Notes: a model not told the origin generated them from the sequence alone. A stretch of DNA of 64,000 bases from TPA_inf: Saccharomyces (GCA_000146045.2 BK006938.2:640001-704000); one strand, 5' to 3'. Positions 1 to 64,000 are shown, numbered from the stretch's first letter. Translations and numbers: made by a program.

Positions 1-108
1 CATATATATCGTTAATATATAATCTTTGCCTGTTCTGAATCCTTTTTCAACGACCAAAACTTTAAAAAAAATAAGTAAAAATCTTACATACATCGTAAAT
101 GAAAATAC

Positions 109-3100
109 TTAGGATTGTAAATCATCAATTATACTAAATAGACTTTTCAAAACGTTCCTTTTTATGTTCCAATCATAGTTCAAGACCCCTTCACCAGAAC
201 CTAATTTTGTATTCTTCAGTCCATCTCCGTACGCAATTCGAACGAAATCACTTTGTAAGCCACCTGGCACAGAGACAACTTCACCATTCAAATTATTTGC
301 AGCTAAATCACGTTCTTTGACTAGCCTAGAAGTATGTTCTAAATTATCAGCGGCAATCTGCGCGTTATCAATAATTTCCTTTGAAATGCCACACATTGAC
401 GCAACATGCATACCAAAAGAGCCTTCACTTTGTCCTTCAAGCATCTTATACAAAAATGTAACGTTCCTAGTCGCTTCATCGACTAGAATGCTCATTTTCA
501 GTGGTCTTACTTGAGGATGGTGCTTGAAACTTGATGCCAATGTCCCATAATGTGTGGCAAAAAAACCCAGACTTTGAATATGTGTCGCGACATGATGTAG
601 CACACTTTCTGCAATTGCAAAACCATCACTCGATGAACCTCCTCTTCCCAACTCGTCAACAACTAATAATGACCTATTGGTAGCCATGTCTAATATTTTT
701 TTTGTTTCCGCCAATTCCACAAAAAAAGTAGATTTACCTTGCATGATATTATCATTAGCGCCTAAACGAGTCATGATTCTATCAATCGGCGTCAGAACGG
801 CAGATTCACAAGGAACATAACATCCCATTTGTGCCATAATTACGGCAATACATGCCATCCTCAATATCGTGGATTTACCAGCTGCGTTGGCACCCGTTAA
901 CAATCCTAATCTGGGCTGTTCTTTACCTAATTCAATGTCGTTAGGAATGAAGTCCTTTGCTGTAGTAGCGCCGAGGTTAAAGCATGGATGTCTTAATGAT
1001 TTAAATTTCAGAAAACCATTTAATTGAGTATTCGTTTTCGAGTCCACCTCATCTACAATGGTTGGCCTACAAGAGGGAGCACCTAGATATTCAGATGTCC
1101 TTGTAATTGCCAACAAACAATCTATGTTAGAGATGGCCTGTATGGTTGGCATCCAAATTGTATTATAATGCGCATCAAATTTTTGACATAATCTATTTTT
1201 TAGGTCCTCCTCTAACGTCTTGTGTATTTCTTTAGCCTCCGCCATCGATCTTGCTAAAGCTCTTACTTCATCAGAGTAGTATCTCTTGTACGTTTTGTTC
1301 GCAGCCATTTGAACCCAATTTGATGGGACATTTTTAGTTGCAGAGATAGGAATTTCAATAGTGTATATCTCCTTTCCGGAATCTTTATATTGTATATTGG
1401 AACATTTGAATTGCTTCCTATAAGTCATCAGAATTTCCATCAATTCGTCTTCTAGCTCCTGTATTCTATCCATTGACTTATCAAACTCTATGTCAAATCC
1501 CCTTTGTGGTACAATGATATTTTCATTGATTGCTTTTTGTCTTTCAAAAGCATTAGTCCAGCTTTTGACAGCTTCCACAAGTCCCTCAGGGAAAGAGGAT
1601 ATGTATTTTGAAACATCTCCCTTCAAATCGTTGTTCTTTAAAGAGTCTTGTAATTCAATAATCGTTTCAAAAGCGGTAATTACCTTTTCAAAATCTTTCA
1701 CTTTAATTGTCCTACTATGGATACGGGCCAACATTCTTTCCAAATCTGGCAATTTTGAAAATGTTATCTCTAGCTGTTCTCTTAATGTAATATCTTGTAA
1801 CAAAGAGTCAACACTATCGAGCCTGCTTTCAATATCATTCTTACGTAATAATGGATGCATTAACCACTTTTTCATCATTCTCTTACCCATTGGAGTAATA
1901 GCCCTGTTGAATAATTTGAACAAAGTACCCTTATCAGAACCATCAAACGAATTGGAAAATATTTCCAAGTTCTGTAAAGTGATACCATCTAAAACCATGG
2001 AGTGTTGCGATTTTACAAAATCGTACTCTTTGATATTTTTCATCGAAATTAAATTCTTATCCAGTTTTAACCACTTCAAATAATACAATAATCCACCAAA
2101 TGCACTAAAGCCAACTTTTTTACCCGTATCATAATAGGATTTCAAAACCTCTGGCCAATCTTCTTCCGTAGAAAAGTATTCTGATGATATGATTTCAGCA
2201 TAGGTTTTATCGCAGTCATAAAATTCTTCACCGGCTTTAACCTCATTAAAAATTGCATTGGGTGCTGAATTGAATTTTACAATTTTGTTAGCTAGTGTGC
2301 TTAAGTTATTCCTCTCCATGACGACTTCCATAGGTCTTACTTGCGACATTAATGTGTCCAATTTGGTGCATTCACTATCATCTTCAAACTCCAGCATTTG
2401 AAGCTCACCAGTTGCAGTATCAATGAATGCTGCACCGAATATTTTTGTATTCAGCTTTTGCACTATCGTTGATGAATCTAGCTGAGTTTCATTGTAGAAG
2501 TTACCAGGTTCTTCCCTGATGGCAAGACAAAAAGTAGCCAGATCCGAATGCAACATATCTCCATCAGTTAACGTACCCGATGTCAATATGCACTGGAGTT
2601 CTCTTTTAACGATACCTTTAGAACCTTCCCTCATTTCTTTAGCCAACATTGACTCTCTTTGATCCACTTTCGCAACTTTATATCCCATTTGGATAAACTG
2701 AGCGGCCCAATATTCAAATGACATCTCTGGAATCCCAGCTAGTTGCATATTAGCGCGTCCTCCACCTGCAATCTTTAAGTCAAATAATGCATTAGCCAAT
2801 AATGCATCCTTTTCATATAATTCAAAGAACTTACCCTTTTTGAAAAAGACAATACAATCCCACATTTTGGATTTAATTTCCCAATATTGTTTTTCAAACG
2901 GAGTAAACTTGTTCCATGCAGAAGATGGGATGTACAGTGTTCTTGGATCGTACTCTGGATCACTCTTGGGACGGCGCTGAGCATCTCGTTCATCCACTAA
3001 CCATTGATATCGTTCTTCATTTTGTTTATTGAATTTGCTAGACTTAGAAGTCGCTGATGGTTGACTATGAGAAGGATTGTACGATCTACTTGGTGCCTGA

Positions 3101-3837
3101 TTTGGCCTGCTTTTCTTTTTTGAGTTGTCACGGGATATATTTCTTGTAAAGGGCGATGAAGAATGCGAAGTGTTGTATGAAAATTTTTTCTTAGAAGTCG
3201 TTTCTGCCAGAGAGATTAAATCATCGTCATCACCACTATCTTCTGCCAATTCTCCTTTGATGTCCTCTTTGTCGTCTGCAATATCGTCATCTTCATCGCC
3301 GTCATTTTTATCTGGTAAATATTCATCCTCATCGCTTTCACTATCAACTACCTTACCCTTCTTCCGTTTAGCAGTGAATGTAGTATCTGAGTCATCATCA
3401 TCACTTTCGGCATAATTCACTCTCCTTTTGTGATTCCTTCGAGATTGGGAAGATGATAAATCCTCGTCCGTAGTGGTACTTTTAGGTTCTGTCGTGTTAC
3501 TATTTAACATAGTATCAGATTGGGGCTCTTGAGAATGCATTATGTCACTCCTTACAGTTGATACCGTTTCTTCAGCTATTGTCAAATCATTGTCTTCGTC
3601 TACATCTACGAAAAGTTTGCCTGTCTTTCCTCCTTGTGGATTCTTTGTTATCTTATCAGTAGCTGTATTTTCTAAAGTCGCTGGAGTAGGCTTCTGGACC
3701 TTCTTTGACGGTGTGCCAGAAGGTACCTGTTTTGAGAAAAAAGATAACAAACTCGATTGCTTCATTTTCTTTTGAGAAGATGTGGAGCCATTTTCGAAGT
3801 GTGCAGTCTTAGAAGTTTTAGGGGTAGCTGGGGCCAT
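109..3837 (-). CDS. MSH6: DNA mismatch repair protein MutS homolog Msh6
   Basis: 1242-aa ORF. The N-terminus MAPATPKTSKTAHF is followed by a PIP-box-like QSSLLSFF, and a MutS ATPase Walker motif TGANAAGKST lies in the C-terminal domain. The six-frame ORF extends to 3882 only because its start codon there is TTG; the first ATG is at 3837. Confidence 0.95.
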   Translation of the reverse strand: MAPATPKTSKTAHFENGSTSSQKKMKQSSLLSFFSKQVPSGTPSKKVQKPTPATLENTATDKITKNPQGGKTGKLFVDVDEDNDLTIAEETVSTVRSDIMHSQEPQSDTMLNSNTTEPKSTTTDEDLSSSQSRRNHKRRVNYAESDDDDSDTTFTAKRKKGKVVDSESDEDEYLPDKNDGDEDDDIADDKEDIKGELAEDSGDDDDLISLAETTSKKKFSYNTSHSSSPFTRNISRDNSKKKSRPNQAPSRSYNPSHSQPSATSKSSKFNKQNEERYQWLVDERDAQRRPKSDPEYDPRTLYIPSSAWNKFTPFEKQYWEIKSKMWDCIVFFKKGKFFELYEKDALLANALFDLKIAGGGRANMQLAGIPEMSFEYWAAQFIQMGYKVAKVDQRESMLAKEMREGSKGIVKRELQCILTSGTLTDGDMLHSDLATFCLAIREEPGNFYNETQLDSSTIVQKLNTKIFGAAFIDTATGELQMLEFEDDSECTKLDTLMSQVRPMEVVMERNNLSTLANKIVKFNSAPNAIFNEVKAGEEFYDCDKTYAEIISSEYFSTEEDWPEVLKSYYDTGKKVGFSAFGGLLYYLKWLKLDKNLISMKNIKEYDFVKSQHSMVLDGITLQNLEIFSNSFDGSDKGTLFKLFNRAITPMGKRMMKKWLMHPLLRKNDIESRLDSVDSLLQDITLREQLEITFSKLPDLERMLARIHSRTIKVKDFEKVITAFETIIELQDSLKNNDLKGDVSKYISSFPEGLVEAVKSWTNAFERQKAINENIIVPQRGFDIEFDKSMDRIQELEDELMEILMTYRKQFKCSNIQYKDSGKEIYTIEIPISATKNVPSNWVQMAANKTYKRYYSDEVRALARSMAEAKEIHKTLEEDLKNRLCQKFDAHYNTIWMPTIQAISNIDCLLAITRTSEYLGAPSCRPTIVDEVDSKTNTQLNGFLKFKSLRHPCFNLGATTAKDFIPNDIELGKEQPRLGLLTGANAAGKSTILRMACIAVIMAQMGCYVPCESAVLTPIDRIMTRLGANDNIMQGKSTFFVELAETKKILDMATNRSLLVVDELGRGGSSSDGFAIAESVLHHVATHIQSLGFFATHYGTLASSFKHHPQVRPLKMSILVDEATRNVTFLYKMLEGQSEGSFGMHVASMCGISKEIIDNAQIAADNLEHTSRLVKERDLAANNLNGEVVSVPGGLQSDFVRIAYGDGLKNTKLGSGEGVLNYDWNIKRNVLKSLFSIIDDLQS

Positions 3838-4007
3838 TTTGGAGTTCAAATTGGCTTTGTCAAAATTAACTAGTTGCTCCAATTAAAAAATCTTATCTGT
3901 TAGCAAAGAAGGCTCCAAGGAAAAGCTCTTATTAGTTTCAACAGATGTAATTTCAAATATTTTCTCTATATGGCGATGACCTATACATGAATTTATGAAA
4001 AAGTGAG

Positions 4008-4033
4008 ACGCGTATCAGCTACTGCTCACGCGT
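4008..4033. promoter_or_regulatory. Two MluI cell-cycle-box (MCB, ACGCGT) elements 20 bp apart, about 170-200 bp upstream of MSH6
   Basis: ACGCGT occurs at 4008-4013 and 4028-4033. MCB is the MBF (Mbp1/Swi6) binding consensus, and MSH6 is known to be induced at G1/S. Confidence 0.6.
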
Positions 4034-4177
4034 TTATTTTCTCCGGGCAATGGTTGTTCAAAAAGCCAAACTTAACCAGAAGCCATTCATTATGTCACAC
4101 ATATAAAAATGCTTGCATACCATTAGTTGGAAATGGAGACTTTTCTGTTTCAATTTACACTAAATACATCTATTTAT

Positions 4178-5035
4178 TTAAGATTGGAGAGCATGCTGCA
4201 AAAAATCAGGGTCTTCCTCCAAGGATTCCTTGATAATGTCTAAACCGCCTTGAAACTCCCCATTTATATAAAGTTGAGGGAAAGTTGGCCATTCAGAAAA
4301 CTTTTTCAAGTTTTGTCTAACAGATTCGTCTCTTAATATATCAAAGAAGCCAAATCTTACTTGATGTTCTCTCAAGATACCCACAAGTTGTCTCGAAAAC
4401 CCGCATTTAGGTTCAGAGGGGCTCCCCTTCATAAATAACATTACCGGCGCGGCATTGACCAATTTAGTCAATCTAGCGTTTATTTGCTCCTCAGTTTCTT
4501 CTTCCTCTTCTTCGTCGTCATCGTCTTCATCATTATGACTCCCCTCATTTACGTTTGCATTTTCCATAGTATGAGTTTGTGATGATCCGGAATTGACTGA
4601 GTTCTTGCAGTCTTCTAATAAAGACACATACTCCTTTGGATCCGCGCCGGATAATTCTTTTAAGATTGTCCCTTTGTGAATTATGATAAAATATGGAACA
4701 GCTGAGATTTCAAAAAGTTCTGAAATTTCCGAGTTTTCGTCCGCATCAATGGATAAGAAAGAGACGTTGGAATTGGAAGGCTCATTACTAATGGCCTCAA
4801 AAACCTGCTTTAATGCTTTGCATGGTTCTGCCCAACTGGTATGGAAATAAAGCACGATTAACTTGTCGCCGGCCGCAGTGGTAGTTAGGTAAGTAAATTG
4901 CTCTTGATCGTTAATTTCAATAACAGGCATTTCCTGAAAAAGTTTTGCTGCTGTGTAATATCTTGCTTGGTGGCGTTTATAACAGTACGAGGTGTAGTTA
5001 AAAGAAAATGCAGATGGAACCTGAAAAGAACACAT
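4178..5035 (-). CDS. GRX3: Monothiol glutaredoxin Grx3 (thioredoxin-like domain plus glutaredoxin domain with a CGFS-type active site)
   Basis: The ORF is 285 aa from the first ATG. A second in-frame ATG at 4930 (M36, [12 protein letters not shown]) begins the thioredoxin-like domain. The CGFS motif (KCGFS) is present, with an acidic linker. Which start is used cannot be decided from sequence alone. Confidence 0.9.
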
Positions 5036-5152
5036 TTAGTCTTTGAAATATATTTTAATGACCTCTTAGTTTGGCATCTCATGACCCGGCACACATTCTC
5101 TGAAAAAAAAAAAAAGTAACTGATGGTTCAACAGAGAAGCCACAGTTAAAAA

Positions 5153-5224
5153 AGGTCCTACCCGGATTCGAACCGGGGTTGTCCGGATCAAAACCGAAAG
5201 TGATAACCACTACACTATAGGACC
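5153..5224 (-). tRNA. tQ(UUG): tRNA-Gln (anticodon UUG)
   Basis: The reverse complement reads GGTCCTATAGTGTAGTGGTTATCACTTTCGGTTTTGATCCGGACAACCCCGGTTCGAATCCGGGTAGGACCT. It has a 7-bp acceptor stem, A box (TAGTGTAGTGG) and B box (GGTTCGAATCC). A minus-strand T5 run lies immediately downstream, with a longer T13 run about 40 nt downstream. Confidence 0.9.
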
Positions 5225-5239
5225 GTAACAACTGTGTAT

Positions 5240-5501
5240 TGTTGTATTACGGGCTCGAGTAATACCGCAGTGTCTTGACAATCCTAATATAAACAGTCTT
5301 AGGGAAGTAACCAGTTGTCAAAACAGTTTATCAGATTAATTCACGGAATGTCACTTATCTTATATATTATATAAAATATGAATCATACTAAGTGGTGGAA
5401 GCGCGGAATCTCGGATCTAAACTAATTGTTCAAGCATTTATACGTTTGGGTAGTTCAGCTAGGGAAGGCCGTGTTTTATCTCATGTTGTTCGTTTTGTTA
5501 T
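5240..5501 (-). repeat. Ty3 sigma LTR, 3'-proximal 262 bp (reverse orientation), interrupted by the Ty1 insertion
   Basis: The sequence starts tgttgtattacgggctcgag, which is the reverse complement of the sigma terminus. It matches the reverse complement of the intact sigma at 28096-28436 with 2 mismatches over the 262 bp compared (by eye). It begins 15 nt upstream of the tRNA-Gln 5' end, the canonical Ty3 target position. Confidence 0.85.
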
Positions 5502-5835
5502 TGAGATATATGTGGGTAATTAGATAATTGTTGGGATTCCATTGTTGATAAAGGCTATAATATTAGGTATACAGAATATACTAGAAGTTCTCCTCGAGGA
5601 TTTAGGAATCCATAAAAGGGAATCTGCAATTCTACACAATTCTATAAATATTATTATCATCGTTTTATATGTTAATATTCATTGATCCTATTACATTATC
5701 AATCCTTGCGTTTCAGCTTCCACTAATTTAGATGACTATTTCTCATCATTTGCGTCATCTTCTAACACCGTATATGATAATATACTAGTAACGTAAATAC
5801 TAGTTAGTAGATGATAGTTGATTTTTATTCCAACA
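5502..5835 (-). repeat. Ty1 3' LTR (delta)
   Basis: 334 bp. Reverse complement of the delta consensus, running from tgagatatatgtggg to attccaaca. Confidence 0.9.
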
Positions 5836-5844
5836 TACCACCCA
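5836..5844 (-). other. Ty1 polypurine tract (TGGGTGGTA) adjacent to the 3' LTR
   Basis: The plus strand reads taccaccca immediately after the LTR boundary. Confidence 0.7.
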
Positions 5845-5857
5845 TAATGTAATAGAT

Positions 5858-8800
5858 CTAATGAATCCATTTGTTTGTTAATAGTTTAAATGTTTTTATC
5901 GGAAGAGGTTTTGTCATCACATCAGCAATGTTCTTCTTGGTCTCGATGTAGTATACGTATAAATTATTACCTGATACTTCATCTCTAAGTCTCATTGCCT
6001 TTGTGCCAAAAAATCTGTTTCTAAATTTCTCTTCATTTGTAGACTTAATTATACTGATCGTTGATCTACTATCAGTAAGTGAGCCTTTAATAATTGGTTT
6101 CTTGTTAAGTTCTTGCACAAGGTGACTGAGGTTATTCAATAGCGGAATAGCTTCACTGACTGCGTGTATTTCTGCTTCTGTAGTTGAAGTGCATGTTAAC
6201 GAAGCCTTTGTCGACTTTCCTCCAATCACTTTTCCGTTGAGTAGGAAAATGTTACCAATTTGTGACTTGTAATATGGTTGGTTACCATATGAAGCATCGC
6301 TTATTGCGACTAGTTTATTATCTGGCTTGGTAGGTTTGTTTTTGTGCCATATTAATTGTTTATCTCTAGTGTCCCACATGAATTGTATTAACTCATATGT
6401 CATGTCTAAAACTTGCCTAGAGGGGAATAGTATATGTTGAGCAAGTGTGTTGATGTAGTATAGTAAGTCAAATCTAAATTTATATCCAACATATGAAGCT
6501 AGACCAATCAACTTTTGCATTTCATGCACTTTCTCTTTGTATTCATCTTCATCTATTTCTAGTTCATCCTGGTCTATATAATGACCTGGTTGACCTGGAG
6601 CTCTAAGTTTCTTTCCTTTTGGGTTCAAAGGTACGTTTAGTTTGGGTAATTTTTCTGTCAAGGATTTTTCCATACCTAATTTCATGTACTTGCTTCTTTG
6701 ATATTTGATCTCTAATCCAAGTATGTCGTACTGAATTTCGTTATCACCTTCACCCAGATTTATTATCTTTGTATCGTATTGTTTCTTGAGTGTTGTTATG
6801 ATTTTCTTATTTGCATTTAAGTCTTTGCTGAACAATATCATATCATCAACGAATAAGCAAATTGTTACTTGACTATTCTTAAATACGCATGACCATCCAC
6901 GAACTTCTTCCATACCACACTGTTTTATCAGGTATGATTTGATAGTTTCGTACCAGTTCGCTCCACTTTGTTTCAATCCATAAAGTGATTTCTTCAAACG
7001 TATCAACTTATCATTCATTCCTAAATGTGGTGGAGGTCTTATGTATAATTCTTCTTTGATGTCTGCATACAAATATGCCGAAGATATGTCTAATTGTGTA
7101 ATATAGTAGTTATTGTCTAATGCAAGTGACAGGGATGTCATTAATGCATAGTGATGTACGGTATTGGATTGCATGCCTGAGTCGTAAGTGTCAGGATGCT
7201 GAATATCACCTCTTGCAACAAATCTAGCTTTATGAGTACCGTCACGTTTCCTGTTGAAGATAAACATTGAATTTATTACTCTTTTAGGGTCTATTTCTTT
7301 TCTGTCATAATATTTGTCAGTGTCCCAAGTATTCATTTTCAATAGTTGGTTGACTTCTTTGTGGTATGCTTCGATATATTTTTCCTTTTCTTTAATATCT
7401 TTATTATAGGTGATTGCCTCATCGTATCTTAAGGTTGTCCGTATTGGTTTGATTGATTTTACTGCTTTTACAGCTGCAATCAGGTGAATTCGTTTCTTCG
7501 ATCTCGGAGGTTCTAAACTACGCATATTCTTAGTATTCCATGTGTCTCGTGATACCTTAATTTCAGTTTCATTATCTTCTAATGATCTTTTCTTACTGTT
7601 GATAGTAGTATAGGCATTAGAGTCACCAATACCACCCAAACTGGAATTAGTTTGATGAGAATTTATCGGTGGGAGTTCTTTAAATGGGTCAGGGAATTCG
7701 GTAGGAGATTCTGGAGGTAGATCAGGGAGTGGGAGATCAGCGATGATAGATTCCTCGGTATTCTGTTCAGAAACAGTAGTTGGCGTTTTGATAGGAACAA
7801 TATTGTGCGATGAATTATTTTCCGGTGGAGAAGCATCGATTGAAGGTGAACGGTGTATAATCCTTTTCTCAGTCTCTTGGTCACTTATCTGCGGAACAGT
7901 TTTGTTGTTGGTACCACCCGTACTGGATATTGGTACGTTTGTATGATTAGTCTCATTTTCACTGTACGAGTCTGAGTGTCTGAAATCTTTAGATTTACTG
8001 GCGTGCGACGACTCATGTGTGTTAGATTGGGACATGGGAGCAAGTAAAGGAACATTTAATTTATGCATACCACCCGAACCGGTACTCTCGATATTGGAAA
8101 TTTGGGGGGTGCTAGATCTCTTCTTTGATGGAAGAATATTAGATTCAGATATGTTGGGGTCAACTTCTCTGGGTGCGCGAATATTGGTTTTAGAAACACG
8201 TTTCGAATCTTCAGTATGAGTTGACGGAGGTGTGGAATCGGTTGGACTCACAGCTTTTGAAAGGACATTTCTCGGTTGCTCAGGATGTAGTTCAATGTCG
8301 GATTGGAAGTCATGGTCAGATTCTATGTTAAGATCATTGGATTCTTGGATCTCATTTGACGCAATGAACGAATGATATGAAGCAGTTAAACGGTTTAAGT
8401 CTTCATCGAAAGTGAGTGCGTCGTAATTGAATTGATCTAATCTGGATTCCTTGCCCTGAAGAATAACATAGTTAGTTGTATCTACTGTCTTCTTTAAGGA
8501 TGGAAGATAGATGATATATCCATAAGAGTTTCGAGACGGATGTAGAGCGTAGCCTGGGATGCCACGAGGATGTATTTTGGAGTTAGGGTTGTGATCATTG
8601 ACGATAACAGGTTGACCGAAAGGTAACAAAGTACTGATATCAAGTCCTGCCAAGCCAGCATGTTGTCTTGCAGATTTTTTGCTTTTAGGTGAAGCTAGTG
8701 AATTTCTCACAATAGTAGAAAATTCGATTGCAGAGAACCATAAATGGTTCGGTAAACCACTACATTGCAGTTGAGTACGGCAGTCATCTAATAAGGTACG

Positions 8801-9820
8801 GTTTAGCCGTTCAGCGACTCCATGTGCTCGGGAATCCGCTGTGGTTGTATAGCATGGAGTTATACCATTTTTTTCAAGGAATTTATGGAGAGTTCTGTTA
8901 GTATACTCAGAACCACGGTCCATTTGTATAACCAAGACACTGGCCTGAAACTGGTTTTTAATAAAAGCTAGTATCGTAGTAAAAACATCGAGGATAGAGT
9001 CCTCGCGACGGTCGTGTAATGGATAAACCCAACGGAATTTTGTTGTCTCATCAGTAAATGAGATGAAATAGGATGGTGCACTATTTGGTAGGTTGTGAAC
9101 TGGACCAAATATGTCAGTATGTAGGTATTGAAAGGGTTCGTATGAATTTTGGTATTTTAGTCGTGAACCTTTGATATGTCTGTGTTTGGTGCTTTTGCCG
9201 ATTAAACAATCAGGACATTGATAGTCAATAGCACTAGACCAGTCGACATCTGATTCGTTAAAATACGTGATGGTGTTATTTTTAAGTGAGTATCGAATTG
9301 TCTGTGCATTGGCATGCGCAAGCATTCGATGAATGAAAGGATAAGGATATTTGCGTGTACTTTCACTTGTATGGACATTATTGATGGTGGGTACGGAGAT
9401 ATTTGATGGAAGCAAGTACTTTTTAGATACCCAGTAAAAGTCTCCATATTTTACGATAGGTGCAAGTACAGTGCCGTCAGATCGTTCTAAGACGTTTTTG
9501 GTAAAGCATGCTGTGATATCTACTGCAGCCAATTCATTCAAACTGAGTAAGTCATAGGCTATGTTAGGAGTGTGCAATACCTTTATTGATGTTTTGGTGT
9601 TGTCCTGGAAGTGAAATTGTAGGTCACCAATAGCGTTAATTGGTATATTTCTTTTTTGAGCATCAACTACGTTTATGCCAGGATTAGATGATGCTGAGTG
9701 TATGTGGTGAGCAGATCTTATAAGGGTTCGTGATGCTCCTGAATCGAGAAGGAGGTGTCCAGGGAGTTCATCATCAGAATGATTAGTGTGATTTACCGTA
9801 GATTCAGTAAGTTCCTGGCC
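5858..9820 (-). CDS. TYB: Ty1 TYB (Pol: protease, integrase, reverse transcriptase, RNase H), expressed as a TYA-TYB fusion by +1 frameshift
   Basis: The 1239-aa ORF starts at its first ATG, but the frame is open upstream to the frameshift heptamer. Recognisable motifs are integrase HHCC/DDE, the reverse-transcriptase YVDDM-like motif (LFVDDMIL) and RNase H. The TYB frame is +1 relative to TYA. Confidence 0.9.
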
Positions 9821-11126
9821 TAAGATGAAGGTCGTGCTTATTGTTCAATTGAATCGGTTCAGTAGTTGATTTACTGATGGAATCGTTGTCCGTGCTGGGA
9901 GAGTTATTAGATGTGGATACATTGTGAGCCCTGGCTGTTTTCGATTTCGAATTATTTGTTTTTTGAGGATTCCGAGCTATAACTTTGGGTTTGGTTGTAT
10001 TCGTATAGCTGCGAGAATCATTCTTCTCATCACTCGGATTTCTCCTGTAATTAGGTTTGCTGTTTCTCGATCCCTGTTGTTCTTCATAAATAGCATGGAT
10101 ATCTAAGAACAGTTCAGCGACTGTCATATTTAGATGTCGATGACGTGTGTAGCGTAAAAATTTATATTCGCCAGATAGACCTCTCATAATTAATTGGCAT
10201 GCGACCTTGTTATTGATATGAATGCCATTATTGTTCAGTCTGTCGATAATGTTTGTGACTTTTGTTTCAAATGCATCTGCAGGTGTACTGCCATTATATT
10301 GCAAATTTGCCAGGGTCACAATGTCGTTTGCCTCTTGGGTATCAGATTGCATTTTTTCAATACTTTTGGAAAGAATTTTCATGATATCCGTATAATCAAC
10401 GGATAGGATGTCTTTGACCCAGGTAGGTAGGAATTGAGAGGGAGCAAATATTTGAAAAGTGTTATACAAGAAGGTGAGTTCATCATCAGTGATCTGACGT
10501 ACGGGTTTTCCGTTTACTGTCGGAATAATACCACCGAGATTCGAGTTTTGTAAAAATTTGATGTATGTTTTAACCCAATTTGGAAAGTCATTAGGTGAGG
10601 TTAACATTGGTGGTGGTCTGACATATTTTTTAGTGGATGTCATATCAGAGTCCGCTGAGGATGAATCAGTAAATGTATTACCTGACTCAGGTGATGGAGT
10701 GCTCAGAGGCGTTCCAACTGATGATGGATACTGCGGAAACTGTGATTGTGGCCCAGGTGGAAAGTACATAGGCGACATTTGATAAGGTGTATACGGAATC
10801 ATAGATGGGTGTCCGTAAAATGACCAACCAGATGGATTGGCTTGGTTTTGGGTCATCATGCACTGCTGTGGGTACGGCCCATTCTGTGGAGGTGGTACTG
10901 AAGCAGGTTGAGGAGAGGCATGATGGGGGTTCTCTGGAACAGCTGATGAAGCAGGTGTTGTTGTCTGTTGAGAGTTAGCCTTAGTGGAAGCCTTATCATA
11001 TTCTTGAATTTTGGAAGCTGAAACGTCTAACGGATCTTGATTTGTGTGGACTTCCTTAGAAGTAACCGAAGCACAGGCGCTACCATGAGATATATGTGGG
11101 TAATTAGATAATTGTTGGGATTCCAT
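9804..11126 (-). CDS. TYA: Ty1 TYA (Gag capsid protein)
   Basis: 440 aa, beginning MESQQLS...; the start codon lies inside the 5' LTR as in Ty1. The length matches Ty1 (Ty2 TYA is 438 aa). Confidence 0.92.
9818..9824 (-). other. Ty1 +1 ribosomal frameshift heptamer CTT-AGG-C
   Basis: The plus strand reads gcctaag, and CTT AGG is in the TYA zero frame. TYA stops at 9804, and GGC opens the TYB frame. Confidence 0.8.
11076..11085 (-). other. Ty1 minus-strand primer-binding site (TGGTAGCGCC, complementary to the 3' end of initiator tRNA-Met)
   Basis: The plus strand reads ggcgctacca directly abutting the 5' LTR edge at 11086. Confidence 0.8.
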
Positions 11127-11419
11127 TGTTGATAAAGGCTATAATATTAGGTATACAGAATATACTAGAAGTTCTCCTCGAGGATTTAGGAATCCATAAA
11201 AGGGAATCTGCAATTCTACACAATTCTATAAATATTATTATCATCGTTTTATATGTTAATATTCATTGATCCTATTACATTATCAATCCTTGCGTTTCAG
11301 CTTCCACTAATTTAGATGACTATTTCTCATCATTTGCGTCATCTTCTAACACCGTATATGATAATATACTAGTAACGTAAATACTAGTTAGTAGATGATA
11401 GTTGATTTTTATTCCAACA
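11086..11419 (-). repeat. Ty1 5' LTR (delta)
   Basis: 334 bp, apparently identical to the LTR at 5502-5835. Confidence 0.9.
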
Positions 11420-11503
11420 GTTATAAGGTTGTTTCATATGTGTTTTATGAACGTTTAGGATGACGTATTGTCATACTGACATATCTCATTTTGAGATACA
11501 ACA
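11420..11503 (-). repeat. Ty3 sigma LTR, 5'-proximal 84 bp (the other half of the sigma split by Ty1)
   Basis: It begins with the GTTAT target-site duplication copy and ends ...tcattttgagatacaaca, the reverse complement of the sigma start TGTTGTATCTCAAAATGA. It is continuous with 5240-5501 once the Ty1 is removed. Confidence 0.85.
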
Positions 11504-11668
11504 TGTATTTTGTGTTTAACAAACTGTATTATCTGAAAACTATATGAACAGATCTTGAAGTAAGCTTGCCCCCCCTATTCCAGTGTATTCAAAATCACAG
11601 TACGTTTTCCTAAAATACCATCATTCATATTTGCTGGTTTATGTTACTACATTGGACTGTATATCCAT

Positions 11669-11994
11669 GTGGGAAATGCCCAATGTACTGATAATTGTTG
11701 GGATTCCACTGTTGGTAAACGCAATAATATTAGGTATACAGAATATACTAGAGGTTTTTCTTCGAGGATCTTGGGATCCAAAATAGGGAATCGGTATTTC
11801 TGCATAATATTGCTATTATTTCTCCTTCTATTTTACATGCTTCATTATCCTATTACATTATCTAGCTATGCAATTCAGCTCTCATTAAGTCTAATGACTG
11901 TTTTTCAATTGTTGTATAATCTTCTTATACCTCATTTGATAATATAGCAATAATATAAAATAGTACTCTATAGGTTATAGGAGTCTTAATACAA
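11669..11994 (-). repeat. Degenerate solo delta (Ty1/Ty2-type LTR remnant)
   Basis: Alignable by eye to the delta reverse complement (ataattgttgggattccactgttggtaaacgcaataatattaggtatacagaatatactagagg...). It has many substitutions and indels and is flanked by further fragments such as ttcgcttcagcttcttcc near 12640-12700. Confidence 0.55.
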
Positions 11995-13606
11995 TGAGCG
12001 CGCCATTATCGTTCTGTAAAGTAAATAGTCATTCACATAACGAGCTAATAAAAATCTCCAGATGGCACACATAGTGTATGGCAACATCAATGAGAAGAAT
12101 AAGGTCTTCGAGGAATAAATTGTTCTAATCATGACAAAAACTACATAACAGAAGACTGAAAGACTGCATTAAAAAAATATTATTAGCATGAACACTAGTC
12201 AAAAAATGACACTAAGATTTCATTCCAACACTACATTTTTTCGGAAAACGTTTTATTGAAGTACTGCTTTATGGTCAGCACGTATCGCTTCATATATGAT
12301 AACCTTACACAGTATCTTTCCGAAAAATCATGAAACGAAGTAACACAGCATCAATTTCTGTGAGAAATAGACAAAGATGTTTCAAAAGTTCCAACATATA
12401 GTGAGCATCGTTCATATACCTCGTACAAATCAAATTTGTCTCTTGGAATACCGAAAATTAGCCGCTCAAACACTCTCCGTTGTTAATGACAATTACACCA
12501 TAGCCGCTGCCGTAGAAAATGCACGGTCTTCCGTGACGAGAAGATTCGGGGGCGAATCGCATAGATCGCTCTTTCTCCTCTTTCTCAATTCTGTCTTATC
12601 TGTATTTATAACATGAGCTCATAAACAAAGTCCCTGTTTATATATATTGATGACTTATATATCTTTCGCTTCAGCTTCTTCCCTCATTTCTACTTAATAT
12701 TATCTTTTGAAATTAGCGCGATCAATTGCATTCTTTTCCACACCACCTTCAAATTTAAGAATTCATATTTGAATCGAACCGTATGTTTTACCTCTCAATA
12801 ACTTGTTTCATTAATAGCTCCTTCCACAACCACCTTCATCTTCTCTGATTTGAATTATTACCGACATGAATGTTACTCTCCTGAAAATGTTAATTATATC
12901 AACTTAACAGGCCTTGAAAGTGAAGTGTTATAGTTTCTCTTCCTTTGTTTTTCCCACTTTCTTTTTTTTATATATATCTTATATTGGTTTAAGCACAGCG
13001 GATTGCTTTCTTCTAATACAAGAACTAGAACATAGGTCCACCCGTGTGATGTTGCATTCTGAAATGTTTAGTTATCTCTGTCAGAACAGCGAGGTAACAC
13101 TTATTTTTGTTACGACCAATCCGTAATTCAAGCGTGGGTATTCATATGACCAGAGATAATAATACAGCGAATACTATTGAAATCGTCCCTTTTTTGTTTA
13201 GGAAGAACGGACAAATCGGTCGTCTGCTCGAAATGATTAGTAGTGTGTCACCCGGATCAGCAAAATGACACACACGAAATACGAGGAAAAAGTCGGTCGA
13301 AAGGGGCAAATGTTATTATAAGTCCCTCCAGTAGTCTTTTTTTTTTCAAATATTCATCATCAAAGGTTACGAAATCTTTTGAGCTATCTTAAACATTCGT
13401 TCTTTTTATCAAATTTCAATTACTAACTTATTTTTTCAAAAAAAATTGCCTCTCCCGGTTTTTAATCATTATTTTTTTCGATTGATTAAGGGGGAAAAGC
13501 AAAGAACGAGAAAACTTGGACAGAAGGTTAATACTCTGACAATTTCAAAACGAAGTAAAAAGAAAAATTATCAAATCAACAAAAAGTACCCGTTACAACA
13601 AAAAAA

Positions 13607-14428
13607 ATGTCCCAAACTCGTGAAGATTCTGTTTACCTAGCTAAATTAGCTGAACAAGCCGAACGTTATGAAGAAATGGTCGAAAACATGAAGGCCGTTG
13701 CTTCATCAGGTCAAGAGTTATCTGTCGAAGAACGGAATCTATTGTCGGTTGCTTACAAGAACGTCATCGGTGCTCGCCGTGCTTCATGGAGAATAGTTTC
13801 TTCGATCGAACAAAAAGAAGAATCAAAGGAGAAATCTGAACATCAAGTTGAATTAATCCGTTCTTACCGTTCTAAAATTGAAACTGAATTGACCAAAATC
13901 TCTGACGACATTTTATCTGTGTTAGATTCTCATTTAATCCCTTCTGCTACTACTGGTGAGTCTAAAGTATTTTACTATAAGATGAAGGGTGACTACCACC
14001 GTTATTTAGCTGAATTTTCCAGCGGAGATGCAAGAGAAAAGGCAACCAACTCCTCTTTGGAGGCTTATAAAACCGCTTCCGAAATCGCCACAACTGAATT
14101 GCCTCCAACTCACCCAATTCGTTTAGGTCTAGCTTTGAATTTCTCCGTCTTCTATTACGAAATTCAAAACTCTCCTGATAAGGCTTGCCACTTGGCCAAA
14201 CAAGCCTTTGATGATGCTATTGCTGAGTTAGATACTTTATCTGAAGAATCATACAAGGATAGCACTTTGATCATGCAATTATTAAGGGACAACTTGACCT
14301 TATGGACCTCTGATATTTCTGAATCTGGTCAAGAAGATCAACAACAACAACAACAACAGCAACAGCAACAGCAACAACAGCAACAACAAGCTCCAGCTGA
14401 ACAAACTCAAGGTGAACCAACCAAATAA
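13607..14428 (+). CDS. BMH2: 14-3-3 protein Bmh2
   Basis: 273 aa. The 14-3-3 signature sequences [21 protein letters not shown] and [21 protein letters not shown] are present, and the C-terminal (Q)17 tail is typical of Bmh2. Confidence 0.95.
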
Positions 14429-15012
14429 GAGCGCTGAGAAATACAAGGGGAAATGAAGATTTACCACTCCAGTTTTCTTGCTAACGAAAATGAATGCAAT
14501 TCGATTTTGATACTTTTTTTAGGGGAAGAGATAATATCTTCGTCTAATACAAATTCACAAAATTTTCAATTTTACCAACTACAAAATATACAAACCTCTA
14601 AAAAAATAGTTTCTTAATATATAACATAAAATAGTTTTTCTGTTACTATTACTTCTATCACTGTTTTCTTCGTGTATTCTTATATTTTGGCTATCGTTCA
14701 GAGTTGAGACAATTTGCGAGAGTAATTGAGTAGTAATTTTCGTATGTTTTAAAATAAGTTCCTTCCATTGTATACGCACCTCTTTCTTCTGTTTTCCTTT
14801 GAATCTTGATCTACCTTACCTATTGAAGGTGAAGGCATCTTTTCTCATTTGATGAAACAGCGCTCCCTGGGTGTAGGGGGGCGGGGGTATAGTAGCGTAA
14901 ATCCGCAACGGAAAAATACTTCGAGTGGAAAACTATGACCATTAATATGTATGTCTTACAAGAGAGGACAATAAACAAAGTCAAATAACCACAAGGGATC
15001 ACAAACGAAAGG

Positions 15013-15444
15013 ATGTCAGTTATTCCTCCAAAATTCTTCAAGATTGCAAATATATCAATTGGCTGCATAGACATTATTGCTGCCCTTTCACAATTGACGT
15101 ATATTTTCACCAATTTAAACGTCTTCCTCTTGGCAGTTTACGGACTGGCACTCTCCGTACCTATCGTCTATCTGGAGTTCAAGGTTCCGTCAAATCTTTA
15201 CAGGTATGCTTCCTTTTACTTTAGTTTTCTTGGAAGGGGTTTATCTTATATTTTACTAAGTCTGATAATCAGCTTCGGCGGTATCTACAACATATTGGCG
15301 GGAATGTTTACTTTTATTTTAGGGGTTGCCTTTATTGTTTTTCATTTTTCCCAGTTTGTGGAAGAACCTGCTAACTTCAGAGCACCCGGCTCATCTTTGT
15401 CAATTGGTGATGATGACATCGACGATGACGATGACATGATTTAA
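15013..15444 (+). CDS. TVP15: Tlg2-vesicle protein of 15 kDa, small multi-pass membrane protein
   Basis: 143-aa ORF with hydrophobic helices and an acidic C-terminus DDDIDDDDDMI; the size and position match YDR100W. Confidence 0.85.
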   Translation: MSVIPPKFFKIANISIGCIDIIAALSQLTYIFTNLNVFLLAVYGLALSVPIVYLEFKVPSNLYRYASFYFSFLGRGLSYILLSLIISFGGIYNILAGMFTFILGVAFIVFHFSQFVEEPANFRAPGSSLSIGDDDIDDDDDMI

Positions 15445-15685
15445 TATTAGAAGCCCATGTCTCTCAATCCGCCGGTGTTACAAAAGCATGGCGAAACAGG
15501 CGTGAGATATTTAATCTTCCATCTCATCTGTATAGCAAATAAAATGTAATTATAATGCAAGATTCTGAGCAAATGAACCAAGCGGTTTTAGTACAGCTAG
15601 GTTGACTTTTTTTATAATATTCTATTTTACATTTTATGATATACTTATATTATTTATATACTAGCTTTAGAAATGATGAAGTTTC

Positions 15686-17467
15686 CTACATTTTCATGGT
15701 TTCTTCAACTCCGCCATTTGATGTCTCAACACTCTTCTGCTTCATTGGCTGCGTTTCCTTTAATAATAGACCGAACCTCTTATCCTTGGCCAAAGTAGCT
15801 AATTGAAAGATCCCTTGAACAATTGAATCTTGTGGATTTAATTCGTGCTGAGAGTGAATCCAGCTCGGTTGACAGGTCTTAGAACCACCAGTTAATCTCA
15901 ATAATTCGGGTCTGTCCGTTGTACTTACACTAGAGTCACATAATACGATGGTATTACATTCACGAGCAACTGGTAAAGAAATCGATTCCTTGGTTGAATT
16001 CATTAAGGATTTAAGCTTGATGGCTGAAACACCCAATTTTGGTAAAGGTAACTCATGCCCAGGTAATGTTAATGTAGAGGTTGCATCATAACTTAAATTA
16101 CCGTTTGGATTGGTAGCCTTTAAAATATGGTCCCATGGAACCCATCTAGCAATTTGTATTGGACTTTCCACACATAAGTAGTTGTTGGAAATCTCACTCA
16201 TCCCAAGTCTAAATGATTTCAAATCTTTCTTTAAGCTTTGGAGTTCTTCTTCATTTTCGTGAACGAAAGGAAAGTTAGAAGATAAATGAGATAACTTGAA
16301 TGGATAAACGCCTTGTTTATCGATTTTAGTTAATAATTGTCTAGAAGTTTTTAATTTAAGAATATGGGTTTGAGCAAAATCTCTAACATATGCACCGGGT
16401 CTTGCAATCAATTCTCCAGCCTTATGAGATTTACCTGTGTAAGAGTCAACGGTTTCTAAAGTTACTAAACCCTTTTTGGTACAATGCTCCAAAGATGCCA
16501 TTTTCAAATCAATTAAATACACTTCACCTGATTGAACAACGAAATCATCACTTGGAATAGCAGAAACATTAGTGAATGGAGTCGATTGTCCACGATCTAC
16601 CACTGTTAAATCCTTGGCATCAGTATTAGATAGCAAATCTGCTTCTTGATGGGACTCTGTCCAAACAACACCCTTATATTCCCTTTCGGCAACAATACCT
16701 TCGTTTTGGCCTGCCAGGAATCTTCTAATCCTTCTTACACGAGAACCAGGAACAACGCCACAGTTATAAGATCTGGCAATAGTATCCACTATAGTTCTAA
16801 TCAATTGGCCTGTGATACCACTTGAAGTTCCTCCCAGTGAGGCAGGAAGCTTTTCTGGAGTCAGAGCACAGGCTAATAAAGCAACAACTGTTTCCATAGC
16901 AATGTGAGCAGCAGCTACAGCATCCGCTTTACCACCTAGTAGTGGCCCAGTGGGTTGAAGAATAGGTTTGGTTTCATCAACGGGGTAAATAACCATAGTA
17001 TGAGAAACTTCAGAGGTGTAACCATCAATATGAACACCTAGTGTAATCTTGACTAAATCCCCCGGTCTCAAAGTCCCAGTGACAGATGATGCAAAAGTGG
17101 AGTCTTTCCCCTTATTCCAGTTTAACAAATTTTGAGTATCATCTATTTCGGGGCACCATCCACCAGAAATTTGGTCGATATCAATAGTGGTTGGAATGGC
17201 AATACCTCTTTCATTAACTTTGTTTTTATAATATTGTTCCAACCGGGTCAAAATAAAAGAATCGGTAAGCAAACATAGCTCTGGCACGGTTAATTGGCGC
17301 TGTGTGGTCTTAGAGTGATATGAATCATTGATCAAAGAAGTAACATATTTCAAAGCAGTTTGTGCGATTTGTCCAGCAGTTCTGTATTTGTTCAAGACCG
17401 ATTCCTGTAGAATATTTTTGTCCTTTAGCAAAATCTGAGTATCCTCGTGGGAGATAGCTAGAGCCAT
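15686..17467 (-). CDS. ARX1: Pre-60S export factor Arx1 (methionine-aminopeptidase-like fold)
   Basis: 593-aa ORF with a MetAP-like core; position and length match YDR101C. Confidence 0.9.
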   Translation of the reverse strand: MALAISHEDTQILLKDKNILQESVLNKYRTAGQIAQTALKYVTSLINDSYHSKTTQRQLTVPELCLLTDSFILTRLEQYYKNKVNERGIAIPTTIDIDQISGGWCPEIDDTQNLLNWNKGKDSTFASSVTGTLRPGDLVKITLGVHIDGYTSEVSHTMVIYPVDETKPILQPTGPLLGGKADAVAAAHIAMETVVALLACALTPEKLPASLGGTSSGITGQLIRTIVDTIARSYNCGVVPGSRVRRIRRFLAGQNEGIVAEREYKGVVWTESHQEADLLSNTDAKDLTVVDRGQSTPFTNVSAIPSDDFVVQSGEVYLIDLKMASLEHCTKKGLVTLETVDSYTGKSHKAGELIARPGAYVRDFAQTHILKLKTSRQLLTKIDKQGVYPFKLSHLSSNFPFVHENEEELQSLKKDLKSFRLGMSEISNNYLCVESPIQIARWVPWDHILKATNPNGNLSYDATSTLTLPGHELPLPKLGVSAIKLKSLMNSTKESISLPVARECNTIVLCDSSVSTTDRPELLRLTGGSKTCQPSWIHSQHELNPQDSIVQGIFQLATLAKDKRFGLLLKETQPMKQKSVETSNGGVEETMKM

Positions 17468-17647
17468 GATAGTTTTAGCAATATTAGTCGGGTCGGGTTT
17501 TTTCTTAAAAGTATTTTGAATAACACGATGCTTTAGCTCATCTCATCTCTTCTGCTGAAATTTTTCTTTACTTCGGTAAAATTTTTTCAGAAAGCAAAAA
17601 AAGCTTCACAGAGGCATGACCCTCTCCGGGTAAAAAAAAGCTTAGGG

Positions 17648-17980
17648 TTACCGGCCTGTCATTTTTAGGGCATTATCAATTTTTTGCCATCTAGTTGCAA
17701 CTATAATAATACAGTATGAATTGCACGAAAGAGCAGTCAATGTAAATTCACGAAGTGACTGACAGAATACTGACATCAGCTGATTTCTCATAGAGCTGTT
17801 TCTCTGATAACACGTTGTTTGAACATCGACAAGATGAAAATCTAGAAGTATCAAGTTTCCTTTAAAGGGATATATAACAGATTCTAAAACTGACAGAAAT
17901 ATTTCGAGTGAAGAAGAAGCGTTAAATATTGGATCTTTCCGCAGTTCTACTCTGATACATTTTTGAAGTAGGAGAGTCAT
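17648..17980 (-). CDS. Dubious ORF YDR102C (110 aa) in the ARX1/STE5 intergenic region
   Basis: Short ORF with no recognisable domain, lying in a promoter region. Confidence 0.25.
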   Translation of the reverse strand: MTLLLQKCIRVELRKDPIFNASSSLEIFLSVLESVIYPFKGNLILLDFHLVDVQTTCYQRNSSMRNQLMSVFCQSLREFTLTALSCNSYCIIIVATRWQKIDNALKMTGR

Positions 17981-18349
17981 TTAGAAGGCGTATTGCTCAA
18001 TAGTAGAAAGCAGGCCTGTGCACATGAATTAATTAAAAAATATAAAGGTAGTGATTAGACGACACATGTCCATAGGTAACCTGTCATAATTTTGAACAAT
18101 TTCCCTTCTTTTCTTTTTTTTTTTTGGGTGCGGCGATATGTAGCTTGTTAATTTACACATCATGTACTTTTCTGCATCAAAATATGAAAGGCGATAGTAG
18201 CTAAAGAAAATACCGAGAATTTCCTCGAAAAGTTGACGACAAAAGAAAGGCATAAAAAAGTAATTTGAAAATATTTTAAAACTGTTTTAACCCATCTAGC
18301 ATCCGCGCTAAAAAAGGAAGATACAGGATACAGCGGAAACAACTTTTAA

Positions 18350-21103
18350 ATGATGGAAACTCCTACAGACAATATAGTTTCCCCTTTTCACAATTTTGGT
18401 AGCTCGACACAATATAGTGGTACCTTGTCGAGAACTCCCAACCAAATAATAGAGCTAGAGAAGCCCAGTACTCTATCCCCATTGTCAAGAGGAAAAAAAT
18501 GGACGGAAAAGTTAGCCAGGTTCCAAAGAAGTAGTGCTAAAAAGAAAAGATTCTCACCTTCTCCTATTTCCTCCTCTACATTTTCGTTCTCACCCAAATC
18601 TAGGGTCACTTCTTCAAACTCTTCTGGCAATGAAGACGGTAACCTAATGAATACACCTTCTACGGTTTCCACTGATTATTTGCCACAACACCCTCACAGA
18701 ACATCGTCTTTGCCAAGACCTAATTCCAATCTCTTTCACGCAAGTAATAGTAACCTATCCCGAGCAAATGAGCCCCCAAGGGCCGAAAATTTATCAGATA
18801 ATATACCACCCAAGGTCGCTCCATTTGGCTATCCAATACAAAGAACCTCTATTAAAAAATCCTTTTTGAATGCTTCTTGTACGTTATGTGACGAGCCTAT
18901 TTCTAACAGAAGAAAGGGAGAGAAAATTATAGAGCTTGCATGTGGCCACTTAAGTCACCAAGAATGTCTTATTATCTCTTTTGGCACCACTTCAAAGGCA
19001 GACGTTCGTGCGCTATTTCCTTTTTGTACCAAATGTAAAAAAGATACTAACAAAGCCGTTCAATGCATTCCAGAAAATGATGAACTAAAGGATATTCTAA
19101 TTTCTGATTTTTTGATTCATAAGATTCCTGATTCTGAGTTATCAATCACACCTCAGTCCCGCTTTCCTCCTTATTCACCACTCTTGCCTCCTTTTGGGTT
19201 ATCCTATACACCTGTTGAAAGACAAACGATATATTCTCAAGCTCCAAGTCTAAACCCAAATCTCATATTGGCTGCACCCCCCAAGGAAAGAAACCAAATT
19301 CCACAAAAAAAATCAAACTATACATTTTTACATTCACCCCTGGGGCACAGAAGAATTCCGTCCGGAGCAAACTCTATCTTAGCAGACACCTCTGTAGCGT
19401 TGTCAGCTAATGATTCTATTTCTGCTGTTTCCAATTCGGTAAGAGCAAAGGATGACGAAACCAAAACAACGTTGCCGCTGTTAAGGTCATATTTTATTCA
19501 AATTCTTTTGAACAATTTCCAGGAAGAATTGCAGGATTGGAGAATAGACGGGGACTATGGATTACTAAGGTTGGTAGACAAATTGATGATTTCCAAAGAT
19601 GGTCAGAGATATATACAATGCTGGTGTTTCTTATTTGAAGACGCATTTGTAATAGCAGAAGTGGATAACGATGTTGATGTTTTGGAAATTAGACTAAAGA
19701 ATTTAGAAGTATTTACACCTATTGCCAACTTGAGAATGACTACACTCGAAGCTTCAGTACTCAAATGCACCTTAAATAAACAACATTGCGCCGATTTATC
19801 AGATCTTTACATTGTTCAGAATATAAATTCTGACGAAAGCACAACTGTACAGAAATGGATATCAGGTATATTGAATCAGGATTTTGTATTCAATGAGGAC
19901 AATATCACTTCGACCCTGCCTATTCTTCCCATTATAAAGAACTTTTCAAAAGATGTTGGTAATGGTAGGCACGAGACGAGTACCTTTCTAGGTTTAATCA
20001 ATCCTAACAAAGTTGTTGAAGTTGGAAATGTGCACGATAATGATACTGTAATCATAAGGAGGGGATTCACCTTAAATTCAGGAGAATGTTCTAGGCAGAG
20101 TACTGTCGACAGTATACAATCTGTTCTAACCACGATAAGCTCAATTCTTTCCCTTAAACGAGAAAAACCTGATAATTTGGCAATAATCTTACAGATCGAT
20201 TTTACGAAATTGAAGGAAGAAGACAGTTTAATTGTTGTTTATAACAGTCTAAAAGCTTTAACCATTAAATTTGCGCGTTTGCAGTTTTGTTTCGTTGATC
20301 GAAATAATTATGTTCTGGACTATGGATCGGTATTACACAAGATAGATTCACTAGATTCCATCTCAAATCTCAAATCAAAGAGTTCCTCGACACAATTTTC
20401 ACCTATTTGGTTGAAAAATACTCTATATCCCGAAAATATTCATGAACATTTGGGTATTGTTGCTGTATCAAATAGTAATATGGAAGCAAAAAAATCCATA
20501 CTATTTCAAGATTACAGATGCTTTACAAGTTTTGGAAGAAGAAGGCCCAATGAATTGAAGATTAAGGTGGGCTATTTGAACGTTGACTACAGTGATAAAA
20601 TTGATGAACTAGTCGAGGCCAGCTCCTGGACTTTTGTTTTAGAAACTCTTTGCTACAGTTTCGGTCTAAGTTTTGATGAACATGATGACGATGACGAAGA
20701 GGATAATGATGATTCGACCGATAATGAACTTGATAATAGTTCAGGATCACTGTCGGATGCTGAATCTACAACTACTATTCATATTGATTCTCCATTTGAT
20801 AATGAAAATGCTACCGCAAATATGGTGAATGACAGAAACCTTCTCACTGAGGGTGAACATAGCAATATAGAAAACTTAGAAACTGTCGCTTCTTCAGTAC
20901 AGCCAGCTCTGATTCCTAATATTAGATTTTCACTTCATTCTGAGGAGGAAGGTACTAATGAAAATGAAAATGAAAATGATATGCCAGTATTATTACTTAG
21001 TGATATGGATAAAGGAATCGATGGCATAACCAGACGCAGTTCATTCTCGAGTCTTATAGAGAGCGGTAATAACAACTGTCCCCTCCATATGGATTATATA
21101 TAG
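18350..21103 (+). CDS. STE5: Pheromone-pathway MAPK scaffold Ste5
   Basis: 917 aa beginning MMETPTDNIVSPF. It has a RING-H2-type cysteine/histidine cluster (CTLCDEPIS...CGHLSHQEC...CTKC) and an acidic C-terminal stretch. Confidence 0.95.
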   Translation: MMETPTDNIVSPFHNFGSSTQYSGTLSRTPNQIIELEKPSTLSPLSRGKKWTEKLARFQRSSAKKKRFSPSPISSSTFSFSPKSRVTSSNSSGNEDGNLMNTPSTVSTDYLPQHPHRTSSLPRPNSNLFHASNSNLSRANEPPRAENLSDNIPPKVAPFGYPIQRTSIKKSFLNASCTLCDEPISNRRKGEKIIELACGHLSHQECLIISFGTTSKADVRALFPFCTKCKKDTNKAVQCIPENDELKDILISDFLIHKIPDSELSITPQSRFPPYSPLLPPFGLSYTPVERQTIYSQAPSLNPNLILAAPPKERNQIPQKKSNYTFLHSPLGHRRIPSGANSILADTSVALSANDSISAVSNSVRAKDDETKTTLPLLRSYFIQILLNNFQEELQDWRIDGDYGLLRLVDKLMISKDGQRYIQCWCFLFEDAFVIAEVDNDVDVLEIRLKNLEVFTPIANLRMTTLEASVLKCTLNKQHCADLSDLYIVQNINSDESTTVQKWISGILNQDFVFNEDNITSTLPILPIIKNFSKDVGNGRHETSTFLGLINPNKVVEVGNVHDNDTVIIRRGFTLNSGECSRQSTVDSIQSVLTTISSILSLKREKPDNLAIILQIDFTKLKEEDSLIVVYNSLKALTIKFARLQFCFVDRNNYVLDYGSVLHKIDSLDSISNLKSKSSSTQFSPIWLKNTLYPENIHEHLGIVAVSNSNMEAKKSILFQDYRCFTSFGRRRPNELKIKVGYLNVDYSDKIDELVEASSWTFVLETLCYSFGLSFDEHDDDDEEDNDDSTDNELDNSSGSLSDAESTTTIHIDSPFDNENATANMVNDRNLLTEGEHSNIENLETVASSVQPALIPNIRFSLHSEEEGTNENENENDMPVLLLSDMDKGIDGITRRSSFSSLIESGNNNCPLHMDYI

Positions 21104-21172
21104 AGTATACACTAAATTTTATGCAATAATAAAAAGAAAGCATCCCGCCAAACGTTTCGTAACTACATATTG

Positions 21173-24100
21173 TTACATAGTTTGATTCCGTGAATTTGAA
21201 GTGGACGCAGTTCTTCTTAGTCTTTCAAGTTCATAGTAAATAGACATTACCCAAAGATCTCTTTCCTGTCTTGATCTTGCCATGAAAACCATTGACTTGC
21301 CGCTCACACCTAACTTTTTAGTGAAATGGATCTTATCTGTGTTACTTGGAACATTAGAGTTATTCAAGTCAGCTTCCGGAGCAGAAGGTGGGTCAATATT
21401 ATTATCTTGTCTACCATAATCTTGCGTATATTGCTTTTCATTCCCTTTCTTCTGTAAGCGATTGCTAGAAAGGGCACGCCTTGTTCCAAACCAAAGCGTA
21501 AAGCATCGCGAACTCTCGTCTTCTACAGATCGCCATCCGTCCCCATAAACTCGTGGGAGAGCGTGGGATCCATAGTTTATTTCGTCAAAAGTACGATCTC
21601 TCTGCAGAAGGTCTAGTTCTGTTGTGGTCCCAGAGTATAGGTAGCAATCGTCAATCGGAATGGTTACATAATGAGCATACTCCAAAACTTCCTTAGCAAA
21701 ACCTGTGGTTGATCTATGAAAGCAGTGGAACAGTACAATAAAACCTGATATCAAAACGACGTAGTACTTCGAGAAAACAGAATGCTTGTGCGGCTTTTGA
21801 TATAAAGGTCCCTTTTGAATTAACGGCCTACTTAATGATATTCCATTTGCATTAAAGGTTTGCTCATCTGCACGCCCATGTTCTACGATCCAGCGCAATG
21901 TATTCTCACCAATTTTTGTTTCCTCTTCTCCATTTAGCATCAAAAGACCTGCATTTGAACGCCTTATTTTTAAAAGCCTCTCCGTATCTTCCCTTTGCTT
22001 GTTTTTCCAATAGGATATCATTTGTTTCAGCTTTATGACCCACTCTTCAGCAACTGTTGCTGATGTAGCAAGCAGCTTCAAGAGGAGTCCATTTGAGGTT
22101 TCTATATTTATTACGGACCGTGAAACATCATCAATCTCGTAGTTTCTATGCCAAAAGATTTCACTAGCTTCCTTGTAAACCCCATATTTTATTTTGTCTG
22201 CTTCGTAATCAGTCCTTGTTCCTTGATATATATCTTTCACCTCAGTTAGGTCAATCACATTGTCCGTTTTTAGTATTTGATCAATCCTTCTATGAAAACA
22301 ATGGAAAGCATAGAAATCTCTGGAATCATATTCACTTTGGGTCGTTTGACAGTTCATCCACTCGATGTGATCATTTGTGTCTAAGGGATAAGGTTGTTGC
22401 TCGTAAACCTCTGGAATTTTCTTCCACTGTTTCCAAATTTCTTCTTTTTCTATTTCTGTGCTAGTGTCGTCAATCATCGAATCTATAGGCAATGGTGGGT
22501 TTGCTCTATATGCTTTCATCGAAAAAAGCAAATTCTCACACGTGAAGAAGTAAGCTGTTGAAATACTATATTTACCAAAATTTGTCCTCGCAGAGCCATA
22601 CTTGTCAGTCAATCTTATTAAAAAACCTTCAATAGGTGTTGGTTCTTTCAGACATTTTCCTTCTAAAGATTTTGTTTCCCTTAAACGATTCGCAATTGGC
22701 CTGTACTGGATTAGGTGAGATTGACAAAATGCAAAAATTCCAGTTACCAGAGAATCTTCATCACATGGAATCCACTCCAATCTATCATATCTTTTCAGGG
22801 CACATCCTAGTACAGGATTTTCTGTATCCCATTTTCTAATCAGATAGTCATAATGCGCCAATTTTAATTTCTCCAAAATAGCAACTGTGAAATATCGTAA
22901 AATGGGATGCTGGAAAATTTTATAACCTCTTTGAAGAAAACATATTTTTAATCTATCTTTTTCCTGCTTCCCTAAATCTATTAGCTTTTGGAATATAATT
23001 TCATTCAAGTTTATTTTTATCGAGATCTCAGTTAATGGAATTTTCAAGTTGATGGCAGGTGTAAATAGTTGTCGGTCCAAAGATTCTAGTAGAAATTTGT
23101 ACCATCTACCAGACGAACGAATACTGCTGCATCTTAAGATAAAAATTTTAATGGGGGAATAGTGTTTTAATTCGTCCTTCTTTTCAATACTCTCGTCTAT
23201 AAACCCACCTAACCGCTTATCAGGCTTTTGTATGGATATAGTTTTGTCTAGAGAGCTGTAGAATTTTACAATACAATTTCTTGAAAGAAAAAAATCCAAC
23301 GGGTTGCGGTGATACTTTGTAGCTATGGAACTGATATCTTCGATTTCTGGGATATGACGATGACGATAGAACTGTAAAAGTATCGGGGGATCGAATCTTC
23401 CCGTGGATCTTGCAATAACAATATATTCTTTCCACCGTTCACTGACCCTTGTATCAAAGCACTCGTTTTCAGAGAAGTTGGGAAGTGGTACTTTATTTTG
23501 TATAGCTTCTTTTACCATCACTAGCATTTTTTCTTTTTTAAGGATCTGACCGGTGCGTTTCTTGACAGTTGCTTTATTTGTTAGTGAATTTGTCATACCT
23601 AAGAAAGTTCCAACACTATCTTTGATTTTGCAGCTAGTTTTGTTTCGAGCATTGTGAACATGTTTTCTTATATGATGAGAATGTTTAGAGGCTAGCCTAT
23701 CGTGTATAATTCTCTCTTCCTCCGTCAGTTCGGTAGGCCATGGAGGTAGGATATTAATAAACGGAAGATGACTCGAATGCAACTTACCAATGTCCACGCA
23801 TGAACCTCTTTCTCTTTTTTGAAAGGCATCCGCACTTTTACGTCTTTCATCGAGATAAGTCCCATATTTCTGGGATGTTTTCCACAGCATCAAGTTTTCC
23901 TTTTCCATACTTTGTAGAGCATTAAAAAAAATCTTTTCATTTGCATTTAATCCCACGTTATTGATAGTATTAGATGTTGAAAAGCCATCACTTAGGTCAT
24001 TCGAGTTAACAAATTGTCCTGATCTACTTAGAATACTATTTGGGGCGGGGCTTGTCCGATTTGTTACTTCAATTATACTGTCGGGATATCTCAAAGTATC

Positions 24101-24910
24101 TTCAGAAGGTTCTCTATTATAATTAAAGTCTGTTTCTCCAACACTTCTGGCTGAAGAGGGGCTCGGTATTCTATCAAAATGCGAATAATCTTTTCTGGAT
24201 ATGCTTTTTGATTCCCCTAGATCTTTTCGTTTCAAATTCGAAAGGAGTGATTTATTCCTTTTATTTGTATTTTCTTGATCTTCTTCATGTAAAACTGGGT
24301 GGATATCCACGGCTTGCGCCGTATCGATGAGAGGCAAACTATTGTTTCTAGAAAGCTCTGATTTTTTTTCTTTCAAAAGCTCTTGTCGCATGAAGTTTTG
24401 ATCGGAAGAACTCCTACACCTTCTGGGTAGACTTAATTTATATTCACTTTTCTGCACAGGACTTGACCTAGTTCTCTTCATCTCCATTTCCGCTTCTTTA
24501 AGACGATGACCGTTGTGAATTGATGTATTATCTTCATAGGACCATGTAAAGTGCTTTCTTAAGTACAATGCAGTTGGGATCTTCCCTACACGCTTTTTGT
24601 AAATTGTTCCATAGCCATATCTTCTTAGCATGTCAGATTGCTTCCTAACCTTCCGAAGTGAAATTTTAGTTAGAAGTTTCCAGACTTGATTATTTTGATC
24701 AGCGTACCATTGTTTTGGAATACCACCTAGCAAAGTCACCTGTGAACATGCTGAAAGCTCTGTAGGTGAAACATACGACAGTCTAAACGCTGTGAAGGAA
24801 TGCCGGGGAATGGTGAAGACCTTGACATTTGCATTTTGTGGTGAGCTGAAGCTAGTCACTCTCTGCGCGTACTTAACATCGTCTTCAACAACATTAACGA
24901 TAGAATCCAT
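21173..24910 (-). CDS. SPO71: Meiosis-specific prospore-membrane protein Spo71
   Basis: 1245-aa ORF; the length, position and gene order match YDR104C. Confidence 0.9.
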   Translation of the reverse strand: MDSIVNVVEDDVKYAQRVTSFSSPQNANVKVFTIPRHSFTAFRLSYVSPTELSACSQVTLLGGIPKQWYADQNNQVWKLLTKISLRKVRKQSDMLRRYGYGTIYKKRVGKIPTALYLRKHFTWSYEDNTSIHNGHRLKEAEMEMKRTRSSPVQKSEYKLSLPRRCRSSSDQNFMRQELLKEKKSELSRNNSLPLIDTAQAVDIHPVLHEEDQENTNKRNKSLLSNLKRKDLGESKSISRKDYSHFDRIPSPSSARSVGETDFNYNREPSEDTLRYPDSIIEVTNRTSPAPNSILSRSGQFVNSNDLSDGFSTSNTINNVGLNANEKIFFNALQSMEKENLMLWKTSQKYGTYLDERRKSADAFQKRERGSCVDIGKLHSSHLPFINILPPWPTELTEEERIIHDRLASKHSHHIRKHVHNARNKTSCKIKDSVGTFLGMTNSLTNKATVKKRTGQILKKEKMLVMVKEAIQNKVPLPNFSENECFDTRVSERWKEYIVIARSTGRFDPPILLQFYRHRHIPEIEDISSIATKYHRNPLDFFLSRNCIVKFYSSLDKTISIQKPDKRLGGFIDESIEKKDELKHYSPIKIFILRCSSIRSSGRWYKFLLESLDRQLFTPAINLKIPLTEISIKINLNEIIFQKLIDLGKQEKDRLKICFLQRGYKIFQHPILRYFTVAILEKLKLAHYDYLIRKWDTENPVLGCALKRYDRLEWIPCDEDSLVTGIFAFCQSHLIQYRPIANRLRETKSLEGKCLKEPTPIEGFLIRLTDKYGSARTNFGKYSISTAYFFTCENLLFSMKAYRANPPLPIDSMIDDTSTEIEKEEIWKQWKKIPEVYEQQPYPLDTNDHIEWMNCQTTQSEYDSRDFYAFHCFHRRIDQILKTDNVIDLTEVKDIYQGTRTDYEADKIKYGVYKEASEIFWHRNYEIDDVSRSVINIETSNGLLLKLLATSATVAEEWVIKLKQMISYWKNKQREDTERLLKIRRSNAGLLMLNGEEETKIGENTLRWIVEHGRADEQTFNANGISLSRPLIQKGPLYQKPHKHSVFSKYYVVLISGFIVLFHCFHRSTTGFAKEVLEYAHYVTIPIDDCYLYSGTTTELDLLQRDRTFDEINYGSHALPRVYGDGWRSVEDESSRCFTLWFGTRRALSSNRLQKKGNEKQYTQDYGRQDNNIDPPSAPEADLNNSNVPSNTDKIHFTKKLGVSGKSMVFMARSRQERDLWVMSIYYELERLRRTASTSNSRNQTM

Positions 24911-25348
24911 ATTTCGAAATGTTTCGAAGACAAATCCCTTTCTTTTACAATCACTGTATGCTGACTTTTGTTATTGATATTTTCACCAGACATTTCTTTA
25001 GCCACAATGATTTTGTTTTACCATATCTTTGAAGCACGGCGCAAACTCCGAATATCGCATAAAGAAGGTTGAGAGAATGTTTTCTACCTTTAAAAGAAGA
25101 AAAGAGATCCTTCGAAAACGGTCGATCGATAATAACTGTAATTGGCATTTCAAATAAATAGAGGATAGTTAAAATAATCCTCGAGAAGCGATATCTCAAT
25201 TAGATAATTAAGATCCATTTTTTTTTGAGGGAGGTTTACTCATCTTCTTGAAACTAGTGCATGAGTATAGTAAAATTAGTGTTTCTACTGGGGGCTACTT
25301 AAAAAAAAGTTACATACATTATAAGAAAATCTTTTTGTGTTAGTCTAT

Positions 25349-26770
25349 TTAATAGTAATTCTCGTAATCAAATCTATCGGGCATAATCGCTGGGGCTACC
25401 ACTGTCCAACCGTAAAGGGCATAACATATCCATGCACTAACTATTTTTACCCAAGAATAAAAATATGTTCTTCCTACGGGTATAAAATCACCTACATCAT
25501 CCTGGGTAACGTTTATTGTTAGTAAAATTGCAATCCACTGGGTTGCCAGAAAGAATATAACGTGGAACAGAGTGTAATTGTACTTGGTTCCAGTCCTTTC
25601 ATCATCATTTTGGTTATCCATTGCGCCTGTAGGAGATGATGTCCCTAACCAAGCGGTATCATATAAGGCACTTTCCGGTAAAGATCCTTCTTCTACAGCT
25701 TGTTTAATAGCTTCATACCTCAACTGATTTCTTGTCTGTCCACCTAGTCCTTCGTACTCGATATCATTCCCGAGATATATAGCACCATTAGTATTGGTGC
25801 CTTGAAAAGCACTATTAGCAGCGGCTCTAGTTGTGGTGTAAGCAATCGCAATAAAAGTAAATAAAGAGCCCAAAATGATACTAAACTTACGGGTTCCACT
25901 AGATCTAACCAACGGATTACACATTTTGTCATCCGGTTCGGAAGACATGGCACTCATTGTCAAATAAGTACAGTAAACAGAAACCATACTACTTTGGGCC
26001 AGCCCACTTTTAGGGTTGGCCTCTTGGATCTTAGGATTCACCGATAAGACAAGCGTTATAACAGTTAATATTAAATTGACTGTTACCGCTGTTTGATTCA
26101 TGTTACATTGTTGATGACAAAACATAACATACATAACAACAGTCATGATAATCGATGCGGTATACATTGAAGTTGTCCCTAAAACCAAAAATCGTTGCCA
26201 GAATGAGGAATCTTCATCTTCTGACTCAACGTGACTAATACACGTTTCAGCCCACTCATGAGCGAAGTCTACTAATAATATAAGCCCAACCAGGATGAAA
26301 ATTGCTCCACTAGGGACTGACACCCACTTGGAAAAGAAAATATAAAAGTCATTGGGGATGACAAATGACAAAACAATGAGACATAAATACAGTATAAATT
26401 TTAAACTCCACCACGAATTCTGTAATGCTGCTCTTACGTCATTAGTCGACTTTACGCCCGTTAGTACAAGCGCCAATATCAAATGTAAGCATCCCAATGC
26501 AAAATTCAACCTATGAACTGTAAAAAATCCACATTCCCCAGTCCCAGTACATGTCTTCCCTGGCCATAGGATTGATTTGTTCGCAGAATAGGACACCCAT
26601 GATATCAATGAGTTAAGTAAAAGCCAAACGGCGTACAGAAGTCTTGTCCCTAAAGAAGAAGATCCTAGGGAAGATGCAGTCTTAGTCACCAAGTTTGAGC
26701 AGCAACCTCCAAAACAGGACGCCACGAATGAGCCCGCCATGCTAACTGGCAAAGAAATTACGGCACCCAT
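25349..26770 (-). CDS. TMS1: Serine incorporator (SERINC/TDE1) family multi-pass membrane protein Tms1
   Basis: 473 aa with about 10 predicted TM helices and a Cys-rich N-terminus (CFGGCCSN) characteristic of the Serinc family. Confidence 0.9.
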   Translation of the reverse strand: MGAVISLPVSMAGSFVASCFGGCCSNLVTKTASSLGSSSLGTRLLYAVWLLLNSLISWVSYSANKSILWPGKTCTGTGECGFFTVHRLNFALGCLHLILALVLTGVKSTNDVRAALQNSWWSLKFILYLCLIVLSFVIPNDFYIFFSKWVSVPSGAIFILVGLILLVDFAHEWAETCISHVESEDEDSSFWQRFLVLGTTSMYTASIIMTVVMYVMFCHQQCNMNQTAVTVNLILTVITLVLSVNPKIQEANPKSGLAQSSMVSVYCTYLTMSAMSSEPDDKMCNPLVRSSGTRKFSIILGSLFTFIAIAYTTTRAAANSAFQGTNTNGAIYLGNDIEYEGLGGQTRNQLRYEAIKQAVEEGSLPESALYDTAWLGTSSPTGAMDNQNDDERTGTKYNYTLFHVIFFLATQWIAILLTINVTQDDVGDFIPVGRTYFYSWVKIVSAWICYALYGWTVVAPAIMPDRFDYENYY

Positions 26771-27003
26771 GGTAGATTGTTGTACTTTGTGATGGGTATT
26801 TTGATATGAAGTAAATCTGTTGTTTGATTATAAACTTCGTTTTGGGGGCATAAAGACCTCAAAAACAGTTCTCTTTTTTGTTAGAATCTAATTGTCGGAA
26901 CTTCTATTGTAGCCGAGAGACATAAACAAAAGAGGTACAAATACTACAATATTCGACACTGTGAAATGATAAAAAAAATCTACCCAGGAAACCCTATGAG
27001 GAA

Positions 27004-27858
27004 ATGTCGAATACTATTGTGATAGTCTATTTGGGAGCTAACAGAATCGAAATTGGAAGAAGTGCTGATGCGTGTCCACAAGAAATTATCGCCTGGAAAA
27101 CAGGTAGTATTAATGAAAAAAATAGGGAAGAATTGAAAAAAATATTTGAACATTACTTCCAAATTTGCAACATCTTGGGAAATCGAGAAGTACAAGTGTT
27201 GATACTAGAAGATATCTTCATTTCTGTAGTAGAGAAAAGAATTATTTGTAGCATCTTGTTTAAGGAATTTGACTGCGCTCACGTTTCGTTTGTCCCCAGG
27301 GCCATTGTGCACTGCTTATCCTGTAATACAAGGAATGCCATAGTTATAGATATAGGTACCAATTATACTACATGCGTACCTATTTTCGACCTTAGACCTT
27401 TGCAACAGTTCATAAAATACTCAAAACGAGGCAAAAGACAGGTTGAGTCAAGAATTCCTCTCCCGGGCAGTCTCTACATGCCAATATTTTTTGACGAAGA
27501 ATACAACTCTAAAAATTGTGAAGTAGATGAAACCCCGGTAATAAATCTTGTCAAAAATATTGTAGAGTCACTTCCTATCGACTTGAGAAGGCCACTGAGA
27601 GAAAATATCATTATAGTAAACATTGAAGAGGCGTATGAAACAGTAATAAGGAATTTATTCAAGTTAAAAATGGATACGTCCAAAATCCAGTTTCCTAAAA
27701 ATTACTGGCAGGCTGGTTCTGCATGCGCGAAAATACTTCTGCACTATAAGGGGAGCAACATTGTAGGAATAGAAAGAGATGAGTTTTATAACAATCCTCA
27801 TATTGCTCCTGATTGGTTTGATTATTACTTCAGAACTGGAGTGAAGCGCTTACAATAG
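27004..27858 (+). CDS. ARP10: Actin-related protein Arp10 (dynactin subunit)
   Basis: 284-aa ORF with an actin-fold-like N-terminus; the position matches YDR106W. Confidence 0.85.
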   Translation: MSNTIVIVYLGANRIEIGRSADACPQEIIAWKTGSINEKNREELKKIFEHYFQICNILGNREVQVLILEDIFISVVEKRIICSILFKEFDCAHVSFVPRAIVHCLSCNTRNAIVIDIGTNYTTCVPIFDLRPLQQFIKYSKRGKRQVESRIPLPGSLYMPIFFDEEYNSKNCEVDETPVINLVKNIVESLPIDLRRPLRENIIIVNIEEAYETVIRNLFKLKMDTSKIQFPKNYWQAGSACAKILLHYKGSNIVGIERDEFYNNPHIAPDWFDYYFRTGVKRLQ

Positions 27859-28006
27859 GCTTTATGTATATGTAGAAAACAAAAACAGGAAGTGTTCTCT
27901 TCACCAAACTGCGTCTTTCCACAACAATTAGCCTTATTGAGCTTTTGATGTAAAAGTTTATGATAGTAAAGAGCTATTTTTAACAATAGAGGAGAAAAAA
28001 TAAAAA

Positions 28007-28080
28007 TGGTCTCTAGCGGGATCGAACCGCTGATCCCCGCGTTATTAGCACGGTGCCTTAACCAACTGGGCCAAGAGACC
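28007..28080 (-). tRNA. tI(AAU): tRNA-Ile (anticodon AAU)
   Basis: The reverse complement reads GGTCTCTTGGCCCAGTTGGTTAAGGCACCGTGCTAATAACGCGGGGATCAGCGGTTCGATCCCGCTAGAGACCA. The acceptor stem is GGTCTCT/AGAGACC, with A and B boxes present and a TTTTTATTTTTT terminator on the minus strand downstream. Confidence 0.9.
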
Positions 28081-28095
28081 AATTTGGATCGAAAG

Positions 28096-28436
28096 TGTTG
28101 TATCTCAAAATGAGATATGTCAGTATGACAATACGTCATCCTAAACGTTCATAAAACACATATGAAACAACCTTATAACAAAACGAACAACATGAGATAA
28201 AACACGGCCTTCCCTAGCTGAACTACCCAAACGTATAAATGCTTGAACAATTAGTTTAGATCCGAGATTCCGCGCTTCCACCACTTAGTATGATTCATAT
28301 TTTATATAATATATAAGATAAGTAACATTCCGTGAATTAATCTGATAAACTGTTTTGACAACTGGTTACTTCCCTAAGACTGTTTATATTAGGATTGTCA
28401 AGACACTCCGGTATTACTCGAGCCCGTAATACAACA
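28096..28436 (+). repeat. Solo Ty3 sigma LTR (341 bp), 15 nt upstream of the tRNA-Ile 5' end
   Basis: It runs from TGTTGTATCTCAAAATGAGATATGTCAGTATGACAATACGTCA to CTCGAGCCCGTAATACAACA, the canonical sigma termini. Confidence 0.9.
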
Positions 28437-28542
28437 GAAAGTTAACCATTAATATTTCACCTAATTACACACTCTCCTAAAGAATTTGGATTTGATAACT
28501 ATCATGTCATTTGAAAGAGTAACTCGTTTTCAGATTTATTAT

Positions 28543-28850
28543 TGCCGGAATAAAAATAAATAAATATATCGAATAATATTCTTTATTATTAATGTCGAAT
28601 GAGTTGTTAGAAGACTTCATAACAATTATCGGATTTAATGGAAGCTGAAGTGCAAGAATTGATAATTTAATAAGATAATGAATTTAATATAAAATATAAA
28701 CGGAGAGAGAATAATGTTGTTATATAGAATTGTTGATTCCCTTTTGCGGATTTCTTATATCCTCGAGGAAAACTTCTAATATATATCCAATATAATCGTT
28801 TCCAAATTGTGAAAGAAAAAAAAATCTTCAATACAGTGTATTAGTGCTAC
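28543..28850 (+). repeat. Degenerate solo delta (Ty1/Ty2-type LTR remnant)
   Basis: It begins tgccggaataaaaataaat (compare TGTTGGAATAGAAATCAACT). It contains ggaagctgaagtgcaagaattgataatttaataagat and ends ...cttttgcggatttcttatatcctcgaggaaaacttctaatatat, matching the delta core by eye. The boundaries are approximate. Confidence 0.5.
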
Positions 28851-29015
28851 ATAAAAACGCGTTAAAACTTGCATTCCAATTTATCAAAAAGTTTGCCAGG
28901 ACATATAGGATATAAATGCATTGCGAAGTAAAACACTTCTCAAAAAATTAAAAAAAAAAAAAAAAATAAAACTAACGTATTCACTTCTTTTACTTTAGTG
29001 GAGAGAATAACGAAA

Positions 29016-31034
29016 TCACTCAACTTTAATGGCAGAGTATATCTTCCTAATAAAAAACATACTACTAAAAAAACCAATCGCTCCAGTGACGACACAACAT
29101 AATGCAGATATAATAAGTGAATATCCGAGATAGAGCACGACAGTAATAACTCCACCAAGCTTGAACTTAGTAAATAGTATGGAGTGGATGAACGTATAGA
29201 TTGAACATCCTAAACCACCAATAATAAAACTTCTCCATTGCCATAGCCAGTTTTCTAGACATAACGAGTAATATGTGATCAAGATGGTAACTAATGAGGT
29301 TGTCAAGGTCAACAATAAGAATGAAAAGAGTAAAAATCCAAACATATAAAAAATTTTGTTGAACCATAAACTGGAGTAAATGAAGTACAGCTCAACCGCT
29401 ATTGATCCGAAACTGAAAATTCCAGCGATTAAGGTTGCTTGTGCTGTTCTCAAGTACCAGGGTTGATATGGAATCTGTCTGGCGATTTGGTTTGTTTTAG
29501 TTGGATGCTCATCCCAATTACACTGCTTATGAGCAACAATTGAACCCGCAAACGACAACGGAACAGAAACTAAAAACCATAGAAGAATGATAAAGAATAG
29601 GCTTCTCGCTGGGATGACACCTGAAGAATGTGCAAATAACAAAAAGAAGTTCATTATTACAATCAGTAAAAAAATTGCTCCAGGAAGTAATATTGGCGTT
29701 AATATCATATTCGCCTTCCAATAGGGTCCACGAAAAAATTTGTAGACACCCATTGAGGCGTAGGATCCTACAAATCCAAATAATGCATAAAGAACAAACA
29801 TTACAGTTGGCAGGGATCCTCTGGAAACAGGCGACACAAGACCTACTGCGGCAAAAAAAATGCTACACATGACCATCAAAAATAACTGCATACCGGATCC
29901 CACAAGAATGGATAGCAGCATCGACTTAGATGGGGTTCTAAATACGTCACCATGGCCCAATTTCCAGCCAGAATCTTCATGGAATTCATTATCCAAGTTT
30001 AGTTCGTTATAACGAGCGAGATCGCTTTTCAAAGCCCGTAATAGAGAATGCATTACAACAGATGACAACAAAATAACAATAACGGAAAAATTTATTAATG
30101 AAAACCATTGTATCTGCGGGTCATAAATATGTAGATACTTATCCCATCTCGTAGCCCACACTGTATCAGAGGCAACAAATTTAACAGAATAAGTGAAGTA
30201 AACCTCGTTATCCTTATCCTCGTCTAGTATCAGAGGTTTTCCCGTTGTAGAACACGCGCCAGGTGACGATCTTTCGATAGATACAGGGTTTACAATGACA
30301 CCAACAACTCGGTAATTATCGTTTCCACGATCGTGAAATTCCACTTCAATGTCAAAATGATTTACAAAGTAAGGTAATTCTACCGTTTTAACTAAATTAG
30401 GCTTAACATTCTTGGGCAGTCGAGCATCCAATATAACATCCTCATTTGAGGCCTCTGAAGTAAGCTCTTCCATCGTACTGGGAACTGCTTTACCGTCAAC
30501 GGTTTGCTTAACATCTGTAAAACCTAACTCAAATCCTGTGCCGTAATAGTTTGTTTTTGTTCTGCTATCATAAGCCTTTCTTGCTGCTGGCAATCCATCC
30601 ACGAGCCAGTTTTGGAAAAATCCACTTTTAATAAGGGTGTTGATAAATTTGGCATCTTTTCCCGGAATCGTGCTTTTACAAAGTGCAACACACTCTTTCT
30701 CCTCTAACATGTTCAATTGGAATGGGGAATTGTAAATTCTGTCACCAAATATGACTGAACCTAACGACTCAGGCTGTTTCTCAACGTGCTCTGGTCTACA
30801 AAAATGAAACCTCTTATTATAGTAATCATAGGAGTAAAGAAAATGTTCTTTATCGCCTGAAACATCGTTACCTTCCTCATCTTGATGCTGAAAGTAAATT
30901 GATGGAGTCAAGCGGTTCACCAATAGCGGGATTTCATCGCCTGAGTGATATGTTGTGGGAGATAGGCCTGGCAAGGAAAATCCTTTAGTTAAAGTTGCAT
31001 AGCAATAAATCAGCAACCAAACACCTCGTTTCAT
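29016..31034 (-). CDS. TMN2: Transmembrane nine (TM9SF/nonaspanin) family protein Tmn2
   Basis: 672 aa with a signal peptide, a large luminal N-terminal domain and nine C-terminal TM helices; the length matches YDR107C. Confidence 0.9.
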   Translation of the reverse strand: MKRGVWLLIYCYATLTKGFSLPGLSPTTYHSGDEIPLLVNRLTPSIYFQHQDEEGNDVSGDKEHFLYSYDYYNKRFHFCRPEHVEKQPESLGSVIFGDRIYNSPFQLNMLEEKECVALCKSTIPGKDAKFINTLIKSGFFQNWLVDGLPAARKAYDSRTKTNYYGTGFELGFTDVKQTVDGKAVPSTMEELTSEASNEDVILDARLPKNVKPNLVKTVELPYFVNHFDIEVEFHDRGNDNYRVVGVIVNPVSIERSSPGACSTTGKPLILDEDKDNEVYFTYSVKFVASDTVWATRWDKYLHIYDPQIQWFSLINFSVIVILLSSVVMHSLLRALKSDLARYNELNLDNEFHEDSGWKLGHGDVFRTPSKSMLLSILVGSGMQLFLMVMCSIFFAAVGLVSPVSRGSLPTVMFVLYALFGFVGSYASMGVYKFFRGPYWKANMILTPILLPGAIFLLIVIMNFFLLFAHSSGVIPARSLFFIILLWFLVSVPLSFAGSIVAHKQCNWDEHPTKTNQIARQIPYQPWYLRTAQATLIAGIFSFGSIAVELYFIYSSLWFNKIFYMFGFLLFSFLLLTLTTSLVTILITYYSLCLENWLWQWRSFIIGGLGCSIYTFIHSILFTKFKLGGVITVVLYLGYSLIISALCCVVTGAIGFFSSMFFIRKIYSAIKVE

Positions 31035-31268
31035 TACCGATTATTAATTATCAATATGTGTACTAATATAATTGTCAAAATTTATGATGTAAATTTAGGG
31101 TTCCCAACATATTTTACTCAACTGTAAACAAGTCATAATTTCCTCGGACAAAATTAGGCAAAATAACAGAAAAACCAATGGATGGGATGGGTAGGAAAAT
31201 GAGTAAGTAACCCAAACAAACGGTACCTCTTTATTCAGTCGGCTTTACAGATACTGAGGTAACTTATA

Positions 31269-33365
31269 ATGGTTTTTTCTTATGAGCACTATATGAATCT
31301 CCTTTTCCATTTGGATAACAGTAAAGAAACGGTGCCTCCAGAGATTGCAAAAAGAATAATTTCAAATGCTATAGCTCCTGTAATAACAGTTACTTCAACT
31401 CCTCTCTTCGACAAACATATTCAAGAAACGTACAAAGTAGATTCTCTCTATATGCTGCTGCGATTCTTTGGCGGTTGTGTCTCTGATAGAGATCAAGCCA
31501 ATGAAGCGAAGGTTGGACAGCATGAGCATGAGGTTTGTGATGCAAGTGACTCGACGGATTCAATTCCCAAAAATAAAAATTTGGAAGTGCCCAATTTATC
31601 AAAGAAAGGTAGTCGCAGTAGGTCGAATAGTCTTTTCCAGAGGGATTCAACGCAATCTCAATATATCAGGTTTACAAGGCCATTAGGTGACTTGATCGAA
31701 ACAAGAGATGCAAATGATATGTTATTCAATTACCATTCTTTAGAGGTATTCTTAGATAATTATTTGAAATTGGTTGCAGCAAATACTGATGAAATGGTTC
31801 CTCATAATCTTCTTAAGAAATCCATTTATCATAGTTTCTTTTCACTAGCAATTTCATCCACAAATAACTTATCGCCCTATGAAACTTTTAATCACCCTAT
31901 TCTTTCCTTGATTGCTTTAGATATATCAAATGGCGAAGTTTATGAGGATGCAAGAGATCTTTTAGTCAATTTCAAGAATCTTAATCATAATACTGAAAAC
32001 TTTCCTATCTTCATGAATACAAATGAAATGCTTCCAGTTTTCTTACTCTGCTACAATGACGATTCCCAAGAAGAATTCGAAAAATGCCAGGCGTTAGCTA
32101 AGAAACTAAAGAAGCAGTTGTTTGTTGAGAGTATCTTACTAGCACTCTGGAAGGATTCTTTTATTTACGACGAAAATTCAGTCATACAGTTACACCAACC
32201 AGTAATGTCATCGCTTGAAGAAATTCTCTTCTTCCTTCAAGCTCCAACTCAAACAACACTCTCTCTGGCTTTGATAAACTCGATCTATGATATGCTTGAT
32301 TATTTGGTTTATGATTTAATGATACCATTCATGAAAAGAAAAGTGTCATTCTGGGAAGAGACAATTTTACAGCCAAGAAAGTCGCTATTTAATGGTGCAA
32401 AGTTTTTCAAAAAATTTATGAATAAAAATCCTGTCAATGGTAATCACCAACATAATTCTCTAACGAGAGACAGCCAGGGAAATGAATACTTCGCATCGTC
32501 ATCTTCTGAGTTTTTGATGAGAAAGTTAGCAGATTGGTCTATGATGCTATCCGACTTCAAAACTGCTTATTCCACATACGAATCGCTTATGGATGACCTA
32601 GATGCATTTCCAAAGTACCTGGCATCATGCATCGAATGGTGCGCGGTATCACTATTGATGGGTGCGCAGAGCATAGTCACCGTGAAAATGATCAAAAACG
32701 ATATAAATCCTCTTATCGAAAGGGCATTAGCCACATACGAAAACTGCTCACGAATACAACGTGGTAAAGGCAAAGAATCAAACTCTTTGGATGTTACAGA
32801 GCCAGTGCGTTCGTATGAGACACGTTGTATGATTTTGGCATCTGAATTGTTTTTATCTTTAAGCAATACGTGGACATCTACCCCATACGCTATCCAATAT
32901 TTAGAAACAATTCTAGACGAGTGCAAGTTGGGACCTTGTTCACAGATAATGGTTTGGGAAAGGCTTAGTGACTGCTATAATTTGAGAGTTGACCCTAGAA
33001 TCAAACATAGAGTTGGAGCAATGAAGAAGGACGCTAAAGACACCGAAGATCTCCGAGGTGAGCATAAGTATAGCACAGATCATTTCACAGACGAGGACAT
33101 ATTATCGGAAGGGTTAACAAGAAGACGCAAGGCAGCTTTTTTTAGGTTAATAGCAGCTAAGAAGTGGGCAGAGCAAAAACAATGGAGACAGGTTTCTTGG
33201 TGCTTAAAAGATATTGAAAGTACCTATTCAGAGATCAAATTTTTGCATGGTAACGGTTTAATTTTAAGCAAACTAAAAAATCAACTCAATTTAAAGGACG
33301 TGGATTCTGCACCACGGCCCTCCGAAAAGAATCTTACAAGAACAAGTGTTAGCTTTATTGGATGA
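31269..33365 (+). CDS. TRS85: TRAPPIII subunit Trs85 (Gsg1)
   Basis: 698-aa ORF; the position and length match YDR108W. Confidence 0.85.
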   Translation: MVFSYEHYMNLLFHLDNSKETVPPEIAKRIISNAIAPVITVTSTPLFDKHIQETYKVDSLYMLLRFFGGCVSDRDQANEAKVGQHEHEVCDASDSTDSIPKNKNLEVPNLSKKGSRSRSNSLFQRDSTQSQYIRFTRPLGDLIETRDANDMLFNYHSLEVFLDNYLKLVAANTDEMVPHNLLKKSIYHSFFSLAISSTNNLSPYETFNHPILSLIALDISNGEVYEDARDLLVNFKNLNHNTENFPIFMNTNEMLPVFLLCYNDDSQEEFEKCQALAKKLKKQLFVESILLALWKDSFIYDENSVIQLHQPVMSSLEEILFFLQAPTQTTLSLALINSIYDMLDYLVYDLMIPFMKRKVSFWEETILQPRKSLFNGAKFFKKFMNKNPVNGNHQHNSLTRDSQGNEYFASSSSEFLMRKLADWSMMLSDFKTAYSTYESLMDDLDAFPKYLASCIEWCAVSLLMGAQSIVTVKMIKNDINPLIERALATYENCSRIQRGKGKESNSLDVTEPVRSYETRCMILASELFLSLSNTWTSTPYAIQYLETILDECKLGPCSQIMVWERLSDCYNLRVDPRIKHRVGAMKKDAKDTEDLRGEHKYSTDHFTDEDILSEGLTRRRKAAFFRLIAAKKWAEQKQWRQVSWCLKDIESTYSEIKFLHGNGLILSKLKNQLNLKDVDSAPRPSEKNLTRTSVSFIG

Positions 33366-33519
33366 CTTTATGGAAAATTCATGTTTTGAGTATAAATTAT
33401 ACGTACGAATCTTATAGATATATATTTTTCTTTTAAAACTCCATTTCAGCTCATAAGCCGATACAAACACCTTCTATATATTATTTCTCTAACAGCTATG
33501 TTAACATGATTGCCTTTGT

Positions 33520-35667
33520 TTATCTACTAAAGGACCCTTCTACTTTATCTACCATACGCCTATATTTTCTCTGTGTTTCAATCATATCGAGAAAAATTTG
33601 GTACTTCGTGTCTAAAAGAATTCTATCTGGATGAGTTTTCTCATTTGGATTGACAATTCTTGCATTACCCGTTAGCTCTTGCATAACTTTCCATAGAAAA
33701 CTTGTCCCGTTATATCTTCCCTCTCCTAGGCTCTCCTGTCCCACGGTCAATGAAGCATCCTTACTACTTTCCTCAGAGGTTTTGTCAAGTGGTTGTTGTG
33801 TGCAAATCGGAAGAGAATAGTTATTTATTTTGGCAGGCGCACTTGGAGTTGAAAGTTGTAGATTATGTGGGGATACAAAGCCATTTGTCGAGTTTCGATC
33901 TTCCATTGATAACTTTTGTATCGACGAATATGAATCGTTAAAACGTTCCGTCTTTGTCTGAGAAGATTTTTGGCCTTTGAGAGTTCTTTTTTCCCTGGTA
34001 TAATCAAAATCTTCACTTGCTGCAGCCCCAAGCAAGGCAGAACCAAATACAACTGCAGCGTCAACGTATCGAGGAATCACTATCGGCAGGCCAGTACAAT
34101 CAGCCAACAACCTCATCAACAAGCTATTTCGACACTGTCCACCTGACATGAAAATAGCATTTATTTCATGCCCACTTTTTAGCATTACTTCAATGATTTG
34201 TCTTGTTTGTTGTGATATGAATTCACAGGCACTCAAATACATAACCGCTAAGTCTTCAATTGAGTTATCCATAGATTGTCCTATAATACAAGCGCGCATA
34301 TTCGGATCTGCTATCGGTGATCGATTACCGTGATAGTCACCATAAAAAAACAAGTGCTTAGCTAAAGAAATAACAGATCTTACTTTGCGCTTCTCGACCA
34401 AGGTTTCAAGTATTTTGTTTAAATATTCGAATTTCGACACACCTGCCAAATTAGCCATATGGGATAGCTCAGTGAAAGCTGGATGCGTCGTTATTAAATG
34501 ATCTAAAAGAACGCCTGTACAGCTTTGGCCGCCTTCTGCCGCCCAAAAGCCTCTTGCAAGGACATCTCTATAAGGCCCCCAAACGCCATGGACAAATATA
34601 GGGTTTTTTGATAACAAAATATGACACGTAGACGTACCGGCAACAGCTGCCAATCTGCCAATTGCACCATTGAAATCCTTTTTATAATTTTCGGTCTCGG
34701 CAAGACCTTTTACTGCTGATTCCGGCTTGGCGGCTACCGTCCCTACCCAGCCTGCATATGCATCAATAATTCCTGAACTTACTACACAATGCTCTGTCAA
34801 GCCTAATTGACAGGCAGCCTTTTTATCTAACGGGCTGATACATTCACCTGCGGTCAGAAAGTTTTTTTTTTCCCTTAACGATCCACCCAGTCTTTCAAAA
34901 TCATTCTTCGTAAGCTCTGAAAGCCCAATTGAATTTAAGAATTCTTTGGACCAGCCTATATCGGAACCTTCGACACCCACTGGTAGAAATCCCTGCTTAC
35001 AAACAGCAGAACAAAATGACCTATTCTCTTTTCCCGTGGCTTTGAAAGTCAAGTAATCCGGAAGGTCAAAAAACTTACAATCCTGAAAAATTCCAGCTTC
35101 TAAGTTGTTCTTCAACCACTTAATCTTCGGAATTTCCATTTCAACAGACATTTGCCCTCCCACATATTTTAAACATTTATCACCAGATGAGTTGATTTCT
35201 TCAGTCTCCTTCATCGCCCTATGGTCCATCCATAATATGATATTCTGGTCATTATTGGTAAAATCCGGTCCAACTGCAATTTCTTCAAAATTGGTAGCGG
35301 ATACGACTACTAAGGAACAAGTCGCATCAAAACCAATTCCACGAACTCTTTCAGGGTCAACTCCTGATTCTTCAACAACAGTTCTAACACAATAGCAAAC
35401 TGCATTCCAGATTTCTCTTGAAGACTGAGTAATAAAATTGGATATCAATTGTTCCCTTTTTATGGGTTTTTCTGCTAGCGACAACATGTTACCAGATTGA
35501 TCGATAACACATGCCCTTGCAGAGCCTGTTCCGACATCTACACCAACGTAGAATTTTGCTTCTGGATCTTGTGGAGAAATGCGAGAAATCGAGGTTTCCT
35601 GTGACGACAATACCGCTGGCTCCCGTGTTTCATTTTGCATATTGTTTTGGCGTTTCCTGCTTTTCAT
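33520..35667 (-). CDS. FGGY-family carbohydrate kinase (ribulokinase-like) YDR109C
   Basis: 715 aa with the FGGY N-terminal motif region (YVGVDVGTGSARACV) and a C-terminal FGGY domain. Confidence 0.85.
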   Translation of the reverse strand: MKSRKRQNNMQNETREPAVLSSQETSISRISPQDPEAKFYVGVDVGTGSARACVIDQSGNMLSLAEKPIKREQLISNFITQSSREIWNAVCYCVRTVVEESGVDPERVRGIGFDATCSLVVVSATNFEEIAVGPDFTNNDQNIILWMDHRAMKETEEINSSGDKCLKYVGGQMSVEMEIPKIKWLKNNLEAGIFQDCKFFDLPDYLTFKATGKENRSFCSAVCKQGFLPVGVEGSDIGWSKEFLNSIGLSELTKNDFERLGGSLREKKNFLTAGECISPLDKKAACQLGLTEHCVVSSGIIDAYAGWVGTVAAKPESAVKGLAETENYKKDFNGAIGRLAAVAGTSTCHILLSKNPIFVHGVWGPYRDVLARGFWAAEGGQSCTGVLLDHLITTHPAFTELSHMANLAGVSKFEYLNKILETLVEKRKVRSVISLAKHLFFYGDYHGNRSPIADPNMRACIIGQSMDNSIEDLAVMYLSACEFISQQTRQIIEVMLKSGHEINAIFMSGGQCRNSLLMRLLADCTGLPIVIPRYVDAAVVFGSALLGAAASEDFDYTREKRTLKGQKSSQTKTERFNDSYSSIQKLSMEDRNSTNGFVSPHNLQLSTPSAPAKINNYSLPICTQQPLDKTSEESSKDASLTVGQESLGEGRYNGTSFLWKVMQELTGNARIVNPNEKTHPDRILLDTKYQIFLDMIETQRKYRRMVDKVEGSFSR

Positions 35668-36101
35668 ATAGCCTTAATAATGTACTTTGCAGATGTTTGT
35701 TCCTTCGTCTCTTTACATCTTTTCATTGTACTCAGCGGTCTGGGTGTGCAGCTTTCCACATTTACTAATACTGGTCTGTAGCATTTAGTCAAACGGGTGT
35801 TATAAAGGTTCAATTTCTTCATCATACCTAACATTGTGATCGAGGTTTCCAGGAAGAGCTTATATATATCAAAACAAGAAACCCAGAGTATCTTTACCCC
35901 CACATTCAATATGAGGTGTCAGCCATAATTATTTACATGATAATACTGATATTTTTTCTTTTTCGCGATATATTGAAAAGAAAAAAAAATTGCGAGGTGA
36001 TTCCTCATCGCATGTATTCATTTTAACGACATTGAATTAAGCCTTCAGGGGGGAGAACAATTTAACGATTGTGTGAGTGTGAATTTGTGCTGAGGATAAC
36101 A

Positions 36102-37802
36102 ATGACGAAACCGCGTTACAATGACGTGTTGTTTGATGATGATGACTCGGTACCATCAGAATCAGTTACGAGGAAATCGCAGAGAAGAAAGGCAACGTCA
36201 CCTGGGGAATCAAGAGAGTCCTCAAAAGATCGTCTACTGATACTTCCCTCTATGGGGGAATCATATACTGAGTACGTAGACTCTTATTTGAACTTAGAAT
36301 TATTGGAAAGGGGAGAAAGAGAAACACCAATCTTTCTTGAATCTCTGACAAGACAACTAACGCAGAAAATATATGAACTAATAAAAACAAAATCTTTAAC
36401 TGCAGATACCTTGCAACAAATAAGTGATAAATACGATGGTGTAGTGGCAGAAAACAAGCTGTTATTTTTGCAAAGACAGTATTATGTTGATGATGAAGGA
36501 AATGTTAGAGATGGCCGAAATAATGATAAAATATACTGTGAGCCAAAGCATGTATACGACATGGTGATGGCAACACACTTGATGAATAAGCATCTTAGGG
36601 GTAAAACATTACATTCCTTTTTATTTTCTCATTTTGCCAATATTAGTCATGCCATCATCGATTGGGTCCAGCAATTTTGTTCAAAATGTAATAAAAAGGG
36701 CAAAATTAAACCATTGAAGGAATATAAACGTCCTGACATGTACGATAAACTACTACCAATGGAAAGGATACATATTGAGGTATTCGAACCCTTCAATGGA
36801 GAAGCTATTGAGGGAAAATATTCTTATGTCCTTTTATGCCGAGACTATCGCTCTAGTTTTATGTGGTTATTACCACTTAAGAGTACCAAATTCAAACATC
36901 TTATCCCAGTTGTTTCCTCACTTTTTTTAACATTTGCTAGGGTTCCAATTTTCGTAACATCAAGCACTTTAGATAAAGATGATCTTTATGATATTTGTGA
37001 AGAAATTGCATCAAAATACGGTCTCCGTATTGGCTTGGGTTTGAAGAGTTCTGCGAGATTTCATACTGGGGGTATACTGTGCATTCAGTATGCTCTAAAT
37101 AGTTATAAGAAGGAATGTCTAGCCGATTGGGGTAAGTGCCTAAGATATGGCCCTTACAGATTCAACCGAAGGAGAAATAAGAGAACGAAACGTAAACCTG
37201 TGCAAGTACTACTTAGTGAAGTTCCAGGTCACAATGCCAAGTTTGAGACTAAGAGAGAAAGGGTTATAGAAAACACATATTCCCGTAATATGTTCAAGAT
37301 GGCAGGTGGAAAAGGTCTTATATATTTGGAAGATGTCAATACTTTTGCCCTTGCTAATGAAGCGGATAATAGCTGTAACAATAATGGAATTCTTCATAAT
37401 AACAATATAGGAAATGATAACTTTGAAGAAGAAGTGCAAAAACAATTTGATCTAACTGAAAAAAACTATATCGATGAGTATGATGATTTGGCACATGATT
37501 CTTCAGAGGGCGAATTTGAACCTAATACCTTAACTCCCGAAGAAAAGCCTCCTCATAATGTCGATGAGGACCGAATAGAGTCCACCGGCGTGGCAGCCCC
37601 AATGCAGGGAACAGAAGAGCCTGAAAAAGGGGATCAAAAAGAAAGTGACGGTGCATCACAAGTAGATCAAAGTGTCGAAATAACTAGACCAGAAACTTCC
37701 TACTATCAAACTCTGGAATCGCCGTCAACAAAACGACAGAAATTAGACCAACAGGGTAATGGAGATCAAACAAGAGACTTTGGCACATCAATGGAATTGT
37801 AA
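36102..37802 (+). CDS. FOB1: rDNA replication-fork-barrier protein Fob1
   Basis: 566 aa from the first ATG ([16 protein letters not shown]). The six-frame ORF starts 11 codons upstream only at a TTG. Confidence 0.9.
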
Positions 37803-38009
37803 TAATATGTAGGATAGAATGAAAGGAGGAGTCACCATAGGTGAAAAAAAAAAGCACCTATTGCATATAAAGTATTCAAAAAGGTGTTGAAAGCTCTTCC
37901 TGTATATGACCCTGTATTTAATGTACGCGGTTAAAAAATTTTTATATTTTTAAATAAGTATCAACTTGGATAATATGATCTTGCCCGCAAGGTGGTTTTA
38001 TATGAATAA

Positions 38010-38013
<4 letters not shown>

Positions 38014-38048
<35 letters not shown>
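38014..38048. repeat. 35-nt poly(dT:dA) homopolymer in the FOB1/ALT2 convergent 3' intergenic region
   Basis: An uninterrupted T run visible in the sequence. It also produces an artefactual poly-K ORF at 38010-38192 on the minus strand. Confidence 0.95.
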
Positions 38049-38052
<4 letters not shown>

Positions 38053-38240
38053 GAACAATAGATGCAGAGGAATGCTCCAAAATTTATTTCCTTGAACAAT
38101 ATTACAAGAGGCAGATATATACTTTTCCTTATTTCCCTTAGTAAAGAATGATGCATGTATACTATTACAAATTTAAACTTCACCCCCACCATGGATGCAA
38201 AACAAATAGAAAGCCATTATCATTAGTTTTTTTTTTTCAT

Positions 38241-39764
38241 TCAATTACGATACTTGCTGAAGAAATCTTGATGAAATTCTTTCCAGTCTTGAATCCATTT
38301 AGTCCCTGGAGCCAAAAACGTTGTTCGCACATGATAAGTCCCGGGTCTTTGTCCGAACCCAGACCCTGGGACAGTACAAATACCTGTAGATTCTAGCAAA
38401 GATGTGCAATAGAACTCATCAGGTTCGATGCCAAGGCGTTCGCTTTCACAAAGAGCTTTCTTAGGTAAAACAAGCCTAGGGAAAAGATACATTGCACCCT
38501 GAGGTTTTTGGCATTCGATACCCTCTAGTTCCTTAAACGTCTCGTACAATAAGTTTGCTCTCGTACGCATTTCATGAAAAATTTTCAGCCTTTCGTCATG
38601 ATCTTGTTCATAGGACTCGTCTCCAGGCTGGGGTGGTTTGACCATTAAATCAACCACAGCTTGTCCTGTGACAACAGAACATATGGATATAGACATGAGT
38701 TTGAAAAGAGCATCTCTTATTTCTTGAGAAAACCCAATAATTTCCATGTAACCGCCTCTTTGGCCGCACTCATCCATGAATCCTTTAGAAATGGAGTGTA
38801 AAGAGGCGAGCTGAACGTTATCGAATTTTCCTGGATAAAGATGCTGCAATTTTCTTAGGACTTTCTTCATCGAATGAAATTTAACATCGTTGAAAATGTT
38901 TTCTTGATAGACCTCATCAGAAATGATTGTAATGCCGTATTTCGCAGCGATCAAACAGATCCTGGCAATGGTTTCTTCAGAAAGAACTGCACCGGTTGGG
39001 TTACCTGGATTAATAACTATCAGCACAGATGGTCTGATCTGTTTTTTCAAAGCATCTTGCACTACTTTTTCAATTTCGTCGCTGTTTGTAGACCAATTTG
39101 ACTCCTCATCTAAGTAGTATGGCAGCACTTGTGCATTGAAAAGAGATGCGGATGCAGTATAAAGCGGATACTGCGGAATTGGAATCAGCAGGCCTGTTTG
39201 AGAATCTTTACACAATAAAGATAACAAAGAAGTTGCCGCGGACGAAGCGCCAGTGGTTAAATAAATATCTTCCGGTGTAGCGGGCTCACCGCCGTCTCTT
39301 CTAGTAATGAAGTCAGCAACTGTTTGCCTTATTCCTGGCACACCTTGAGAATGCGAATATGCCCCTATAGAACCGCCAATATCATTCAAGAGGCGCTCAG
39401 CTCTTTCCAAGGCGTCCCTGGAAAACAAGTTCAAAGAAGCCAGTTCATTATGGCCTACTCGTAAAATTTCCGGGTACTCCAGGATGGCCAGTACTTGCCT
39501 GGTAAAGGTCAAAGGCTTCTGATCCAGTTGCTGCGGATTACCAATGTTCGCATTGATAATATCATCGAAAGGCAAAACTTCTGGGTTTTTTTTCAATTCC
39601 TCTTTTAGCTCGTCAGCTCTGGTTGGAATAGCTCCTCTTACAGCATATTCTGCCTTAGTGACACCTGTATTCAAATCTTTTTTAGTAATCTTGCCAGCGG
39701 GCTTAAAATCCAAATCCTTTGCGGTGAACACACCTTTCAAATCCTGTTGGTGTGTCATTGTCAT
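38241..39764 (-). CDS. ALT2: Alanine transaminase paralog Alt2 (class I/II PLP-dependent aminotransferase)
   Basis: 507 aa with an aminotransferase fold and the PLP-lysine region SISKGFMDECGQRGGY; the length matches YDR111C. Confidence 0.9.
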   Translation of the reverse strand: MTMTHQQDLKGVFTAKDLDFKPAGKITKKDLNTGVTKAEYAVRGAIPTRADELKEELKKNPEVLPFDDIINANIGNPQQLDQKPLTFTRQVLAILEYPEILRVGHNELASLNLFSRDALERAERLLNDIGGSIGAYSHSQGVPGIRQTVADFITRRDGGEPATPEDIYLTTGASSAATSLLSLLCKDSQTGLLIPIPQYPLYTASASLFNAQVLPYYLDEESNWSTNSDEIEKVVQDALKKQIRPSVLIVINPGNPTGAVLSEETIARICLIAAKYGITIISDEVYQENIFNDVKFHSMKKVLRKLQHLYPGKFDNVQLASLHSISKGFMDECGQRGGYMEIIGFSQEIRDALFKLMSISICSVVTGQAVVDLMVKPPQPGDESYEQDHDERLKIFHEMRTRANLLYETFKELEGIECQKPQGAMYLFPRLVLPKKALCESERLGIEPDEFYCTSLLESTGICTVPGSGFGQRPGTYHVRTTFLAPGTKWIQDWKEFHQDFFSKYRN

Positions 39765-39852
39765 GTGTTCTTACTTCTTCTGTGTTTACCACTTACAAAA
39801 ACAACACTACTGTGGCGCTCCTTCCCTTTATTCTTATCTTTTATGCCTCTAG
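39544..39852 (+). CDS. Dubious ORF YDR112W (102 aa) overlapping the ALT2 5' end antisense
   Basis: Short, low-complexity, and antisense to a conserved gene. Confidence 0.2.
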   Translation: MFALIISSKGKTSGFFFNSSFSSSALVGIAPLTAYSALVTPVFKSFLVILPAGLKSKSFAVNTPFKSCWCVIVMCSYFFCVYHLQKQHYCGAPSLYSYLLCL

Positions 39853-40495
39853 AGATATGAGGAAATATTGGGGTATTTACTGAATGAGAAAAGGATGATG
39901 TCAGTCAAGAAAGGATCAAAAAGAAAAGTGAACAGAATATAGTTCCCACACGAAGTAGTAAATTTAGCTATCCTAAAAGTGTATTGGTAATTTGAAGAGA
40001 TATGTAGATGTACATATGGGACCATAAGAGTAGGAAAAATAAAATAAAATCGCCAAACAAGTAGGAGAAGCCTCAAGATACAAGCCGTTTCCATGGAGAA
40101 AATATTGCGAATGAGGCCAAACTTGAACTTTTTTTTTTTCTGCTAAAAAATTCAGAAAAAAAATGAAATTATTTTCTTAGGTATAATGAAGTAATTATGA
40201 CGAAGTACTTTGAGAACCCATAAAGAGAAGCAATTGAAGACGTGTGGAGGACATCAGCCCGCAGCACATTAGTAGAAACAATAGTATCGTGATGTGATCC
40301 CTCTTGGACCCTTTGCCAATCAAGGGTGAAGCGAAGCCATTTAAAACGTACGAACAATGGCGGTAGTTGAGGTATGGGTGAGGCCGCAGATTAAATCCCG
40401 GCGGCAGGAGCAACCGCTTTTAACCAGAATTGTATGTTATAAAGTATCTGTATATACGTGTATATATGTTGTGTGTATGTGAATGAGCAGTGGAT

Positions 40496-41617
40496 CTAAG
40501 TAACTAAGTCCTCTAGTTCTTCAGGATCGAGGCCTTCTTCGCTGTACACTAACTCCATGGTTGGGACGGCGGCAACTTCTTTGAAGTTCTTAGACAGCAG
40601 TGGTAACGCTGCACCTTCTTCTTGATTCCGAGTGATGCACTCAGTCTCATCTTTTTCGCCTTCTTCATCAATTTGTTCTAGTGGGAGTAAATCAACTTTA
40701 TCTGGGGTGTCATCTTCGTCTTCCAAGTCAAGCTTATATGGTGAGTTGAACGTCTTCAGCTTTTCAATATCATCTTGTTGAAATGGGGAATAGCCTTCTG
40801 GTACATACGGTAACGGCTCCTGCCTCTGTGGTGCTATTTCGATATCATAGTCATCAGTTTTATCACTTTTATCGTTTTTAGTTTTTTGCTCATTCTTCGT
40901 GGAGTTCTTTATGAGTTGTTGCAGACCACCTTGCTCATTAAATAGTCCTAGGCCACCATTTAATTCATTTTCACCGTCGGAGGAATCCTGTTTTAAAAGT
41001 GCACTTTGGAGTTTTTTGCCAAGTTTACTCTCGGAATCTTCATTACCTTCATCATCGTCGGAACTCTCTTCATTTTTACCTGAATCTGCAAGATCTTTTA
41101 AAACTAGACTTTTCATTTTAGGTAAAGCATTATAACCAAGGACAGAACCGTACTTTTGTAACTTTCTTGAATTGCTTAACAAATCATTATGGTTGGCCCT
41201 ACTACGACTGCGAGAAATTTGCGAAAGTTTCCTGAGTTGGTCGTTTTTGCGTATAGATAGTGTATTCTGTAGTTGTGGTAAGTCTGCATCTTTACTCTGA
41301 TTAGAAGTTTCGGGAAAAATAAAGCTTTTCGATCTATTGTTGTCTTTTGCTGCCAGAGGCAATCTTCCTTGTTGTTGCGCATGGGTATGCAACCTTTTTG
41401 TGGGTGACACCTCCTTCCCTCCTTGTATGTACTTTAATGTGTTGCCATTGTTGCTGTTCGCATCCCTTTTGAGTTGGTCCAATCTTACAGGTGGTTTTAA
41501 AATATTAGAGTGCGACCTTTTCAGCAAGTGAGCCGGCGTCTGTGGAAAGTTAATGCCGGAACTTTCATTCCCTGTATATACGATATTATTCTCTTTATCT
41601 TCGTTAGCTGGCATCAT
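40496..41617 (-). CDS. PDS1: Securin Pds1
   Basis: 373 aa with an N-terminal KEN box (MMPANEDKENN) and a destruction box RLPLAAKDN (RxxLxxxxN). Confidence 0.92.
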   Translation of the reverse strand: MMPANEDKENNIVYTGNESSGINFPQTPAHLLKRSHSNILKPPVRLDQLKRDANSNNGNTLKYIQGGKEVSPTKRLHTHAQQQGRLPLAAKDNNRSKSFIFPETSNQSKDADLPQLQNTLSIRKNDQLRKLSQISRSRSRANHNDLLSNSRKLQKYGSVLGYNALPKMKSLVLKDLADSGKNEESSDDDEGNEDSESKLGKKLQSALLKQDSSDGENELNGGLGLFNEQGGLQQLIKNSTKNEQKTKNDKSDKTDDYDIEIAPQRQEPLPYVPEGYSPFQQDDIEKLKTFNSPYKLDLEDEDDTPDKVDLLPLEQIDEEGEKDETECITRNQEEGAALPLLSKNFKEVAAVPTMELVYSEEGLDPEELEDLVT

Positions 41618-41795
41618 AAAGGTTTATTATCTAGCACTTAATCTAGCTTGGTACCGCAGAAGTGTAATAGTATGTGAATGGGAAAAACCGCTAGCAACCG
41701 TTACTTGCCTTCGCCGAATATTGATTTAAAGCTGCATTTATTTTGTTTGTTTATTTTGTTTGTTTTTCTTTTTGACCTCTTACACGAGTTTTTTG

Positions 41796-41801
41796 ACGCG
41801 T
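41796..41801. promoter_or_regulatory. MCB element (ACGCGT) about 180 bp upstream of PDS1
   Basis: An exact ACGCGT match; PDS1 is cell-cycle regulated. Confidence 0.45.
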
Positions 41802-41923
41802 TTGAGATCTTTGTGTGAAAACGATAAGCAACCTACGCTAACAAATACACACGTCGCACGGAAAGTGATAGTGAAGCAGATATTTCTCGCAAATCCTATG
41901 TTATCCGTAAAATAAATCCAACC

Positions 41924-42492
<569 letters not shown>

Positions 42493-42723
42493 AATTTCAC
42501 ATACTATTCAGATAAATTTGAATACTTCTTGTACATAGGTATCTAATGATTATGCAACATACACTTTCACTATTATTCAAAAATAAAAGAGCAGTTACTT
42601 TATTCCACTTTAAAAAGACGGTTACTTTGTATGTACATGATTTTATATAAAAAGAAAGAAAATGCACCAGTATATATATATATACAATTAAAAAAGTCCA
42701 ACAAGACAAAACTGATTCGCTGA

Positions 42724-43581
42724 TTAAGCAAAATCGATTACAATACCGGGGCCATGTGTGCTTGATAATGTGGTTTTACTCAGTATATTTGGTTTCTTAG
42801 ATTTTTGATTATCAACAGCAGTTTTAAATGCCGCTCTAGCGGATATAATGTTTTGTAAAATTTCTCGATCAGTGAAGTAGCATTTGCCGACTCCAATGCT
42901 GATAGAGTTTCCCCTTTGCCTGAAAGGCATAGATCCTAGACTTTCTTGAAGTAAGGAGCTTATATCATCACTCACCGTACCTTTTTTGACAGAGGGTAAA
43001 ACCCCACGAGGACCAAGTATCCTGGCCACCTGCGATTGTAAAGCTGGAACAATATCAGGAGTTGCAAATGCTTTGTCAAAATCAACGCTAATTTCACCGC
43101 TTTTAATTTTGGCAACAAGATCTGCTCCGCCAATCAAATGATTTGGGTATTTCTCACGAAGCTCTTCCAATTTACTTTCGTCGTTGGTAAAGGCAGCAAT
43201 TTTGATATATCTCAAAGGCTTAGGAAATGTCACGCTACCGGATAAAGGCGCTGTACCTCTTTCACCGACTACCAATGTAGTCAAATTAATTGTCTGTTGC
43301 GATTGCGGTCTGCCAACTTCTGCTGCGCGTAAATATCTTAGTGCCTTTGTAACAGGCATGTACAATGGGCTTGCTGTAGCTGGTCTCTTTGCCTCGGCCT
43401 TTCGTTGTACCAATCTTTTCAACTCTCTTTTTTTGGCTTGGTCTTTTGTTAGCGAAGGTGCATTGGAGGACATAGCTGCTGGTTTATAGTCATCTGCGTA
43501 TAGTTTTTTTGCAGTATGAAAAAAGCATCTTCTTGCAGGACCTGTGACACATATTTTCGGGATCGCTACTACGGATAGCAT
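42724..43581 (-). CDS. MRPL1: Mitochondrial ribosomal protein uL1m
   Basis: 285-aa ORF with a ribosomal L1-like fold; the position and length match YDR116C. Confidence 0.85.
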   Translation of the reverse strand: MLSVVAIPKICVTGPARRCFFHTAKKLYADDYKPAAMSSNAPSLTKDQAKKRELKRLVQRKAEAKRPATASPLYMPVTKALRYLRAAEVGRPQSQQTINLTTLVVGERGTAPLSGSVTFPKPLRYIKIAAFTNDESKLEELREKYPNHLIGGADLVAKIKSGEISVDFDKAFATPDIVPALQSQVARILGPRGVLPSVKKGTVSDDISSLLQESLGSMPFRQRGNSISIGVGKCYFTDREILQNIISARAAFKTAVDNQKSKKPNILSKTTLSSTHGPGIVIDFA

Positions 43582-43945
43582 CTTCTTTGATGACTTATCA
43601 CTGTTTAGTTTTCTTCAAATTCCCTTTATTTCAGGTCGTTTTTCAAAATACTTTGGTTTTTCGAAAGTTTTCTCTTTTCGCTTAAAAAGGAGATTTTGTC
43701 GCTAGTCTCATAATGTAAGTTACACTAAAAAATAGAGAATAGTAAAGATGAACTGGATATACAAATATAGTATATTTTTACCGCTGTTGAAAACATTTCG
43801 TTCCCTCCCATGATACATTCATATTTTTTGTGGGTTTCAAGACTACCATAATACCTACTTTAGAAAAGCTTCGATTAGGTAAAAAAGTTCTATATGCTTT
43901 GATGTCGGGCATTTTTACGCATTTAAACATTTATATGATATAAAT

Positions 43946-45643
43946 CTACTTTCTTTTTTTCTTCTTCAACTTGTTCTCAAAGTCTATCCATTTGCTTGGA
44001 ATACCTAGCTTGTTAAGGTGATCAATGATCGATTGACCGTGTGGACCTTGAACCTGCACTTCAGCACATTTGAATGTTTGTGATTCACTTATTGTTGTCG
44101 ATCCGCTACAAATCTTTCTTAAGTCAGCCGCAAGTGATTCTGGGTCGACTTGAAACACTTCAAAATTGCTCACTCTGGTAATAACTTTTCTGCCAATTTT
44201 CATTTCAGTAATAATCTTAATATGCGGAAGGGAACCCTTCATTGGCGCCTTGAACAAGAGAGTATCATCGCTTTTGAATATCTGATAGAACTCGGTAAAA
44301 TTATTGGTGAGTAAGGGATGCAAAATTTCACCTCTAGCAATGATACGTGAAGCATTCAAGACTTTCTTCTTCTTATTGACCATATCGAATAATAGATCGT
44401 CCATAATAACTTTTCCTTTATCTTTTGTGTCTGCTAGGTTCTTGACAGAAATATACTGAGAAACCGCGCTTCTAATGTCCTGAGAGGTGTAGTACGTGTG
44501 AGAAGCCAAATTAACCTCCTTCAAAAGATCTTTGGCAAGATTAAAGGGTTTATACAGAGTCAGTGAATACATCATTCCAGATGTTTTCTCCTTCGAGGTT
44601 GTGCTCTCCCTACTTTCTGTGGCAGACTTGCTACAACCAAGCTTATATGGCACAAAGTTCTTTAACTCATCCTTGTCAGTATTTTTGCCCACAATAGTTA
44701 AGTCATCCCCCTTTCCTTTTAATTTCAAGAAGCCTTCTTTCTCGAAGTGTTTCAAAAATTTTGCGCTTTTTTTCCATGAAGTTTTCTTTACATTGACTTC
44801 ATTGTGATCAATTGGAGGCAAATTACGCATAATGTGGTTTGAGATGAAGTTAGAAGCTGAAATGGGTAATTCCAAACCTTTATCTTGAGTCAAGGTATAA
44901 TATAATGCTCTTGTAATGAAATAATCTACATCCGACACAGTGAAATGGTCTAGAACTTCAGCAATCTCCTCTACATCAACAGACGCTTCTTTTACATCTT
45001 CTTGTTCCTTTTCAACAGCCTTGATTTGCTCCGAGGATTCTATCTGTTTACTACTGATATTGTTATCCTTTGATTGAGTACTGAGAACAAATGGAGGTTC
45101 CAATTTCATTTTAAAGACTTTGGAGAGCCCATCATTGAAATGATGTATGATTTTGACAGCAACTCCTGTTTCACCAATTACTTTATCAAAGGACGGTAGA
45201 TCTAATTCGACAATACCGATGGCTAAGACAGTTTCTGGTGCCTGTTTGCTAGCTATACCACAAAGAGTACCTATTTTACAACGAGGATCAAAGGGTGGGA
45301 TCGAACCGGAAATCATTAAGTTAGCGCCGTTGAATAAATGTTCTTCTATAACAAATCCATGAGTTAAAACGATCGGCAATAACGCAGGATATTCCCAACA
45401 AGAATACACAGTTGGAAAAAGTTGCTCCTTATGCTTTTCCTTGAATAATATTGGGGTATTATTCTCATCTGTGTAAACCGTTCCTACACTTTTCTGGCCG
45501 TTAAAGTTGGTTTGTTTTATAGTGGAAGTACGAAAGCTATATTCCTCATTATTCGTTTGTTTTTGGAATGTTTGTAGCAACTTCTTTCTTTCGGAATTCT
45601 TCAAATTACTTAAAGCTTTTATGTGAGGCTCCTTCTTAAACAT
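43946..45643 (-). CDS. TMA64: eIF2D/ligatin-like translation factor Tma64 (PUA and SUI1 domains)
   Basis: 565 aa with a C-terminal SUI1-like domain; the length matches YDR117C. Confidence 0.85.
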   Translation of the reverse strand: MFKKEPHIKALSNLKNSERKKLLQTFQKQTNNEEYSFRTSTIKQTNFNGQKSVGTVYTDENNTPILFKEKHKEQLFPTVYSCWEYPALLPIVLTHGFVIEEHLFNGANLMISGSIPPFDPRCKIGTLCGIASKQAPETVLAIGIVELDLPSFDKVIGETGVAVKIIHHFNDGLSKVFKMKLEPPFVLSTQSKDNNISSKQIESSEQIKAVEKEQEDVKEASVDVEEIAEVLDHFTVSDVDYFITRALYYTLTQDKGLELPISASNFISNHIMRNLPPIDHNEVNVKKTSWKKSAKFLKHFEKEGFLKLKGKGDDLTIVGKNTDKDELKNFVPYKLGCSKSATESRESTTSKEKTSGMMYSLTLYKPFNLAKDLLKEVNLASHTYYTSQDIRSAVSQYISVKNLADTKDKGKVIMDDLLFDMVNKKKKVLNASRIIARGEILHPLLTNNFTEFYQIFKSDDTLLFKAPMKGSLPHIKIITEMKIGRKVITRVSNFEVFQVDPESLAADLRKICSGSTTISESQTFKCAEVQVQGPHGQSIIDHLNKLGIPSKWIDFENKLKKKKRK

Positions 45644-45881
45644 AGCTGTACTAATCCTGCGCTACACTAATCTATTGAGTCGGTTATTCAGTAGACTCAT
45701 GTGTTAATTTTGACGCATATGTGTTATTTCACGGTTTTTTAGGTTTACATTTTTGTTTTCCGTAGCTAGCGCCTAAGTTTAACCAAGCATAACAAAATGG
45801 AGCACAGAATGCGTTCAATTCGATTTATCAGAAGACGTGACCTAGGGTTCTGTTGAACACGCGTAAACGACTCAAGACGAA

Positions 45882-47840
45882 ATGTCGTCTCCTATTAATG
45901 ATTATTTCATTGATTATAACCCTCTTTTTCCAATCTTTGCTACAAGAATTGCGAAAGGCCTTGCTATTTACAGAGTCTCGGATCACGCTAGGCTTGCAGT
46001 AATTCCAATAAGAAATATAAACTTGGTGGCGAATTACGATTGGGATACAACTACTGGTAAATTTTTGTCCATCTTTTTTAAGGATGGGACGATCAGAATC
46101 CATGACATTTTTAAAGACGGTCGATTAGTTTCATTCCTAAGAATTCCGAGTACAAAAATATCAAAAGGTATATGGGACCGAATTCCATTAAGATACGAAC
46201 CAAATAATCGAGATTTTGCATGTAACATCATTGATGATTTACCAAAGCTAATAAGGTTTGTAAAGGACTCCAAAAGGATAAACATTGTCCCTTACACTCA
46301 ACCGAATAGCTTGTGGAGAGGTCCTGATGAGGATGATCTAGATAGTAATGAAAAACTAGACGTTCACGTAGTATTCAATGAGGGAAATGATAAAATTACA
46401 GTTTTTTTTAATGGTGATTACGCTGTTTTCTTGTCGGTGGATAATATTGAAAACGAAAATTCTTTAAAATCAATTATCAAAGTTCAAGATGGCTTTTACC
46501 AGTGCTTCTATGAGGATGGAACTGTACAAACTTTAAATTTAGGACCTTTATTACAGAGCAAATCATCAGTGAACCTGCTGAATTATATAATGGTAATAAA
46601 AGAGCTTATAGGTTATATGCTTACTCATCTCGAGTTCATTAACCGGGAACTGGCAACACCTTATTTAGATTTCGTCAAAAGATTGTGTGATGAAGCCTAC
46701 GGATATGGCAAACTCAAATCGGAATTAGAAGCCCTCTTTTTACTTGGAGAGATCTCATGTGACTTGGAAGACTGGCTTTGCAATTCAGTAGGTGAGAAGA
46801 ACTTTAAAAGGTGGAAGTATTTAGGTTGTGAAGCTTACCAAAAAACTGTTCAGATTTTAACTTTAATATTTGTACCCGCATGTGAAAGAATCATTATTTA
46901 TGTGGAGAAGTTAAGGGCAATATTACAAGCCTTTTCTATACAGAATAAGCTCAGTTATACGTCAGATTTGACAGCTGTTGAAGTGCTCCTAAAAAGTTCA
47001 CAGAAATTGTTAACTATGACATTAAATTCAATAATAGGCTTGGGGAGGGACGAAACACTTTTTGAGAAGTTTTTCATATGGTTCAACGACAGACTTCATG
47101 AAGCGCTAGATGAAGATTATAAACTGAAATTTCAATTTGAGGATGATCTTTACTTTGGATACGATTTACTAAGTTACTTTGACAGAATCTTATCTAAAAA
47201 AGGTACGGAACCTAGCTCAATAATCGACGTGAAACTTTATAGAGACCTAATTAACAGCATGTCTGATATGGAAAAAGATATTGCACAAAGTAATGTTAAT
47301 TCTCATATTCAACAGCATATTCTGGTTGATTTAAAAACGGATGTTTTTGCGCAAAAATATCCATCTTCGCAAATAAATTTGCTTGATGCCATAAAATTAC
47401 CAAAGCATAATTACATAGTCTACCTTATTCAGGTAACAAAACACAACAGTGCTCAAGAACCTTTCTCAGAAGAAAACAAAAAGAAACTATATATAGGTAC
47501 TCTGAAAGATGAGAATTTAGGCATTATATCAAAGGAATCGTCAGTCAAGATTCCGGCGCTATTCAAGAGCTATAGGTTGAGCAGTACAAGGTTTGTGCCG
47601 AATAGGGTCCATAGCTTGCTTCGGGATATTGGATTGTCAGATAGTAACTATCATAGTAGCCACGTCACCGATTATAGGGGAGAAAACTATGAAAACGAGG
47701 AAGATGATGGCACAATAGCTATTCCTGCTTACATCAGGGAGAATAGGGAAAATGATGATTTCATAGCATGCACCGCGAAGGTATCGGTGGATGGAAGAAG
47801 CGCATCCCTAGTGTTTCCAAAAGAAAAACAAAATGTTTGA
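45882..47840 (+). CDS. APC4: Anaphase-promoting complex subunit Apc4
   Basis: 652-aa ORF matching YDR118W in position and length. ACGCGT occurs 18 bp upstream of the ATG at 45859-45864. Confidence 0.88.
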   Translation: MSSPINDYFIDYNPLFPIFATRIAKGLAIYRVSDHARLAVIPIRNINLVANYDWDTTTGKFLSIFFKDGTIRIHDIFKDGRLVSFLRIPSTKISKGIWDRIPLRYEPNNRDFACNIIDDLPKLIRFVKDSKRINIVPYTQPNSLWRGPDEDDLDSNEKLDVHVVFNEGNDKITVFFNGDYAVFLSVDNIENENSLKSIIKVQDGFYQCFYEDGTVQTLNLGPLLQSKSSVNLLNYIMVIKELIGYMLTHLEFINRELATPYLDFVKRLCDEAYGYGKLKSELEALFLLGEISCDLEDWLCNSVGEKNFKRWKYLGCEAYQKTVQILTLIFVPACERIIIYVEKLRAILQAFSIQNKLSYTSDLTAVEVLLKSSQKLLTMTLNSIIGLGRDETLFEKFFIWFNDRLHEALDEDYKLKFQFEDDLYFGYDLLSYFDRILSKKGTEPSSIIDVKLYRDLINSMSDMEKDIAQSNVNSHIQQHILVDLKTDVFAQKYPSSQINLLDAIKLPKHNYIVYLIQVTKHNSAQEPFSEENKKKLYIGTLKDENLGIISKESSVKIPALFKSYRLSSTRFVPNRVHSLLRDIGLSDSNYHSSHVTDYRGENYENEEDDGTIAIPAYIRENRENDDFIACTAKVSVDGRSASLVFPKEKQNV

Positions 47841-48226
47841 CACATAGACAGATGACGAGTAGCTTTTTTTTAGTATTTGCATAATGATCACCAATAATAG
47901 TAGTAATGAAATGTAAGCGTAAATAGCGTATGCATCATCTCCCAAGACTTTTCTTTTGTATGGCGCACTATGAAGAAGTTTGGAACCCGCCTGTGGTGTA
48001 CTGAGAAAAAAAAAAAATTTCAAGGGCCCGCAATCTCAAAATGGAGTCAATTGTGTCAAGTCTTTTTTTTTTTTTTCATCGTTATCTCACTTTTTATTGC
48101 TTATCTTAAGATAATTTAGCTGATATACTATATAGAATAGCCGAAGTGTCAGTTTACTCAGATTTTTGCTACTTTTGATTACTTTTTTTTTACATTTTCA
48201 AGGTAATTGACGTCGGTTAAGTAGAG

Positions 48227-50533
48227 ATGGGGAAGAAGGATAGACAGCGCAAGAAACTGCGTGAGTTTGCTAAATTGAAAAACAGGCAGCGAAACTTGAG
48301 AAAGAGCGTGCAAACATTGAAGAATGAGGTTCAACGAGAGGCTAAAGTCCCAAGAACTTCGAATCAAATTGCTTTAGGAAACGACAAAATCGAAGAGATT
48401 AACGAAAATAGTCCATTATTATCAGCTCCTAGTAAACAAGAGGAGGTATCAATTCCGAAAGCGGTTGATATTGATACCATTGATGCACAGCCTCTTCACG
48501 AAGGCCCAAAAATTGATGACTCGCCCCAAGATGAGGTCAATAGCATTAAAGGAAAACCTGCGGACAAGGCTAATGAAGACGATCTTAAGCCGCCTTCACA
48601 ACATGAAGCATGTGGAAATTCAGCTTTGCAAAGCTCTATTACAGATTTTAGTGATAGATCAGTATCACCATTGCAAAGTATTACCAGCTGCAATACTCCG
48701 ATGAGTGAGCACGAGCTACCAGTATCTTCCTCAAATTCGTTTGAAAGAGCTGATGATATGCCTGTAGTGCAGGCAGATAACCAGACGTCAAGTAGTAAAT
48801 CTTTGCACATTGTTGCACCATCTCCTGAAGTACCAGTCAGCGGAGATGAAATCACTTCATATGGATATGGCTCTATACCCCAGAGCATCGGGGATGTAGA
48901 GAACGGATTGAATCCTCCTTATGTCGAAAATACATCATCTGATGAACTTGTACATGATCTGACGAGAAGACGGATATTTTCATCCTGTATGTGTACTTAT
49001 TTATTCTTTATTGCAATGGACAGTTCTATAATCCTAGTAATTGCGTCCAAAATTGCTTCGGAGTTTCATGAGTTATGGAGATTATCCTTAGTCATCTCAG
49101 CATACCTATTGAGTAATGCTATTGGGCAACTGGTATTTTTGAAGCTATCTTTAATATCCAGTGTAAAATTGTTGTTGTGTATTGCTCAATTCAGTTTTAT
49201 CCTTGGTGGCTATTTATCTTGGAGTTCTGCCCATTTTTGGACGTTTATCTTTGCCCGTTGTGTCACAGGATTTGGGGGCGGTTCCTTAATAGCGCTCAAA
49301 AGTACTATTATGAATCGGTTTTCTCAAAAGAACGACAGTCGGTACTCATTGAGTGCCTCTATGATAACATTTGCTATGGGTGTGGTAATTGGGCCCTTTA
49401 TGATGAACTTGTTTGATTCTTCTCATGGTAGCGGGTGGAGAAATGCCTTCTTAATACCAGTTCCTTTTTGCCTTGTGAATGCCTCGATTATGCTGGCAGA
49501 TATGTATTCTGTTAAGAGCACTTTATATGGACGCCCAACGCCTACATTATGGAAAAGATTCAAGAATACTCTATTAAGTCCTGATTTATACGAAATATTG
49601 ACACTTACGCTATTCCTACTTTGTTTCGTTCAAGTGACCTCATTGGATTTAACAGGGTTAAAGAATAATACGATGATTCAAGCGCTACTATTTTCTGTAA
49701 TTATCGTTTGTGGCATTTTATTTTTCTTGATAGAGACAAGCGATACTTACATGAACTCTGTAATTTCAATGTCCTTACAAGGTGACAAGCGTTTAATATG
49801 GACAATGATAGGAATTTCATTTTGCTTTGCAGCATTAATGTGCATCATCCCATTCGGTACAACGTACTTCATCATTGTTTTAAATTTAAGCACTTTACAA
49901 CTTGCAGAGAGATTGTCCCCATTCTTTTTCTCCATTGTACTGGGTTACTTTAGTGTTTCTTATTTTTGGAAGTCGAAAGGACAGAATTTTTTGCTAAAAT
50001 TTGTTTTAAGCGGAGCCACCCTGTTACTATATGTGGCACTTATGGGGGTAAGTTTGAATTTACCAGTATGGAAGCAATATATATGTTTGTCTCTGCCATT
50101 TTTGGGCTCCTCTATGATATTGACCTTGCTGTCAAATCTTTATCATGAGTACCATGAACAAAGAAAGTCACCTATCAGTGGTTCTATCGTATATTGTTTC
50201 GGTGCCGTGGGGGGGACGGTTGGTATTTCCTTGGGTGGTTATGTCTTCCACAAAACATTAATAAAACTTATGCATGAGAAGGTGATGCCATTTAGCAAGC
50301 AAGGTTATCTTAAAAAGGACCTTTTGAAAATTATCAAGCACGCTACGGAATCTTCAGATTGGGTACACGAATCAGCCCCAAAGTTTGTTTTTCAAACTTT
50401 GATTGAGTGTTATTTACAAGCATGTCGAAACGTATTCAAACTCTCTACCCTTTTTTTTACGATTACTGTCGTAGCAATATTCATTTTCAACAGAATCCAT
50501 TGTCGTAGTCAAAATTGTTTGTCACTATCTTGA
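48227..50533 (+). CDS. VBA4: Major-facilitator-superfamily vacuolar basic amino-acid transporter family member Vba4
   Basis: 768 aa with a long hydrophilic N-terminus followed by about 12-14 TM helices. Confidence 0.88.
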   Translation: MGKKDRQRKKLREFAKLKNRQRNLRKSVQTLKNEVQREAKVPRTSNQIALGNDKIEEINENSPLLSAPSKQEEVSIPKAVDIDTIDAQPLHEGPKIDDSPQDEVNSIKGKPADKANEDDLKPPSQHEACGNSALQSSITDFSDRSVSPLQSITSCNTPMSEHELPVSSSNSFERADDMPVVQADNQTSSSKSLHIVAPSPEVPVSGDEITSYGYGSIPQSIGDVENGLNPPYVENTSSDELVHDLTRRRIFSSCMCTYLFFIAMDSSIILVIASKIASEFHELWRLSLVISAYLLSNAIGQLVFLKLSLISSVKLLLCIAQFSFILGGYLSWSSAHFWTFIFARCVTGFGGGSLIALKSTIMNRFSQKNDSRYSLSASMITFAMGVVIGPFMMNLFDSSHGSGWRNAFLIPVPFCLVNASIMLADMYSVKSTLYGRPTPTLWKRFKNTLLSPDLYEILTLTLFLLCFVQVTSLDLTGLKNNTMIQALLFSVIIVCGILFFLIETSDTYMNSVISMSLQGDKRLIWTMIGISFCFAALMCIIPFGTTYFIIVLNLSTLQLAERLSPFFFSIVLGYFSVSYFWKSKGQNFLLKFVLSGATLLLYVALMGVSLNLPVWKQYICLSLPFLGSSMILTLLSNLYHEYHEQRKSPISGSIVYCFGAVGGTVGISLGGYVFHKTLIKLMHEKVMPFSKQGYLKKDLLKIIKHATESSDWVHESAPKFVFQTLIECYLQACRNVFKLSTLFFTITVVAIFIFNRIHCRSQNCLSLS

Positions 50534-51013
50534 ACCGGTAGATGAAAATGTATACTTTAAATAATACAAATACTTTTTTTCTTTTTTCTTAAACCCGATA
50601 ATACTTTTGTCGCTTAGATAAAGATGCAGGGAACTTCAATCATTGTGGTGACCGCACAAAGGCGGGATCTGAAAAATGATCGTATGGGGCGGGGGAAGAA
50701 TAGAAGAGTGAACAAGGGGATATGGTATCCGTGCAAGAAATGAATGGCCAGAATAGCTTGATTTTTACTTGCTGAAAATGCAGCAAGCGGAAACCCCTCT
50801 ATCAGTAGGCAACCAAAGAAAACATGGTTTTGTTTATGATAGTGTTTTCTCCGACTAAATGACACTTAATATATAAGCCAGTCATTTTTCTTTCATACTT
50901 TCCTCTTGCATGACGAAACAATTCTTTTTTTATTTCGTTTCCTTGTCTGTACTTTTTAGACACTTGACCATATCACAGATATTTACAGACTCTTTTAATT
51001 CTAAATAGGTAAA

Positions 51014-51214
51014 ATGTTCTTCAGCCAAGTTTTGAGATCTTCCGCTCGTGCTGCCCCAATCAAGAGGTATACAGGCGGTAGAATAGGTGAATCGTGGGTA
51101 ATTACGGAAGGTAGAAGGCTCATTCCAGAAATCTTTCAATGGAGTGCAGTATTGAGCGTTTGTTTAGGTTGGCCTGGTGCTGTATACTTCTTTAGTAAGG
51201 CAAGAAAAGCATGA
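51014..51214 (+). CDS. COX26: Cytochrome c oxidase-associated small protein Cox26 (66 aa)
   Basis: 66-aa ORF beginning MFFSQVLRSSARAAPIKRYTGG with a single C-terminal TM helix; it matches YDR119W-A. Confidence 0.7.
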   Translation: MFFSQVLRSSARAAPIKRYTGGRIGESWVITEGRRLIPEIFQWSAVLSVCLGWPGAVYFFSKARKA

Positions 51215-51548
51215 GTTTGATAAGAAAAAAAAATTTGCTAAAAATGAGTGTAACACTACCAACATGGCGAGTTTAGTTTGATACTAGGCGCTATACATTA
51301 TTATTTATATGCCCAGAGGTTACAACAGTGGCTACAATGCAAAAAATATACTGGCTTATATTTTTCATTTGAGATCTGGTTCCTCAAATATATATATATA
51401 TTTATTTATTTTTTACACATACATACTGCCCTCCTGATTACTTTAAACATCTATATTACAAAAGAGAAGCATTCTTTTCCGTCCATTATACCGTTCTCGG
51501 GCGGATCCTTAGTTTCTTACGTTTTAGCTCTAACACTAATCAAAATTC

Positions 51549-53261
51549 TTATGAAGTGTTGGGACGGGCTTTTGGGCCCCAATTCTTTGTTGGATTTTCC
51601 TGATATCTCACAATTTTTAGCTTCCTTAGTTTTTCAATATTACCGCTTTGTTCATTTGGTGCGAACGACAGCTTTGAGTCATACTCTGATTTGACAGTGC
51701 CACTCAACCATCCTGGCATTGCCGATAAAATCTTATAGCCCGTAGTATTTGGATTCATTTTGCTTAAGTCTTTCTTCTCATCATCACATTTCTGCATCAC
51801 ATACCAGATTGCATCCCATGGAGCGTTAGTCTTTAGGGACGATGGTTGGGCATGTGTCAATGAACATTCAAAGCCTAGGGAACCTAGGCCTGCGACTACT
51901 TTTTTCAAGGGAGGTACTTGTAATTTTATTACCGATGCAATATGGTTAGGACTGAAATAGAATGGCGAATCGGATAATTCATTCTTAGCTAGAGATAGCA
52001 TACCTTCAATTCTTTTACGTGTTCCATATGTATCATCCTGGTCACGATGCTCTTCTTTATTAATTCTCAACACCTCCTCGATGAACTCCTTGTTGTGTAG
52101 AGGTCCTGCATACATTGGACCAGCTAAATGGTATGTCCCCTCGCAGAACTTACATTTAGTATCAACCGGAGGCCCTTGCGCAACCGAGTATTTGGTGAAT
52201 GTTTTGTTGTTCCTACCTTCGCGTTGAGAAATTCTGCCCAGAGGTTGATTGTGGTAAGAGCCGCAACGGGAACAATGGTAAGTAGTCATAGTACTTGACA
52301 TAACGTTTTTGACTTCAATCGGGCTTGTTTTGACTTTGACAAAAACTCTGACGTAAAAGTCAATGCTCAACGACAAAAGCGGTTCCACAGTTTTCTTGTA
52401 TTTCGCGGCAGTTTGCTTTAGTAAGTTCAATACTAGTCTCAGCGCACTTTCGTGAGTTGATTCATGAGAAACCATATTTGCACCACCATATAAGGCAAAA
52501 CACTTTTCTGGGTATCCGTTACCGGCCAAAACGGATAAATCAGTGCAAGTTACCAGCATTAGACCACCCTCCTCAATACTCTGAATAGCCGCATCTACAA
52601 AAGGTGTAACGGTACCGTAAGGATCCAAGTCGATGACGTGAAACTTATTATTCGTCGCTTTGTTACGGTACATTAAGACATTAGCATCATCAAGGTTTGG
52701 CTTGACAATGTTTTCGACACTATTATATTCAACGTTTCGTTTTATAGATTCGACAGCCTCTGGAAGTAAATCGTTAGCAATAACTTCCCTCACATGGGGA
52801 ATTTCATGAGCATACCTAATGGCTCTTAACCCAGTGGCTGACAATGCTTCCAAAATATTTATATAAGGTTCGTTTCGATTAGAATTACCAACGGCTTCTT
52901 TTGGTGACCCGTTTCCCATTTTTTGACGCTTGGAAGAATCATCGTTAGTTTCCGCGCACCTTTTCTTCTTACTTTTTTTATTATTTCTCTTTTGGCCACA
53001 TTCCTCACCATATAGGTTGTCCCACGCCTTGATGCATGTAACACTTAGATCTCTATTAAATTGTTGGATGGGATTATAGAAAACAGTTTCCTTTTTAGGG
53101 AAAAGAATTTCTGCTTTTCCTTCCTTGACTATATTGAAATCCTCAATATTGATTCTTGGTGCACCATACGCGGTAAAATTCGCTTTAATTTTGGATATAG
53201 CAGCCTTCAACATTCCGTGTAAATTTGCCCGCTTGAGGGGTATCCTGAAGAAACCTTCCAT
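51549..53261 (-). CDS. TRM1: tRNA (guanine26-N2,N2)-dimethyltransferase Trm1
   Basis: 570 aa of the TRM1 methyltransferase family. There are two in-frame start codons, M1 (53261) and M17 (53213, MLKAAIS), which are known to give mitochondrial and nuclear isoforms. Confidence 0.92.
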   Translation of the reverse strand: MEGFFRIPLKRANLHGMLKAAISKIKANFTAYGAPRINIEDFNIVKEGKAEILFPKKETVFYNPIQQFNRDLSVTCIKAWDNLYGEECGQKRNNKKSKKKRCAETNDDSSKRQKMGNGSPKEAVGNSNRNEPYINILEALSATGLRAIRYAHEIPHVREVIANDLLPEAVESIKRNVEYNSVENIVKPNLDDANVLMYRNKATNNKFHVIDLDPYGTVTPFVDAAIQSIEEGGLMLVTCTDLSVLAGNGYPEKCFALYGGANMVSHESTHESALRLVLNLLKQTAAKYKKTVEPLLSLSIDFYVRVFVKVKTSPIEVKNVMSSTMTTYHCSRCGSYHNQPLGRISQREGRNNKTFTKYSVAQGPPVDTKCKFCEGTYHLAGPMYAGPLHNKEFIEEVLRINKEEHRDQDDTYGTRKRIEGMLSLAKNELSDSPFYFSPNHIASVIKLQVPPLKKVVAGLGSLGFECSLTHAQPSSLKTNAPWDAIWYVMQKCDDEKKDLSKMNPNTTGYKILSAMPGWLSGTVKSEYDSKLSFAPNEQSGNIEKLRKLKIVRYQENPTKNWGPKARPNTS

Positions 53262-53584
53262 ATCTACATTGTAAGAGGAAAGGTATCAACTTATGACTGC
53301 TCAGGATCTGTAACTTTGCGATGAGCATTGAATGCGATGAAAAAAAAATAATGCTTTATCCCTTTGGACGAATAAAGAAAGGCTCAAATTGGAATAACGT
53401 TAAAAACCAGATTCGATCATCAGAGCTTAAAATTGTTATTCATAGCGGCACAATAGCAGAAGCCACAGAATATTACCTAGAGGTTTTAGGTGAAAGGAAG
53501 GATTTTTTTAATTATTTAATACTTTGAAATAGAAGTCAAGCCTTTCATTGCTTATTTATATCAGACCATATATTTTTACACACG

Positions 53585-54175
53585 ATGCCACCAAAAGGTT
53601 GGAGAAAAGACGCCCAAGGGAATTACCCCACTACTTCGTATATTAAAGAACAAGAGAACATTACGATTCAGGACCTGTTATTTCCTAAAAGCACTATTGT
53701 GAATTTGGCACGCGAAGTGCCACAGCAAAGCGGCAAAAAGCTGCTGATAAATAAAGACGCATCACTAGCGTTACAGCGTGGTGCTACAGTATTTGTTAAC
53801 CACTTGCTCCTGTTTGCAAGGGAAATTGCAAAGAGTCAAGATAAAAAAAGCTGCAGTGTAGATGATGTTCTGAGTGCTTTGGACCATATAGGACACTCGG
53901 CATTGAAGGGTCCGGTTAGAGATAAACTAGATGAATACCAAGCTGCTGTTGAACAGAGGAAGAAGGAAAAACTAGATAGTGGTGAAGTAGATGCTGATGG
54001 CGATATAGATATGGGTGAAGATAAGGAGAATGTGCCCGTGGAAAAGGTTAAAGAGCATGACGAAATAGAAGAACAAGGCGATGCATTACAGGACGTAGAA
54101 GAGTCCTCCGAAAAGAAACAGAAAACGGAGAGCCAAGATGTAGAAACTAGAGTTCAAAACCTTGAGCAAACGTAA
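53585..54175 (+). CDS. DPB4: DNA polymerase epsilon histone-fold subunit Dpb4
   Basis: 196 aa with an N-terminal histone-fold (NF-YB/CBF-like) domain and an acidic C-terminus. Confidence 0.88.

Positions 54176-64000: not shown

Follow-up and report, generated by a model that had tools for sequence, protein, structure and literature searches.

Upstream of a tRNA-Gln(UUG) gene on chromosome IV of Saccharomyces cerevisiae S288C, two pieces of a Ty3 LTR (sigma) flank a full-length Ty1 element, and this arrangement raises the question in which order the retrotransposons arrived and by which process they came to lie one within the other. The locus was analysed within a window, i.e., the whole stretch of 64,000 nucleotides to which all positions below refer, and exact protein look-ups identify the neighbouring genes as GRX3, ARX1, ARP10, and TMN2 of S. 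cerevisiae. We conclude with a probability of about 97% that retrotransposons integrated one after another on the upstream side of the tRNA gene, in the order delta, Ty3, Ty1. A preliminary description had counted two successive integrations at this one tRNA gene. All its coordinates and its sequence of Ty3 followed by Ty1 stand, but the number has to be raised to at least three on account of an older, fixed delta at 11690-11959.

A sigma LTR in two complementary pieces

The Pol III target at this locus is the tRNA-Gln(UUG) gene at 5153-5224 (ARAGORN), which we take from its position to be tQ(UUG)D1. The gene, the sigma YDRCsigma1, and the Ty1 all lie on the minus strand. Next to the gene, TGTAT at 5235-5239 is that copy of the Ty3 target-site duplication which lies nearer to the tRNA. 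The plus strand from 5240 reads TGTTGTATTACGGG..., corresponding in reverse complement to the 3′ end of a Ty3 sigma LTR, before it changes at 5502 to TGAGATATATGTGGG..., a Ty1 delta end in reverse complement. The 262 bp at 5240-5501, which represent the 3′ part of sigma, match positions 80-341 of the comparator YDRWsigma2, an uninterrupted solo sigma on the plus strand at 28096-28436, with 99.2% identity (blastn, E = 2.6e-133). On the far side of the Ty1, the 84 bp at 11420-11503 match the same comparator with 100% identity (blastn within the window, E = 2.1e-39). These two matches overlap by the five bases GTTAT, which form the last 5 bp of the proximal sigma piece at 5497-5501 and recur at 11420-11424, flanking the Ty1 as its target-site duplication. 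The sizes of 262 and 84 bp originally given for the two pieces are correct as coordinates, but the 84 bp include the duplicated GTTAT, and the true remainder is the 79 bp at 11425-11503, the 5′ part of sigma, followed by the distal copy of TGTAT at 11504-11508.

The assignment of the split element to Ty3 is borne out by the length of the LTR (~340 bp), its terminal sequences TGTTGTAT...ATACAACA, its homology to other copies of sigma, and its placement. Ty3 integrates ~16-19 nt upstream of the mature 5′ end of tRNAs. With respect to the mature 5′ end of tRNA-Gln(UUG), YDRCsigma1 starts 16 nt upstream; it retains its own 5-bp duplication, TGTAT, and YDRWsigma2 likewise starts 16 nt upstream of the 5′ end (28080) of a tRNA-Ile(AAU) gene at about 28007-28080 on the minus strand (ARAGORN), with GAAAG on both flanks. 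Both copies therefore show the placement of Ty3 at a Pol III start, ~16-19 bp upstream and with a 5-bp duplication. The direction of sigma is the same as that of the tRNA gene at tRNA-Gln and opposite to it at tRNA-Ile. Carr et al. (2012) likewise aligned both copies among the Ty3 LTRs, and Ty3 has been described to be tethered to, and to integrate at, the transcription start sites of Pol III (PMC7459421).

Excising the Ty1 and aligning the rejoined flanks had been proposed as a check of the nesting, and its outcome is decisive. In-silico removal of 5502-11424 leaves 341 bp (262 + 79) that match the reverse complement of 28096-28436 at 339/341 positions, contiguously and with a gap-free junction. 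A 5-bp match of the flanks by itself would arise by chance with a probability of ~1/1024; the nesting is beyond doubt because excision rejoins two exactly complementary sigma pieces, and not because of the 5-bp repeat alone. Since excision restores a gap-free sigma, sigma was there before the Ty1.

These data also bear on the view that the split sigma is an artefact of assembly or of chance, in which two unrelated sigma fragments happen to flank a Ty1. Repeats are generally hard to assemble, and two short-read contigs of the region do break at the tRNA gene (L005, L006), but unrelated fragments would not complement each other exactly, nor carry 5 duplicated bp where sigma is interrupted, both junctions are present in two independent long assemblies (L001, L002), and the orthologous sigma is uninterrupted in natural alleles. 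This explanation is refuted.

A structurally intact Ty1 with a mosaic pol region

The element within sigma spans 5502-11419 (5918 bp, minus strand) and is, as the preliminary description had recognised, a full-length Ty1 (Ty1/copia group, Pseudoviridae). It is structurally intact. Its LTRs, the 3′ LTR at 5502-5835 and the 5′ LTR at 11086-11419, both on the minus strand, measure 334 bp each, are identical to one another, and have TG...CA ends (TGTTGG...TCTCA). The primer-binding site TGGTAGCGCC (11076-11085, minus strand) immediately after the 5′ LTR and the polypurine tract GGGTGGTA (5836-5843, minus strand) adjoining the 3′ LTR are located at the positions expected for Ty1. The Ty1 primer-binding site is complementary to the initiator tRNA-Met. 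TYA (gag; 9804-11126, minus strand) starts within the 5′ LTR and encodes 440 amino acids, and TYB (pol; 5858-9844, minus strand), an open frame with a length of 1328 codons, shares 38 nt with TYA. Within this overlap, at 9818-9824 on the minus strand and in frame with TYA, the +1 ribosomal frameshift heptamer CTTAGGC is found, the only such in-frame site of the element. Fusion of the two frames at the heptamer yields a predicted Gag-Pol of 1755 amino acids.

Exact-sequence look-ups identify the Gag protein as that of S288C Ty1-DR1 (Q03856/NP_058141.1) and the predicted Gag-Pol as being identical to that of the same element (Q03855/NP_058140.1). Gag matches the Pfam family TYA with E = 1.8e-233, and in Gag-Pol the Pfam domains Pol_BBD (459-533), rve (663-763), SH3_retrovirus, and RVT_2 (1281-1455) were detected. 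The resulting order of protease, integrase, and reverse transcriptase, i.e., with the integrase before the reverse transcriptase, is the Ty1/copia arrangement.

The identity of its LTRs suggests that the Ty1 is young; identical LTRs may also result from gene conversion among Ty elements. Carr et al. (2012) assigned the element, which is known as YDRCTy1-1, to the 'Active' clade; together with the intact open reading frames and the identical LTRs, this suggests that it is probably able to transpose.

The element is mosaic. Its 3′ pol region is 85-94% identical to another Ty1, compared to 97-100% elsewhere, and it was reported to share 1.3 kb at 99% identity with YDRCTy2-1 (PMC3536649). An identity as Ty2 was considered and rejected: the Gag protein clusters at 90% identity with those of Ty1-OR, Ty1-DR3, Ty1-ML1, and Ty1-BR, and the LTRs were classed as TY1 by Carr et al. 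(2012). The element is best described as a Ty1 carrying a putatively Ty2-derived pol segment, the Ty2-like stretch being the one already reported (PMC3536649), and not as a Ty2.

The mosaic structure bears on a second alternative, namely that the present Ty1 came by homologous recombination or gene conversion and replaced an earlier element or a solo delta at GTTAT. It would then not be the original integrant, and the identity of its LTRs would be uninformative on when the site was first occupied. The divergent 3′ pol region, the 1.3 kb common to YDRCTy2-1, and the finding that Ty elements at this locus often recombine (PMC3536649) would fit such a history. However, a mosaic could also form before integration, when co-packaged RNAs are reverse-transcribed, and in the assemblies examined the GTTAT site is either empty or occupied by a full element, with no solo delta found there. 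We regard replacement as very improbable, and it would leave the nesting order, with sigma first, as it is.

Intermediate alleles among strains and the published record

Natural alleles of the locus were examined in other S. cerevisiae assemblies. The orthologous region was retrieved from 16 assemblies by exact protein look-ups with GRX3 and TVP15 and aligned to the window, and the junctions were inspected. Two Logan short-read contigs (L005, L006) end inside the tRNA gene and are uninformative on the insertion site, and one assembly (L003; GCA_031758555.1) was excluded from the natural alleles. In L003 the tRNA gene, sigma, Ty1, and the old delta are all missing, and it was considered as a very empty natural site; this was rejected, as its coding sequence is recoded and only ~97.5% identical to the window, compared to 100% for the DNA between the genes. 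In addition, the label "synthetic construct" is attached to the same GRX3 protein, and L003 appears to represent a redesigned synthetic chromosome IV.

The pre-Ty3 empty site is found in four assemblies (L008, L011, L013, L014), in which sigma is absent and ...AACTGTGTAT is directly followed by TTTGTG..., with a single TGTAT. Four others (L007, L009, L010, L016) carry an intact sigma without Ty1, reading ...TCGTTTTGTTATAAGGTTG... with a single GTTAT, and thereby represent the Ty1 empty site whose existence in other strains had been predicted. Together with the sigma-less alleles, they directly confirm the order deduced from the excision. When the sigmas of L007 and L009 are compared position by position, a 1-bp indel creates false runs of differences, so that substitutions are meaningful only before it. 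The Ty1 at GTTAT, with both junctions, is present in the window and in L001 and L002. YDRCdelta9, the old degenerate solo delta at 11690-11959 (minus strand, ~75% identical to the Ty1 LTR), lies within the aligned sequence of all natural assemblies examined. Taken together, the alleles form a series in which the old delta is fixed, sigma is polymorphic, and the Ty1 within sigma is rarer. Beyond what had been described for this DNA, sigma itself is polymorphic among strains and keeps its TGTAT duplication.

Much of this was already on record. The nested element is YDRCTy1-1 (YDR098C-A/B, UniProt Ty1-DR1) within YDRCsigma1, the same and already known object. Adding an offset of 639,998 to the window positions brings every Ty feature of the window onto the sacCer2 chromosome IV coordinates of Carr et al. 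(2012), and the window accordingly covers about 640-704 kb of this chromosome. File S3 of Carr, Bensasson & Bergman (2012) lists YDRCsigma1 as chrIV_s64-_TY3 at 645238-645499 plus 651418-651501 and YDRCTy1-1 as chrIV_i2-_TY1 at 645508-651417 with the tag "REannotate_1-nested". Their RepeatMasker fragments are trimmed by ~8 bp at one end per delta, while the exact LTR ends given here are 5502 and 11419. According to File S2 of the same study, YDRCTy1-1 is present in 4/14 strains (frequency 0.29), YDRCsigma1 in 12/17 (frequency 0.71), and YDRCdelta9 in 20/20, i.e., it is fixed. The strain polymorphism anticipated for the Ty1 is hence real and was published before. The comparator YDRWsigma2 (668094-668434) was recorded in 12/19 strains, and YDRWdelta10 is fixed (Carr et al., 2012).

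From these observations the following course of events emerges. An ancient Ty1-family insertion left the degenerate solo delta that is now fixed in the species. Ty3 then integrated at the transcription start of the tRNA-Gln gene, at a distance of 16 nt from the mature 5′ end, which gave rise to the duplication of TGTAT. Subsequent LTR-LTR recombination may have reduced this full-length Ty3 to the solo sigma, as the retained TGTAT duplication suggests; no full-length Ty3 was found at the tRNA-Gln site among the assemblies examined. Finally, a Ty1 cDNA entered this sigma in the orientation of the tRNA gene, at a point 273-277 bp upstream of it, and duplicated GTTAT. No evidence contradicting the order of sigma followed by Ty1 was encountered across the window and the assemblies examined. 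The last step is in agreement with the targeting of Ty1, which integrates in positioned nucleosomes within ~1 kb upstream of tRNA genes through an interaction of its integrase with AC40, a subunit of Pol III (PMC7459421); the target at 273-277 bp falls within this 1 kb and in the region of the first three positioned nucleosomes.

Repeated insertion beside one tRNA gene

The YDRCTy1-1 insertion is not the only one of its kind at this locus. In L004 (GCA_029990645.1), another full-length Ty1 of 5918 bp is located in sigma in the opposite orientation with GAATC flanks (window 5380-5384), and L015 (GCA_000977415.2) carries a solo delta in sigma with CATAC flanks (window 5384-5388); in both, the GTTAT site is empty. 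As in S288C, these insertions reside in the same orthologous sigma and are each flanked by a 5-bp duplication, but they are opposite in orientation to the S288C Ty1 and 113-117 bp nearer to the tRNA gene, and their LTRs belong to a subtype of 338 bp that is ~87% identical to the S288C delta. Thus, among ~16 assemblies, three independent Ty1-family insertions, in both orientations, are found inside one 341-bp sigma, at upstream distances from the tRNA gene of 156-160, 160-164, and 273-277 bp. L012, an allele without sigma, has a solo delta with CTAAA flanks (window 11610-11614) that lies upstream of the tRNA gene at a distance of 117-121 bp.

Three insertions in one sigma fit the known hot spot upstream of tRNA genes. 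One might go further and regard the solo sigma as a preferred landing pad for Ty1 that adds a targeting preference of its own. If this were true, a Ty3 LTR beside a tRNA gene might place a nucleosome in a way that particularly favours Ty1 integration, over and above the general hot-spot effect; we consider this rather unlikely. The independent insertions in the same sigma are a slight addition to the published record.

Other nested Ty insertions of S288C, several of which are listed in File S3 of Carr et al. (2012) as '1-nested' or '2-nested', reflect the same process, in which Pol III-targeted integration stacks LTRs of Ty1, Ty2, Ty3, and Ty4 upstream of tRNA genes. Compared to these, the nesting of YDRCTy1-1 is unusually clean: the Ty3 and Ty1 duplications are both preserved, nothing of the outer LTR is missing, and a full-length element with two identical LTRs lies within it. 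The practical relevance of YDRCTy1-1 is that of a substrate for ectopic recombination, and it forms the right-hand boundary of the recurrent 515-650 kb amplification on chromosome IV (PMC3536649). Both the nesting and the polymorphism had been published. Every intermediate allele of the locus persists in the species, and the locus offers a clean textbook case of two retrotransposon families that target one safe harbour, the region upstream of a gene transcribed by Pol III.

Further insertions at the tRNA-Gln gene

The sigma element that is interrupted by the full-length Ty1 YDRCTy1-1 in S288C holds a separate full-length Ty1 in another strain, L004 (GCA_029990645.1), where it lies in the orientation opposite to YDRCTy1-1 (locus positions 11200-17117, window orientation) and is flanked by the target duplication GAATC. 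This element may be defective, or its sequence may contain an assembly error, because 8 positions differ between its two LTRs, each 338 bp long, and the Gag frame ends after 331 aa. Two more solo deltas were observed at the tRNA-Gln gene, each specific to one strain. The delta of L015 (locus about 5960-6296) occupies a CATAC site within the sigma, at a distance of 4 bp from the insertion site of the L004 Ty1, and the delta of L012 (locus about 6266-6602) is located at CTAAA, corresponding to window 11610-11614, in a haplotype without sigma.

Composition of YDRCTy1-1

Compared with the L004 Ty1, most of the internal region of YDRCTy1-1 is 97-100% identical, and identity falls to 85-94% in a segment at window 5840-6670 (element nt about 4750-5580), which covers the 3' part of pol. 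Moreover, YDRCTy2-1 and YDRCTy1-1 were reported to have 1.3 kb in common at 99% identity (PMC3536649). As judged from its sequence, YDRCTy1-1 is a Ty1/Ty2 mosaic, since its 3' pol diverges from the L004 Ty1 and since it shares this 1.3 kb with YDRCTy2-1.

Neighboring genes and an apparently synthetic chromosome

The called product of BMH2 (window 13607-14428) ranges from 271 to 275 aa depending on the strain, and the C-terminal polyglutamine tract is presumably the source of this length variation. The exact BMH2 sequence of the window had no match in the protein collection, in which the neighboring proteins were matched. For GRX3 (window 4178-5035), the longest ORF begins at an upstream ATG and encodes 285 aa, whereas the S288C RefSeq annotation gives a product of 250 aa; both forms are present among strain annotations. 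The assembly L003 (GCA_031758555.1, CP134412.1) contains neither the tRNA gene nor any Ty or LTR sequence, and window 12781-13523, upstream of BMH2, is also missing from it. Its identity to the window is about 97.5% in coding regions and 100% in intergenic DNA, and by sequence it appears to be a synthetic, redesigned version of chromosome IV.

Sigma copies and the tRNA-Ile locus

The rejoined S288C sigma differs from the orthologous Ty1-free sigma of four strains (L007, L009, L010, and L016) at two bases, which are positions 29 and 113 of the rejoined sequence and lie at 5268 and 5352 in the window; there, these strains carry the bases of YDRWsigma2, the uninterrupted sigma upstream of tRNA-Ile. 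Across all 341 bp, YDRWsigma2 and the L016 sigma are 100% identical. About 190 bp past YDRWsigma2, also upstream of tRNA-Ile, lies the degenerate solo delta YDRWdelta10 (window 28626-28784; about 76% identity to the Ty1 LTR). Two insertion events are recorded at the tRNA-Ile locus as well.
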